From positions 1-64,000 of the forward strand of contig JAAILG010001217.1 of NCBI GenBank assembly GCA_012026655.1: DNA of 64,000 nucleotides. The letters are read 5' to 3'. Positions within the stretch are counted from its first letter, which is position 1. The number at the start of each line of letters is the position of its first letter. Below the pieces are notes generated by a model that worked only from the letters and a program-made list of their open reading frames with translations, made no database searches and was not told where the DNA came from. Positions 1 to 64,000 of the stretch are shown piece by piece. The position numbers were made by a program, and so were the translations under genes. Source of the stretch: Hydrolagus affinis (lineage: Eukaryota).

Positions 1-2355
1 GACACCTGTGTACTCTCCTGTGAACAAATTATTCTGGACGTAGGGAGTGAAGAATATGTGTATATGTCAGGTATGATCCAGGCAGAAGTTAGGACAATGA
101 ACTTCAGGAGACAGAAGAGTATAAATATTTCTGCATATTGAAGCTGAAATTCTAAAGTTAGGCAATGAATATCATTTTTAGTATTCATTAAATCAAAGTT
201 GGAAATATACAATTTCATAAGTACAAAAACAGAGGCTTGTGCCAGTCTGTCAAGTTTGAATAAGCATACACTGAAATATGAGGCCTGAAGTTTGAGAACT
301 CTGTTAGAAGCATTTTACTGTTTGAAATGAAGATTGAATTTAAATTTCTGTTGGAATTTTTCTGTAAGTAAACATAACATTATTGAGATCCTTATTAGCA
401 ATCTATAGCTATATTTTAATTTGGGAACTTTTAATACTGCACAGTCCCCTCAGCTAAATTTAGTGTCCTGTAATATATCAATGTGGTATATCACAAATAG
501 ATTTTTAAAAAGTGCAGTTTTCAAATTCTAAGAGTGTTTTGCAATTATTTTTAGAAAACAGAATAAACGTCTACAAAGCGGATATAAGCTTAATGGATAT
601 AAAGGTACATGTACTTACAAATTTGTGATTTGTAAATACCTTGCAGTAAATATTTGTTTCCTCTACATACAGCCTAAAAACATCAATCAAGTCTTTTAAT
701 GCCAGAATATTTTATGTAGAACTTGTACAACAATCAGGAATCATAAAAAGTAAACTGAGAGCCCAACAGCCCAATTATAGGCCGGGAAGCTTTTAATGTA
801 AAATGTAAATTTAAATTTCAATCTTAGTAGGCTAAGTCTCTTATCTTGGCCGTCTCATCTGGGATAGAAGGAAACTGATCCAAGAAGAAACCCTTTTCAA
901 AGAGTCTATAAATCTATCTAGAGAGATTATTGAAGGTGCAAAATAGTTTATCCCAATGAGGAAATCATTGTAAAATCATCTGACTTAAGAGAAGATAATT
1001 CATGCCTTGCAATTAAACAATCAAGTTTCTAAAAAAAACGCCAAGAATACTAGTGATTTAGCACAATTTATTTTTGCTTGAATAATCAATTGGATCATTC
1101 GGTGGAATTCTGTTTTTCATACATATGTTATTAGAGCTATCTTCAGTGACTGCGTAATGTTTTCATATGAATATAATCAACAGAGGAGAATAATTCACCA
1201 AACCCAAATGTAAAATGCCCTTTTAACCACAGCAGCCTTACAAACTATTATTACACTGCTAAAAAAGATTAGATGATTGGCTTACGGAAAGACTTCTACA
1301 TCTTATAGCCAATAAACATGATACAGTAATACTTTTACAGCGTGCTGCCAGTCTACAAGCATGTACATTCTGATCATTTCAACTTTATTTTCAATCCTGT
1401 GCCTGCAAGAGAATTAGTTGAACTATTAAGTTGCAAGCATGAATCCCTCTGTTTAGCAAGAACATTAATCTTTCCCCTTTACATAATGTATGGCATCTTT
1501 AAGATCATTTAAAAAAAAGCAACAACAGATAGTAAAACAAGGGAAATGTGTTTTACATTGATAAATTCTTTGTTAATTTCAACATTGTGTCTGCAAACTT
1601 AGAAAAAAATTAATTAAATGAATACATGCATCAAAATATTAGTACTCTGAAGAAATTGTGTATTTAGATTTTTTTCACAGAATTACAGAATTTTCCATTG
1701 TTTTTGAAAATCATTTTAAAGTTAGCAGTATAATCTGAAAGAAGGCTTATTTCAGTTAAAATTAAGCTAGCGTTTTTGCATATACAAAGATTATACTTTC
1801 TAGTAATTGTACAAGAATTTGTGGAGTTACACTCAAAGTTGCCCAGTAGGTGGAATCACTTCTAAAGCATAATTGTGCACTAAAGCAGTTGCAGTGCTCT
1901 TAATGATTTCTTAGAACAGTACTTCAAAAAAAAGTATGCACTATCCATTTCATCAGAATTTTTACAGTGTTACGTATGTACAGCAAAACCATTGTTTTTT
2001 TGTTTTTTATTTTTTTAAATAAGCAAGTAGATTTGTTACCCCCTGAAATCATGGGTTCAAGATAATTATAAGGCTAGCTGCTGTGTAATCAGTGATTCTT
2101 AATTTCCTTCCAGGAACCAGCACTCCGTTATCTATTGTGCCATGTTTTGTCACAGGAAGATATCAAATACATTAAATAAAAATTCTGTTTGATGACACTG
2201 CTCTATTTGAAAAAAGTCGTTCATACCATGGCACCTCAGACATCTGTCAAGTCAATCGCACTCTCTTCAGATCAATGAATGAAAGTGAATTTCCATGCGT
2301 TTATTTAAATTTGCTCATGCTAAATGAAAATATCCTCTTTTATCTAAACCATGCT

Positions 2356-2451
2356 TTAATGCTTGGAAGCAGCAGGTACACACTTTTCTACAATTGCTTC
2401 GTTTTCTGTTCCAGCCATTTTCTTCTGGACACATGGCAGTAAAATGTGTTC
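2356..2451 (-). CDS. ANK3: candidate last coding exon
   Basis: TTTTTGTTTCCAATTTTACAG|GAA; phase 0; EHILLPCVQKKMAGTENEAIVEKCVPAASKH then TAA. No clear homology recognised. Confidence 0.45.
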   Translation of the reverse strand, partial: EHILLPCVQKKMAGTENEAIVEKCVPAASKH

Positions 2452-3331
2452 CTGTAAAATTGGAAACAAAAATTTAGTCCATCCATATCAATTAAATACA
2501 TTGAAACTATTAATAGATTTGCTGCACCTTGAATTAAATAAATTAGGTACTTTAATGATTCTTAAAATGCCATTCGTATTTACTCTCATTCCCACTGAGA
2601 ATACTGAATTTAGTCTAGGCAAATAGTAGGGAGATCTAATTCCCAACAACTCCCAGTAAATGAAATTGGGAGCTGGTTATGTGAGCAATCACAAGCCTGA
2701 AACCATATGCTGTCTCCTTGGTATATCATCAATATGTTTCCTGTGCTTTTAATAATAGTTAAAATGGTTTCTACAACATTTCCATTTTGTTTATTAAGAT
2801 ACGCTAAAAAGGCGTGATTTTCATTAATATTAAACCTGGTTTCTATTATTCGGCATTGGAGTGAAAAATTAAATTATTTGAACTTCTGGATATGCCATTC
2901 TTTCATGCTGTAAAATTGTCCCTTCTCTATTTGTTTTTCTCTGCTTCATTTAACTTATGCTCCACAATTCAGAAGACAATAAGTAGTTTCTGAACAGTCT
3001 GTTCCCAATCACCCACTCCAAACTGACGCACCAGAAAACAGATTAATGGGCATTAAAAATAGATAAAGCACTGAGTTCTTGGTACTATTATTCAAAAACA
3101 CCAAAAAATTTAATTGCTTTTACTGAAGTAATTTACTATCATAATAAGATGAGGTGCTACCCTGCATAGAAGGTTCTAAATGAGTGCAAGTTATTGTTGT
3201 TGACAAACGTTAGTTGGCTTAAATGGTAGGATTTCACCTGTTAAAACATACAATCATGCACTTCACAGCAAAATCCTGTGAAATACTTTAAGAGACATTT
3301 CCCTTGCTACCACTGCACCATCCAGGAAATC

Positions 3332-3535
3332 AACAACAACTTGCATTTATATAGCGCCCTCCACACCAGGCAACACCTCAGAGTGCATCACAACGGGCAA
3401 TGGCGGGGCCCCGAGGCCGAGCCTGGGTGGGGGAAGGTGATCATAAATATTTTTTGAAGAGAAAGGTCTTCAAGCGTGACCCAAAGATGGAAAAGGAGGG
3501 AGTGAGGCAAATGGGTTAAGGGAGGGAGTTTTGGG
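3332..3535 (-). mobile_element. L2 LINE 3' fragment
   Basis: Minus GGCGCTATATAAATGCAAGTTGTTGTT tail; homologous to the copy at 57575. Confidence 0.78.
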
Positions 3536-5207
3536 GTGTAGTAGAGAGCGTGAGACACAAATAAAGAAGAGATTAAATAAGTGAGCGAGTGTGCTAGTGA
3601 GAGGTAATAAATTGTTTTACCCACAGATGCAGAATTACCTTTATCCAATCCCTTTTGCTGGGGAGTCTTTTAATGAGTCTTTTTATCCACCTGTCTGACA
3701 GTTTCTTTCTTGACTTTGATTACTTTATATCCTTCCACCTGTTATGGTAAAAGAAAAAAAAACATTCTCTGGGTTAATAAGAGAATAATCTGGTCACCGG
3801 AATACTCAAAAGCAGCAGACATCTGAGGGGCTTAATGTGAAAGTGTTAGTATGATTAGTGAGCATATCTTAAATAGATTTCATAATTTTTCTCCAACAAG
3901 AACAGCAAAGTTCACACATTCAGTAAGAGTAGATACTGCAACACAAGATTATTAGTCAACAAATGTCAGCACGGTAGATCACTCGCACAGCTAGAGCATG
4001 GATTAAAGAGATCAACTGGAATTCAAACAAAGTCTAGAAAGACTGAAAGAACCATCCCATTTTTACAAAATCTTAAATCGAAGAAACCACATTAATCAGA
4101 TCCAGTTTAATTCCAGTGAATGACAAACAATCCCTTTCTGTTGATTTCAAAAGAGATAAAAGTAGAGAGTGTTCAGAGAAATACTCTCATCTTGTAATAT
4201 TAGACATAATATTTAAAGTATCCATATGTATCCATATCCATTCTTTTGAAAGAATTCAACATTCAAATTCATTTAAGCGATTAAGCTCCTTTAAATGGGG
4301 AAATTAAACAAGTATTTACGTGCATGAAAGGTAAAATAAAGTGCTATGAGGATTTTACTTGAAAATAGCAGCTTTAATCTGGATTTGATTTATGCAACAG
4401 AACCTAAAGATTCAGCAAAAAATACAATGGAGCCAAAGATCTTGTTCCAGAATTCATTCGAGTCACACAATAGCTCAGCAAAAGATCGTACAAATAATTC
4501 TGATCTGCAGAATTAATCATTAGTTGCTAAATGCTTGCAGTATCTCTTTCAAAATAATACTAATTTCTCCTCCCAAGAAAAGATTCAGCTTTAGCAATAC
4601 TTTCAAAAATAAGGGCCATTCTGTTCATTTTATCAATGAGAATCATGGTGACCAAAAATTGCATTAGCAGGGATTATGGAACTTTTCCATTACAATCTGA
4701 GCATCAAGATAAAATGTGTTAAAATGTGTCCCGTGTGCAAAACAAACCACTACCTATTGTCAGGAAATAGTATCAAGTTTCCCATAGCTATCCTTACAAG
4801 TAAAAAGTTAAAACATCTCTTGAAAGATGCAATTCACACTTGCAAGCTAACATTATTATTATTATTTCTTAATCAGCATGAATTGACAACAGCTGAGATA
4901 CTAATCTTGGTTGCCATTATGTTGCTACTATTGTAACTGGCATCTAAATACAGTATATCAGCCATTCAATACAATTTTCATGCCTGCTTATTGAAAACTA
5001 CCTATCATCTGGGCACATATTTTCTGTGAAAATGTAGGATAATAATTAAGTGAGGAATTTGGGGGCAGAAATGAACTCTTTGTGGCAGGATTATCATTTT
5101 ATCGGTGCTATTGCCCACAATCTATATAATTTTAAATTCCCAAATTTATCTCAAGCATCTAATAATTAATTCTACTACAGTTTTCCATATTTCTTCAAGC
5201 ATCAAAC

Positions 5208-5318
5208 CTCCTGTTCTGTATCAGCACATTCAAAATATTCCTCATCAGCCTGCCCTTCCACTTCTGTAGGTTCGTTGTCTTTAGACGTAACAACACACCT
5301 CACTACTTTTCGGGTTAC
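5208..5318 (-). CDS. ANK3: obscurin-binding exon 3 (111 nt)
   Basis: TAG|GTA ACC...GAG|GTTTGA; VTRKVVRCVVTSKDNEPTEVEGQADEEYFECADTEQE. Read-through of the donor gives V then stop. Confidence 0.85.
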
Positions 5319-5472
5319 CTAAGAAAAGTGAGGAAAAAATTGAAAGGAAACGCTGGGCTTAATATATTTTGAATGGTTAAGGACCAAAACTTCAATTATT
5401 TGCAACACACAACTTGATAAAGTCACATGTGTGAGGACTTGAATAGATGTTGTCAGCTTAGTATTACTGTAC

Positions 5473-5556
5473 TTTTCTTGTGACGTGGTTGCCATCTTCA
5501 TCCACATACTGCTCTTCCATGACAGTTTCTCCAGGGATGTTTTTTGCTTCCTCTGC
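5473..5556 (-). CDS. ANK3: obscurin-binding exon 2 (84 nt)
   Basis: TAG|GCA...AAA|GTACAG; AEEAKNIPGETVMEEQYVDEDGNHVTRK. Confidence 0.93.
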
Positions 5557-7838
5557 CTAAAGGATGCATCATTGAAAAAATCAAGACATATTTAGAATAG
5601 GAAGACTGACACAACACCGAACCATACACTTAACAATCCTGGATGCTAAGAGAATGGTTATTATTGTAAATCTTGTCACGTAGAATATTTTCTTTTTGTT
5701 TGTTCAAGACCCAACAAAGCATGAATGCACCAGCATTCTATTAATCACTGTGTGATCCTGACTAGCTGCTTGCTGTCCGCAGCATTGATTATACAGTTAA
5801 TCATGGGGCACCCCAGAGCAACCAAACACTGTAGCAACCTGGTTACAGCAATATGACCTCAGAGCTACAGCCAAATTAAAAATGAGAATTTAATGCCCAG
5901 CTTCTTTGTTCTTAGGTTATTTTTTTCTTCTAAATTATCCATAATATTTCATTAACACAGTGCCACTTTACTGATTGACCAATGACTAAAAATATGAAGA
6001 AATCTTGCTTACTACGCACATTTTAAAAAAAATCAAAAAACACTTACTTTAATTCACCATCAATTTGAAGGAATTTCAGGAAAACTGCCTATACAAGAGT
6101 AGCTCGCACTAATGTATTTATGTATGCCTTTTATATGCTGCATTGCAAAGATGTACTGTGTGAGTTTTGCAAGCAGTCAGTCAGAACTGCACTTTTCTTA
6201 AACTCATGCGACTGCAACTCAGACTTCTCATACAAATCTGTTACCGTAGCATGCAGCAGCTGCATTAGTATGTGCTGCTAATTGCAATAAGATTTTCTTT
6301 AGGTAAATTGTAATCTGAACACTTTTGTAAATTGGCACTAAGTCTTCAAGAGTTGCAGTTTTGAATCAAAGCAATTTCATTAATTCGACTGGTTGTGAGT
6401 GAATATAATTTTCATTGGTTCTCTATAACACTTATTAATCACATATCTTTGTAATATGATACAGCTTTCATGAGTTGTTCAGAGGGCAATCCAAGAGAAG
6501 CATACACTGACAGCCAATTAATTGAGTTTCCATTCTGTGTTTAAAAAAAATTTGAAGCACTTCTTTAGCTTGTACTATAGTCAGGACAAAATGCATTAGT
6601 GGGGTCAAACCGTGGGGGTGACAAAACTTCACAATTTATACCATCCAAAACCAGAGCCAGGGTCATGCTTTCATGTAGCTGAACAGTTTGATGGTCTGTG
6701 ATCTTGTTGTATTGGTCATGTTTGAAGCAAAGGAGTTAAGTTACTTCCTTTTGTACTTCTAACCCTTTTCCCAAGAGGTTTCCCACCTCCACCCATTGGT
6801 TTCTTTATTGCTTCCTCTTTTTTTCTGTGTTTATATTTCTCTTTAAGACAGGAAATTCTCAGGTTGCATTCAATCCTATTGTTCTAATTGGGAAAATGAT
6901 CATAAGCATATCAGAAGATGGTAGAAGTGGCATTTTGGATAAATTTCATTTTCTTCAACTACATAGGTTCAGCCTCCAATCTGGATGTGTAAATTTTTAT
7001 ATGTCTTCAATTCGTAGAATTACAAATACAGATTATAATAATGTTCCACTAATCTACAGAACAGCAAAACAAGGCAATGTCTTGACAACATCAATATAAT
7101 CTGATATTTTGTAAATCATGCCACCTCTTTTGCCCAAGAACAGATTATTCAACTCATCAAGTTGATTCTTTCTATGTGTAATGTATTCCATCTCACTGTG
7201 AACTCTACCCAACAACCAACCCATCTCCACCAATGAACCCCACCTAGCTGCCAATCAATAAGAGACCCAACAGCACATAGGCATTGAAGTTTTAAATCAC
7301 CAATGAAAAGGATTACAAGTAAATTGTTTGCGCTTGAACTAATCTGGTCCATGAATTAAGAACCCAACCACATCTCAGACTCTAATGTGATAACATGTAG
7401 ATGTAAATAGAGGTTGATCAGTCCAGTGTCTCCTCTTTTCATATAAATGTTCTAATGCATACATTTGATCTATAACAATGTCATCACACTTGCTTATTTA
7501 GGAACTCCCTATGGTGTAATACTAAATTTAAAAATTGACTTTATTTGAATAAATTTGATTCATTTAAGAAAAACTATTCGAATGAAAAGTTTGAAAGGAT
7601 GACAATTGAATTCCAAAGATGTGATTTTTTGCAAATCAATGGGCCATTGTTCTATCAGTGCCGCGCTGAAGATAATTATGAAGCTGTTCCTTCTCATCAA
7701 ACTGATCAACCCCACGAAATCATGCTTGGAGTCAAAAGCCCAAACACAGCAAACTGAAGCACCAAGCAAGATAGAGCAAAAAAAAATCATTTCCAAACAG
7801 CAACTGACAAACAACAACACACTAAAATGACTGGATAC

Positions 7839-7919
7839 CTTTAGAATTACCCTGCGGCGAATAACCCTGGTGGTGACAATCTCCTCCTCATCCGAGCTGG
7901 GCTCACTTTCCCCAAGCTC
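7839..7919 (-). CDS. ANK3: muscle-type obscurin-binding exon 1 (81 nt)
   Basis: CAG|GAG...AAG|GTATCC; ELGESEPSSDEEEIVTTRVIRRRVILK. The acceptor is weak and the exon may extend to the ATG at 7979. Confidence 0.88.
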
Positions 7920-8912
7920 CTGATTAGTGTATTTTAGCACATTATGAAATAAGTTGAAATGTATTGTGAGAGCTGACATAGACAGATGCACTTCCTTCAA
8001 ACTAGTCAAGACTTAAATGGCATGCTATTAGATTATATTTGCATGTCATTTGACATAAGTTGTTGTATTGGTTCATTATCTTTGTAAATTTACTTCAGGA
8101 TTCAAAGCCCGGCCCTGTTCAATGTTCCCTTAAAGAATGGCAAATACACTAAAACATTACCATATTGCAGCTTTTCTTTCTCAATATATTTCTCAATCAC
8201 TCAATCAATCACAAATAATTCACAGTGCCTCAAAAATCTTCTTAAAAATATTTGTTCTACATCGATGTTATTCATAGTTGTGGTTTGCAGTAAAATACAA
8301 TAATGCTTCCATTTTTGAATCATCAGAACATTTGTAGCTATGAATAAATTGATCTGCTTTGGGAAAAATATCAATTGATATTGATAGAACTGCATTAAAA
8401 ACAATGTTTAGCTATTAAGGGACACCGAGTATCACATTTCTGATTTAACTAATACTGTACCATGAAAATATTACAGTCACTTCAGGCAACATACAGAATA
8501 ATATTTGCAGATGTAACATACAATGATATATTTACTCAAATAGAAGCCTGTGCAGGAATGGAAACGGCAGTGGTATGTTTTCCATGACTTAACTTTAGGC
8601 GAAAACAGATACCAGTTAAATTAAGTAATGGTTTGTTACATAACCTGAATGTCAGATATAATGAAAATCACTCTGTGTGACTAGGAATATTGATAAAATC
8701 AATGAACATATCATGAACTGGAGGATAAACCTGCTAAGATATTAACAGATGAATTGAGGCAGTACTTCTGGAAGTAAAGTGTGAACACTTGTAATAAACA
8801 AAAGACAGATGCATTTATTTTTCAAGCTAAAATAATACCCCAATACTTTAACATTATTTCAATTGAAAGATCCTACCAGCATATTTAAGAAAATATACAT
8901 ATATATATTTAC

Positions 8913-9303
8913 CTGTACTTGGCGTTCTTCCTCCCTCCTGCCGAGTCCTTTATCCTCTGAGGTAGTCCAGCTCTTTTTCTTTTCACTACCAAACAGAGTG
9001 GTTACTGATTCCTCTATAACCGGTTGTTTTGTGCCCCCCAACTCTTTCTGCAATTCGGTTCTGGATTCTGTTTGTTCTGTAATAAGCATGGAGCGTTTTT
9101 GTGCCTTCCCATTTAGCGTTTTCCTGTCATGAACCCCCACAGACAAGCCTTCTGCAGGCTCCTGAACTATTGCTTCATTTGACTGTCGTTCCACACTATG
9201 AATGTCCCCATTTTCCTCAGGCTTTGACATTTTTCCATCTGCTTGTCGTTTCTGATAAGATGCAGATTCAACGAACACATCCTTGGATTGTTGTTCTTGC
9301 CGA
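8913..9303 (-). CDS. ANK3: ANK3 C-terminal regulatory exon (391 nt, phase 2-0)
   Basis: TTTTTTGAAG|T CGG...GTA CAG|GTAAAT; open frame; phases match the flanking exons; sequence is diverged. Confidence 0.82.
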
Positions 9304-10270
9304 CTTCAAAAAACATGCAGAAGATTTAATTCAGCATGGACAACACTTTGGGTTTGAAAATGCAGCATGCACAAACCAAAATTCCTGCATTAATTACCAT
9401 GGCTAGCACGATCCTCTACTAAATTTATGCACTCCAAAAATTGGGATCCCAAAGGCAGTTTAAAATTCTGAACTTTTGTCAGATGTTTTGTATTGTTTCC
9501 CAGTGAGGGTAAAACACTTAATCATCACTGGAGCTTGCTATTCCAGCAGGACATTTATTGTCGGGCTATTTTTCATTGGGAGAAAAGGGCCAAAGCCCAA
9601 AACATTCTGAAGTAAAGGTGGAAATGCTGATGCGATCTGATAAAATGACAGAACTGGCTCAGAGGACCAAATGTTAGACCTGCTCAAATATGTTCATATG
9701 AATTCATGTTCCTATTGTATGTTCACAGCCATAACAGATAAGAAACTTAGTTTGGATGCTTAAATTTTTTTACAATTTAAATGAGTAACAATTTGATTTC
9801 AGCTGATAGAAGGAATTAGTATTAGAACATTCCCTTTGTGCATTTGCTTTTTATGACAATATGTCAGAGCTGGGAATTAAATTATTTCCATTTTAGCAAT
9901 CAAGCCCATCTACTCAGGTGCCTCTTACCTTCTATTTTAAACAGGCCCTCCCACTGCAGCATTTCCAGTCTTCACAGTTTATTATTTAGAAAGTGTATTC
10001 ACATTGACAATGCAATGACAATGACATTGACAATGAAAAGGGCAATTTTACCTTTAATCAGCATGCACTATGGCCAGTTGTCATGCTGTAGATATTCACC
10101 AAATTAAAGAGGCATTCATTTATCTTTTTAAAAAGAACCATTAGGAGAAATCACAAACTTCTATGTCACCTGTGATTAATATATATCACCATTAAGAACC
10201 AAATCTTAAAAAGTGAAAATAGTATACTAGCCATTGCACTTCTTTTTCAACAAACTCTCATTTCATTCTT

Positions 10271-10636
10271 AACAACAAAATTACATTTGTAGAGCGCCTT
10301 TCACGTCAGGCAGATGTCCCAAGGTGCTGGACAAGTGTTTGACCTGAGTTGAGGGACAGCATCGGGGAAGTTGGAGGGTGATCAACAAGATACCAAGGTT
10401 CCCGACTGGCTCAGTGAGGTGGAGTGTGCATCCTTGGATGGCGAAGATGTCAATGCCTGAGGTGTGGAGATGCTGACTGGAGCCAGTGAGGAGGGCCTTG
10501 GTCTTGTTGATGTTCAACCGAAGAAAGTTAGCTCTCATCCAGGACTTAATGCCTGACAATTATTCTGTCAGGACAGCAGTGGTCCTAGAATTGAGGCTGG
10601 AGGCAGAGATAGAGTTGGGTGTCATCTGCATACACA
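10271..10636 (-). mobile_element. internally deleted L2 LINE fragment with RT motif
   Basis: TAT GCA GAT GAC ACC CAA CTC TAT = YADDTQLY; IKSWMRANFLRLNINKTKALL; L2 tail ending in (TTG)n. Confidence 0.9.
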
Positions 10637-10670
10637 AGGTTGTCTGCGGATTATGTCACCCAAGAGTGAG

Positions 10671-10706
10671 CATATATATATATATATATATACATACATA
10701 TACATA
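10671..10706. repeat. (TA)n microsatellite
   Basis: Visible run. Confidence 0.9.
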
Positions 10707-10730
10707 TTGTAAAGGAGAAAATTCTCTTAC

Positions 10731-11421
10731 TTAACATCTGGCCGATTTAGACACTCGGTGCTCAGGGTGTAGCTTTTTGGAGTTGGTGGTTCCACGTCCA
10801 CACTGGATGCTTCACTGTGCCAACCTGGAACTGTAAAAAAATCTCTCTCGAAATTCTGGGATTGAAGAGCCTGGAGCTTTTCCTCTGTCAACTCTTCATA
10901 CTTTGAACCCAGGGTCCCTTCACCCAGTGGAATCTCCTCTTGGCATGTTTTTACTCTTTCTTCTGTCAATTCCTCATTGCCTTCCTCTGGCTGGTTAGCA
11001 GAGACCTTTTGTTTGGTTACCTTTCCTCCCTCCAGTGATAGGTTGTACTCCTCCTGCTGTGCTTGCTTCGAAAGCTGAGTATCGGAATCAAACACTTCGC
11101 TAATTTCTGTGAACTGATGAAGGTTTGGTTCAGTGCTGGTGCCTACGTTGGCCTCATTGACTTGCCTGTGCTCTGTGGATACCATTTCATCTTCTAATCG
11201 ACAAGGCATACCTTCATTACCTTCACTATCTTCCAGTGATATATTCTCAGCCTCTACGATGGGTAGTCTTGCATTTGTCTCATCATTTAGGTTATGGGGA
11301 TTTCTAGGGGTTGATTCTACACCATAAAAATCACTAAAATAATCATCACATCTCAGAGGGGTGGGAGGCACATAGCGCAATGAAGTAGGTGTCAGGATTT
11401 CCGTTTGGATGGAAGGATGAC
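10731..11421 (-). CDS. ANK3: ANK3 C-terminal regulatory exon, long form (691 nt); short form 10731-10824
   Basis: CAG|GT CAT CCT...GTT AA|GTAAGA; GHPSIQTEILTPTSLRYVPPTPLRCDDYFSD resembles the recalled mammalian acidic insert (GYPSLQVELETPTGLHYTPPTPFQQDDYFSD); internal acceptor TTTTTTACAGTTCCAG|GT TGG. Confidence 0.9.
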
Positions 11422-13193
11422 CTGAGTGGACAAACACAATGGCACTAGCTATAGACCACATGTAGTAACACAATCATAGAAACATGATATCTATCACGGC
11501 ATGATATGTTCACAAAGGTAATGAAATGCAATTGTAATCTCATGGTTATTCGGTGCATTACTATTATTCCATGCAAGTGGCAAAGAGATAAATATCAAAT
11601 CCCTATTCCATTATAGTCCTTATGCTACTTTCACTTTGCATCATTTTAATCATTAAATTCAGCTCTCTCACCCTTTTTAAAAAAAAGGGATATTTAAATT
11701 TATATTTAAATTCCACAGAATTATGTATTTTATTCAAGCTTAATTTATCTTTGTCAAAATATGAATATGCATACTTGACAAGGACACTGTCAAAAGGAAT
11801 TCTTGAAATATGTTTTCTCCACTACATGAAATAAATGAAAATTAAAACTTAGTTCCAATTATCAAGAATTTGTATTTCCCCAAACCTGTTTTAAGGAAAT
11901 AATTCTGAAGGAACAATTTTATTCTGTGTTTCCCATCTTTTTAAAGGAATAAACCAAGGCCAAAAATCAGCTAAAGTAAGGTAATGAATCAAGATATTGA
12001 ATTTTAATATTTATGTGTTTAGTGAATGTGAATAGGACAGCCGATTGGAATTACAAATATATATTATGCCTCAGCAACAGCAGCGATGTGCATTATTTAC
12101 TATATAACAATAATGATGGAGCAATTCGTGGCATTATTTTGGTATATTTACACAAATTGTACCTCGAAGAGTAATTATTTTTGCTGATTATCTGACTTGT
12201 AATACCTAGACTAATGCATATGAATTGAAGAGGTTGCCATTTGTATAATCTGCTTGTTATAATCAGCTAGCTTCAAACATAAACTTGATAAATCTTCAGA
12301 TTTGCAAATTATGCCACATATACTATAACCCTGTACAATTCCTAGAACAGTGGAAAACAGTGATGAACAGGTAGCGAGACTAGAAAGCATATGAAGTGAG
12401 GAGTTTCTAAAGGAGGATTTCAGATGCAGTGGATCACTTTGATAGTGCTGACTGTGGTGAGTGAGCAGATCTCGGTGAACTCGAGGAAAATTGCATAGAC
12501 AAGCACACTGATTAAAAGAAAAGAGAATACAGTTTTAAACAACTGTTAGCATACAGACAGCAGAAGAAACAACTACAGAGCTTAAACAGATTTTTAACGC
12601 GCATTAAGTAAAATATCTATTGGATGCAGAATAGGGTAAGAACTAAATAGGAAGTGAATCTAATTTATCTTTAAGCAGGCAGGAGGATCACTGGTAGAGC
12701 TTCCCCATAATCAGCTGAGAGGATGGCAGAGGTCTTGACAGAGGAAAGAGCAGCCAGGAAGGTTCAGAGAAGAGTAGCGTTAAGTGGAGAGAAAGGAGCT
12801 ACGACTAAGCAGCTATATCTGTGCAAAAAAACCATAAAAAGACTGAAGACATTGAAAAGTAGAAAATAAGTACACTAGAATTTGACATCTAACTTGCTTT
12901 TAAAGCCACCGAATACAGTGCAATCAGGAAAAAATTAACACTCTTTGTCATATAAAGCCCTTTGTAATATACGCAATGGAATGATTAAACAATTATTTAA
13001 CACCAACACACACTAGCTGTCCTATTCTTAAATTAGAACTACTACTTCAATATAACAGGCTAATTTGCAGGGAAACCCAGCAATATTTTACTTTTCAACA
13101 TATTGCATTTGATAATTTTTAAATATGAAAATAAAAGCTGTACAAATTAAATTGAAACTTTGTTTGCAATACTGTATCTTAAAAAATACTTAC

Positions 13194-13337
13194 CTTCCGA
13201 CTGGTCCATGAAAACATAGTTATCATCGACAAAGCTTCTTGTGCCAGAAACATTACCATAATCAAATATCGGGCCTTCCAGTAGAGTTACAATGTCCATT
13301 CGGTTAATCTTTTCCAGTACTGTACTCAAGGCATCAG
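13194..13337 (-). CDS. ANK3: ANK3 exon, death domain end (144 nt)
   Basis: CAG|CT GAT...GAA G|GTAAGT; TDALSTVLEKINRMDIVTLLEGPIFDYGNVSGTRSFVDDNYVFMDQSE. Confidence 0.97.
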
Positions 13338-13619
13338 CTGAAAAAAGAGAAAGCTGTGGTTAACTTGTGGGATGATGAAATGAAGCAATAATAGGAACAA
13401 TAAAAATATGGTACAATTATAATAAATACACCTTTAACTGAGAAAGAAAAATAAATATTTTCAAACAAGTTTCAGAAAAGGCTGGCAATTTTATATACTG
13501 TATAAGGAATACTAACATAGAAATATATTGAACGATAATGGCAAGCAGCCCATTGACACCTCTCAAGTAATCAACTCATTAATGTACACAAAGGAAATTC
13601 TTTTCCCCTTGTAACTTAC

Positions 13620-13751
13620 TGGTAGCATTTTTTCCATCACGATAAACCCATTTCTTCAATAAAATGAAGCTTTGCGTGGTCAAAGAATTGGGATTTTCAA
13701 CTCGAATCTGATTTATATCATCAACTGAAAAGTTCATTTCTCTTGCCAATT
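13620..13751 (-). CDS. ANK3: ANK3 exon, death domain (132 nt)
   Basis: CAG|AA TTG...ACC A|GTAAGT; [44 protein letters not shown]. Confidence 0.97.
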
Positions 13752-14071
13752 CTGCAAGGAAGACAGACGTGAAAGTTTTAAAAAAAATTATTTTCTTAGG
13801 CACTAGACAGTCACTCTTTTAGAGTGACAGTAATTTGTTATAGCGACCTTACACAGAGAATGCAAAACTATACTCTGATCAATTATCAATTAATTATCCA
13901 ATTAAATAAAAGCAAATAAATTTAATAAGTATAAAATAAATGTATCAAATCCGACAATATGCATTTCACTAAAAAATCGAAGATTAATATTTAAAATGTC
14001 AAATAAGAGCGCAATCGGCATTTGCAGTAGCTCAGATTAGTAATTCTGCACTTCTATCTTCCAAACTCCTT

Positions 14072-14185
14072 TCATAGAATCATAGAATTTTACGGCACAA
14101 AAGCAGGCCATTCAGCCCATCTAGTCTGTGCCGGCTCTTTGAAAAGAGTAACTCAATCCCACTGCCCAGCTCTCTCCCCATAACC
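14072..14185 (-). mobile_element. CR1 LINE 3' end
   Basis: Minus GATGGGCTGAATGGCCTGCTTTTGTGCCGTAAAATTCTATGATTCTATGA, with the CR1 hairpin and ATTCTATG octamer repeats. Confidence 0.8.
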
Positions 14186-14270
14186 TAACAGACTCCCATA
14201 ACCTAACCTTTCTTCTGTTTCATGTTGAGTGTGTTTACTACTCACCGATGATCACTATTCTATATATCAC

Positions 14271-14430
14271 ATCTGAAACATGGCACCTCTAACAGTGCAA
14301 AAACTCCCACAGCACCACATTGGACTATCAGCTTAGACAAGACAATCGGACTCAAAGTCTTGATTTTCACCTCGAACTACAAGCTTCTGACTTACAGACA
14401 AGAATGTTATCAATTGAGCCAGGGTGACAC
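14271..14430 (-). mobile_element. Deu-domain SINE 5' part
   Basis: Minus GTGTCACCCTGGCTCAATTGATAAC head through GAGGTGCCATGTTTCAGATG. Confidence 0.7.
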
Positions 14431-14578
14431 CCTTGCAACTAGCAACTTAACAACACCAGAAAAGTATCTAAAATTGCAGTAGAATGGAATAGCAATGGAC
14501 AAAAAAAAAACAGAACTATGATACCTAGTTTTCTGAAAATGCAGAGCAACCCTGTCATATCCGCAATGCAATCCATTA

Positions 14579-14932
14579 TGTCAGTCTGGCTCAGTTGATA
14601 GTATTCTCACCTCTGGTTCAAACACCCACGCGAGGATTTTGAACTTCTAGCCTAACATGATTACTCGTGTAGTCCTTCTGAAGAATTGTTATACAGAAGA
14701 GAACAAATGTCCTGTATGACTTTTCAGGTGGACATTAAATACCCTATGGCACTATTCAAAAAGAGAAAGGTGTGTCTCCAATATCTTGACCAATTATCCC
14801 CCATGTAAAATTGATCAGTAACTTCACAGTTTACTGTATGCAGTCAATTCACTTTACAATACATTCTGTGAAGCACTCTGAAACGTCTCCATGTCGTGAT
14901 AAGGTGCAACATCAAATGCAAAGATTATTATT
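14579..14932 (+). mobile_element. Deu-domain SINE
   Basis: TGTCAGTCTGGCTCAGTTGATAG head, GGTTCAAAC B box, CAGGTGGACATTAAATACCCTATGGCACTATTC core, ATCAAATGCAAAGATTATT tail. Confidence 0.8.
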
Positions 14933-15188
14933 TCCTGTATATAGTGTATATATTCAGCACATCAAAAATGACATTAGCAACATCCTGAGTAGCAGGATAC
15001 CAGCTACTTTAACACAGGAAGCTGGATGTGCCCCATCAATCACAGGACATGAAGGTTAATAGCACACATGCTCTAGTTACAGGCACTTAATTACAGGGTT
15101 GCCCTGTGTTTGGATTAATATAGTGCCTTATCACATTAAAATATCTCAAAATGTTTGTATATTAAGAGACATGACGATGAAAGTTTAC

Positions 15189-15263
15189 CAGTCCAGCTCA
15201 ATCCAAGATGATCTGCTACTATTGCCATCCTTATGTCCGTCCTTTCACATGGGCTCTGTGGAC
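15189..15263 (-). CDS. ANK3: ANK3 exon, death domain start (75 nt)
   Basis: CAG|GT CCA...ACT G|GTAAAC; PQSPCERTDIRMAIVADHLGLSWT. Confidence 0.98.
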
Positions 15264-15862
15264 CTGCAGTTTGAAACACAGTGTTAAATGGACATTCCCA
15301 ACTGGCAAAAGTAACATCCAACATTTGTCGTAAAGTTACTAGTGCCCAGACTGCAAACAAAATGAATATGCCCTGATGACCTCAACATATACAAATCATT
15401 TCACAAGATCTGAAAAAAAAGTCTAGATTTAGCATTGCTGAATGTTACATTATTTGGTATCATAGTGCAATACTGATTATGGGTCTATACATGCTGAGAA
15501 CACCTAAGTGGTTTATTTTAATGTTGTGTAACTAGTGGTGAAGAACAAACTACTGTATGGCTTTTAATGTTTTGTGGGACCAGTATTGCATCCTCTAGTA
15601 TAACTTACACAGTACTGCAGAGAGAGCTAATGTTCTCTGCTACTGCTTGCTGGCATGCTTAACTAACTGAGTTGGAGAGAAAGGGATACAAGACAGCACA
15701 AACAATGACGATGACAACATGATAGCTAGGATAAACCACGCCACAGGCAATCACAAGAATTCATGCACTAAAGATCAACAAGTCGAAAATTTTACAAACT
15801 AGGCTTGATCTCCACGATGTGAGCCACGTGAGGCCCAGAAACCTGACTGCTCTCCTCCCCAC

Positions 15863-18800
15863 CAGTCCTTTTACTGTTCCTTGTCTCACTGTCGACCTTT
15901 TCAACCTTTGTTTTTAAAGGCGCTGCCTCTGGTCTCATATCTCTAGGAGACCTCGATGTAATGGAAGGTTGACAAGCTTGACCAGCCTCTGACAATGATG
16001 CATTTCTTGATGTGCTGTCTTCATCATCAGACATCTCTGACTGCACCTTTTTCTCTTCATCAGCAAGACGATCCACAATCTTTAATGTCTCACCACTAAT
16101 ACCTTTAAAATATTCAATTGTATGTTTACAGGCCTCACTCAACTGATCTTTTCCTGTTTTAGTGGCAGCAATGTTACGTCTTACCTTAACTGGAAGTCTG
16201 GAATAAAACTGCGTAGACTTTCCTACCTCCTTCTGCCCCGGGGTTAAAATAGACTGACATTTTGCAGTTAGAGCTGCATTAGATTTGTTTATGTTTTTAA
16301 CTGGAATTCTAGACTTTGCTTCTAAACATTTATGAGGCTCTGTTCTTTCCGTGAAGTCAATTTTCCTAGACTGTTTCACCTTGCTGTTTTCTGTTTTCTG
16401 ATCTTTATTCTGACAAATTGATGTTCGAGTGCTAGCTATTTTAACTGGAAGTCTTGATTTAGGTATTTTTACTTTTTCTGTATTGTTTTGTTTCTTTTGC
16501 TTATCTGCTTTTATTGTTTCAGTTACAGAACATGCCAATGTACCTGGATCCTCATCAGTTGTTTTAGCTGCTGGTTCAGCTTGTGTTACATCTCTGCCCT
16601 GACTGCAGTCAGTTTGTGTGATTGGGGGATCAAGTTTGTCATTAGAATTAACTACTGATAAATCTGGCCTTTCATATTGTACGTTACACTTCTGACTAAC
16701 AATTCCAGTTTTATCCGTAGTAATTTCTATGATTGTAGTTTCTGAAACCTGGTAACCTAGTATCACAGCATCCGATTTGATTTCCACCATCTCTGCGGCA
16801 CCCACATCTTTCTTCATAGTCATTGTAGAAGCTGAAATTCCCATTTTTATCGGTGTGCGCAATTTAGGATCACCTTTGGCAGCAATAACTACAGATGGCG
16901 ATTTGTCCATTGAGTTGCTGCTGGATACCATTTCCAGGCAGTCTCCAACAACCTGGACTTTCTCCTGCTCAACATCTAGTATCTCTACTGGTGACTCAGC
17001 TGTTTTGTCCCCTGTCTGAGACAGTGTTGTAGCTACAAGTGTATTTTGAACCCTNNNNNNNNNNNNNNNNNNNNNNNNNNNNNNNNNNNNNNNNNNNNNN
17101 NNNNNNNNNNNNNNNNNNNNNNNNNNNNNNNNNNNNNNNNNNNNNNNNNNNNNNNNNNNNNNNNNNNNNNNNNNNNNNNNNNNNNNATGAAATGGGAAGG
17201 GATTAGGCTCACTACTTGGAGTGCTCTCATCTGTTGGGGTTCTGGCTGGGGTTGTATCTGGTGTTGTTGCTTGGGACCTGTCCTCTACTGCTAAGCCAAA
17301 GGCTTTTTGCTCATCCTCTCTTAACCTAGCTTCAAAGACTTCATCGTCGCCTCGGCCATTAGACCATGGATCAAAGTCAAGGCCTTTGGTAGCAACAGTT
17401 TTAAACTGTGTTGCAAATTCTTCCTCTAGTTTGTAACTAAAATAAGAATCATTAAACCCAGTTCTGTCAGGATGCCTGCCTTCCAAAGTGTAGGAAATTA
17501 GTCCTGGTTTACCATCAGTTTGCCCTTCGCCTTTCTTTTCAGAAGTCTGAGCTTTTGAGTGCAAAGGCTGTTCTTCTTCAGCTCCTACCTTTCCTTCTTC
17601 CTCAATCACTGCAAGTTTACCCTGGCTATAGGAACGATCTCCCTGCTTCAATATCCCTTCTGTGACCCACACATCCTTCTTGGCTTCTACTGCCTGATTC
17701 AAGGATTTAGTGTCAGTTTCAGTTAAACCATCATCTTCATCTTGCAGGTCATATCCATCCAGAGAGTCAATTTCAGTGGCATCTGTGTCATGGGAGAATT
17801 CTGCTGTTGTTGCTATAGAGCATTCAGTGACTGACTGATCATTATTGCCATTGGCCATTTCATCATTGTCTAAATCAAAGCCATCTGTATTTTCAATAGG
17901 TAGAAATATATCTTGGGAACTGCCATTCTTTTCAGGCTGCCCTTTAGTTTTATTTTTCACAGAGTCAACCTTGTCATCCTCTTTGAGTTTAAAGGTATAC
18001 TTTTTCAATGGAATTGTCTGAAAGATGGATTCATCACTACTTGAATCACTTTCATCAAGTCCAGGTGGGACAGGAGACGGAGGCTGCACCCTTATAAGTG
18101 GTTCAGCCAAAAAGTGTTTGTCATGCTCTTCTTGCAAATTCAGCTCAATCATTTCTAGCTCATCATCGGAAGGATAGCGTTCTTTCTTAGTCATGTCAGA
18201 GGTTTCTTCATCTAAAGCATTAATTGGAGGGGGTGGAGGGAACTCAATGTACGCGACTCGGTTTTCCTTCATTCGTCTGTCGTTTCCATCCAATTTGGCT
18301 GTAAATCTGGTTGTTTCTTTGATAGAGATTGCTTTAGTCATCTCTGCCTCGTCTTCGGATTCTTCTGACGCTTCGGGGATTGGACTGGGTTTTCCTTGTA
18401 GAACTGGTAATTGTGAATCAGGTGTCTTCATTGTAAGGTCATAGCTGATTTCCTCAGAACTTGGTGTTTCAGGTGTAAGAGGACTTTTGCCAGAACTTTC
18501 TATGAATGATACTTGTTCCAAAGTGTCATCTTCTGGACTAGCCTGAGGAGAAGGGGATTGCTTATGTTGTTTAACTGAATAAAAAGTGCCCCTCGTTTCG
18601 TGTACTGTCCTGCTTTCCTGACTGAGTCTTTTAAAACCTCCTTGGTGAATACCTGAAGTTTCCTTTTCATACTGTTTGCCCATTTGAACAATACTGACAT
18701 ACACAGGTAAAGTCTTTATCTCTTTGAAACCTTCAATACTTGCTAAGGGTGCTACTTTTTCCAAATATTCAATTGGACTTGGGTCAAAGAACTCACTTGA

Positions 18801-21800
18801 AAATGATTCTTTAAGAGGACTAAACTCCAGAGAGTCAGGAGATTTGCTTGGGGAGGTTTCCGTGTCTTCCCGACAATGACCTGCATCTATATAATCTCCA
18901 CGCATAGCAGAGTTATGGTCTTCAGAGGCATTAGTTTGAAAGACAGTAGCAGGTGATAGTTTTGCGCTTTTGACTCCACTCACATTTAATTCTGCTACAT
19001 TTGGTATCAGTTCAGATCTTTTCACCTGAGCACCATTGCACCCTTGCATCTTTGAAGTCAATTTTACTTTTTCTTCGGGAATTCTAATTGGGATATGGGA
19101 TGGACTTGAACTCTCCTTTTTTTTCACGGTTCGTCCTCTCATTTGCTCTCTCATGCCATCACCATCTTCTTTCATGACAAGCTCTGTGTAAACCATTTTC
19201 CTTGATGAAGAAGTCGACTGAGCATCTTTAATGTTCTTTATTGAAGGTTTATTATTTGATGAATGCTCCTTTTCCGTTAAAGATGAAACAATCCTCTCTT
19301 GTGTTTGTCCATTAATTTTACACTCAACATGAACATTATCAATTTCCTTTATATTATCATGTACAAGTATGTGAGTAAGCTTGTCCACTTGTGATTTGTG
19401 ATTAGAGTTTCCACAGTTCTCCCAGGTCCTGTAGATCTTTTTCTCCTTATCTGACTTTGTGGACAAAACCGATTCTTCATTCAAACCCGGACCAGGAACA
19501 TTCACATTTGGTACAATTTCTGGATTTTGCCTGTGAAGCACAGACGAGACAAGATCAGTTGCAATGATGGAGCTTCCTTGACCACTTAAATCTTTCAACT
19601 TACTGGTATGCACTTCTTTTACAGATGAAATAGCTCCTTCAGCTGCCTGTTCCAGCTTCTTTTGATTAATGTCTTTTAAGGAAAATTGATAGATTGGTAG
19701 TTTGCTTTCTTGCGGTTGCTTTGGAAAGGAGTTTTGCTGCCCTTCTTGAAGGTTTCTGTCAATAAAGTTCGTTTTTAGTTCGTCAGTAGCCAGCCTACTG
19801 GAAAAACTATCAGTAAACATCTTGTATTTGCCATCAGTGCAATCATCCTGATAAACTTGATCGTGTAGATGTGTGAATCTGGATAATTCATTTTTCTGCA
19901 CGACTGCGGTTTCAGTTTTTAAGTGACGTAGACCAGTCTTTGCCTGTGTACAGTGGAATGCAGGCTGTACAAGATTTTCACCTTGTCTAATTTCACCTTT
20001 CATGTCTTCTGCAAAATTAGAATAACTTTTTCGTTCATAGCCAATTGCAGAATCAACAGCTTTCTTTTCTCCAGCATTTACATAGACCTTCCCCATGCAC
20101 TGTTCGTTTTGTTTTTCCTGGATACAATCATCATTCCGTGAAACTATGTCAACCAAAAGCAGTTTTTCAGGGCTGCTACTGGCTGAACTAAAGCCTGATT
20201 GCATTTGTTTTCCGTCCCTTTTGTGGGACTTCTTTTCGGGAGATTGCAGTTCATCATTTAGCTTTTCCGTTTTATCGCGAAAAAACTGAGATACCTCCGT
20301 TAGCTTTTCTTCCGCTTCCTTCACTGTCCGGTCTACTCTGTCTTCATACATTAGTTTTTCTCTTCCACCATCTATTCTGTCCTCACTAAACCTCATCCAC
20401 AGTGCATGTTTTGGACTGCCAGGCTCTGCTGGATAATGTAGTATTGTAACCTTTTCGAAAAGATCACCCCTGTCACCAGATTTACCTACAACATTTTCAG
20501 ATGCTTCTTTACGTGCCTTAGCAAGAAATTCTCTCTCTTGAACAGAGGCAATCTTTCCTTTGTAATGACCATCAAATGAATCTGTAAAGTAGGAATGAGG
20601 CTGCTCAGTAACTGATTCCTCAGTATCAGAAATATCCATTTTTTCAGAATGAAGCATTTTTTCTGCAAATTTGTAAGACTCTCCTCTCAACTCTGAGTAT
20701 TCATCATCATGGTATTCGATCGAATGTTGAGTCAGAAGCTTCAGTGTTTTGTAAGAATCATCAGATACAAGCTGGGCAGAACTAGGTCGACTGTCATCTT
20801 CCTGAGAAACTGGCGTGTTCACTCGTGATGATTCCATGTAGGATGGAAGTGATTCTTCAGCTGTGAGTTCCTCCTCCTCCTGTTGTGCCTGTTCATCTGA
20901 TAACACTTGGCAAATGTCAAACTTCTCTGGCAAAACTTTCGCATCTTTGAATGCAGTGTGTCCAGGAACATCTTTATGATAGACAAATAACTCTTTTTCG
21001 GGATGTTTTTTCGTCTCTCTTATGATGACCTCTGTTGGGTCTGCTTCATTTCCTTTCTCAATATGAACCTCTATAACTCTTTCCACTTTTGGCTGCAAGT
21101 TGTAATCTTTATCAAAGTGCTTTGCTGAGGCTTCACCAGCCTTATGATTCTCCAAAGAAACTCCTGACTTATGCTCAAAGAGGCCAGCCAGTTCTTTGGA
21201 AGGATCACGACCTGACTGGAAAGCTTTCATGATATCACGAACTGACATAGTTTCTTCTATACTCTCACTCCTTTCCTTGCGGGGAGGCGAGTGATAAACC
21301 ATTCTGGTTGTGGTTGTAATTTGAGTTTCTTCTTTCACACGCACTTCTTTGCTCATTAGACATTTATTGTCCTCTTCCTCGGATTTCATTCTAATTTGAA
21401 AAGCTTTCATCTTGTCCTTAACTGACCCAATTGGTTTTTCTTCCACTTTTGTGAACATCCCAGCAGTTTGTGATGGAACTAATAATTCTTCCTCTTTGGA
21501 TTCCTGAGTTTCTTCTATTGTAGGTTCATAACTTCGGATAACATGGACCACTTCAGTCCGTGTTTCCGTAATAACAGGGGGTATCGGTACATCATGAAAC
21601 AAAGGTTTAGGTCCAGTGCTCTCTGCACTCTGTGGGGCTGAAGGAGTCTTTTCACTTCTTGTTTCAAAACCACTGTCTGATAAAGGACTTTTATCTTGAT
21701 CATGTTGAGAAAAATCATCAGGTGATTCCAAGATGGCTTCTGTTGCTAACACAGCATCTGCAAGTTTACTTAATTCTTTCTCTGAAGCTGAAGTTCGTAT

Positions 21801-23641
21801 GGGTGACGGTGGCATTTTAAGTTTATGTTCTGGTAAAGGCATTGCTGGTTTAAGTATTCGTTTTGAAAATATTTTTTCTTCACCTTCCTTTTTGACATCA
21901 GTTTGTCTATATCTACCGTCGTTCATTCTTCCCAGTGCATCAGTTCCAAGATCATTTGTCAAATAGTCAACAACTCTTGCTAAACTGAAGTCTTTTTCAT
22001 CTCCATTCCTGGTTTTCATATGCACAAATTCAGGTGTAAAAGTGCAAAATTCCTCACTGGCTTTTTGCTTTGCTTCTTCAATTTCATCACAATCAAATGT
22101 CACCCACTCATCTTTACCCAAATGATTTCCATTTGTCGGACCTCCTTTACAGCCATCCTTATTTTCCGAAAACACATCCTTCTGTAAAATCTCACTGACT
22201 TTTACCAAATCCTCTTTAACTTTCTCCACGAGTTTAAAAGTCTCTTCACTATCATCTTCACTTTTTCCTCCTTTTGCCGAGATTTCAGATGGGAATGTCT
22301 TGTCACTTGTCGAGTCTGTCTGGAGGATGGCCGTCACCTTCATCAGGTCTTCTTTCATTTCGGCAACGTCTTTCAAAATTTCCTGGCTCGAGGACAAAGA
22401 AGATGCGCAAGATAGTTTCAGTGCCGACGGAGCAAGGAACATAGAGGTTTTCAATGTAGACAATGTTTGAAGAATTTGAGACTGAGGTTGTGTGCGAGAT
22501 TCTGTAGATATGGATTTGATGGGCGATAGTAATGCAGTGGTTGATTTGGTTAATGCCACGCTCTCTGGGAGTTTTTTCAACTGTGGATCTGGCAAAATAT
22601 TTACTACAGAATACACCGGTACAGTTATAGTTGCTGAAGTCACAGATACTGTTGTTATAGATGAAGATCTCAATGATGAATACAATGACCCTGTGGGAGG
22701 TAATCTAACTGACTGAAAAGCAGAAGATGATGAAGATGCAAAAGACTTCAGTGGGGAAACACTGGTGGTGAAGGTTTTCTCTACTGCATAGTTTGCCTTT
22801 GAGAGAGATTTGTTGATTAACAACGTTGATTCCTTCTCTAGAGATGATCCAGATGTTTTACTGGATAAAAAAGCAGCTGCTGATGGATATTTGATGGGGG
22901 ATATTGTTCCGTTCGTTGTTATTTGACCCGTAGATGAAATCACTGAATTAAATGGAGAGAACGATGTAGATGTTAGTCCTCGAGCTGAATCAATCATTGA
23001 TTTAACAGGGGATGATCCGGACATTGACATTGATTTCAAAGGAGAAGGCAGAACTGTGGTTGTAGTTGTAATGATTGACTTGAATGGTAAAGTTGATGAG
23101 TACATGTTAACTGTTGATTTGGGCGAGGCTGGTGGTGTCATTGTAATAGAGGATCTCTCCAGAAGTGAGCTTGCGGTTGTCACAGGTGATATGCGTGAAG
23201 AGAACACTGAAGAAGCTAGTCCTTTTACAGAGGAAGATTCAGGCATTATTGACGCTTTCACTGGTGAAGAAATCAAAGCAGAGGAAGGTTTAACAGCATA
23301 CGGAGTCTGTGTCACTACAGTTTTTATAGGTGAAGATGTGGATTTAAATGATCTAATTGGAGATGCTAAATCACTCATAGATCTTACTGAAGAAGTTGTG
23401 GAAGCTCCTAAGGTTGATTTGATAGGTGAAGCAGAAGAGGCAGACCAAATTGACTTTAATGGGGAAGCTGTTGGCGTGTTGGACGTTGAACTTGACAAAG
23501 ATGTAAATCCAGATTTTGCTTGTCCAGTGACTGCTATGGGAGCTGTTGCCCATGACTGGTAAGGTCTTGTTGAAAAGACCGACTTGTATGAGTAAGGTGT
23601 AGGTAGAGATCTTGGGGTTCCTGTACTCCATTCAATGGTTT
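15863..23641 (-). CDS. ANK3: ANK3 giant (neuronal, AnkG-480) exon, ~7.8 kb
   Basis: 2629-aa ORF; acceptor TTTTTAAAG|AA ACC; donor ACT G|GTGGGG (15863) or CCT A|GTTTGT (15800). Contains the Ser-rich domain, EILKDVAEMKEDL, DKSPLSDSGFETRSEKTPSAPQS and QATTPDTTPARTPTDESTP hallmarks. Confidence 0.97.
17055..17186. other. assembly gap (132 N) inside the giant exon
   Basis: Run of N; reading frame is the same on both sides. Confidence 0.99.
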
Positions 23642-24088
23642 CTTTAAAAATTGTTAAAATAAAATACAAATGCAAAATCAACGGGAAAATTAAAGAAAGA
23701 AAGACCAGAGAAAAAAGGTGATCAGTGAACAGGGTACACTGTTAGAAAAAAGTACAGTTAATATTTACAATACATTCAGTGAGATGCCATAAGAAAACAA
23801 TTTCATTTAGAAAGCCCAGTTGAATCCATTTATTTTTAAGCGTACAGATTATCAAATCCGGAAAACAAGCAAAGCAGCAAATAAAGCACAAAACAGACTA
23901 TCACGCTGCTCCTTGAAAAGGAGGGATAAAAATAGGTCTGAAGATGGGGGTGAAAAACAAACAAAATACAAACATGAAACAAATGGACACAACAGTAGTG
24001 GACATTGTAACAACATTTTCTACTTGTGTTTTCATGTGCTGTCATTGCTCACTACCTTTTGAGTAGCTGATGCATTTAAACTAGCTAC

Positions 24089-24130
24089 CTTCATTTGTCA
24101 GAGGTGTCAAAGTAGAACGTGAACCAGTTT
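24089..24130 (-). CDS. ANK3: candidate 42-nt cassette exon KTGSRSTLTPLTNE
   Basis: TTTTTTCTGACAACAATTAG|AAACTG...AATGAAG|GTAGCT; phase 1-1, no stop. Confidence 0.45.
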
Positions 24131-24984
24131 CTAATTGTTGTCAGAAAAAAATGTTTTAATACCCATTCTTTCTTGTTAGGCAAGTTAAGCACAGACAAAT
24201 AAACATAGTCCACAATAATCTTTTGCATGCATGAGGTAAAGACCTCCGAGGCATTTGCTATGCAAACTGTGGAGGGACAGAAGAAAATGAATAAATCGTA
24301 TCTAGCATGCACTTATATAGTAAATTAAACAATTCCTTTGATAATGTATAATTCAAAAGATAATACATAATTGTAATTCAAAATTAAGTGTCATAAAAGC
24401 AAAAACAGCCCAAAAATGTGCCCAAATATGTGGACTCGATAGAAGTTTGGTATGACTGTCTCAATAACCAAGGCAATTACTACAGCACACTCTTCAGAGA
24501 ATAACTAACGTATGGCATTGTTGCTTCGAATATATGACAGATATCATGAACCTGGGCATGTGTTTCCTTTCCAACCTAACCAGCACAATTGTTATCTTTC
24601 ATTTCTTATAGTGTTATGGTCATTTCTTATAGTGTTAGGGTTTAAGAAAACAAAACATCAAAATCATAATACAACAGTTCAGTTTTAGCCCACACAAAAA
24701 ATATTGTATTATGAACAGAAAACTATATTAAAAAATGAACGTGATGAAAATAATAATTCAAGCACAAGCTCCACAACTCAAACTTGTGTGCCAGGAAATA
24801 GATATGGACTGGGGTTGGGTGGGTGGGGGAGTGGAGGGAGAAATGCCATGCAACATCAGGCAACGGTGATAAAATATTGCAAAAGTTTAGTTATTCACAT
24901 TTCCCTTTATTTAAAAGTTAAGAGTTTCGAATTTCAAAAGCAATGAAAACATCGTTAATGAAAATTAGTCAAGATTAAACTCAC

Positions 24985-25069
24985 TCATTCCAGGCTCAGC
25001 AAGATAGCTGTATCGCTTACGTAATGCAATAGATGCAAAGGTCTGACGGCGGTCTGAAGTTCTATCCAC
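24985..25069 (-). CDS. ANK3: ANK3 exon preceding giant exon (85 nt, phase 0-1)
   Basis: CAG|GTG...ATG A|GTGAGT; VDRTSDRRQTFASIALRKRYSYLAEPGM. Confidence 0.95.
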
Positions 25070-26733
25070 CTGGAAGAAATAAGGCAGAAATGTTGCTCAT
25101 TTCCATTACAAACAGAATTATGATTTTGAGTGGGATGAATCTTATGTATCCAATTTAATTGCAACTAAGTCATTCTGTCACAGGGTTTTTGTTCACAAAT
25201 ATCTAGACGTGCACCACTGTACAAGAAATGATTTATAAGGGCCCTTTTTATTCAAGGCATATAGGTGTGTGAATTTTATACCAGTCTTATGTTATACATT
25301 ATATAAATACTAAAGCAAATAGCATTGGCAATAGAACTACAATCCAATATATTTATATAGTAGCAAGGTAGCATATTGGTCTAACAAAATAGTAATTTAT
25401 TTCCATTTAATAATATCCATACTATTTCCATAACTGGTGTCTTGAAACTGTATTTAGCTGCATTTTACTATATGTATTCCAATAGCTGATTTGGGTTACC
25501 TGTTCACCACTCTAACTACATTTCAACTCAAACCATTCATCCAAACTAATCTTTCAATCTTGTTAAACAGTATGATGTTTTCTTAACTACAAATCTCTTA
25601 AAAACTCAATATATTAAAATATGTCAAACATGCACAAGGTGACTTAATCTTTCCTGCTATAGATAACTTTCAGTCTAATTTATGCAGCAAATAAAGCTTG
25701 ATTGGGAAAGTGAACTATACTGATCATTAAAATAAAATTGAATTAAGGTGAATAACACTTTTGAAGCACTTAAGCATTGTGTTACATGAGTAAAAGATAT
25801 TCTGTTACTTTTGCAGAGATGAAATTAGAAATTAGTTTTGCTTAATGTGGATACACCAAGGACAGAACAAGGCATGGATGAAATTTCAAAACATAAATGC
25901 ACAACACACTGCAAATAAATCCATGTAATCTCCCTAACCATAAAAATTGTTACAGACAGAGCTTTACTAAACAATCTCAGCTGTTGCCACCGCTAAGGTG
26001 TATACATAAATCAGCACTCTTACAGCGGAGAAGTTTGCCAATCTGTATCACAGTAGAGGTTAGTTTTAGGACAAGAGTGAATTACAATCCAGTTTTATTA
26101 ATCACATCTGTGTTAGTGATTTGAAATATTATTGGTGTACAATAGTGATGAAACTATTGAGCTGCAGCAGTTGAGCTATTTTTTAGGAATGCAGGCGTTT
26201 ATAACTCATTACTGTCTCCTTTCTCAACCAACCCAATAATCTAAGAAAGTGTTGCAAAATACGCTCAAAACAAAGCTGAGTTTATTGCATCATTCCAAGT
26301 AAGCACGAGGGACTGTTGACCCTTTAAGAGTGCAGCAGCATCTTTGCACTGGACACACAACAAAATGTGAAGGTTAAACTGTTGTAGTTGAGTCACAGTG
26401 GCTTCGAAATGAAACATGTCTTAGATCTTACCCTCCAGAAGTTAGTTTAGAAAAGTTCAGAACATCAGTTATAGTTCAGAACATCAGTTTTGAGAAACAA
26501 TGAAAAAGATGTTTTGAAATGGAGGAATCTTTTAGAAAGAAATTGGAAGACACTGCATTTTTTTTATATATCATTACAATTAATCATCTCTTTGATCTTA
26601 GCATTAACTGTTCAGTTTCACTAGCTGTTAAATGTTGGGTGTCAGTTATTTATCTAAGCCCAATTCCACAATGCCCTCTGCAATAACTTAATAGATATCA
26701 TTCAATTGAAACAAACAATTTGTTTTCCTTTAC

Positions 26734-26760
26734 CTCTTCATCTTGATCTGATTCAGTTTC
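26734..26760 (-). CDS. ANK3: 27-nt microexon ETESDQDEE
   Basis: TGCAATGCTTCTTGGGACCATAAG|GAA...GAG|GTAAAG; recalled human ETESDQDDE. Confidence 0.92.
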
Positions 26761-27193
26761 CTTATGGTCCCAAGAAGCATTGCAGAGACAAGGAATATTA
26801 TAATGGACAGCAGGGAAAAGAAATATCAGGATATGAAAAGGACCAAATTGGGAATACAAAATGTAAGCTGGTTAACACAAGATCAAACAAACCCAAAGCC
26901 AGCAAAAGGAAAAATTAACTTGATTTCAATTACGAAACAAATTCACAACAAATGATGGGAAATACTGCAAGAGCAAAAGCCTGTAAATTACTGGCCAGTG
27001 CAAGTGCCTTGTAAACAAACAAACAAATTATTACTTAAAAAATAGACTTTAGACATACAAAAATAATAGATTTGACAAAATACAATATGTATTACCACTG
27101 AACAACGTTGCCAGATTCTAAATCAGGCAGGTTTCAATCATTGCAAACAAATTATATGTCTCCCTTTAATAGCAGAAAGAATTGTCCACGTAC

Positions 27194-27316
27194 CTTTTTA
27201 TGAGCAGGCAGTGTAATATTCAGATTACAAATAGCCATTTGAGGTAACCCTTTGGAAGTTTTTGCTTCCTTGAGGAATGATAAACGACCACATGATTCCT
27301 GGCTGTTGTCTCTGAC
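27194..27316 (-). CDS. ANK3: ANK3 exon, UPA end (123 nt)
   Basis: TAG|GTC...AAG|GTACGT; [41 protein letters not shown]. Confidence 0.97.
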
Positions 27317-27409
27317 CTAAAAACAAGGCAAAGAGTTACTGTTCAATGTCTACAAAACTGGAATTTCCGCTATTGTTCAGGTTCCTTGGTTAACTAAGAT
27401 CCTATTTGC

Positions 27410-27625
27410 CTATTCATGCGGATGTTGAAGATCCCATGACACTATTCGCAAAGAGAAGGTCCTAACCAACAATCACCAACATAAAATTGTTCAACCGCTT
27501 TATGGTTGTTTGTGGAACACGGTTGTGCACACACTGGCTGGCGCATTCACTGCGACTGCACTTAAAGTAACTGCTCTGATGCACTTTCAGATAATAAGAC
27601 ACTATATCAAAAGCTATTATGGTAT
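27410..27625 (+). mobile_element. Deu-domain SINE, partial
   Basis: GGATGTTGAAGATCCCATGACACTATTCG core and CTATATCAAA tail. Confidence 0.65.
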
Positions 27626-27914
27626 GTACTGTATATTGTTATTATTATATTGTTGCAAAATACATTTCATTTTAAAACTAACTGAAAAGAGCTGCAAGAT
27701 ATTTTAGAAGTTTCTTCAGGACAAAAAACAAATTAGCACGTTTGTGTGTGTTTTTTTTTATTACACACATGGATAATGCAAATTTTCTGCTTAAAGCCAG
27801 TAAATGACTTTCAGCCTAGAATCATTATAACATACATTTACATATTAAATGTATCAAGCATCAAAATAAATGTTCAAAAGACTGTAGCATTAATATGAAC
27901 AAAAATGCCCTTTA

Positions 27915-28135
27915 CATTTGAACTCCAATTGGCAGTCCCTCTGCCTCATCCCCTGCCTGGCCTCCTTCAAGTCTCGCTTCAAGACTCTCCACTTCGATGG
28001 ACCCATTGGCAACTCCTAATCCCACCCCCACCCGTCCTCAGCTTGGGTCTGAAGAGGTGACTGTCCAGCGTCTTGGGACATCCTCCTGACATGAAAGGCG
28101 CTGTACAAGTGTAATTTTGTTGTTGTTGTTGATGA
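27915..28135 (+). mobile_element. L2 LINE 3' fragment
   Basis: CAGCGTCTTGGGACATCCTCCTGACATGAAAGGCGCTGTACAAGTGTAATTTTG(TTG)n tail. Confidence 0.82.
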
Positions 28136-28431
28136 TTATTCACGTCTGTGTGCCTAGTTTATAGATTGTTCGACATCTACTTCCATCGTTGTTATGGAGT
28201 TTTTTTTGTACTTTTAAAAAAATATTCTTGCCCTAATACTGAAACAAAATTAGCATTATACTCGTTCAACTTCACTAAAATGGGTTCCACATGCAAAAAA
28301 TAAAAATGTTATGGTGCTTTACATGTTAGGAGGATGTCTCAAAGCACTTAGATGCAACGTACAAATTGAATGTTTTTAGTAAAAAAAATAACACTTGTTT
28401 TTCATTATACTGGTATAAAAACTTTGAAAAC

Positions 28432-28733
28432 AATAAGATGATAATCTTTGCATTTGATAAAGCATGTCCTCGAGACCTCTCAAAACACTTCACAAGTTTT
28501 CACCATGAAGTGTAGTGACTGTCTATTGGTAGGCAAACTCAGTGGTCAATTTTGGCACAGTAATGTCCCACAAATAGCCACATTTGGTTAGACCAATTTA
28601 ATTGGGGGACTGTTGGCCAGAACACCAAGAGAAACTCTCTTCTCTTTTCAAATAGTGGCATGGGATGTTTCATGCACCAAACAAGGAAACAGGACCTCAG
28701 GTTAACATCTGATGCAAAGGATGGCACCTCTGA
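28432..28733 (-). mobile_element. Deu-domain SINE, partial
   Basis: Minus GAGGTGCCATCCTTTGCATCAGATGTTAACCTGAGGTCCTG...CATCCCATGCCACTATTTGAA core. Confidence 0.75.
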
Positions 28734-29110
28734 GAAAATTATTTAAAATACTGGACACGAGGATCTGAAAAGGAAGAAACCACTTACTAATTAGGGCTGT
28801 GCTGCCTTCTGGTGGGCAATATATAACACTGCATTTTTGTTTGAAACAAAGAAAAGTATAACCCATTATTTAAAAGTTCTACTCAAATTATTACGAATCC
28901 TGAAAAGAAAACAGCCAATCTGTAGCTTCAGACATATGTCAGAAATGGTTACCATTGTGTCTTTAATACAGAGCACCCATAGAGCGCTTCAATGGGGTGG
29001 GGGGGGGGGGTGGGGGGGGGGGAATCTGGATTATGCTACCCTCTTGGCATCTACCAATTGTTTGAATACAACATTCTGTCAGAACAATAAGAGATGATAC
29101 TGAACCCTAC

Positions 29111-29236
29111 CTTTACACTGAAAGGCAATCTGTTTTCTTTGAAAGCATAGAACGTGAAGACAAGGGGCTGCCCGGCTTTTGCAAGAGGAACCAAATTTCC
29201 GTAGCAATCCAAGTGGATGATTTTACCTTCTAGCAC
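29111..29236 (-). CDS. ANK3: ANK3 exon, UPA (126 nt)
   Basis: CAG|GTG...AAG|GTAGGG; [42 protein letters not shown]. Confidence 0.97.
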
Positions 29237-30275
29237 CTGTTGATTGCATCATAACATTACGACAAACGCAAGCAACAACTTAACTCCTCATTGCATTTAT
29301 GCGTTATAAGCCTGCACCAATATGAAAACATATTTTGAATTTCATTTCATCCTTCCTCAGGCAAAAAATTGAACCTTACCTCAATATTATTTCCAACCAT
29401 ATGTTTGAAATTACAATTATGATGGCAATACAGTATGTTAATATTGTACAGTATTGGCTGGAGGACCTGTCAGCAGTCCCAACCTCTGCCCACATTAACG
29501 CTTAGGTTTTACCCAGACGCTGACCCAGTTGGCAGGTGCAGTACTGAACGATCAAATGATCTCAGCCAGTGAGAGGGAAAAAAAAGCTATAACTCTTTTC
29601 TTCTTAAAGCACACAAACATGAACACCTCTGATTGACTGGTCATAAAGTAGCAACATCGGATGCCTCAGAAATGTCCATTGTAGTCTGCCCACCTCTCAA
29701 ATGGAGCCAAGAGTATATGGCCTTGAAGACAAGGAATGGGAGAAGAGGGAATGGATCAGCATATTCTAAATTATACTGTCACTCTTTACATCATCATTTC
29801 AAAAAGTGCAAAAGACAAAGGAGAAGACATTTTTGGGGAAAATAGTGTAAATCTAAATATGGACAATTCAGTCACACTACACAGATTGAGCATTTAAGTA
29901 CCAAATAATCTTCAAATACACGATTGAAAGGCGCTACACAAATGTAATTTTGTTGTTGTAAACATGTGAATTATGGTTTCACTGATTTGGATGGACCTGG
30001 GGTATAACAATATTGTACAAATGATTAACATCTGGATTCTTGAGCACTTATGTGATTGGCAGCAGATGCTAGCTGCAGCATTACCACAATCCTTATTAAG
30101 CACTTTCTCTTTCCTCATAGTAACGTGTGACCCAGTAAAGTTAGACTTAAACGATGTTCAACCAACGGAAGCAAATCATTACAAGCTGTTTACGTTTGAT
30201 TCAAATATAATTCATCTGCTTCAACTGATATTCACTCATACACACACACACAAAGTAACTGTTGGAAGAGTGTAC

Positions 30276-30504
30276 CTCAATATCTTTGCTCCTTGCCACT
30301 TCTGTGAAGTTTTCCTGTTGTTCTAAAGTCTTGTCAACTTTATCATCAGTCATGCAGAAACAACGCAGACGAGCTTCCACAGGGTCATGCAGTTTGGCAA
30401 ACACAACAAATTTGGCCATATATGGAACACAGATTAATTCTCGGTAGAGCTGTGTAGCTAAACTAACAGTTTCTGGGACCTGATGGCAGTCTGCAAGCCA
30501 AAAT
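30276..30504 (-). CDS. ANK3: ANK3 exon, UPA (229 nt)
   Basis: CAG|A TTT...GAG|GTACAC; [37 protein letters not shown]...ARSKDIE. Confidence 0.97.
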
Positions 30505-31359
30505 CTGCACATGAAATTAGACAAACAGGAAGTTCATTGAGAAATGTTCAGCTCAGCAAATCCTTTTATAATTTTAATGAGCAAAGACCACTGTAGACTG
30601 TTAGGAAATAGGTTACAAGACTATCTGCCAATATTTCTAGTTTCCCTTCTTACATCAGTCATAGTTTTAACTATAAAATTAAAGTCAGTGAAACAATCAT
30701 TAAAACAACTTGACTGTAAAACTACTGCTTATTTGGGAGTATTTAAGTTTGTTCATATTTGTCCCAACATTTGATAAAATGCAAGGATTATTATTATTAT
30801 TATTATCTTCAGCAACTATAAGCACTCCGAGACATCAATCCAGCACGAAGGCCACTATATAAATGCAAGTTGTTGTTGATGTGTATCTAGAAAACCCATA
30901 ATTTAAATAAAGTGGTGTATCTAAAGACACTTAATCTTTGAATTCTTTCTGCTCCACAACTCTTTCCCCATTACATTTCTGCTCAGTTTCACCAAACCTT
31001 TACAAGTCTGTTTATAATCATAGCTCAATTTGTAACTCACAACTGCAATACATTATCACTTTAGTGAAGTGACATCACATCTAGAATGATAAATCTTCAG
31101 GTGGAAGAAAACACCAGATGCCGAGCACAAGAAAAGCATCACATCTGTTAAATAATGTGAGTTAAAACATCAATTCAATATCTTGTCAGCACATCACTTG
31201 GAGCTCTTTGGATACAAAGCACAAGGAAACTAATTTCCCTGATCGCTACTTTGGCTATTTTCATTATAGTCAAAGATCAAAAATATGCATGAAATATTTT
31301 CAGTTTTAAGCAATTTTAAACACTGAATCGTAACTGGGCCGAACACAAAAAACCTGTAC

Positions 31360-31456
31360 CTGGCTGAAACGTTTGTCGTGAAGGAAACTCCCTCATCCAC
31401 AAAGGTTAATGGGGTTGTTCCTGTGATGTCTTCCCACTGCGCAGGTGATGTACCTC
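31360..31456 (-). CDS. ANK3: ANK3 exon, ZU5-2 end (97 nt)
   Basis: CAG|GA GGT...GCC AG|GTACAG; [32 protein letters not shown]. Confidence 0.97.
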
Positions 31457-32080
31457 CTGTCAAATTAATAGGAAAAATTATCAGGGATTTTAATTATTTA
31501 CTCCATCAGCAGCAGCATTCAATACCAATATGGACTTTGTGTTAATGAAACGAGAATATCTTTAGAACCAAAATATTTAACCTTCATTTATGAAACATTG
31601 AGGTAACAAATAGATGGGAGTTGCACATTTGCCACTCTAATTATAGAGCTAAATTTTAAGAGATATTTGCCAGCCTTTTGATAGGCTACATGTGTATTGG
31701 TGGGATGCAATTAAAATAGAAGCAAAGGTTGATATTACTGAAAAGGATTTTTGAAAAAAACTGAACCGTTTATCCATTTTTAATCCTTATATTCTAATAT
31801 GAATGTTAAACAGAATTGCCACAAATATTTTCCTCTTATAGAACCATTGCATTTAATATTTGCTAATAATCCATCAAACTGCCTCCTGCTGTCATCATTT
31901 TTGGATGAGTTTTGTTGTGTGTTCTCTATACAGGGTGCTCCAATATTTCAGTACTAATGAAAGACCACCCAAACCTCACACGTTACCGTGAACCAATTTT
32001 CTCTTTCAGACAACAGATCTGTTGTTTTTAATTTTATTTAATTTTTTAAGTTGTAGGAACAGAGGGGAGGGTTAACTAAC

Positions 32081-32285
32081 CTGTTATGCTGCACAGCAGT
32101 CTGAGGCTTGGAGTATCGCCTCTGTATCCATTGGAAATTCCTTCCCCTGATGCGGGTGGCACGGGAATTGTCATAGTAATGGGCTTGTGGAATTTCCGCC
32201 TTCTGGGTTCCACAGTTACAATTGGACTAAAAGTGGCTCGATTTCCAAGGATCTTTTTCACAACCTCATCTGGGACAGGCTGGGC
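32081..32285 (-). CDS. ANK3: ANK3 exon, ZU5-2 (205 nt)
   Basis: CAG|GCC...ACA G|GTTAGT; [41 protein letters not shown]...LLCSIT. Confidence 0.97.
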
Positions 32286-33588
32286 CTGTGAGAAATGTAT
32301 GATCCAGTGTTAAACTAGGAACAACAGCAATAATCTGTACATATTGTAATCAAAGATACATGACTAAATACAGTCACTACACTTTCAAGTACATCTTGTG
32401 AAGCATTCTGAAAAATCCTCCTGACGTGAAAGGTGCTATACCAATTGTAACTAAAATACTAATAAGAATATTGTTGTTATTGAATGTGAGGATTGTATAG
32501 GATTATTACGTCTGCACTACAAGAACCTTCTTCAGATTACATCATTTGCATCAAATGGTATTGAGGCCATTGTAGACCTCCACTCAGTTTTGACCCAAAC
32601 TGAATGCCTTGTAAAAGCCAACTCGAATGAGTTAACTTCCATGAAGCGCTGACTATTTCCTTCCTGAAGCAAAAGCTTTGAGGCCAGTGTGTAATTCCTA
32701 GCTCACTGCATTTTTCTTTTTAGGTCCACCTATTCAGCAATGATTTGATGTACACTAGAGTCATACCATTTCAGGGTCAGATCAATACTTGGATTGATAA
32801 CATACATGATATGTTGCTCTGGATCAATATTACATTATGATTGAGAATTAGAACAGTGTGCCAGGACAATAAACAGTTTTTTGTATAAAGTGGAAATAGC
32901 AAGCAAATACATTGCAAATTGTGACAAGTTGCAGCATCATCTACAGATAAACATAACAGACTGAATTGGCAGCGATGGGTTCCACTATAAGCTGTAGTGT
33001 TATGTTTTATTCCTTTTCACCATGTTAAAATGAAAAAATGGCAATTGAGTAGAACAAGCAGATTTCTCCCAAAGTAATGATTCAAAGGAAACTTGGCAAG
33101 TCAACCAGTAACTGTGTCTGTATGTACTGTTTGTATGTGCATGTGTGTGGAATGCAAAGAACTGAGCCATGTTAGCCTAATCAGAATACAAATTTTCATT
33201 CTAACTCAGTGCAAATGGGCCACATCGGGAAATGTCACATTCAAATGTTATTAAACATCTGCCTGCATTTACATGGAGCAGATGGAAACAATGTTCAAAG
33301 TTTATGTCAACAGTGTTCATTAAGGGATCTGAACGTCTGAATAATTCAGAACTTTTTGGGAGCACTATACAGAAACCCTGGATATCTGTAAAATGCTGTT
33401 ATGAATGAAAGAAACTACCGACTAGATTTCTGGTCAGCACAAACTCAAAACCACGGTCTATTCAGATTAAGGCCTGTGCCCTGTGAGGTGAAACAAGCAT
33501 TCTGTAACAACCATTTGCACTTTTTGTGCATCATTTACTTTTGATTAACTGATTAGAAATGTAATACACAGATACATCACACAGTTAC

Positions 33589-33800
33589 CTGGAGGCCCAC
33601 TCGGATTCTCTTGGTCAAGGCACCCTCTGGGAAGGATGCTTGAACACGTGGAATTGTTGAACTGTTCAACATTCCCCCTTCCGGTCCCATCTGATTACTT
33701 TCTTGTTTAATACGAGATACCACTGCAAAATACTGTGGGAAATCCTTGGAGACAACCCGACAGATTCGTTTCTTCTCCAGTTCTTCAAGGCTATCGAGTT
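33589..33800 (-). CDS. ANK3: ANK3 exon, ZU5-1/ZU5-2 junction (212 nt)
   Basis: CAG|AA CTC...CAG|GTAACT; [43 protein letters not shown]...TKRIRVGLQ. Confidence 0.97.
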
Positions 33801-34742
33801 CTGAATATCAATGCATTGACATCTTACTATCCCAACTTTCCTCAGCTTTGATTCAAACAAAACTCAAAAGAAAATCATCACTTTTTAGTACTTATGCAAT
33901 AGAAATTGTGAGTTCACTTTTCTCTTTAGGTTAATCTATTCTATACTGCAGCTGGATATGTCAAATGTCTTTTGTGTGGATTATAGATCAAGGCAATTTC
34001 ACTGATAAAAAAGATTAATACTTTGTACTTTCACATCCTTATGTTTATAATATGCCTTTGTGTCACTAAAAGGTCAATTTGACATGATCAATAACTAATC
34101 CACAATCCAAGACTGGAACAGAAAATCATCTCCTCTGAGAGAGGTTCTGATGGGTAGAATAAACAGATACAACTGCAGGAGAGCAATAAGAACCGCTTTA
34201 TATATTTTTGTGTTGCTTTTCCAGGAGCTTTGGCTTAATTTACTAAGTGTTTTCTTAGCCATATTGTCACAGAGGCAGCTTAAATAAAAAGCAATATTGT
34301 TTGTATGTTGATGGACATTTCCAATGCTCAAACGCATTTACTGTTGGCACATTGAGAATACTTGGAACAAGATTCCAATATACATCACAGGCAGCAAAAC
34401 AAAAATACATGCAATAGGATTTACAGAGTTTTGCCACAGGTTCCATGTTTGGTTGGGTAAACAACATACCATACCTGTCTGAGTAAATTTTAAGATGCAT
34501 GTCTGGGTTAAATAAATTATATTTAAAATAAAATGGCATGGGCAGACCAAATCTGTCTGAGCAACCTTTGATAAATATATTCATTCAATTTCTTGGATCA
34601 GTGGTGTGATCTAAAATCTGTAAGATATAACATTTTGGTCCATTGAATAACTGTCTGGGTGGCATCGGTAATCCTTTTTTTGTGTGTGTGTGAAGGGGGT
34701 GGGGTTACTAATGTAGGGAGGTGTTAAACAACAAAGTCTAAG

Positions 34743-34860
34743 GCTATTCACCCACGAATATACGGTCAATTCACTTTACAGTATATTCTATTAAGCGCTT
34801 TGAGACGTCTAGAAGATATGAAAAACACTATATCAAATGCAAAGATTATTATTTATTATT
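34743..34860 (+). mobile_element. SINE 3' fragment
   Basis: GTCAATTCACTTTACAGTATATTC...CTATATCAAATGCAAAGATTATT, shared with the full-length copies. Confidence 0.8.
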
Positions 34861-36030
34861 AAAGCTATTGGGATGAAGGCACTGAACAAGGTCTCCAGAG
34901 ATGGTCTTCATCTCATTCTGTGAGTTCTCCATTGGGTATCTTCATGCCTTCAAAGAGCTGAATCCTCATTAGGTCCAGCTAAATTATTATATATCACGAG
35001 GTCTCTGTGCTAATTTTATTTATATCCACTTTAACTTAAACACTGTGATGGGTTTTCCCATGTGTCAGACATCCAGTTTCACCAACAAATCCACTTTAAG
35101 AATGATCATGACATGGCAGTTTTTTTAAAAAAGCTAATATAGATTTTAGATGTTATCCCACAAAGATTGTGCAGTTACACGTTCTGCAGCATAACAGGGA
35201 ATAGTAACAGGAAACAAAAGCAATTAAGTTTTAAGAATCATGTCTGAGTTAAATTACTTAAAAATGCAATTGCTCAGTCATCATTCCTCCAGGAAATCAT
35301 TGGTTAAAAATCTAAAAACCAGAGATAAATTTGTTTGTTTTTCAGCTTGAAGGGACAGACTAGTGTCGGTTCTTAAACTGAACTCAGAGGTCCAAAAAGC
35401 CTTGTCAACCCAATTCATAACTCGAAGCCTCCACATCTGTTGTACGTTATGCTATGTCGTTATATTGTATTTATCTACTGATAAGGTTTGGACATTACAT
35501 TTTAGTGTCCACAAGAAAGTTTGACCTACACTATCTTACATTTAATCAAATTCAGTTAGGGGCATCGGATATCCATTTTCAAAGTGATTCTCAGATCAAA
35601 GAATGATTTGGCTTAAAGGAGGAATGGTACATCAATTGCCAGACCTTCTACAAGGTACTGATAGTTTGACCTGCCAAAGGACTATACATGTGCATTCAGC
35701 ACAAATATATTCTTTGTTAACTGAGGCCAACCACAAGCTTAAACTGAATAAAACTACAAGAGTAACACACCTGAAACAAAAGAACATAGTCTGATTACCT
35801 TGACAACTTAAACACAAGGAATTCTACAAAATTACTTAAAATAGTTAATTATCATTATAAATATCACTACATACATGCATATAACTACCTTTGACTCCTC
35901 AGTTTAGTATATCCAGACAGCTGCTATTTTCTTCCACAAGGTAGATAAATGTCCAAATAATAAGACCAACAAATTTAGCCAAGCAGGCTCACAAACAGTT
36001 TAGAGAACACTCACAAAAGTGGATACCTAC

Positions 36031-36185
36031 CTTCATCCATGCCATTTAATATTTCATTAAGGTCCTGTTCTTTACACTCGTAATGGTGTTCTTTCCAGGT
36101 TTCTCCACTTTCACTTCGAAGTACGATGAGTTCCCTTTCCTTGTCTCGCATTGACCCGAAATGTGGTATCTCCACAATGACTGGG
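36031..36185 (-). CDS. ANK3: ANK3 exon, ZU5 (155 nt)
   Basis: TAG|C CCA...GAA G|GTAGGT; [33 protein letters not shown]...GMDE. Confidence 0.97.
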
Positions 36186-38116
36186 CTAGAAAGAAAACAG
36201 ACTTTTAGTATTAATTTTAGTTGACAGACAAGGACCTCTCTGGGGCATATTGAGTTAAGCAACCAGTTTCGTCATCTTATCAGATTTCCTTAACAAAATG
36301 TTAAATTTATCAAAAACATCAATTTGATCGTTTCAACCCTTTGAGAACTGAAGTAACATTCCTGCATCATAAATCAAACTAACTTTCCCTCCAAGAGAGA
36401 AACAGAGGGAAAAAAATCATCAAAACAATAAAACTCATCACATTCCAGGTTAAAGTTGTGCAATTCTTCTTATGGCATGCATTTGTGCATCACTGTATGT
36501 ATACATAGAAATGTAGACTGTCTCTACATTTCATATACTTACTTTTAAGGGTGTCATAGTATTGTACCTTTCACAGTTTTGTCTGCAGGTTCAGGTATTT
36601 GCAAAAATGCATGTTTTAGATTTGACAAAAAAAAGAAAGATTTCTGGCTTTTGTGACCTGAAAAAATTATTTCTGCACTCAAGGGGCTAGAAAAATAATT
36701 TAAGTTCACAAAGATTATAATGCTGTACCTAAAAATCTACCATGAGCAACAGTTTAAAAACTTTTTTTAAAAAAAGGCTAAGCAGACTGTACTAATTCAT
36801 TTAAAATAAAATATACAAAATATAAACGCTACCATTGAGGTAACAAGTATACTGCATTAACGTACACAGTACTTTCACCGCTAGTTTTCAGGGGTTTTAA
36901 CTTTTTCTGACACCCAATAGAAAAACAAGCACATCAGGAATCAATGCAGTAATGTTCAGCAATCTAGTCATTCTCTTTAAAAATTGGCTTAATCGCATTA
37001 AAATGGTCATTTTCAGTAGATCAATTTAAGACAAAGTACAAAGTTTCAGGGTTTTTTCCTCGCTTTGGCCAAAATGCACTGCATGAAGAAATGCTCATTC
37101 TTTACATTTCTCTCATTCCATTTCATATTGTTCAAATTTTTAGACATTTACAGAATTTTTTTTTTGCAAATTTGATTAAAAGCATGTGTGATTATTGAAA
37201 GGTGCAAAGGAAATTCAGTACTCAAAGGCTTATTAGTTTGGAAATACAGCCTTGTAAGGCAGCGAAACTGACACTGTCCCATTAAACATTTAGGCAGTTT
37301 GATCATTTCCTGTGTTTTAGTGCATGACATCCAAAATGAAAATATGGGTATAGAGAATGCAACAAACAATCACTTTAGATTTTAATATTAATTTTCATTG
37401 AAAACCTCAAACTAATGTACATTTTGAACAAAACTAATGAATTACAATACAATTTTTCTGATTTAGAAGCAAACCTGTCTCAATGGGCACTTTGATAAGA
37501 GCAGAATCTATTCACTTTCAAATTTATATGGTTCCTTATTAAGGACAATCAATAAATCTATATTTTTTTATTGACATACTGTGAGAGGTACATTGACGCC
37601 CACAGATGGTACTTATAAAGTCAGAAAAGCACTTATATTTTATACTGAGATTACATTTTCTGCCTTTAATTTATGTGAATCTATATGTCATATCCACCCA
37701 TCTCACAACAGAAACACTGAGCTGCTTACACCTACTGGAAAACCAACATCTATTTTATAGATGCATCTCAGTTGATACCTTCTCTATACCCAATATTAGA
37801 TGCAAAGAGCTTTTACATTTGACCAAAATGCATTTGAAGCAGCTGAAAGAGATTTTATATGTGAAATACAGAAGTAAAGCAGTTATGAAGGCTGAATGCT
37901 TGCAGTGAATTGTAACATGCCTTAAAGCGCAAAGCTAATTAGCAGAGCTTTAATAAATCAAGCCACTATGATCTTCTTTCAGTGACACAAACTGAAAGTT
38001 TTCCAAAAACAGAAAAAAAACATGGGGAATGACTAAAATAAACACCAAAAAAATCTTCAAAAATTAAATTAAAAAAAGTCTGCTGTGACAGTTTGTATCT
38101 TTTATAAACATCCTAC

Positions 38117-38215
38117 CCAATAAATTTTGTTCCTCGAGGACCAAGCTGCAGGATTCTGCAAACCAAGCTCTCGCCCTCATTCAGAGGGGGAGGGTTGGTA
38201 GGAAGGTGAAGTTTA
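38117..38215 (-). CDS. ANK3: 99-nt alternative ZU5 insert exon (phase 2-2)
   Basis: CAG|T AAA...ATT GG|GTAGGA; KLHLPTNPPPLNEGESLVCRILQLGPRGTKFIG; TGCATG at 38229-38234. Confidence 0.9.
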
Positions 38216-38735
38216 CTGATAAAACATCCATGCAGCAATAAGGGAAACAAAAAGGGGAAAACAATGAACAAACTGTCATTCCCAACAGTATCCATAATTT
38301 GAAGAGACCATTTGCAAAGCTTATTCTAATGTAGAGAATCAAAAATTACGAAGTACTGCCAAATTTTTAGCCACATCATAGTGGATTGTTTTCAGAGGAG
38401 TTTTTAAATTGAATTATTGCAGATGATCAAATAAAAATGTCATTTTAATTTATTTTTGATGGAATATTATGGTGCTTTGTTAGGTCACATTTAAGCGGTT
38501 AGGAAGTAAATCTTACCCTGAGTAGATGATATATAAAAAAAAATCCTTCACATACAGTATTTAAAACCTCTATACACCTAGACGGAATCTGCTTCCTGGG
38601 GGGTTACAAGAGTTAGTGCCTCAAAACTAAACTGAAAGCTCACAGTCAAGAATTTGTGAATTATAGTATTAATCCACAAAAGAAAAAAAAAATGAGTAAG
38701 GTGGTAATGGTATGAGAATTTCAACAATGACTTAC

Positions 38736-38960
38736 CCTAGGAACTGAGCACCTGACGGGCCAACTTCCACGATTCTACTGGCTAACCCTTCCCCTTCTAC
38801 CATGGGCGGTGGGCTGGCAAGCTTATGCCTCTTTACTAAGCGGCACGTGATGCGTGTCGGGGCTGTGCATTTGCGAGGTGGGATGATGATACGCATTCCA
38901 TTATGGCGGCTGCCACGCATAGAGCCACCTCGTGCGTCCACCATGAAGCTAACAAGAAAA
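38736..38960 (-). CDS. ANK3: ANK3 exon, start of first ZU5 domain (225 nt)
   Basis: CAG|T TTT...CTA GG|GTAAGT; [31 protein letters not shown]...AQFLG, including the spectrin-binding DAR motif. Confidence 0.98.
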
Positions 38961-39395
38961 CTGTTGGGGGAGGTTTAAAAAAAAAGACAAGAAGGTTACT
39001 CCAAACCACAGAGGCAGAGACAAAAAAAAACATGCCTGTCAGCAATTTGTAACCATAATAGGTGTGAAAAACTAATGGATAAAATCAATCGGATTGCACA
39101 TAGGAATATTATGCCCTGAGAAACACAGCACCTTTTAGTTAGGGTTACTTTAAAACATCTTCTGGTTTACATTCATCTCTTTGATACGCTAAAAAAACAG
39201 TTTACATAAATCACATTTTCTAAATTTCCATTCAACTTTATTGTTTCACACTCTAGAATCAACAGCCAGAAATATTAGTTTGGAATGACGTTGAGAGATA
39301 AGGAGAACAACACATCTGATCCAAGCACAAGCCTTATCCAACTTCAATCTTCACCTCTATAGCTTCACGAGTTGGTTTCTCAACCATTTCCATTA

Positions 39396-39713
39396 CAGTA
39401 AAACCTTGATAATCGGACACAGTTGGGCCCACTCACCTCAAGGTTTTCAGTGTTTAGAAATCTGCCTAGAAATGGCTGGGGAAGGCCTGCCCCATACACC
39501 ATGTGTGCTGTAAACACAGCACTGAAGCCAAACAATGCCCGAGCTCCACCCACAGTGCCGGATGATAGAGTGGCCACGCCAGGCACTACAAGCAACTGTT
39601 GCAAACGTTGGGAGATTTGCCGACAAAAAAATCTAATACTGGTATATTTTGAAATCTTGCTAGATTTAGGGAGTTGCCAGTTTTCGGAATGTTGTATTAC
39701 CAAGGTTTTACTG
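39396..39713. mobile_element. pogo/Tigger-type MITE (318 bp)
   Basis: TIRs CAGTAAAACCTTGATAAT / CAGTAAAACCTTGGTAAT (17/18), flanked by TA on both sides. Confidence 0.88.
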
Positions 39714-40501
39714 TACATATTATACTGTGTGAATCACGCTTATGTAACCTGAAAAACCTTTTAAATAATGTACATGCAAATGTTCTTTCTTCTCAAACAG
39801 TCATTTTAAAAATAAGTTCACCACAAGTGCCTTCAATAATTCAAGCATCTGCTATTTATTCTCTACATTCAAAGGAATATAAGAAATGCTTGACGAAAAA
39901 AGACCAAAGTCCATCTAGTTTGCTTTCCACCTTCCTGGTGGTCACATTTACATATGTCCCAAACTACCTGTGTACTATATCTCATAATGTTATTTCCTAA
40001 AAAAAACTATCCAAACGGTGCTTGAAAGATCAAAACTTCTTGCTTCAACCACCTCCATTCAGAACCTCTTCCATGTGGATTCAACAAAATAATTTTTCTC
40101 CTCAATAATTATTATTTCTCTACACTTGAATCATTAACACCTTCTTCCTTTAGTGCAGAAATAGTAGTTAAGACATCCTTCTCTCACAGGTCTATTCTCA
40201 ACACAAACAACCTGGCCTAGCTAAGGAAGCCAGGAAACACACACCAGCAGTGTTTGTAGTAGGAAAATTCTAGCGTGTATGATCATGCCATACTTGAAAT
40301 TTTATTGGATAGAGGTACTGTATCCCTCATACCCTTCTTCTCAGTCGCTAAATTCCCAGAAAATACAAGGAGTCATTAGCCCTGTATCAAAAGTGCAATA
40401 CTGTTTCAACTAAGTGCAATAGAATGCAATCACAATGTAACACATTTGTTGTCTCAGGAAATACTCTCTAGAGCTATAGCACAATCTGCCCTGCGACTTA
40501 C

Positions 40502-40608
40502 CCAGAATGGATGGGGCTGGAAACAAGGTTGATGTTATCCAGAGTGTCCGCAGTCCAGCTGAACCTCTTCAAAGAATCGCTGTCGTACTCTCTTGTGGCT
40601 GCAAGGTG
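40502..40608 (-). CDS. ANK3: ANK3 exon (107 nt, phase 0-2)
   Basis: TAG|CAC...TCT GG|GTAAGT; HLAATREYDSDSLKRFSWTADTLDNINLVSSPIHSG. Confidence 0.95.
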
Positions 40609-42777
40609 CTACAACAAAAATACCCAGAGAGGAGAAAGCAAATCAAACAAAAGCACAGCATGAAATGTTAAGAAACAATGATTTCACCCTTTTTGAAATG
40701 TTTAAATCAATGTGCATCCATAACGTAAATATAAAAAATTACAAGCTTATCAGAATACTGTTTTGGAGGCTGGATAAACAGAGGAACATTTTCACAAATG
40801 TATTTATGGAACTCCTACACATCTGCATTACTTGATAATTATCTCGTCTGTACAGTCATAAAGATGTAATCCCTTCAACCCTCTCCTAAGGGATATCCTC
40901 TGTTTACACAAAAAAAAAGAATTCCCAAAGAGTTTGAGACTTCAGATGACATTTACAAGCACAAGGACCTATCTTAATTGTCTGTAACCATCATCTGTCT
41001 CAAAAGTCTCAATCCCTCACTGCTAACAGTAAATTCACACAATCTATAAAATGCAGATGTATTCATCTGTAAAATGATGTTCATTAATGGTTCTCACAGG
41101 AACAATGGGACCAGGCATGTCAACAAGATTACAGCATCAGGACATAAATGAGGACATTGTCAAAAGCATAACAGACAAACAGAATGAGTTTAAATAGTCT
41201 TTGCAATGCCTTAGCGTCAAACAGTATTACTGGGTTATTCACTATCTGAATATAGCCTAGCAACCAATATTGGTTAGAAAATAAAAGTTTGTTAATCGAA
41301 AGTGAAAGCTGATATATTTGCTCAAAAGATGGCTATTATTGAAGGAATGTTCTATTGCACTGTGCTTTGCCCATCCGCTATTTGTTTGAAAACTAACATT
41401 TTAAAACACCTGTAAATAGATTTTTTTTAAAAGCAATTATTGGTCCTCTGTTCATGATCACCATCTTCACTGTATTTCTAAGGCTAAGTGGTGAAGGAAG
41501 ACATTTCTCTTGTTTATTTTGGCTCCCAGCACCCGCCTTCTCATCGATTCAGTACTTGGGAGTGGATACCAAGTGAAGAGATGTCAAGGAAACACAGCAT
41601 CTACCCCAGAAACGTAGTTAAAGTAATGAAATAATGGTGGTGGGCAGGAGATAAGTTGATGAGTTTCAACTCATTTTAAAATTGACACCGCACTATATTT
41701 TGCAAATAAAATGCTAAAATTATTTAATACATTGTGTTGAAAAGGAGAATGCGTACATCCAAAATAACCAACAGTGTTTTTATGCTACATTTTCAAAGTT
41801 ATACATGTATGCAACATAGAACCAAACCAAGAATATTTCCTCAATAGCAACCCCTGCACAACTCTCCGGCAAGTTAGGTGAGGAATTATAGATGGAAATG
41901 GGATTGAAAGATTTTGCATAAGATAATAAAATAGCAGAACAGGCTCAATGGGCTGGACGGCCTACGATTGTTCCTATGTTACTGTGCACATACTGAAAGT
42001 TTTACAAAGAACATAAGGCTGCTGAGGACAATATAAAATGATAAATTAAATTTTTTTGCAGAGCCAATATCAAAGTTATGGCATGTGATCCACTTTATGT
42101 GCTCATGGAATAGTAAGCAGGTTTAAATGGTTACTCAGAAGAGATTGATGTTGAAAGTGAATGAGGGCAGCAAACAGTATAAAACCACTGATGACCATCA
42201 ATGAAGTTAGTTGATCACGAGACCACGTTGGTGTGGATTGGTCTACACCAATTATTGTCATGCAGTTAGAGGAGAATAACATGTGAACAATTTTTACACA
42301 ACGTCAATAAAGTTGGCTGATGGACACAAACACTTCCTATAGAGCTCTGCCATCTGGTTCAAATGAATATTTGAAAAACTCGAGTATTCCAAATCAAAAG
42401 GCATGATTATATAAGTGACTGTGTCCCTTCAGCCTTTTAAATGTCTTATTTATTTTCCACATAATGCTCTCATTACAGAAAGGCAGTTTCCAACAGATGT
42501 GTTTGTGTTGTGGGGGGTGGCAGGCGGAGGGGAGGAAAAGGAAGAATCTTTTATAACTTTATTGCAATGTTAAATCATTGTAAATCAGGGAGGCCCATAT
42601 GGCCACAAAGCATTGCATTCTTGAAGCAATCGCAAGACTTTAATAATGAAAAGGAATCTGCCGTCTTCACGTTTCATGAAATTGCAAACTCAATGCCTAG
42701 TTTTCTCAGTTTAAGTACAAATCAAGAGTTCTGATGAACTCTCACAGAGATATTGCACTCTGCTGAAACCTTATTTT

Positions 42778-42963
42778 GGGAATAATAATCCCTCAAATAA
42801 AAAAAATGGTTATTTTTAATCAACAACTGTTTGTGGGACAATGCTGTGTGCAAATGGCTGCTGTGTTTTTTCCACAAATACAGTCAATTCAATTTACAGT
42901 ATATTCTGTGATGCACTTTGAGACAGCTAGAAAACATGAAAAGTGCAAGGATTATTATTATTA
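42778..42963 (+). mobile_element. SINE 3' half
   Basis: Colinear with the 3' half of the 43543 SINE. Confidence 0.8.
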
Positions 42964-43542
42964 CAATCTCATATAAAGATGGAATATCTGCAATTACATT
43001 GATAACTGTAATGAATTTAAAGAGCTAGATTTCTCGGATTAGCTCTAAAAAATGTTGTTAACACTGTTGGGTTAGTGAGTGCTCAAATATTAATGGGAGC
43101 GAACTGCATAACAAGGTATTTGAGATACAAATCAGGAAATTGGAACCGGGCAAGTCCCAGTGCAGTAAACCCCACCCACCTTGAGGCCAATGGTTCAAGT
43201 TGCACTCAGTTTACAGAATACCTCAGTACAGAACTAGTTCAAATGAATCTAGGTCTGAAGCAATTAGAGGCTGCATGTGTATGGAATTTGCCCAATTACC
43301 TTGCACAATAGTATCTAAGGCATCGCTGGCAACTTGGAAATAAGTGTAATTATATCCCAGGCTTCACAACTCACTTTTCTCGACACACACATTCCCCAAA
43401 CACAAGGGAAAGTATGCAATAAGCATTGCTGATGAAAAGCAATCTGGAATGATCTCCAGAGGCAACAACACTGACTTGTTCAAATTATAGTAATGTGGCT
43501 GGAGTTGGTTTGGCATTAGTTACGTAAGCCCAACAATTGGGT

Positions 43543-43846
43543 GGAGTCCTGTAGCTCAGTGATTAAGCACTCGCCTCACAAGCATGAGACCCATGTTTGA
43601 ATTCAGGCAGGTCAGGGTGAAACCTTGGGCAAGTTTTCTTACTCCACACGCCTAATAATAAATCCCTCAAAAAAATAATAAATTGGTCATTTCAATCCAC
43701 GACTGTTTGTGGGATACTTCTATGTGCTGCCGCATTTAGCCCATAAATATACAGTCAATTCACTTTACAGTGTATTCTGTGAGGCACTTTGAGAAATCTA
43801 GATGTGAAAAGCGCTATATCAAATGCAAGGATTATGATGATTATTA
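43543..43846 (+). mobile_element. tRNA-derived SINE, full length
   Basis: GGAGTCCTGTAGCTCAGTGATTAAGCAC head, GTTTGAATTC B box, GCGCTATATCAAATGCAAGGATTATGATGATTATT tail; AATTGGG on both flanks (possible TSD). Confidence 0.88.
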
Positions 43847-45815
43847 ATTGGGGTGCACCAGAGAGCAATGAACTATTTTGCTCTTCAAATCATTATTAAT
43901 CTTTTTAAAACTCTTTGCCTGACTGACCTCAGCAAAAGAACGCGCTTACCTTCAGCGAGTTGCACACCACTGGTCCATCCACAGAAACAACCTCAAGTTC
44001 GTAACCCTGCCAGACCAGGAGAAAAATCAGAGCCACCTCTTACCTCACAGCTTGTCCCAGGCATTGCCTGCTAGGCACTCTAAACCTGAGAGTTGGCGAG
44101 GCTGAGAGTAAAAAGCTGCTCAAGTGAGTCACTAAAATGACTCGGGAAACGACCCATACTTCATTGAGGAAATTATTCCTCCTGCCCGTAAATATAAACT
44201 ATGCATTTCTGTGACGCTTCAGGAATTTTATTTAATTGTTGGTTGTAGTAGAAACAGACTTTCCTCTCTTCACATTGTTCTGAGCTCGCAAAAGAGCACC
44301 TCACCATGACTAATGGTGAGCACTCAGGTCTGGGTAAAACAATGAGGTAAAGAATAGAAGTGAAAGTTCACTCACAACTGCTCCCTTTCTAATGAAGGCC
44401 CCAAATATAATATGATATGCTTGCCCATTAATATTTTAAACTGCTTGCAAAGTAATTGGATTTCAGACTGAAGCTTGATTCAACAGATATCCCTTTCCAA
44501 ATGCTTGTTTGGTGCCTGCTGAGTTGCTAACAGCTTGTCCCAGGCTCACCTTGTTCACATCTCCATTTGTTGCCAACAATCTGCTCGAACCATACACACG
44601 CACCAGTCTAGGTGGGAAAGCAGGGACTAAAAAGAAGACGTCGACCTCAAGTAGATTATTGAACTGTGAAGCCATTGCCTAATTAAGGCCATTAAATGAT
44701 TTTACATTGAATGTTAACCTTCTGGGATTTAAATACATTTTACGCACATTCTTTTAGACTTAATTGCTAAACTGCTGTTTAGCCCTTAGTCTCTACTTAA
44801 GTCTTTGATAAGGTTTCAGGTTCTCTATCCATTGAGCTCAGCCTGTGGACTGAATTCGAAGATTTCCAGAGTGAATACTTCCCAACATTCATAAAGGATT
44901 ATTAAAACTGAATTTAATTTGCCCATGAGTGTACAGTACTACAATGAGAATGGGGATAAGGAGGCTCAGCTGTGTGGGGGATAAAAATACATTCTGTCTC
45001 TACTTCTATTCCCTGGAGAATTCAATTGGAGGGCACTTTTATCACCTTCCTCTCAAATTACCTATTGTTAATATAAACAGGGATTATCTTTGCTCAACAT
45101 ATATTACATCTCATCTCAGCAGGACAAGCCAGTGGTTAAAATGTTCCGTCTTTCATGAACAATGGTGCTTTATCTTCCCAGACTACGTTGGGACAATGAA
45201 ATAATAGGATGGGACTTTCTTTGGATTGAGCTATTACAGGACCAGGAGCAAATGTTTCCATGTTTTGTGAAATAGCAAATTATGATGAAAGATAAATTGG
45301 TGAGGGCTAGAGACCATTGGAAACCTCAAAGGCAGGCAAATATCTCGCACTTTATAGAACTAACTGTTCGTGAAAGGCTGACAGGACTATATGCAGTTTT
45401 TCCATCCTTTAGAGAGCAAAATATATCTTGCATTGTCTTTCTGAACATTCACAGATTAACAAGAGAGTAAATAATAATGCGTTTTTTTTAATGAGGTTGA
45501 ACTTGATTTAACTATTTTTTCGATAACACATCAAATTTTGCTCAAAGCGCATTCCACATGTGCTCAATGAACTAACCAAATGGTAAAAGACCCTGTGAAT
45601 ATTAGAATGATAGCAAATTAAACCTGTAATACTGTTAGAATATCTAACACAATCAGCATGCAAGGCAATACAGCACATTTTGAAAGAACAGCCAACATTT
45701 TCTTCCAGATAATAGTTAGGTCTCAGCCAGCAATATTTGAGTTTGTACTCTAAAGTGTGCAACAAAATACTTTCATTTGTAGAACAAGCATGTGGCAATA
45801 ATGTTTTGTACTCAC

Positions 45816-45918
45816 CGGTTCCTTTGCGGTTGCTATTAGTTCTTCAATCATGATGCTATCCCTTGCATAAGGACTTCTGTTCAGCGAGTATGACCTATCC
45901 GAACTGAAGGAGCGGAGG
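45816..45918 (-). CDS. ANK3: ANK3 exon (103 nt, phase 2-0)
   Basis: CAG|C CTC...CCG|GTGAGT; SLRSFSSDRSYSLNRSPYARDSIMIEELIATAKEP. Confidence 0.95.
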
Positions 45919-48900
45919 CTGTTGTGTTTACAAGTTACCATTCAGGGGGGGTGGATGATAATGAGATGGGCAAAGGGAAAAAGAACTCATTAATGCATGC
46001 AACTTCCAGAGGGGTCACGAAAGGAAACCGACCAAAAGCACCCAAAAGAAACAAAACACAGCAAAGAATAGAAGAAATTTTGGACAGCGAGAGAAAACTT
46101 TGAAACAGATTAAATGCATTGAATTTGTTTTGGTTTTCCTTTCACAGAAACTAGCTCATGTTACTAAACAAAGAAGCTCTGTAGGCCCCCAGATTTTACA
46201 CTGTATGATTACTACTTTATATAAGCTTTCAAAATGTCCACAGTAGGATTCTTAAGTTTTTTATTTACCCTTTCAACATAGGCAGAAACATAGATCTGAA
46301 TTAAACAGCATTCGAGACAGCATCAGCGGACACTAATTTCACTGTCCAAGTAATAATATTTCATAACTATGTGACATGTTATTATTTGAATACTAAAATT
46401 TAATATCAGTGTTTAACAGTGAAAAGCACCAACACAAAATAATTACCCAATACATGAAATTAAATCTGGATCTAGGCGTTTTTGCACGAGTCACTTTGGC
46501 TACTTGGAAAGGTTAAATTTAACATGCTAGAGTTGATTCAGTCCACTACCTAACATGAGGACCATGCAGAGACACGGAACATACATTGCAGCCTTGATAG
46601 ATGTGCATAATGTTGCACTTAGAATAGAAACAAGCTAAGCCACAAATTGAAAAGATTGGCATCTATTGGTTCATATTAAACTCAGCAGTATTGTTTCACA
46701 AAATGATAAGAGCTGAAAGTTGAACAATAATTAGTTTGGCTCATATGCTTCCTTATGATATTGTTTTCAGGTTTTAGAATTTAAGGCATTAAATACTGAA
46801 CTGTCAAAACATAGATATACAACAGTCTTGCAAAGACAAATGGCAAAGATTAAGAATTTAAACCATTATTCTTTGCAAAATAATGGCAAGGTATGAAAAA
46901 AATTTGTGTTTGAACAGTAATGTGACTTAGCAACATTAATTAGTAGATTCATTCATCTTCTAACATTTTGATACTTAAATCTCAGCTTTTGGAAGAAAAC
47001 GATAGTCTTCAAACTTTGGATACCGCCATTTGTCAACAACAACTTGCATTTATATAACAATGCAAGATGCTGCCCCACATAAAAGGCGCTATATAAATGC
47101 AAGTTATAGTTGTTATTTGTGAATACCTAGATGTTGGTAGAAGTGTCTGCTGCAGATAAGCTCAATTCTGGTTTGTGAGCAAGAACAGCTCGATATAGAT
47201 GCAAATCATTTCTCATATATCTTTTTTGTAATGTTCCATTCATGCTTTTCTTCACTGTGATGAATTGCACATAAATTATATGCTGCATTACATGCCTCAA
47301 AGAGAAACTTACACTAAACGTGCTGAACAAGGTCCCCAAAAAGTGTTGCTATAGTTTCAAACAACAGCACTGGCTGGCAGAATTTCAATCGCATTTCTTT
47401 GTTTGGACAGTAATAACTGTTTGAGGGCACAAAACAATGCTGCGAACTGAAAAGCAGACTCCTAGGTTTGTTTTAAGTGGCGACAATATACAGTGTAAAA
47501 TAAGAGCATTGACCAAAGCGGGGTTTCAGATACTTCAAAGCCCTAAAATTGTACCTACAAATGGTTAACACAGCTTTGGGAAGCTGTCACTGCACATGTT
47601 TCCAAGTACAGTACATCCCGTATTGTGACAGGTTAACTAACCAATACGAAAGGCACCACTGTATTTTCTTCCAATTAAATCAATTTAAAATGAAACAATT
47701 TGCCAAATCTTTTATGTCAAATTACAAAATCAAAATACACAGAAGTTCCCCTGGAAGATACAAGCAATCAAACTTAAAACCAAGGCTAAATACTAACTGG
47801 GATGCAGGAGCAATGGCAAACCAAAATGCAAAGTAGAGGGAATAGCAGATTCTCTATTAACTCTTGCTCAACAGGGACTCCAAAGAGTCAACAAAAAAAA
47901 TGAATAGCACTTTGAGGATTTATATCCTTGCCAGCAAAAGACCTCAAGCTACAGTATTGACATTGTAGGTTTACAGTTTGTTATACACCATGGAAACTTT
48001 TTTTTAAAACAAAGGTTTTCCAAATAACATGTCAGTTTTCATGCAAACATTTAAAAATGTTTTTCAATACCACATAAGTGTCTGCAAATGTTCAAATCAC
48101 TTAAACATTTGAAACATAATTGACATTGAATCATCTTCAAGCAAACCCAAACTGAGCTTCAACTTTTTTTTCCCTAGACAATTTTAGATGTTCAATACTG
48201 CCTATGTAGCCTTCAAAATGTACATTCCCATTTTTTTAACAGCACTCCGACTTAGTTTTATTATCTTATACTAGAACAGAGTCCCAAGATGTCTTATAAT
48301 AACTTATATTCCCCACATGAAAGGCAATCTATAAATGTAATTTTGTTTGTTTCTGTTTGTTCAGTTAGTGATAAAAGAGTAGAGTGCATTTTGAAATGTC
48401 CTTTCATTTCACAATTCAAAACCTTTGGCTTCTTGTTATCCCTGAAACCCAGGCTGATGGGTTTTAGGGACAACAAGATGATCTTATTCTCAATATATGT
48501 TAAAGAGTCCAATCCAACACAACATCGATTTTTTGATTCGCTGAAGTAGACTGAGGAATGTACAGCAAAATGTATCCAAGACAACAATTATATATATTCT
48601 TTATGTTAGGGACTCTTCTCATTTGTGCAACTGGACTGTGCAGATCTTCAGTTAGTTTGGGACTTCGCTCTGTTCTTGCTTATTGCTGTGGAAATGATGG
48701 GCAGTTCAGAAACGGTAATCTACGGAATTGTCAGGAATTTATTAAACAAGTGTCTGCTAAATTTAGTGGACTCCCTATCTATGTAGGCCATTGCACATTA
48801 ACAATCCATCTTTCTATCATCATGTTTTAAAAATTCCCTGCCTCTTTTTTGTTAGAATTGGATCCACCTCACTTGAGCAGATATTGCCTAGAGTCAATGC

Positions 48901-49634
48901 GTGTCTCAAGTCAGACTAGAAGTAGTTTTACCATTTATTCAGTGACAGAGACCTCCAATTATGTTAATTATAATGAAGACATTCCTGGCAGAGGCCTGCT
49001 ACAACATTGAATACTAAGTTATTTAATAGAACAGTTGTCATTGTTTAATAAATGTCTTTCAATTAATTCTGACATTTGTAATTAAAGTGTAAGATCATCA
49101 TGCAAAGGGAAGCTGCAGGGGCCTAAAACAGAGGTATCCAACATGACAGTGGGTAAATAGAGTTCACTATAATTTTCAGGTTAGACATTGTCTTAAAAAA
49201 ATGTTTTGTAATTGTAACCCCCATCTTTACACCAGCTCCAACATTCATCGCTGAACTAGATGCTTCAGATTCTTTTGTAATTTTGGAAAACATACTTTCC
49301 CATTCAAAAGTGTTGAGCTAGTAAACATTATCGACACTTTTGAAAATGAACGCTAACAGCCCCTTCTGTAATTCAGCACATTTTTACTGATGTTCTAGCT
49401 TGGGGCCTGTACTCACTACATCAAAACATTATGAAGGACAAACATGAGTATTTGACTTCCTTTACAAACCGGTCACAAACAATGCAATACAACACCATCA
49501 ACAAAAGAAATAATTTCCAGGGGTGTTACTAACTGCAAATAACAGTGATCTACACACACACAACACAACCACCAACTGGAACAGAAATATTAATGGACCA
49601 CCCAAAAAAAAGTAAAAACTTTGTGCTATCTTAC

Positions 49635-49646
49635 CTGATTTTAGGA
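49635..49646 (-). CDS. ANK3: 12-nt microexon (S-PKI-S)
   Basis: TTTAAAAAG|TCCTAAAATCAG|GTAAGA with an upstream pyrimidine tract; phase 2-2; gives ARSASPKISLRSFSS, as recalled in some mammalian isoforms. Confidence 0.8.
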
Positions 49647-50860
49647 CTTTTTAAACAAATTGTGGAAAAAAGGAACAGGAGAAAATAGAAGTGATTAAAG
49701 GGTGAGAAGGAGCAGAAACAAGCAATAAACAGTGCTATGGTCCACCTTTATGGTTTCCTTTCACACAAGCATTTTTTTTGCTGATTTTATATTTAATTTT
49801 TAACTCAAGAGAGGCAATGCTGAATTAATTTATTATAACACCAAACATCTTAGTCCACTGAAACTGATTCTACAATAAACTTTTTTTTTACTAACTCAGA
49901 GAAAACAACTATTCACCTACACAAATTGAAACATTTATACAGCATAGCATTTTAAAATCCAAACAATTCTGTTCAAGCAAAAGCAAATGTTTCTAACAAA
50001 TTATAAATAATGGAAAAATGGGAATAAAATATTTATGATCGGTGCAGGTATTGACTGTATGTACTAAGTAATAGGTCAGGATGTCAGCTTAAAGAAGCCT
50101 GTTGAAGGTTCAGCAACCTTAAGTCTTCTCTGATAAGGTGTTCCAATTATTTACAATACTATAATTCCCATCTCATTTAGTGGGAGGTGGAATGCTGCTG
50201 AAATGTACACTCACAGGAGTTAGCCCATGGCTAGTGTTTCCTGGTACAACAAGAATATATGTAACACAGTAAAACTTAAATAATCAACAGCAAGCTTCTG
50301 TTGAAATGAGTGGGAAAATAAATATTAGGAAAAACAACATGCTGATAGCACAAACTCATTGCCATGATATTCGGATGGCATTCTATGTCTTGGGAACTTT
50401 AATAACATTGTTAGTCAACTTTATACAGAATCTCACGATGAGGATATCACACTTGAAAGTTTCCACCACACTGCCTTTTTAGTCAGGGCTGTTTTGTATG
50501 GAAAATGAATGAATGAATATAGCTAAAGCAGGCATGTCATTAAACCAAAGGATGGGGGCAACAATTCTGTTAAGCATTCTGCACAGTGCATTCGCTAACA
50601 CACGATTATAATGGGTAATCCCATTAGAGGCCAATATTGCCAAAGGCGTTGTACATAATGTTCAATAAATGTTCTACTCAAGAGTGTTTTATTTTGTACA
50701 CGCTTAAACCCCAGCTAGCCAGACTAATGGGTTGGGGAGTGGATGTGGGGGTGGTGGGAGATCCAGTCTGGTGAGCCAAAATTTCTGCCTAAGTGTAATT
50801 ACAATACAAGTACTGACATTTTTGAAAAAATGCCAGTGGATGTCGGTATCAACATTGTAA

Positions 50861-51125
50861 TTGTTTAAATCCCGCAAGTAGAAGACAGTGAATAAGCTAT
50901 TTGCTGCTGGCTGGATTCAAATATTTCTTTTCTCGAGTGAAAGCGGATATCTCTGGATCCTGTGAGGACCAGCAGGGACATGGAGGCTGCTGACTGCTGG
51001 TGCGCACCAGGAGAGTTCGGAGTCGAGAGCCGTTGGGAATATTTAAACAAATCTCAGTGTCGGGTTCGGTCCGGGTAGGTTGGAAATTCCCGATTCCTGG
51101 AGTCCGGTAAAACAGAGGTTTACTG
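50861..51125. mobile_element. truncated pogo/Tigger-like DNA element end
   Basis: CpG-rich segment ending GAGGTTTACTG+TA (CAGTAAACCTC TIR on the minus strand); partner TIR not found. Confidence 0.55.
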
Positions 51126-51926
51126 TATATATACACACACATTTGCTGCCTGCATAACTGCTTGTAATCTGATACTTTTAAAGTTTGAGGTCAGCAACTT
51201 CAAGTACATTAAGAGTGAACAGGGACACACAACTCACATTTTTATGTAATTCAGTAACATTTTAAGAACTTCGTAGTGCAGCAGGATTTTTCCTCTTGTT
51301 TAAACCAGTGGCTTTGTTTTGTCATAAGTGTCCTTCAGTTTATCAAAAGCAGTACAACATCTACAACAGATCATTAAAACTAAAGGAAACATTCCCGAGG
51401 GCACCCATTTCATCAGATTGATTACCAGCTCATGCTGCATGTCTGTTGTCCAAAACAAAAGGCACTAAATATCAGAATGTCTCTCACAGATATTTTAAAT
51501 AGAAAATGCAGAAATGTAACAGAAAGTTAAATCAGCCTTTCGAACTTAGAGCAAGCCATGAAAAACATAAACAACAGCCCTTGTACAAATGGTGGAAAGT
51601 GATCAGATACATTTTAGTTTATCAAATATCATTTTATGCTCATTGGATATGCTGAAGGAAGGATTAGGGCTCTGAAAATGCTTTGCCTTTAGAAAGCTTG
51701 TTAAAATAGATATTCTGTGACTTTGTTTTGTGTATATGTCCAAGTAGCTGGTCCTTTTTGACATTATGAAAGGTTTTAAGTAGCATTAGTACATTGGAAA
51801 CTGAGAAATAAGGAGATGATTACTAAGGCCACATGCTCAGTTGGACATCAGCTACTATTTGAGGCACAGGGGGACCCAGTATGGATGTGGGAGAAGCTTT
51901 GAACAGAACGAAATTGCATGAAGTAC

Positions 51927-52349
51927 AATATAACAATAACTGTTGCACTTATCACATTGTGTCAAAATGTCTCAAGAATTTTATTATAAAGTGAAGTGAC
52001 TGTTGTGTATTTGTAAGCAAAAGTGGCAACCACTTTGTCCACAACAATGTCCCACAAAGCGTCTCATGAAGTGAATGATCAATTCTATATTGGGGGATTA
52101 TTGGCCAGACCAATGGGAGAAACTCCCGTCTCTTTTCAAAAAGATGAGATCTTAATGTTCACCTGAACAGGCAGACAACACCTTGAATTAATATCTCATC
52201 GGAAGATCACCTCCAACATGCAAAACCTCCCTCTCGGCACTGCATTGAAGTGTTAGCCTAGTCTATCAACTCAAAGTCCCAACATGGAACTTGAAACTGC
52301 GACTACGTGATTCAGCAGCAAGAAAGCTACCAACTGAGCTAGGCTGACA
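51927..52349 (-). mobile_element. Deu-domain SINE
   Basis: Minus head TGTCAGCCTAGCTCAGTTGGTAGC; core TTCCGATGAGATATTAATTCAAGGTGTTGTCTGCCTGTTCAGGTGAACATTAAGATC. Confidence 0.8.
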
Positions 52350-53020
52350 TAATGCAACACTGCTGCCAGTTCTTTTCTTGTTTATAAGGGATCATATCTA
52401 CAGTATTTCTATAGTTTTAAGCCAGAATAATTTGGGTGTGAGTCTATACAGTATTAAAAAAAAAGCCATCTATGACCTCAGCCAGGGAGGCACAAAGAGT
52501 GCTATAATTTGCCCGAGTTTCCCTTGGGCGAGAGAAGTGACAAATCAGGCTAGGCTCCAAATCCTGATGGCTAACCAAGTACGAAGGGATGGGGGAGCAC
52601 AGAATTGGGCTCGTTCTAAAGCTCCCTGCAACTAACTAACAGCCTGCTAAAGCTCACCATCATACCTGACATGCTCAAATGGTTATTTAAGAAATTGTGC
52701 TCATAATCCATAATCCATAACCCCCAACAGTAGGCAAATGAATCATACATCTTCAAAGGGAAGAGAAAATTGTCGAGAGAAAAAAAGTTTCTTTAAAGCC
52801 ACATCCTGTCTGTTTCGATTTTATTAAATAAGTTTAATGTGGCTGATATTTACATTCCTAGAATTGAACTGTGCAGCCTTTTACAATAGCTTTACCTTCC
52901 ATAACAGAAATGTGTAAAGAATTATACCCCTGGATAGTGTTTAAAGTTTGTTTCAACTAACGCTCAAAGCTGAAAATATTAGCAGTCATTGTTTTGCTGA
53001 AAATGCTTTAGTTTTAAATT

Positions 53021-53475
53021 AACAACAACACAAAAAAAATTATAAAATTTTGAAAAGTGCCTTTCACATCGGGAAGACTTTCCAAGCAAGGTGCTGAGCA
53101 GTCAGGGATCAGGACTTGAGCATGGGGGGGGGGGGGGCAGGGTTGGAATGAGACAGTGCAGAGAAGTAGGAGGATGGCTAAACACACAGATGAAAAGGTG
53201 AGTGTTGAGTCGAGCCTTGAAGGAGCCAAAGGAGGGAGCAAGGCAAATACTGTGATTGTCGGATGGAGCTCCAAAGCGTGAGGGCATAGACGCTAAAAAT
53301 CCGTCCGCTGATGACAGGTCGGGTTGGGTGGGACACATGCAGCAGACCAAAGTCTTCTGAATTGAAGGAATGGACAGATTGATACAAGTTACCAAGACAG
53401 AGAAGTAGGAAGGGGGAAGGCCATGGAGGGCCTTGAAAGCAAGGACAAGGATTTTGAATTCTATCCTCTGAGAGA
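53021..53475 (-). mobile_element. L2 LINE 3' fragment with ORF2 C-terminal remnant
   Basis: Translates QRIEFKILVLAFKALHGLPPSY, typical of the L2 ORF2 end; (TTG)n tail at 53021. Confidence 0.85.
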
Positions 53476-53629
53476 TTAAGTACACTAATGCATAGGAAAA
53501 TCGGTATCCTTTAAAAAAGTATGTAGATTTAACCATTATCAAAACTCTTGGTTTTCAAAATGCATCTAATGTAGCTACATCTGCTTCACATATTTAGCTT
53601 GTGTGTCAGTGTGTCTTAGATGTAGCACT

Positions 53630-53837
53630 CTCACCTCTGAGTCCCTCAGCTTCACCCCCTCCCTTGCCTTCTTCCAAATCTGTCTCAAGTCCCTCTTCTT
53701 CAACAGCGCTTTCAGTCACCCTCCCTCCCACCACCTTCCCCAACGCCCAGCTTGGGTGCAAAGTACTGATTGTCCAGTGCCTTGGGACGTCCTCCCAACG
53801 TGAAAGGCTCTATAAAAATTTTAATTTGTCATTGTTG
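53630..53837 (+). mobile_element. L2 LINE 3' fragment
   Basis: CCCAGCTTGGGTGC...CAGTGCCTTGGGACGTCCTCCCAACGTGAAAGGC...TTGTTG tail. Confidence 0.8.
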
Positions 53838-54192
53838 TCAGATGGTTGTGGGTTCAAGCTTCGCTTTGGGATTTTGAATAGTCTTGGCTGACATTCCAAT
53901 GCCACACTGGGGTGTGCTTCATTGTAGAGATGCTGTTCTTCACGTGAGCATTCTAGTCTCATCAGTCTGTTCAAGTGGATATTAAAAGAGTTTCTTCCAG
54001 TTGTTCTGGACAACAATTCCCCAAACTAAATTGGTCATTCACTTCATGGTTGTTTGTGTGACATTGTGGTTTGCATATCGGTTACCACATTCATCTACAA
54101 AATATTTACTTCACTTTACCGTAAATCCCGGAAAGCCCTTTGAGACATCATCCTGACATGAAAGCTTTATATCAAATGTGAGGATTATTATT
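53838..54192 (+). mobile_element. Deu-domain SINE (5'-truncated head)
   Basis: GGTTGTGGGTTCAAG B box, TCTGTTCAAGTGGATATTAAAAGA core, and ATCAAATGTGAGGATTATTA tail. Confidence 0.7.
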
Positions 54193-54375
54193 TGGGGAAT
54201 TATGGAATGGAAACAATTTGTAATGTTACAAAACTAGAAACTCTGTTCTCAAAGCATAAATGGTTTTCTTTAAACATCATTTAAATTGGTTTCTTAAGCA
54301 GCGTTTTTTTTCTCAATGAAAAGTAATTTATTGAAATATTTATTGAAACCACATATTTATTGTAAACTACATTAC

Positions 54376-54508
54376 CTTGCAGATCGAGCTCCAAGGCTGA
54401 AACCCATGTAACTCATGTTTCCTTCCATTGGTAATGAATCATCTCCTAATTCTTTCAGATCTTGAGGTCCCAGATACTTATCTGTGTCCCCTGTCATTGC
54501 ATCATCAC
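54376..54508 (-). CDS. ANK3: ANK3 linker exon (133 nt, phase 1-2)
   Basis: CAG|GT GAT...GCA AG|GTAATG; [44 protein letters not shown]. Confidence 0.96.
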
Positions 54509-54516
54509 CTGTGAGC

Positions 54517-54584
54517 AACCAACAACAACGAAATTACACTTGCATAGTGCCTTCCACGTCAGGAGGACGTCCCAAGGCGCTGGG
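54517..54584 (-). mobile_element. L2 LINE 3' terminal fragment abutting a splice acceptor
   Basis: CAGCGCCTTGGGACGTCCTCCTGACGTGGAAGGCACTATGCAAGTGTAATTTCGTTGTTGTT matches the L2 tails at 28065-28132 and 53775-53837. Confidence 0.85.
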
Positions 54585-54845
54585 AAACCAGACACAAAAA
54601 CAGGTCAGCCAACAAATATTGATTTTCACCCAATTTGTTTTGTATCATTATCCAGATTTCTCTCCCCGCCCCCCCCCATCCCCCAGGGGTGACTGAAAAA
54701 CCAGTGCACAATTAAAATGGAATCAACATGCAACTTGGAAACAAAGCATGTTAGTAGATTGCAAACGGGTTCACATTTCCTTTGCCATGTCTTTTAAAAC
54801 CCAACCCCTAAACCCCCCACCCCCCTCTCCCCCCACCAACCTCAC

Positions 54846-54901
54846 ACTGTGCAGAAACAATGTGACAATGTTTGTAAACTCCCAATATGATCGAACAGAA
54901 C
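54846..54901 (-). CDS. ANK3: candidate 54/56-nt cassette exon
   Basis: Acceptor CTTTTTGACTGTCTGTTCATTCTTGCTTAAG; donors CACA|GTGTGA (54 nt) or CAGT|GTGAGG (56 nt); downstream G-runs and TGCATG. Confidence 0.4.
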
Positions 54902-55319
54902 CTTAAGCAAGAATGAACAGACAGTCAAAAAGGACCTCTACACATATGGGAGGAGAGAGAAACCAAAACGTCCAAACACACAAAAAAAAGTTTGACCTCA
55001 CATACCGAACAATTACCTGCTGCATATGTTCATTGTGTTTCTCAGACAGAATTATGTAAATCAGTTCATTGAGAAGCTGTAACTATTTTGTAGAGCGCTG
55101 AAAGACATCCTCCCTTAACTTTCATACTGGCCCCAGACCCCCATTCGTCTGAGAGAAACATTCAAGACAGCACAAAGAACCAGAGGCAAAGAACCAAAGA
55201 GTCCGAGAGAATGAAACGAGGGATACTACTAATACAAGATGTGAAACGTGCTATATCAAATGCAATGATTATTAGTATTATACACTGGGGAAAAAATAAC
55301 TCCTACATTGAGAACTGCA

Positions 55320-55750
55320 GAGAGAGAGAGAGAGGTGGGAGAACCACACATAGAGAGAAACACACAGAGATAGGGTGAAACACACACAGAGAGAGAGAGG
55401 AAACAGAGAGAGGAGAGGGGAGAATCACACACAGAGACTGGGGAAGAAACAGAGAGAAGAACACACAGAGGAAAAAATCACACACTGCAAATAACTCACA
55501 CCCACATAAACTCACAGAAAAGGGAGAAACACACAGACACGTCTCTCTCTCTCTCTCTCTCCTTCACACACACAGAGGGAAAAACACAAACACGACTCTC
55601 TCTTACACACACACACACACACACGGGAGAAACTCACACAGAGAAAGGGAGAAGAAACACACTCTCTTCTAACTACTGGGCATTTTACGCAGGCAAAACT
55701 TTAAAGAATCACCTCTCACACAGAGAGAGACAGACACACACACACACACA
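55320..55750. repeat. compound (GA)n/(CA)n/(CT)n microsatellite
   Basis: Visible dinucleotide runs. Confidence 0.9.
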
Positions 55751-55789
55751 CAGAGGAGACAAGTGAGTCTGTGGGATAGGAAGGCTTAC

Positions 55790-55805
55790 ACTCTTGGGAA
55801 GCCAT
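55790..55805 (-). CDS. ANK3: coding part of an internal alternative first exon (MASQE/C) for short ankyrin-G lacking ANK repeats
   Basis: ATG GCT TCC CAA GAG T|GTAAGC; phase 1 joins the 54508 exon to give [18 protein letters not shown], the same architecture as recalled mammalian MALPQSEDAMTGD. Confidence 0.7.
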
Positions 55806-56800
55806 CTGCTGCACCTTTTCCAGGGGAGTGGTTGGTGGGTGGGTGGGTGGGTGGGGAAGGGGGGAGAAAGCAACTCTTCCGGTGTTCCCAGGAACTCCCA
55901 CTGCCTCCCCTTGTCCAGAGGAATGGCTGAGCTGTCTCTTCTTGACCAAGAATCGAGCCCACAAAGCCCTGATCTCAGAGCTCACTCTCTCTCTCTCTCT
56001 CTCCCTCCCTCCTTCCCTCCCTCCCACACTCAGTATCCCTCACCGACAGCCCCCGCCCTGCGCTGGGACAGACAGACTGCCCTCTGGGGTTAAAACTACT
56101 ACAGTATTTTACACAGATAAACTCCCCCCTCCCCACCCAGTAAAGTCACTGTCAGCCAGGCCACGCTGTTAGTTCACTGGGTTACAGAGTGAACACACAA
56201 TCCTGCAGTGAATAAACACTGAAGGACAGAAGACACACAGACTGTTTGGCAGATTGGGAATCGATTGTGTGGCTGGCGGCTGGGAGGTGTGACCTGGTGT
56301 CAAGTCACATACAGTCAGACACACATCCACAGACACAACAGTCACACACACACAGAGATAGACACACAGACACAGGCTCTGTGAAGTAACTCACAACGTT
56401 GACTCAACAAACTCCCCAAATCCCACCACAAATCCCATGACAAACCAAACCCCCCCACCCCCCCACCCCATCGTTGCCAGGAATGTTGCGAGGAATATAC
56501 TGCAAAGGCTTTGAGAGGGATGTGAGTGAGCCCGCGATTCGTACAGATTTTTACCAAACGAAACACAAACTGTCTGCCTCTCCCTCTGTGTGTGTGTGTG
56601 TGTTTGTGTCTATCAGACAGACAGGGAGATTCCAGCCTCTCTCACTAACGAAGTTGCTTTGTGTTCATTCATACACACGGTGCTGCTGTCTGTGTGTGTG
56701 TGTGTGTGTCTATATAGTGAGGAGCCTAAACCGAGCGGCTGTAACCAGCCACACACTGGCACTGAAAACCGTGCTAATCACATTACCATTATAATCCTCA
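55806..56800 (-). promoter_or_regulatory. probable internal promoter/5' UTR region
   Basis: GC-enriched island in an AT-rich locus, with a GC box (CCCCGCCC near 56050) and (CA)n/(GA)n tracts, directly upstream of the MASQE exon. Confidence 0.5.
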
Positions 56801-57574
56801 ACAGATGCAGCTCACTCCCAAGAGACTGGCCTCGGCTACAAATTCGAACATAAGCATTTCTAAACATTGGGAAATCGTGATAGAATTCAGAAACACATAA
56901 AGTAAGGTAACTATCTACAGTATATATATATATATATATATAAAAGAGATACCCCAGCTTGGTGTGAAGACCTTCGCAGATTGGATGTTTGGGCAATACA
57001 CTGATCCTCTTATAAGAGATTGTTTTAACATTGGCTTCAAGGGGGTGGATGGACTTTAAAACTGCATAGAATCAGTTTTCTGGTTTAAAAAAAATACAGC
57101 TCACAAGTGCAAGTAACACATCAACTTTCAGCAGTGCTGTGAGTGATGTGAGTTGGAATCCAGGATTGCACATGACGATAAGAGTCTGCTATTTTACAGT
57201 AGAAATGGAAGACATTTGGACCAACCTCTTTGAAGCAGAGTTGCAAACCTCATTATACACATTGATCAATTCCAAAAATGTGCATCGTTATATTTCTTTT
57301 TTTCCCCCCAAAGTTTGAGTCGAGTCTGCGAACACCGCTAAAGCTTTCCATAAATTTAAACAATAATGTGGAAGTGATGGAGTTGGGACAGATTGGTTCA
57401 CAGTCGACCATTTATGACTTATCCAATACTTCTGTTCCCCCCACCCGCCTCAAGTATGATCTCCAAAGCTGGGAGATACTCTCTGTGTAGTGTTATCAAC
57501 ATTTTTCTAAGTCTCATTATTATTTTCTTGCATTTGTAATCTCTCAAAACCTAATTATACTTCTTTCTATCATG

Positions 57575-57812
57575 TCACCTCCATCGGCGGCCACCGCGCC
57601 TCAAGGCTCTGGAACTCCCTTTCTCATGCCCCTCGCCTCACCGCCTCTCTTCCTACTTTCAGGTCTTGGCTAAAGACCTTTCTTTTCAACCACGCTTTTG
57701 GTCACTTTCCTCCCCCTTCCCCTGGCTCAGGCCCAGCTTCCGTTATTGGGAAACGCTCTGAGACGCCGTCCGGCGTGGAGGTCGCTAAATAAATACGAGT
57801 TGTTGTCGTTAT
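57575..57812 (+). mobile_element. L2-type LINE 3' fragment
   Basis: CTCTGGAACTCCCT...AAGACCTTTCTTTTC and a terminal GAGTTGTTGTCGTT tail; homologous to the copy at 3332. Confidence 0.75.
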
Positions 57813-58066
57813 TGCAGCAAAGGGACAATCTCCATGCTATGCCTTAAACAAGGTCATGAATACATTTAAGTCAAACTTCCACCAGTTAAACTTCTCAGTT
57901 GCAATTTTTAAATTAACATTCAGCCAATTGGTCTACGATACAACTGAATTAGTGATCCATGAGGTTTCTGAGACTTATTGCAATACATTATTCTCATAAA
58001 TATCTAAACGAAGGTCAAAAGAACTATAATTCTACAATTTCCAATCTTCTTAATAACTTCATGTAC

Positions 58067-58367
58067 AATAATAATAATTCTTGCATTTGATATTGCACTT
58101 TTCATGTCTTCTAGATGTCTCTTTCAAAGCGCTTCACAGAGTGTACTGTAAAGTGAATTAACTGTATATTTGTGGGTGAAATATGGCAGCCAATTGCGCA
58201 CAGCTGTGTACCACAAACAATTGTGGATTGAAATGACCTTTTTTTTTCTTGAGGGATTATTATCAGATGGAGTAAGGAAACTTGCCCAAGGTTTTGCCCT
58301 GCCTGGAATTGAGCTCAGGTCTCTTGCTTGTAAGGCTGGTGTTCTAACCACTGAGCTACAGGAGTCC
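58067..58367 (-). mobile_element. tRNA-derived SINE, full length
   Basis: Minus-strand head GGACTCCTGTAGCTCAGTGGTTAGAAC (A box) and tail ATCAAATGCAAGAATTATTATTA; same family as the copy at 43543. Confidence 0.88.
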
Positions 58368-58714
58368 AGGACTAAATACTCTAACCTCTGCATTTAAGCT
58401 TTGAAATTGATGTAAATAGGTAGGAAAAAGCAAGTAATTGGTATGAACTGTATACAATACATTTTCAAAGGGAAAGGAAGGTCTTGGTGGGGGGCAAGAG
58501 TATTGCGATTTATTTGGAGTGAGAATCCTTAATGACTTCCCCCATTACCAGTGTAGGAAGAGCACATTTTTACTGGGGTTACTGTTTTATACAATGCGCC
58601 ATGGAATAAATAGAAGTAGGATTGTTTGGGTATATATAAAGCTTTACTGATAATGCAAATCGTCTCCATATAATCAGTCAAAAACCAAGCAATTCGCCAG
58701 GAGCGTAAGCTCAC

Positions 58715-58729
58715 CATCCAGGTTAAAGG
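58715..58729 (-). CDS. ANK3: candidate 15-nt microexon (AFNLD)
   Basis: TTGCATAAG|CCTTTAACCTGGATG|GTGAGC; phase 1-1, frame-preserving. Confidence 0.5.
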
Positions 58730-58883
58730 CTTATGCAACATCGGGCAACACGTTTCAGCCACAGCAAGCAATATGTAGACAGCCAAGTAGAAGGTTGTGT
58801 CAGTAATATTAGTAACATTTCCAAAAAGAAAACAACCCAATTCATTATGTTGTTAAACCATTACATCAATAAAGAAAAAATAC

Positions 58884-58946
58884 CTTCTTCACCATCTGAC
58901 AAATATTCGGCTTCACTGACAATTTCAGGAACATTGGCTCTACGAA
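58884..58946 (-). CDS. ANK3: ANK3 63-nt linker cassette exon (phase 1-1)
   Basis: CAG|TT CGT...GAA G|GTATTT; VRRANVPEIVSEAEYLSDGEE, which resembles recalled mammalian VRKANAPEMLSDGEYISDVEE. Confidence 0.92.
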
Positions 58947-59577
58947 CTGTATGATTTGAATAAAGATCATGACTTATTACCAAAACCATTGCAATGCTTC
59001 ACCGAGACAGAAGAAGAAAAAATGAGAGTGCTTGGGAAGATAAAAAACTACAACGTGTCAACATTTTTTTCAATCTTAAATGCTCAATTAAAAAAAGATT
59101 GCTGGCAAAAAAAATGTTGAGCTGGAGTTGCGGTTTAAGTTTGAGTTTTTGAGGCAGATGCATGGCGCTCACAGAAAGATAAAGGAACGAAGAAATGCAG
59201 AGAAAGGAAGGATGTGCCTGGAAGAATACTGAAAGAGAGCAGTAGGGGACTGTGGCATGCAGTGAAATGGAAGTAAAGATTAAGGAATGCAATGAAAAGA
59301 AGGATAAGAGTAAGAATGATATAGTTTGAAAGAGCGGGTGGCAAAGATGGTGGGTCACACCTTCATTGAGAAATAAGAGCAGATGGGATGGAAGCATACA
59401 GAATGGAAAGAAAATCTTGCCTTGAACTTGTATATATTATTAGTTTGTTTTGCAAGAGAAACCCAAGTCTACAAGACTTTGCTTAAAATCCACCATCCTT
59501 TACTTGTGTATAAAAAAACAGACAAAGTATCAGGTAGGTTAGTTTTATTCAGCATATTTCATTGAAATATCCATTAC

Positions 59578-59650
59578 CTTCATCATCAGATACATCCAGA
59601 AATTCATTCATGGTTTCAGGAACATTCAGCTTATGCTTTTCTGTCACAGA
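59578..59650 (-). CDS. ANK3: ANK3 linker exon (73 nt, phase 0-1)
   Basis: CAG|TCT...GAA G|GTAATG; [24 protein letters not shown]. Confidence 0.95.
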
Positions 59651-59830
59651 CTGCATAAAAAAAAGACTATTAAAAACTGTCTGGGAGTCAGAGGATCAAC
59701 AAAAAGCCATTTACAATATTTTAGTAAATCTAACATATATTCTTTACCATGCTTCAAAGGCATAGGTAAACTGAATGCAGTTTGCTTGCAATACCCTAAC
59801 ACACATAGACAGAATCCAATCAGAACTTAC

Positions 59831-59929
59831 CATTACAGAAGTTAAAGTTTCCTCTGTGACCACCTTCAACGTATCGACAACCGAGATATAACCCAGGCGC
59901 CTAGCAATGGCTAAAGCAGTATTTCCATT
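59831..59929 (-). CDS. ANK3: ANK3 exon, last ankyrin repeat (99 nt)
   Basis: TAG|AAT...ATG|GTAAGT; [33 protein letters not shown]. Confidence 0.96.
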
Positions 59930-61237
59930 CTAAAAAGAAACAAACATGGAGTTTACAATAAACTAGAGACAAATTCAATTCCTAGCTATTACAAGACGAG
60001 TGAGGAATGAGTGCGGCAAATTACAACGATGTCTGAAAAAATTACTGTTGTTACAGTTCTGAAAAACAGCAATAAAATTTTGAAAAGTTCCTGCCAGGTT
60101 TATAATTGTTCTCTCCCGCACCTCAACACTGTCTCTCTATACAGCAAAACAAAAGGCAATTAACTTGAGTTATGCATGCCTGGGAGGGGGGACATGGGGA
60201 TTACTGGAATGTTCCAAAATATTTGAGATTTATTCTGGGTTTAGCACTGCTCAGTGCACCCTTTGTACTCTGATCTGATGTAACATTTACAATCATACTT
60301 GCAGTTTATGGCTAATTAAACTAATTAAAGCTGGAGAGAGAATAGCTTGCCAGTTTTGTTTCGTCTGAATCTGTTCAACATTGGAATAAAACACAAAGTA
60401 TTGGGTAAACATTCCCATATCTTGCCTGATCTTTACAAAACACAGACTTGGTTGCCATACAAGTAAACTATATCATAATGATTTTGCCCAAACAAATGAA
60501 TTTATTTTAAAGTAAAATCTCTCTTTGGTTTGAGAAATTAAGTGGATAGAACTTAGATGTTTGGAACCTCTAATAGATGGACATGACTGTAAGCACTGCT
60601 TGTGAGATTCTGATGAAAGAAGCAGACCCCATTCTAGCTAAGCCAGAGAGTGGCTTTAATTACTCTAATTACTCGCCCAGGGATAGTGTACAGTATATCT
60701 GCATTACATTACAGTTTCCAGGTGTATAATGTGTGTTTAACAATATCACCAGGGATTGAAAAGACTATGGATGAGAATATATTGCTTTGGTGGAGGAGCC
60801 AGACCACTTACTATGTGATAGAAAATACAAGTGCCTGCTGCACAACCATGGCTTTGTTATTCATAGACTTGCTATTGCACCTACTCAGTTTTCACTGAAA
60901 TTTACGTCATTGTGATAGATACAGGGCATAATCTGGCAATGGGCCAAAATCAATTAACCTATTCTTTATTCAGATTATAATTACTACTCTACTCTTTGTT
61001 ACTCAAGGGTATGGAGAGGCAACTAGGCTGTGTTGTGGGAGGTAATTCTTGGCCATAACTCAACTATCATCTGTTCAAGGTGGCTGACGAATCACTGTGT
61101 AGACTGCTGATTCAATACGATTTGTATAAACCAACTGAGGGTAAAGAAATCAATTTACAACCCTGCACATTAAGAAACCAATGTGTTGTAATAATCCTTG
61201 CATTTGATATAGCCGTTTTCATGTTGTTCTATCTTAC

Positions 61238-61336
61238 CACGGTGATGTCATCTGGAGCGGCACCATGCTGTAGGAGGATATTTATGATATGTGTATGTCC
61301 CTGTTGGGCAGCCTGATGCAGAGCTGTGTATCCATT
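61238..61336 (-). CDS. ANK3: ANK3 exon, ankyrin repeat (99 nt)
   Basis: CAG|AAT...GTG|GTAAGA; [33 protein letters not shown]. Confidence 0.96.
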
Positions 61337-61435
61337 CTGTTGTGGAGGAAAACAGTGCATTAGTAAGGATATTTATACAACTGGACATGAGTTGTAGTAA
61401 TAGATCGAATCAGTACAGGCTGAAGTGAAACGAAC

Positions 61436-61534
61436 CTTTGTCTTTGAATTGACATTCGCATTATGCTGGAGGAGAAAGTTCACCATCTTCACGTTTCCAT
61501 AGTGGCAGGCGACATGCAGTGGAGTGTAACCGAC
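61436..61534 (-). CDS. ANK3: ANK3 exon, ankyrin repeat (99 nt)
   Basis: TAG|GTC...AAG|GTTCGT; [33 protein letters not shown]. Not in the ORF track; translated by hand. Confidence 0.96.
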
Positions 61535-61728
61535 CTATGACCAAAAAGCACACAAAATGAATGACTCAACCGATCCTCATTAACAAATAAAGGGAATATG
61601 GAATGGATTTATCAATGATTACAAATATCATTTGATACAGTGAGGCTGGTAACCCAAGACATACAATTTTCTACAAGATTACAATAAAAAACAATACCAA
61701 TTGTTTATACACATAATACAGTTATACA

Positions 61729-61828
61729 NNNNNNNNNNNNNNNNNNNNNNNNNNNNNNNNNNNNNNNNNNNNNNNNNNNNNNNNNNNNNNNNNNNNNNNN
61801 NNNNNNNNNNNNNNNNNNNNNNNNNNNN
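61729..61828. other. assembly gap (100 N), intronic
   Basis: Run of N. Confidence 0.99.
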
Positions 61829-61846
61829 GCTTAAATGTCTCTCTAC

Positions 61847-61945
61847 CTTTGTTTGTGGATCAATGACAGCTCCCTGATTGGCCAGCACCTCTGCAACATT
61901 CACTCGGTCCTCCTGGGCGGCCAGATGGACGGGCGTCAGACCACT
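61847..61945 (-). CDS. ANK3: ANK3 exon, ankyrin repeat (99 nt)
   Basis: CAG|AGT...AAG|GTAGAG; [33 protein letters not shown]. Confidence 0.96.
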
Positions 61946-62756
61946 CTGTGAATCACAGTGACATTGCGTTAACATTTCTGGAAATATCTGACTTTTAGAC
62001 ACAGTCAGTTTTAACAACTAGTGGCAGTGGCAGAAGTGAGACAGAACAGTTGTGAGGAAAATGCATGCAGGAGTAAATACGTTAATACACCTCCGGTCTG
62101 ATTAATATTTAATGGTAGGCCAGGATATCTGTTTCCATTTACAGTCGGCAGAATAACAGCTTTGTGCATGTAGAGAATCATCAGCTTAAATTGGTGAAAA
62201 TGTAGTTGTGCTGGTTCCCTTCAGATCAATGTCATCAATATTGGAATTGATTGTGCCTGAAAAATCATTGCTGTTGGGAGTAGCTGCCTCGCATGTGAAG
62301 ATCAAGCTGATCAAACTCTAGAAACTACGTTATTGTAAAGTCTGCCTCAGGCTTGTATTTCATTGTCGTTTTTGATGGCACTTAGCCAAGGATGTCACTG
62401 TGCTGAGGGCTTGGACCATCTGTGGTTTGTTTAAGTTGTTATGTACCCTATGATTGTCTTTGTTCGTGTCCCTGGGCCAGGCACAGTGAGACGAACAGCA
62501 TGAAAGATGACCTGCTCCACTCTTACTTTGGAGGCAACCATTCAAATACATGTTAGAGCTTGTTCTCCCTCTGTGTGGAGTCTTTCGCTCTAGTCTGGTG
62601 GTCTCAGTATCTCTTGCCTTTCCATCGTTCGCGGTTGCACGGGTAAAAAAAAATGATCACAAGGTCAAGAAAAAGTGATTCTTACAGAAATACAGAAATT
62701 ATAAGGGGTGCAGCCAAATTTTTTTGTAACATTCAGAAAATGCTCAGGAGTTATAG

Positions 62757-63139
62757 TAATAATAATCATCCTTGCATTTGGTATTACTACATATCACGCC
62801 GGAAGGATGTCTCACAGTACTTCACAGGATTTACTGTGAAATGGAGTGACTGTGTGTTTGTAGGCAGATGTGGCAGCACTGCCAAGAAACAAATGACAAT
62901 TTTTTATTTGGGGGTTTGTTGGCCAGGAACCTCTCCTCTCTTTTCCAACAGCGTCAAGGGTTCTTTAACGTCCACTCGAACAGGCAGACCGGACCTCGGT
63001 TTAAAGTCTTATTCGAACAACAGCCTCTTCAACAACGCAACACGCCCCTAGCACTGCATTGCAAATAATAATCTGGACTATTTGAGGTCCAAGTCCTGAA
63101 TTCACAGACGAGAGTGCTTTCACTGAGCCAAACTAACAC
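62757..63139 (-). mobile_element. Deu-domain SINE
   Basis: Minus GTGTTAGTTTGGCTCAGTG head; core AAGACTTTAAACCGAGGTCCGGTCTGCCTGTTCGAGTGGACGTTAAAGAACCC resembles the DeuSINE central domain; CAAATGCAAGGATGATTATT tail. Confidence 0.82.
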
Positions 63140-63229
63140 AGCTTATCGATTAGTATTCACGTGAAGTCGTGCAAGCAGGAGAAACACACAATACACACAA
63201 TAAAAGCTGATTGGAAAGTGGACACCTAC

Positions 63230-63427
63230 CTTGTTCCCAAGGTTTACGTTTGCATTTCGAGCAAGAAGCAAAGAAACCATATCGACGTGACCTTCCTGGG
63301 CTGCAAGGTGCACTGGTGTTATCCCTTGCCTGGTAACTGTGTTGGTGTCAGCACCATATTCCAACAGGGTTGTTGCTATATCCATCTGATTCTTCTTGGC
63401 AGCTATGTGCAAGGGTGTATAACCATT
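63230..63427 (-). CDS. ANK3: ANK3 exon, two ankyrin repeats (198 nt, phase 0-0)
   Basis: CAG|AAT...AAG|GTAGGT; encodes [66 protein letters not shown]. Confidence 0.97.
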
Positions 63428-64000
63428 CTGGAAGAATGACAGAAAAAAAACATGCTGACCAGTAATTTTAATTAAGGGAACATAAGAAACTCGGAAGAAT
63501 ACTATAATCCTGTTCACTTGAAAAATTGACAAACCAAAGCCTTTACTGTTAAACTGCACCAATGCTATGCAAAGTTTTTCTCACATGTGTATTAGATATT
63601 CAACATACACATTGTGGTGACTCTGGTGATTCTTGCGTTTTGATTTTATGGACATCTCACACTAGTAAATTCTATATTATTGCTCCCTCTCCTCAAATTG
63701 CAGCCAGTGCTGGGTTATAGCCCTTGATTACTCTGGACACACACACTCACATGCAACACATAAAATCCTGCCACTCATTCTTCAACCTGTCGCAAAACTT
63801 CAGTCTGCTGCAAACTAATGAGAGCATTTGAAATTGCCCCAAACTTCCAATAGACCAGAATTAAAGAAAGCTTTCACTTACAACTACAGTAATAATTCTC
63901 AGACTCGCAGTGGATATGGAGTAACTGCATGTTTGCACTTGTCTGTGTGTGTGTTGATGGGTGGTGGTGGTTGTGGTAAGTACCAATTTATTCGATGTTC

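What the first reader, a model, noticed from the sequence alone, without database searches (positions are those of the whole stretch)
7839..7979. sAnk1-like in-frame extension: a possible small muscle ankyrin encoded inside ANK3
Seen: the 'intron' before the muscle exon is open in frame from an ATG at 7979, giving MSALTIHFNLFHNVLKYTNQ-ELGESEPSSDEEEIVTTRVIRRRVILK. The nominal acceptor (GCTAAAATACACTAATCAG) has no pyrimidine tract. Established: ANK1 makes small sarcoplasmic-reticulum ankyrin (sAnk1/Ank1.5) from an internal first exon, recalled as ...LCFVLKHIHQELDKELGESEGLSDDEETISTRVVRRRVFLK. The match VLKYTNQEL / VLKHIHQEL crosses the splice site, and the next two exons match the rest of sAnk1. 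No transmembrane segment is present (in-frame stop at 8013-8015). Inference: either a live, soluble or amphipathic 'sAnk3' of ~110-145 aa from an internal muscle promoter, or a fossil showing that the small-ankyrin first exon predates the ANK1/2/3 duplications.
Basis: partly seen in the sequence, partly recalled or inferred. Interest (0 to 1): 0.72.

Follow-up and report, generated by a model that had tools for sequence, protein, structure and literature searches.

The report
Small-ankyrin relic inside ankyrin-G gene
In a cartilaginous fish's ankyrin-G gene, the intron bases just before a known muscle-type exon resemble part of the small muscle ankyrin made by a sister gene; they are likely a leftover of a shared ancestor rather than a new protein, though RNA reads leave a short transcript possible.

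Summary
The window is ANK3 of a chimaera-like fish. Exon 7919-7839 matches mouse Ank3 exon 47 (obscurin/titin-binding module I). Its pyrimidine-poor acceptor is used: 13-15 spliced reads in one run, a contig in another, and a RefSeq isoform.

The sAnk1 likeness upstream is beyond chance (0 of 945 control sites). It is mostly confined to the last 7 codons, lacks the membrane anchor and most invariant sAnk1 residues, and is shared by ANK2. The ATG has a weak context and five out-of-frame ATGs just upstream. All 4 listed substitutions in relatives change the residue. No small ANK3 protein appeared, in limited searches.

Against this reading: one RNA run shows 15-17x unspliced coverage just 5' of the acceptor, fading to 2-4x by 8120, as a nearby start would give. 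An in-frame ATG also sits 19-21 codons up in a relative and in ANK2.

Best reading: a cassette exon preceded by a relic of an ancestral small-ankyrin first exon (0.5). A live, membrane-free 134-aa 'sAnk3' remains possible (0.22).

The parts
7839..7919 (-). 81-nt phase-0 cassette exon of ANK3, obscurin/titin-binding module I (counterpart of mouse Ank3 exon 47)
   Evidence: Spliced in and skipped in RNA; internal exon of C. milii ankyrin-3 isoform X8, 93% identical over 29 aa; exon table of PMC4449188
7920..7979 (-). 60 intronic bases open in frame with the exon, from an ATG in weak context (T at -3 and +4)
7920..7940 (-). Core of the sAnk1 likeness (last 7 codons), overlapping the pyrimidine-poor acceptor, a branch-point-like word and a QKI-like word at 7928
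7941..7964 (-). Weaker extension of the DNA likeness to ANK1 (-22..-45)
   Evidence: 11 of 24 bases against own ANK1 (38 of 2,736 controls); 9 of 24 against teleost ank1a (211 of 2,736)
8013..8015 (-). In-frame stop; no membrane anchor can be read in this frame
   Evidence: best 19-residue hydropathy 0.27 against 2.1 in own sAnk1
8027..8070 (-). Degenerate second copy of 7966-7923
   Evidence: local score 37; 0 of 226 tiles on each strand, 0 of 2,000 shuffles, 3 of 361 own-upstream controls
7970..8156 (-). About 187 nt absent from organism A's contig, including ATG 7979; an in-frame ATG stands in the bridging letters instead
   Evidence: tables 5, 5c and 8; frame read by eye
7920..8120 (-). 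Raised unspliced RNA coverage in run X4 (candidate 5' extension from an intronic start)
   Evidence: 15-17.5x at 7920-8019, 13x to 5x over 8020-8119, 2-4x at 8120-8359
5473..5556 (-). 84-nt exon, module II (mouse exon 48 is also 84 nt)
5208..5318 (-). 111-nt exon following module II
3670..3738 (-). Last coding exon; a start at 7979 would give 134 aa over the four exons
8913..9299 (-). Upstream exon whose donor (8912) splices to 7919 or skips to 5556; its 5' end is approximate

Best explanation
Bases 7919-7839 are an alternatively spliced internal exon of ANK3, and the 21-45 intron bases before it are likely a non-coding relic of an ancestral small-ankyrin first exon that ANK1 kept. Shown: the exon is joined to the exons on both sides or skipped, and the upstream bases resemble the matching coding bases of ANK1 in both ANK3 and ANK2. 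From papers on mammals: this exon and the next give muscle ankyrin-G its obscurin, plectin and filamin C binding module. Inferred: before the ANK1/(ANK2, ANK3) duplications the exon served as both first and internal exon; ANK3 and ANK2 lost the promoter and membrane anchor; the last 7 codons survive best because they overlap the branch point and acceptor, and slow evolution in this lineage leaves a fainter trace to about -45. The ATG at 7979 would then be incidental, and any short transcripts would be poorly translated.
For: Acceptor use: 13 reads from 7 starts at joint 7918-8912 in X4 and a contig at depth 76 in X1; 15 loose ends in X4; C. milii isoform X8. Against 53 distinct sAnk1 segments the likeness sits in codons -7..-2 (ANK3 14.1, ANK2 11.6, each 0 of 945) and is absent in -20..-8 (ANK3 -5.8, 110 of 945; true sAnk1 at least 32); ANK3 lacks the (near-)invariant C, Q, N, F/Y and H of that segment. 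All 4 listed substitutions in the 60 nt change the residue: P 0.38 if neutral, 0.005-0.03 at omega 0.1-0.2. Weak ATG context, five out-of-frame ATGs at 8076-8023, and 32% GC with 2 CpG upstream against 57% and 14 for ANK1. A search of proteins under 1,076 aa with the C. milii ANK3 module gave 2 hits of 64 candidates, both sAnk1-type. ANK1 and ANK3 share a purine-rich word where an acceptor normally has pyrimidines, while ANK2 and ANK3 share the giant exon; this points to a coding ancestor (inference).
Against: In X4, 13-16 of about 31 reads at the exon's 5' edge are unspliced against 6-9 at its 3' edge (Fisher p 0.09), and coverage falls to 2-4x only above 8120 (starts 12 vs 2, p 0.013; 12 vs 4, p 0.077) with no GC step to explain it. 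An in-frame ATG 19-21 codons up stands in the window, in organism A's contig and in ANK2; each has about 11% chance. The codon test is tiny: 3 of 8 differences in organism A's piece were not listed, and the neighbouring coding exons gave 5 changing and 5 silent among listed rows. A control acceptor (module II) also reached 10 of 18 between ANK3 and ANK1, so the proximal likeness alone is weak proof of a coding past. No jawless outgroup was available.
Confidence: 0.5

Rival explanations
1. A live hybrid exon: an intronic start near 8040-8120 gives a transcript translated from ATG 7979 into a 134-aa ankyrin-G without a membrane anchor. It would bind obscurin, plectin or filamin C through modules I and II and would compete with or bridge anchored sAnk1 and long AnkG. 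ANK2 may make a parallel form.
For: The coverage ramp is strongest in the one raw-read run where the exon is spliced in (X4), weaker in X6 and absent in X5. 22 reads splice out at 7838 against 15 splicing in (p 0.32). No gap in 7788-7969 in organism A; ATG 7979 shows no listed difference in organism C. In-frame ATG in ANK2 with A at -3. Helical hydrophobic moment 1.9 against 2.16 in sAnk1. sAnk1.5 without its anchor still reaches the M-line (PMC2172649). Hybrid first/internal exons are common (PMC11797052 abstract).
Against: 4 of 4 residue-changing substitutions, weak start context and five upstream ATGs. No profile likeness in the first 13 codons. No contig over 7920-7969 in X1 although the exon is included at depth 76 (contigs drop rare forms). 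None of the best 120 of 472 small hits is named ankyrin-3, but 352 were not shown. X4-X6 are one sample of unknown tissue from a related organism, 27-30% read.
Confidence: 0.22
2. Reverse direction: the ancestor had only an internal exon. ANK1 later gained a promoter and recruited the upstream intron as coding sequence, so the ANK3 and ANK2 bases are homologous but never coded.
For: The likeness peaks where splice signals lie, with a branch-like word at the same place (-15) in all three genes. Internal exons that gain promoter elements are a described path (PMC11797052 abstract). No trace of the membrane segment was found upstream in ANK3 or ANK2 at protein level.
Against: The word shared by ANK1 and ANK3 is purine-rich, unlike the other acceptors. 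The hexamer that encodes sAnk1's invariant CQ lies within 66 nt of the acceptor in all three genes (63 of 2,743 control sites; noticed after the fact).
Confidence: 0.15
3. Chance or convergence: shared branch-point and QKI-like words in low-complexity A/C/T sequence mimic the peptide.
For: The module II control acceptors gave 10 of 18. The region also matches its own upstream neighbour, and that copy aligns to ANK1 in a conflicting register.
Against: 0 of 945, and 0 of 181 pyrimidine-rich control sites, reach the ANK3 values. The likeness repeats against a teleost exon (25 of 57; 5 of 2,736) and in ANK2 (23 of 57; 14 of 2,736). The control acceptor falls to 12 of 42 where this one has 23 of 42.
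Confidence: 0.1

Closest known systems
Muscle exons 47-49 of mouse Ank3 (76-aa obscurin/titin-binding insert of AnkG107 and related isoforms)
   Same: Same position and order; 81/84 nt here against 87/84 nt; short intron after the second exon (154 against 135 nt); alternatively spliced.
   Different: The acceptor lacks a pyrimidine tract and is preceded by an open frame with sAnk1 likeness; the mouse intron could not be read here.
sAnk1 (Ank1.5) first exon under the internal muscle promoter of ANK1
   Same: Module I and II peptides, the same donor position and the last 7 codons before the shared acceptor.
   Different: No membrane segment, no SCQN motif in frame, a 4-codon gap at the exon start, AT-rich upstream DNA and a weak start codon.
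ANK2 module I exon (own genome, L003)
   Same: Homologous exon; upstream frame open with an ATG 21 codons up; last 7 codons score against sAnk1.
   Different: Ordinary pyrimidine-rich acceptor (0.76); no likeness at -22..-45.
Hybrid first/internal exons (PMC11797052, abstract; PMC8769537, listing)
   Same: An internal exon with possible initiation near its acceptor.
   Different: No cap evidence here; main-text counts for ANK1/2/3 in both papers were zero.

Membership tests
sAnk1-type small ankyrins | N-terminal hydrophobic membrane anchor | tested here: not met
   Stop at 8015-8013; hydropathy 0.27 against 2.1; the anchor is needed for membrane targeting (PMC2134284)
sAnk1-type small ankyrins | Conserved segment between anchor and acceptor (SCQN to the H before the acceptor) | tested here: not met
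   Only codons -7..-2 score; -20..-8 at background
sAnk1-type small ankyrins | Obscurin-binding modules I and II | tested here: met
   By sequence only; binding not tested
sAnk1-type small ankyrins | Transcript begins at an internal promoter | tested here: inconclusive
   Coverage ramp in X4, weaker in X6, none in X5; no pile-up of read ends
sAnk1-type small ankyrins | Muscle-restricted expression and sarcoplasmic-reticulum location | not testable with these tools
   Tissues of the runs are not given
Muscle obscurin/titin-binding exon of ANK3 (mouse exon 47) | Lies in ANK3 | tested here: met
   Death-domain exon best matches Ankyrin-3 in PDB, 74 bits against 54 and 47; C. milii ankyrin-3 aligns along ten stretches
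Muscle obscurin/titin-binding exon of ANK3 (mouse exon 47) | Frame-keeping cassette followed by an 84-nt exon; included or skipped | tested here: met
   X4: 13 and 20 reads on the inclusion joints, 21 on the skip; X1: depth 76 against 32
Muscle obscurin/titin-binding exon of ANK3 (mouse exon 47) | Muscle-specific inclusion | not testable with these tools
   Inclusion differs between runs but tissues are unknown
Hybrid first/internal exon | Used as an internal exon | tested here: met
Hybrid first/internal exon | Also used as a first exon (excess of downstream junctions, capped starts) | tested here: inconclusive
   22 against 15 junction reads, p 0.32; no CAGE

The most novel reading that the evidence does not exclude
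All three vertebrate ankyrin genes inherited a small-ankyrin start. In cartilaginous fishes ANK3, and perhaps ANK2, still make anchor-free small ankyrins (134 aa for ANK3) from an intronic start just before module I, as soluble competitors or adaptors for obscurin beside membrane-bound sAnk1.
Probability: 0.2. Interest if true: 0.65.

Novelty: new variant of a known kind. Interest (0 to 1): 0.36.

Why it matters
If a relic, it dates the sAnk1-type first exon, the link between sarcoplasmic reticulum and sarcomere, to before the duplications that made ANK1/2/3, and shows coding sequence lingering as a weak regulated acceptor. That is a modest gain for muscle and ankyrin evolution. If live, it adds a class of anchor-free small ankyrins and gives a reason to look for matching short ANK2/ANK3 transcripts in other vertebrates. 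The exon itself and its homology among the three genes are already in print.

Tried and rejected
No RNA holder was listed as such by the run search; this is no evidence either way. Word-index search of 82-263 aa proteins with the 47 aa gave 1 hit of 1 candidate, a turtle sAnk1. The full-library search gave 4 hits: C. milii ANK3, an unnamed ANK2-like frame (P0005) and two unrelated proteins. Metagenome scans: 330 pattern matches with none confirmed; one match, a teleost ank1a-type first exon. No shark, ray, lamprey or tetrapod ANK3 intron could be obtained. The Atlas did not hold the window peptide or P0005; with C. milii sAnk1 it showed three ankyrin-1 clusters of 30 hits. A second ANK1-like stretch at 8055-8006 scored 28 in DNA (0 of 226 tiles on the - strand, 2 of 226 on the +) but was at background as protein (50 of 226), and its register conflicts with the self-copy alignment; not used as evidence. 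The codon-position pattern against ANK1 (10/10/6 of 19) was rejected as a test, because ANK1's own coding constraint gives it. Shared promoter words with ANK1 were not significant (18 of 300 shuffles); no strict MEF2, E-box or CArG word lies in 7980-8900. The promoter scan is bacterial and was disregarded. The coverage step at 4127 was first taken as a control for 'raised depth before acceptors' and dropped, because a good acceptor lies at 4138. Earlier findings of the scan: none. Hopitzan 2006 and Cunha and Mohler 2008 were not held.

Full report
Locus. The - strand of the window carries ankyrin repeats, ZU5/UPA exons, a 2,649-codon giant frame with a serine-rich head (23741-15795), death-domain exons and the C-terminal exons. 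The death-domain exon matches Ankyrin-3 best among solved structures (74 bits, against 54 for Ankyrin-1 and 47 for Ankyrin-2). Callorhinchus milii ankyrin-3 isoform X8 aligns along ten stretches at 72-98%. The animal is likely a chimaera relative (inferred from this closeness and from its sAnk1 exon). The own genome holds 3 matches to the 47 aa: the window; L002, a complete sAnk1 first exon with start codon and membrane segment; and L003, whose contig has a giant exon and an Ankyrin-2-type death domain.

Observation. The frame, ATG, upstream stop and pyrimidine-poor acceptor are as described. A start at 7979 would give 134 aa over four exons. An in-frame ATG before a stop is common, though: 282 of 938 intronic CAG sites have one, 99 of 938 at 20 or more codons.

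The acceptor is real. In raw-read run X4, 13 reads from 7 starts join 8912 to 7919, 20 reads from 16 starts join 7838 to 5556, and 21 from 17 skip the exon. In X1 a contig at depth 76 includes it and the skip stands at 32. X2 shows the skip (397) and an unspliced contig (17). The C. milii record carries it as an internal exon. It corresponds to mouse Ank3 exon 47 of the 76-aa insert (PMC4449188, passages). That this module is shared by the three ankyrins and binds obscurin, plectin and filamin C is in print (PMC2172649, PMC3575540, PMC12812942, passages). A review passage citing Hopitzan 2006 calls one module vertebrate-specific and muscle-exclusive (PMC2942773); I could not read the original.

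How far the sAnk1 likeness goes. Anchored on the AG, ANK3 matches own ANK1 at 12 of 18, 23 of 42 and 26 of 57 bases, each reached by 0 of 945 controls; 0 of 181 pyrimidine-rich sites reach the 18- and 42-base values. It repeats against a teleost ank1a-type exon (25 of 57; 5 of 2,736), as does ANK2 (23 of 57; 14 of 2,736). The signal is proximal: -21..-4 is strong in both genes, -45..-22 marginal in ANK3 only (38 and 211 of 2,736), and beyond that nothing. I built a profile from 107 of 121 sAnk1-type proteins (14, mostly teleost, missed my anchor pattern and were dropped; 53 distinct segments). Codons -7..-2 score above all 945 controls for ANK3 and ANK2; codons -20..-8 do not. An unnamed ANK2-like frame from another animal (P0005) shows nearly the same last codons as ANK2 here. 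A caution: the module II acceptors of ANK3 and ANK1 also share 10 of the last 18 bases, but only 12 of 42.

Is the extension coding now? Against: the four substitutions listed in the 60 nt in organisms A and C all change the residue, though two move towards the ANK1 residue. The sample is tiny, 3 of 8 differences in A's piece were unlisted, and neighbouring exons gave 5 changing and 5 silent among listed rows. The ATG has T at -3 and +4, and five out-of-frame ATGs lie at 8076-8023. Upstream DNA is 32% GC with 2 CpG, against 57% and 14 for ANK1. Protein searches showed only sAnk1-type small forms: 2 of 64 candidates and the best 120 of 472 hits, none named ankyrin-3; one named 'ankyrin-2-like' is sAnk1 by sequence, and 352 hits were not shown.

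For coding or at least transcription: X4 has 15-17.5x over 7920-8019, ramping down to 2-4x above 8120, with no splice joint or loose end listed there. X6 has a milder rise (8-9x) without spliced ANK3 reads, and X5 is flat at 1-3x. GC content is even. The downstream intron runs at about 6-17x against 2-4x for the far upstream intron, which an added start would also give. The counts are small (p 0.013-0.32), the three runs are one sample of unknown tissue from a related organism, and 27-30% of each was read. Organism A's contig lacks about 187 nt including ATG 7979, yet its bridging letters supply an in-frame ATG 19 codons up (read by eye); a shared 4-nt word at both ends of the gap could keep an ATG without selection. 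ANK2 has an in-frame ATG 21 codons up.

Mechanism. Shown: regulated inclusion of module I through a weak acceptor, with RBFOX-, MBNL- and QKI-like words nearby (motifs recalled, function untested). Inferred: the exon was first and internal at once in the single ancestral gene; ANK1 kept the promoter and anchor (PMC2134284, PMC4848520, passages); ANK2 and ANK3 kept internal use, and the codons overlapping the splice signals eroded least. The direction rests on ANK1 and ANK3 sharing a purine-rich word at an acceptor while ANK2 and ANK3 appear to be sisters (shared giant exon; sister relation recalled). No jawless outgroup was seen. A low-level start near the acceptor may exist under either reading, since such hybrid use is common (PMC11797052, abstract). 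If translated, the product would be soluble and likely reach the M-line, as anchor-free sAnk1.5 does.

Novelty. The exon is known. Nine literature searches listed no report of a small ANK3/ANK2 isoform or of sAnk1 likeness upstream of these acceptors; the names sAnk2/sAnk3/sAnkG gave 7 unrelated papers. Subscription papers, above all Hopitzan 2005 and 2006, were not readable and may already note it. The one supplement file held for PMC8769537 had no ANK entry, and its exon tables were not seen. Verdict: a real but small evolutionary trace, with about a one-in-five chance of a live anchor-free small ankyrin-G.

Noticed in passing
L003:1432-1494 (G000:C4271, ANK2): In-frame ATG with A at -3, 21 codons before the module I acceptor; the frame begins MW, holds CQ and ends like sAnk1, in sAnk1's order. 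An unnamed ANK2-like frame (P0005) shares the last codons. A candidate small ANK2 form or relic.
   Followed up: partly
window 8070-8027 (-): Degenerate copy of the acceptor-proximal 44 nt, ending in a TAG at 8027-8025; it lies in the stretch missing from organism A's contig.
   Followed up: partly
window 7838-7563 (-): The frame runs on through the donor for 92 codons into a UG-rich intron and holds a 19-residue hydrophobic stretch (2.58); an AATAAA lies at 7545. Run X6 shows unspliced coverage here. Possibly chance from T-rich sequence, or a tail-anchored form by intron retention.
   Followed up: partly
window 4137-3739 (-): Strong pyrimidine-rich acceptor at 4139-4138; X4 depth steps from about 2x to 14x there. 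Likely an alternative last exon adding 13 residues.
   Followed up: partly
L002:600-818 (G000:C118021): Complete sAnk1 first exon in this genome; the segment after the anchor shows an apparent 11-codon internal repeat.
   Followed up: partly
L007 (metagenome contig): A teleost ank1a-type first exon in a metagenome collection, likely host DNA; it lacks the CAG/GAG acceptor at the shared position yet keeps the peptide.
   Followed up: partly
window 15795-23741 (-): Giant ANK3 exon frame of 2,649 codons, interrupted by a run of N at 17055-17186.
   Followed up: no
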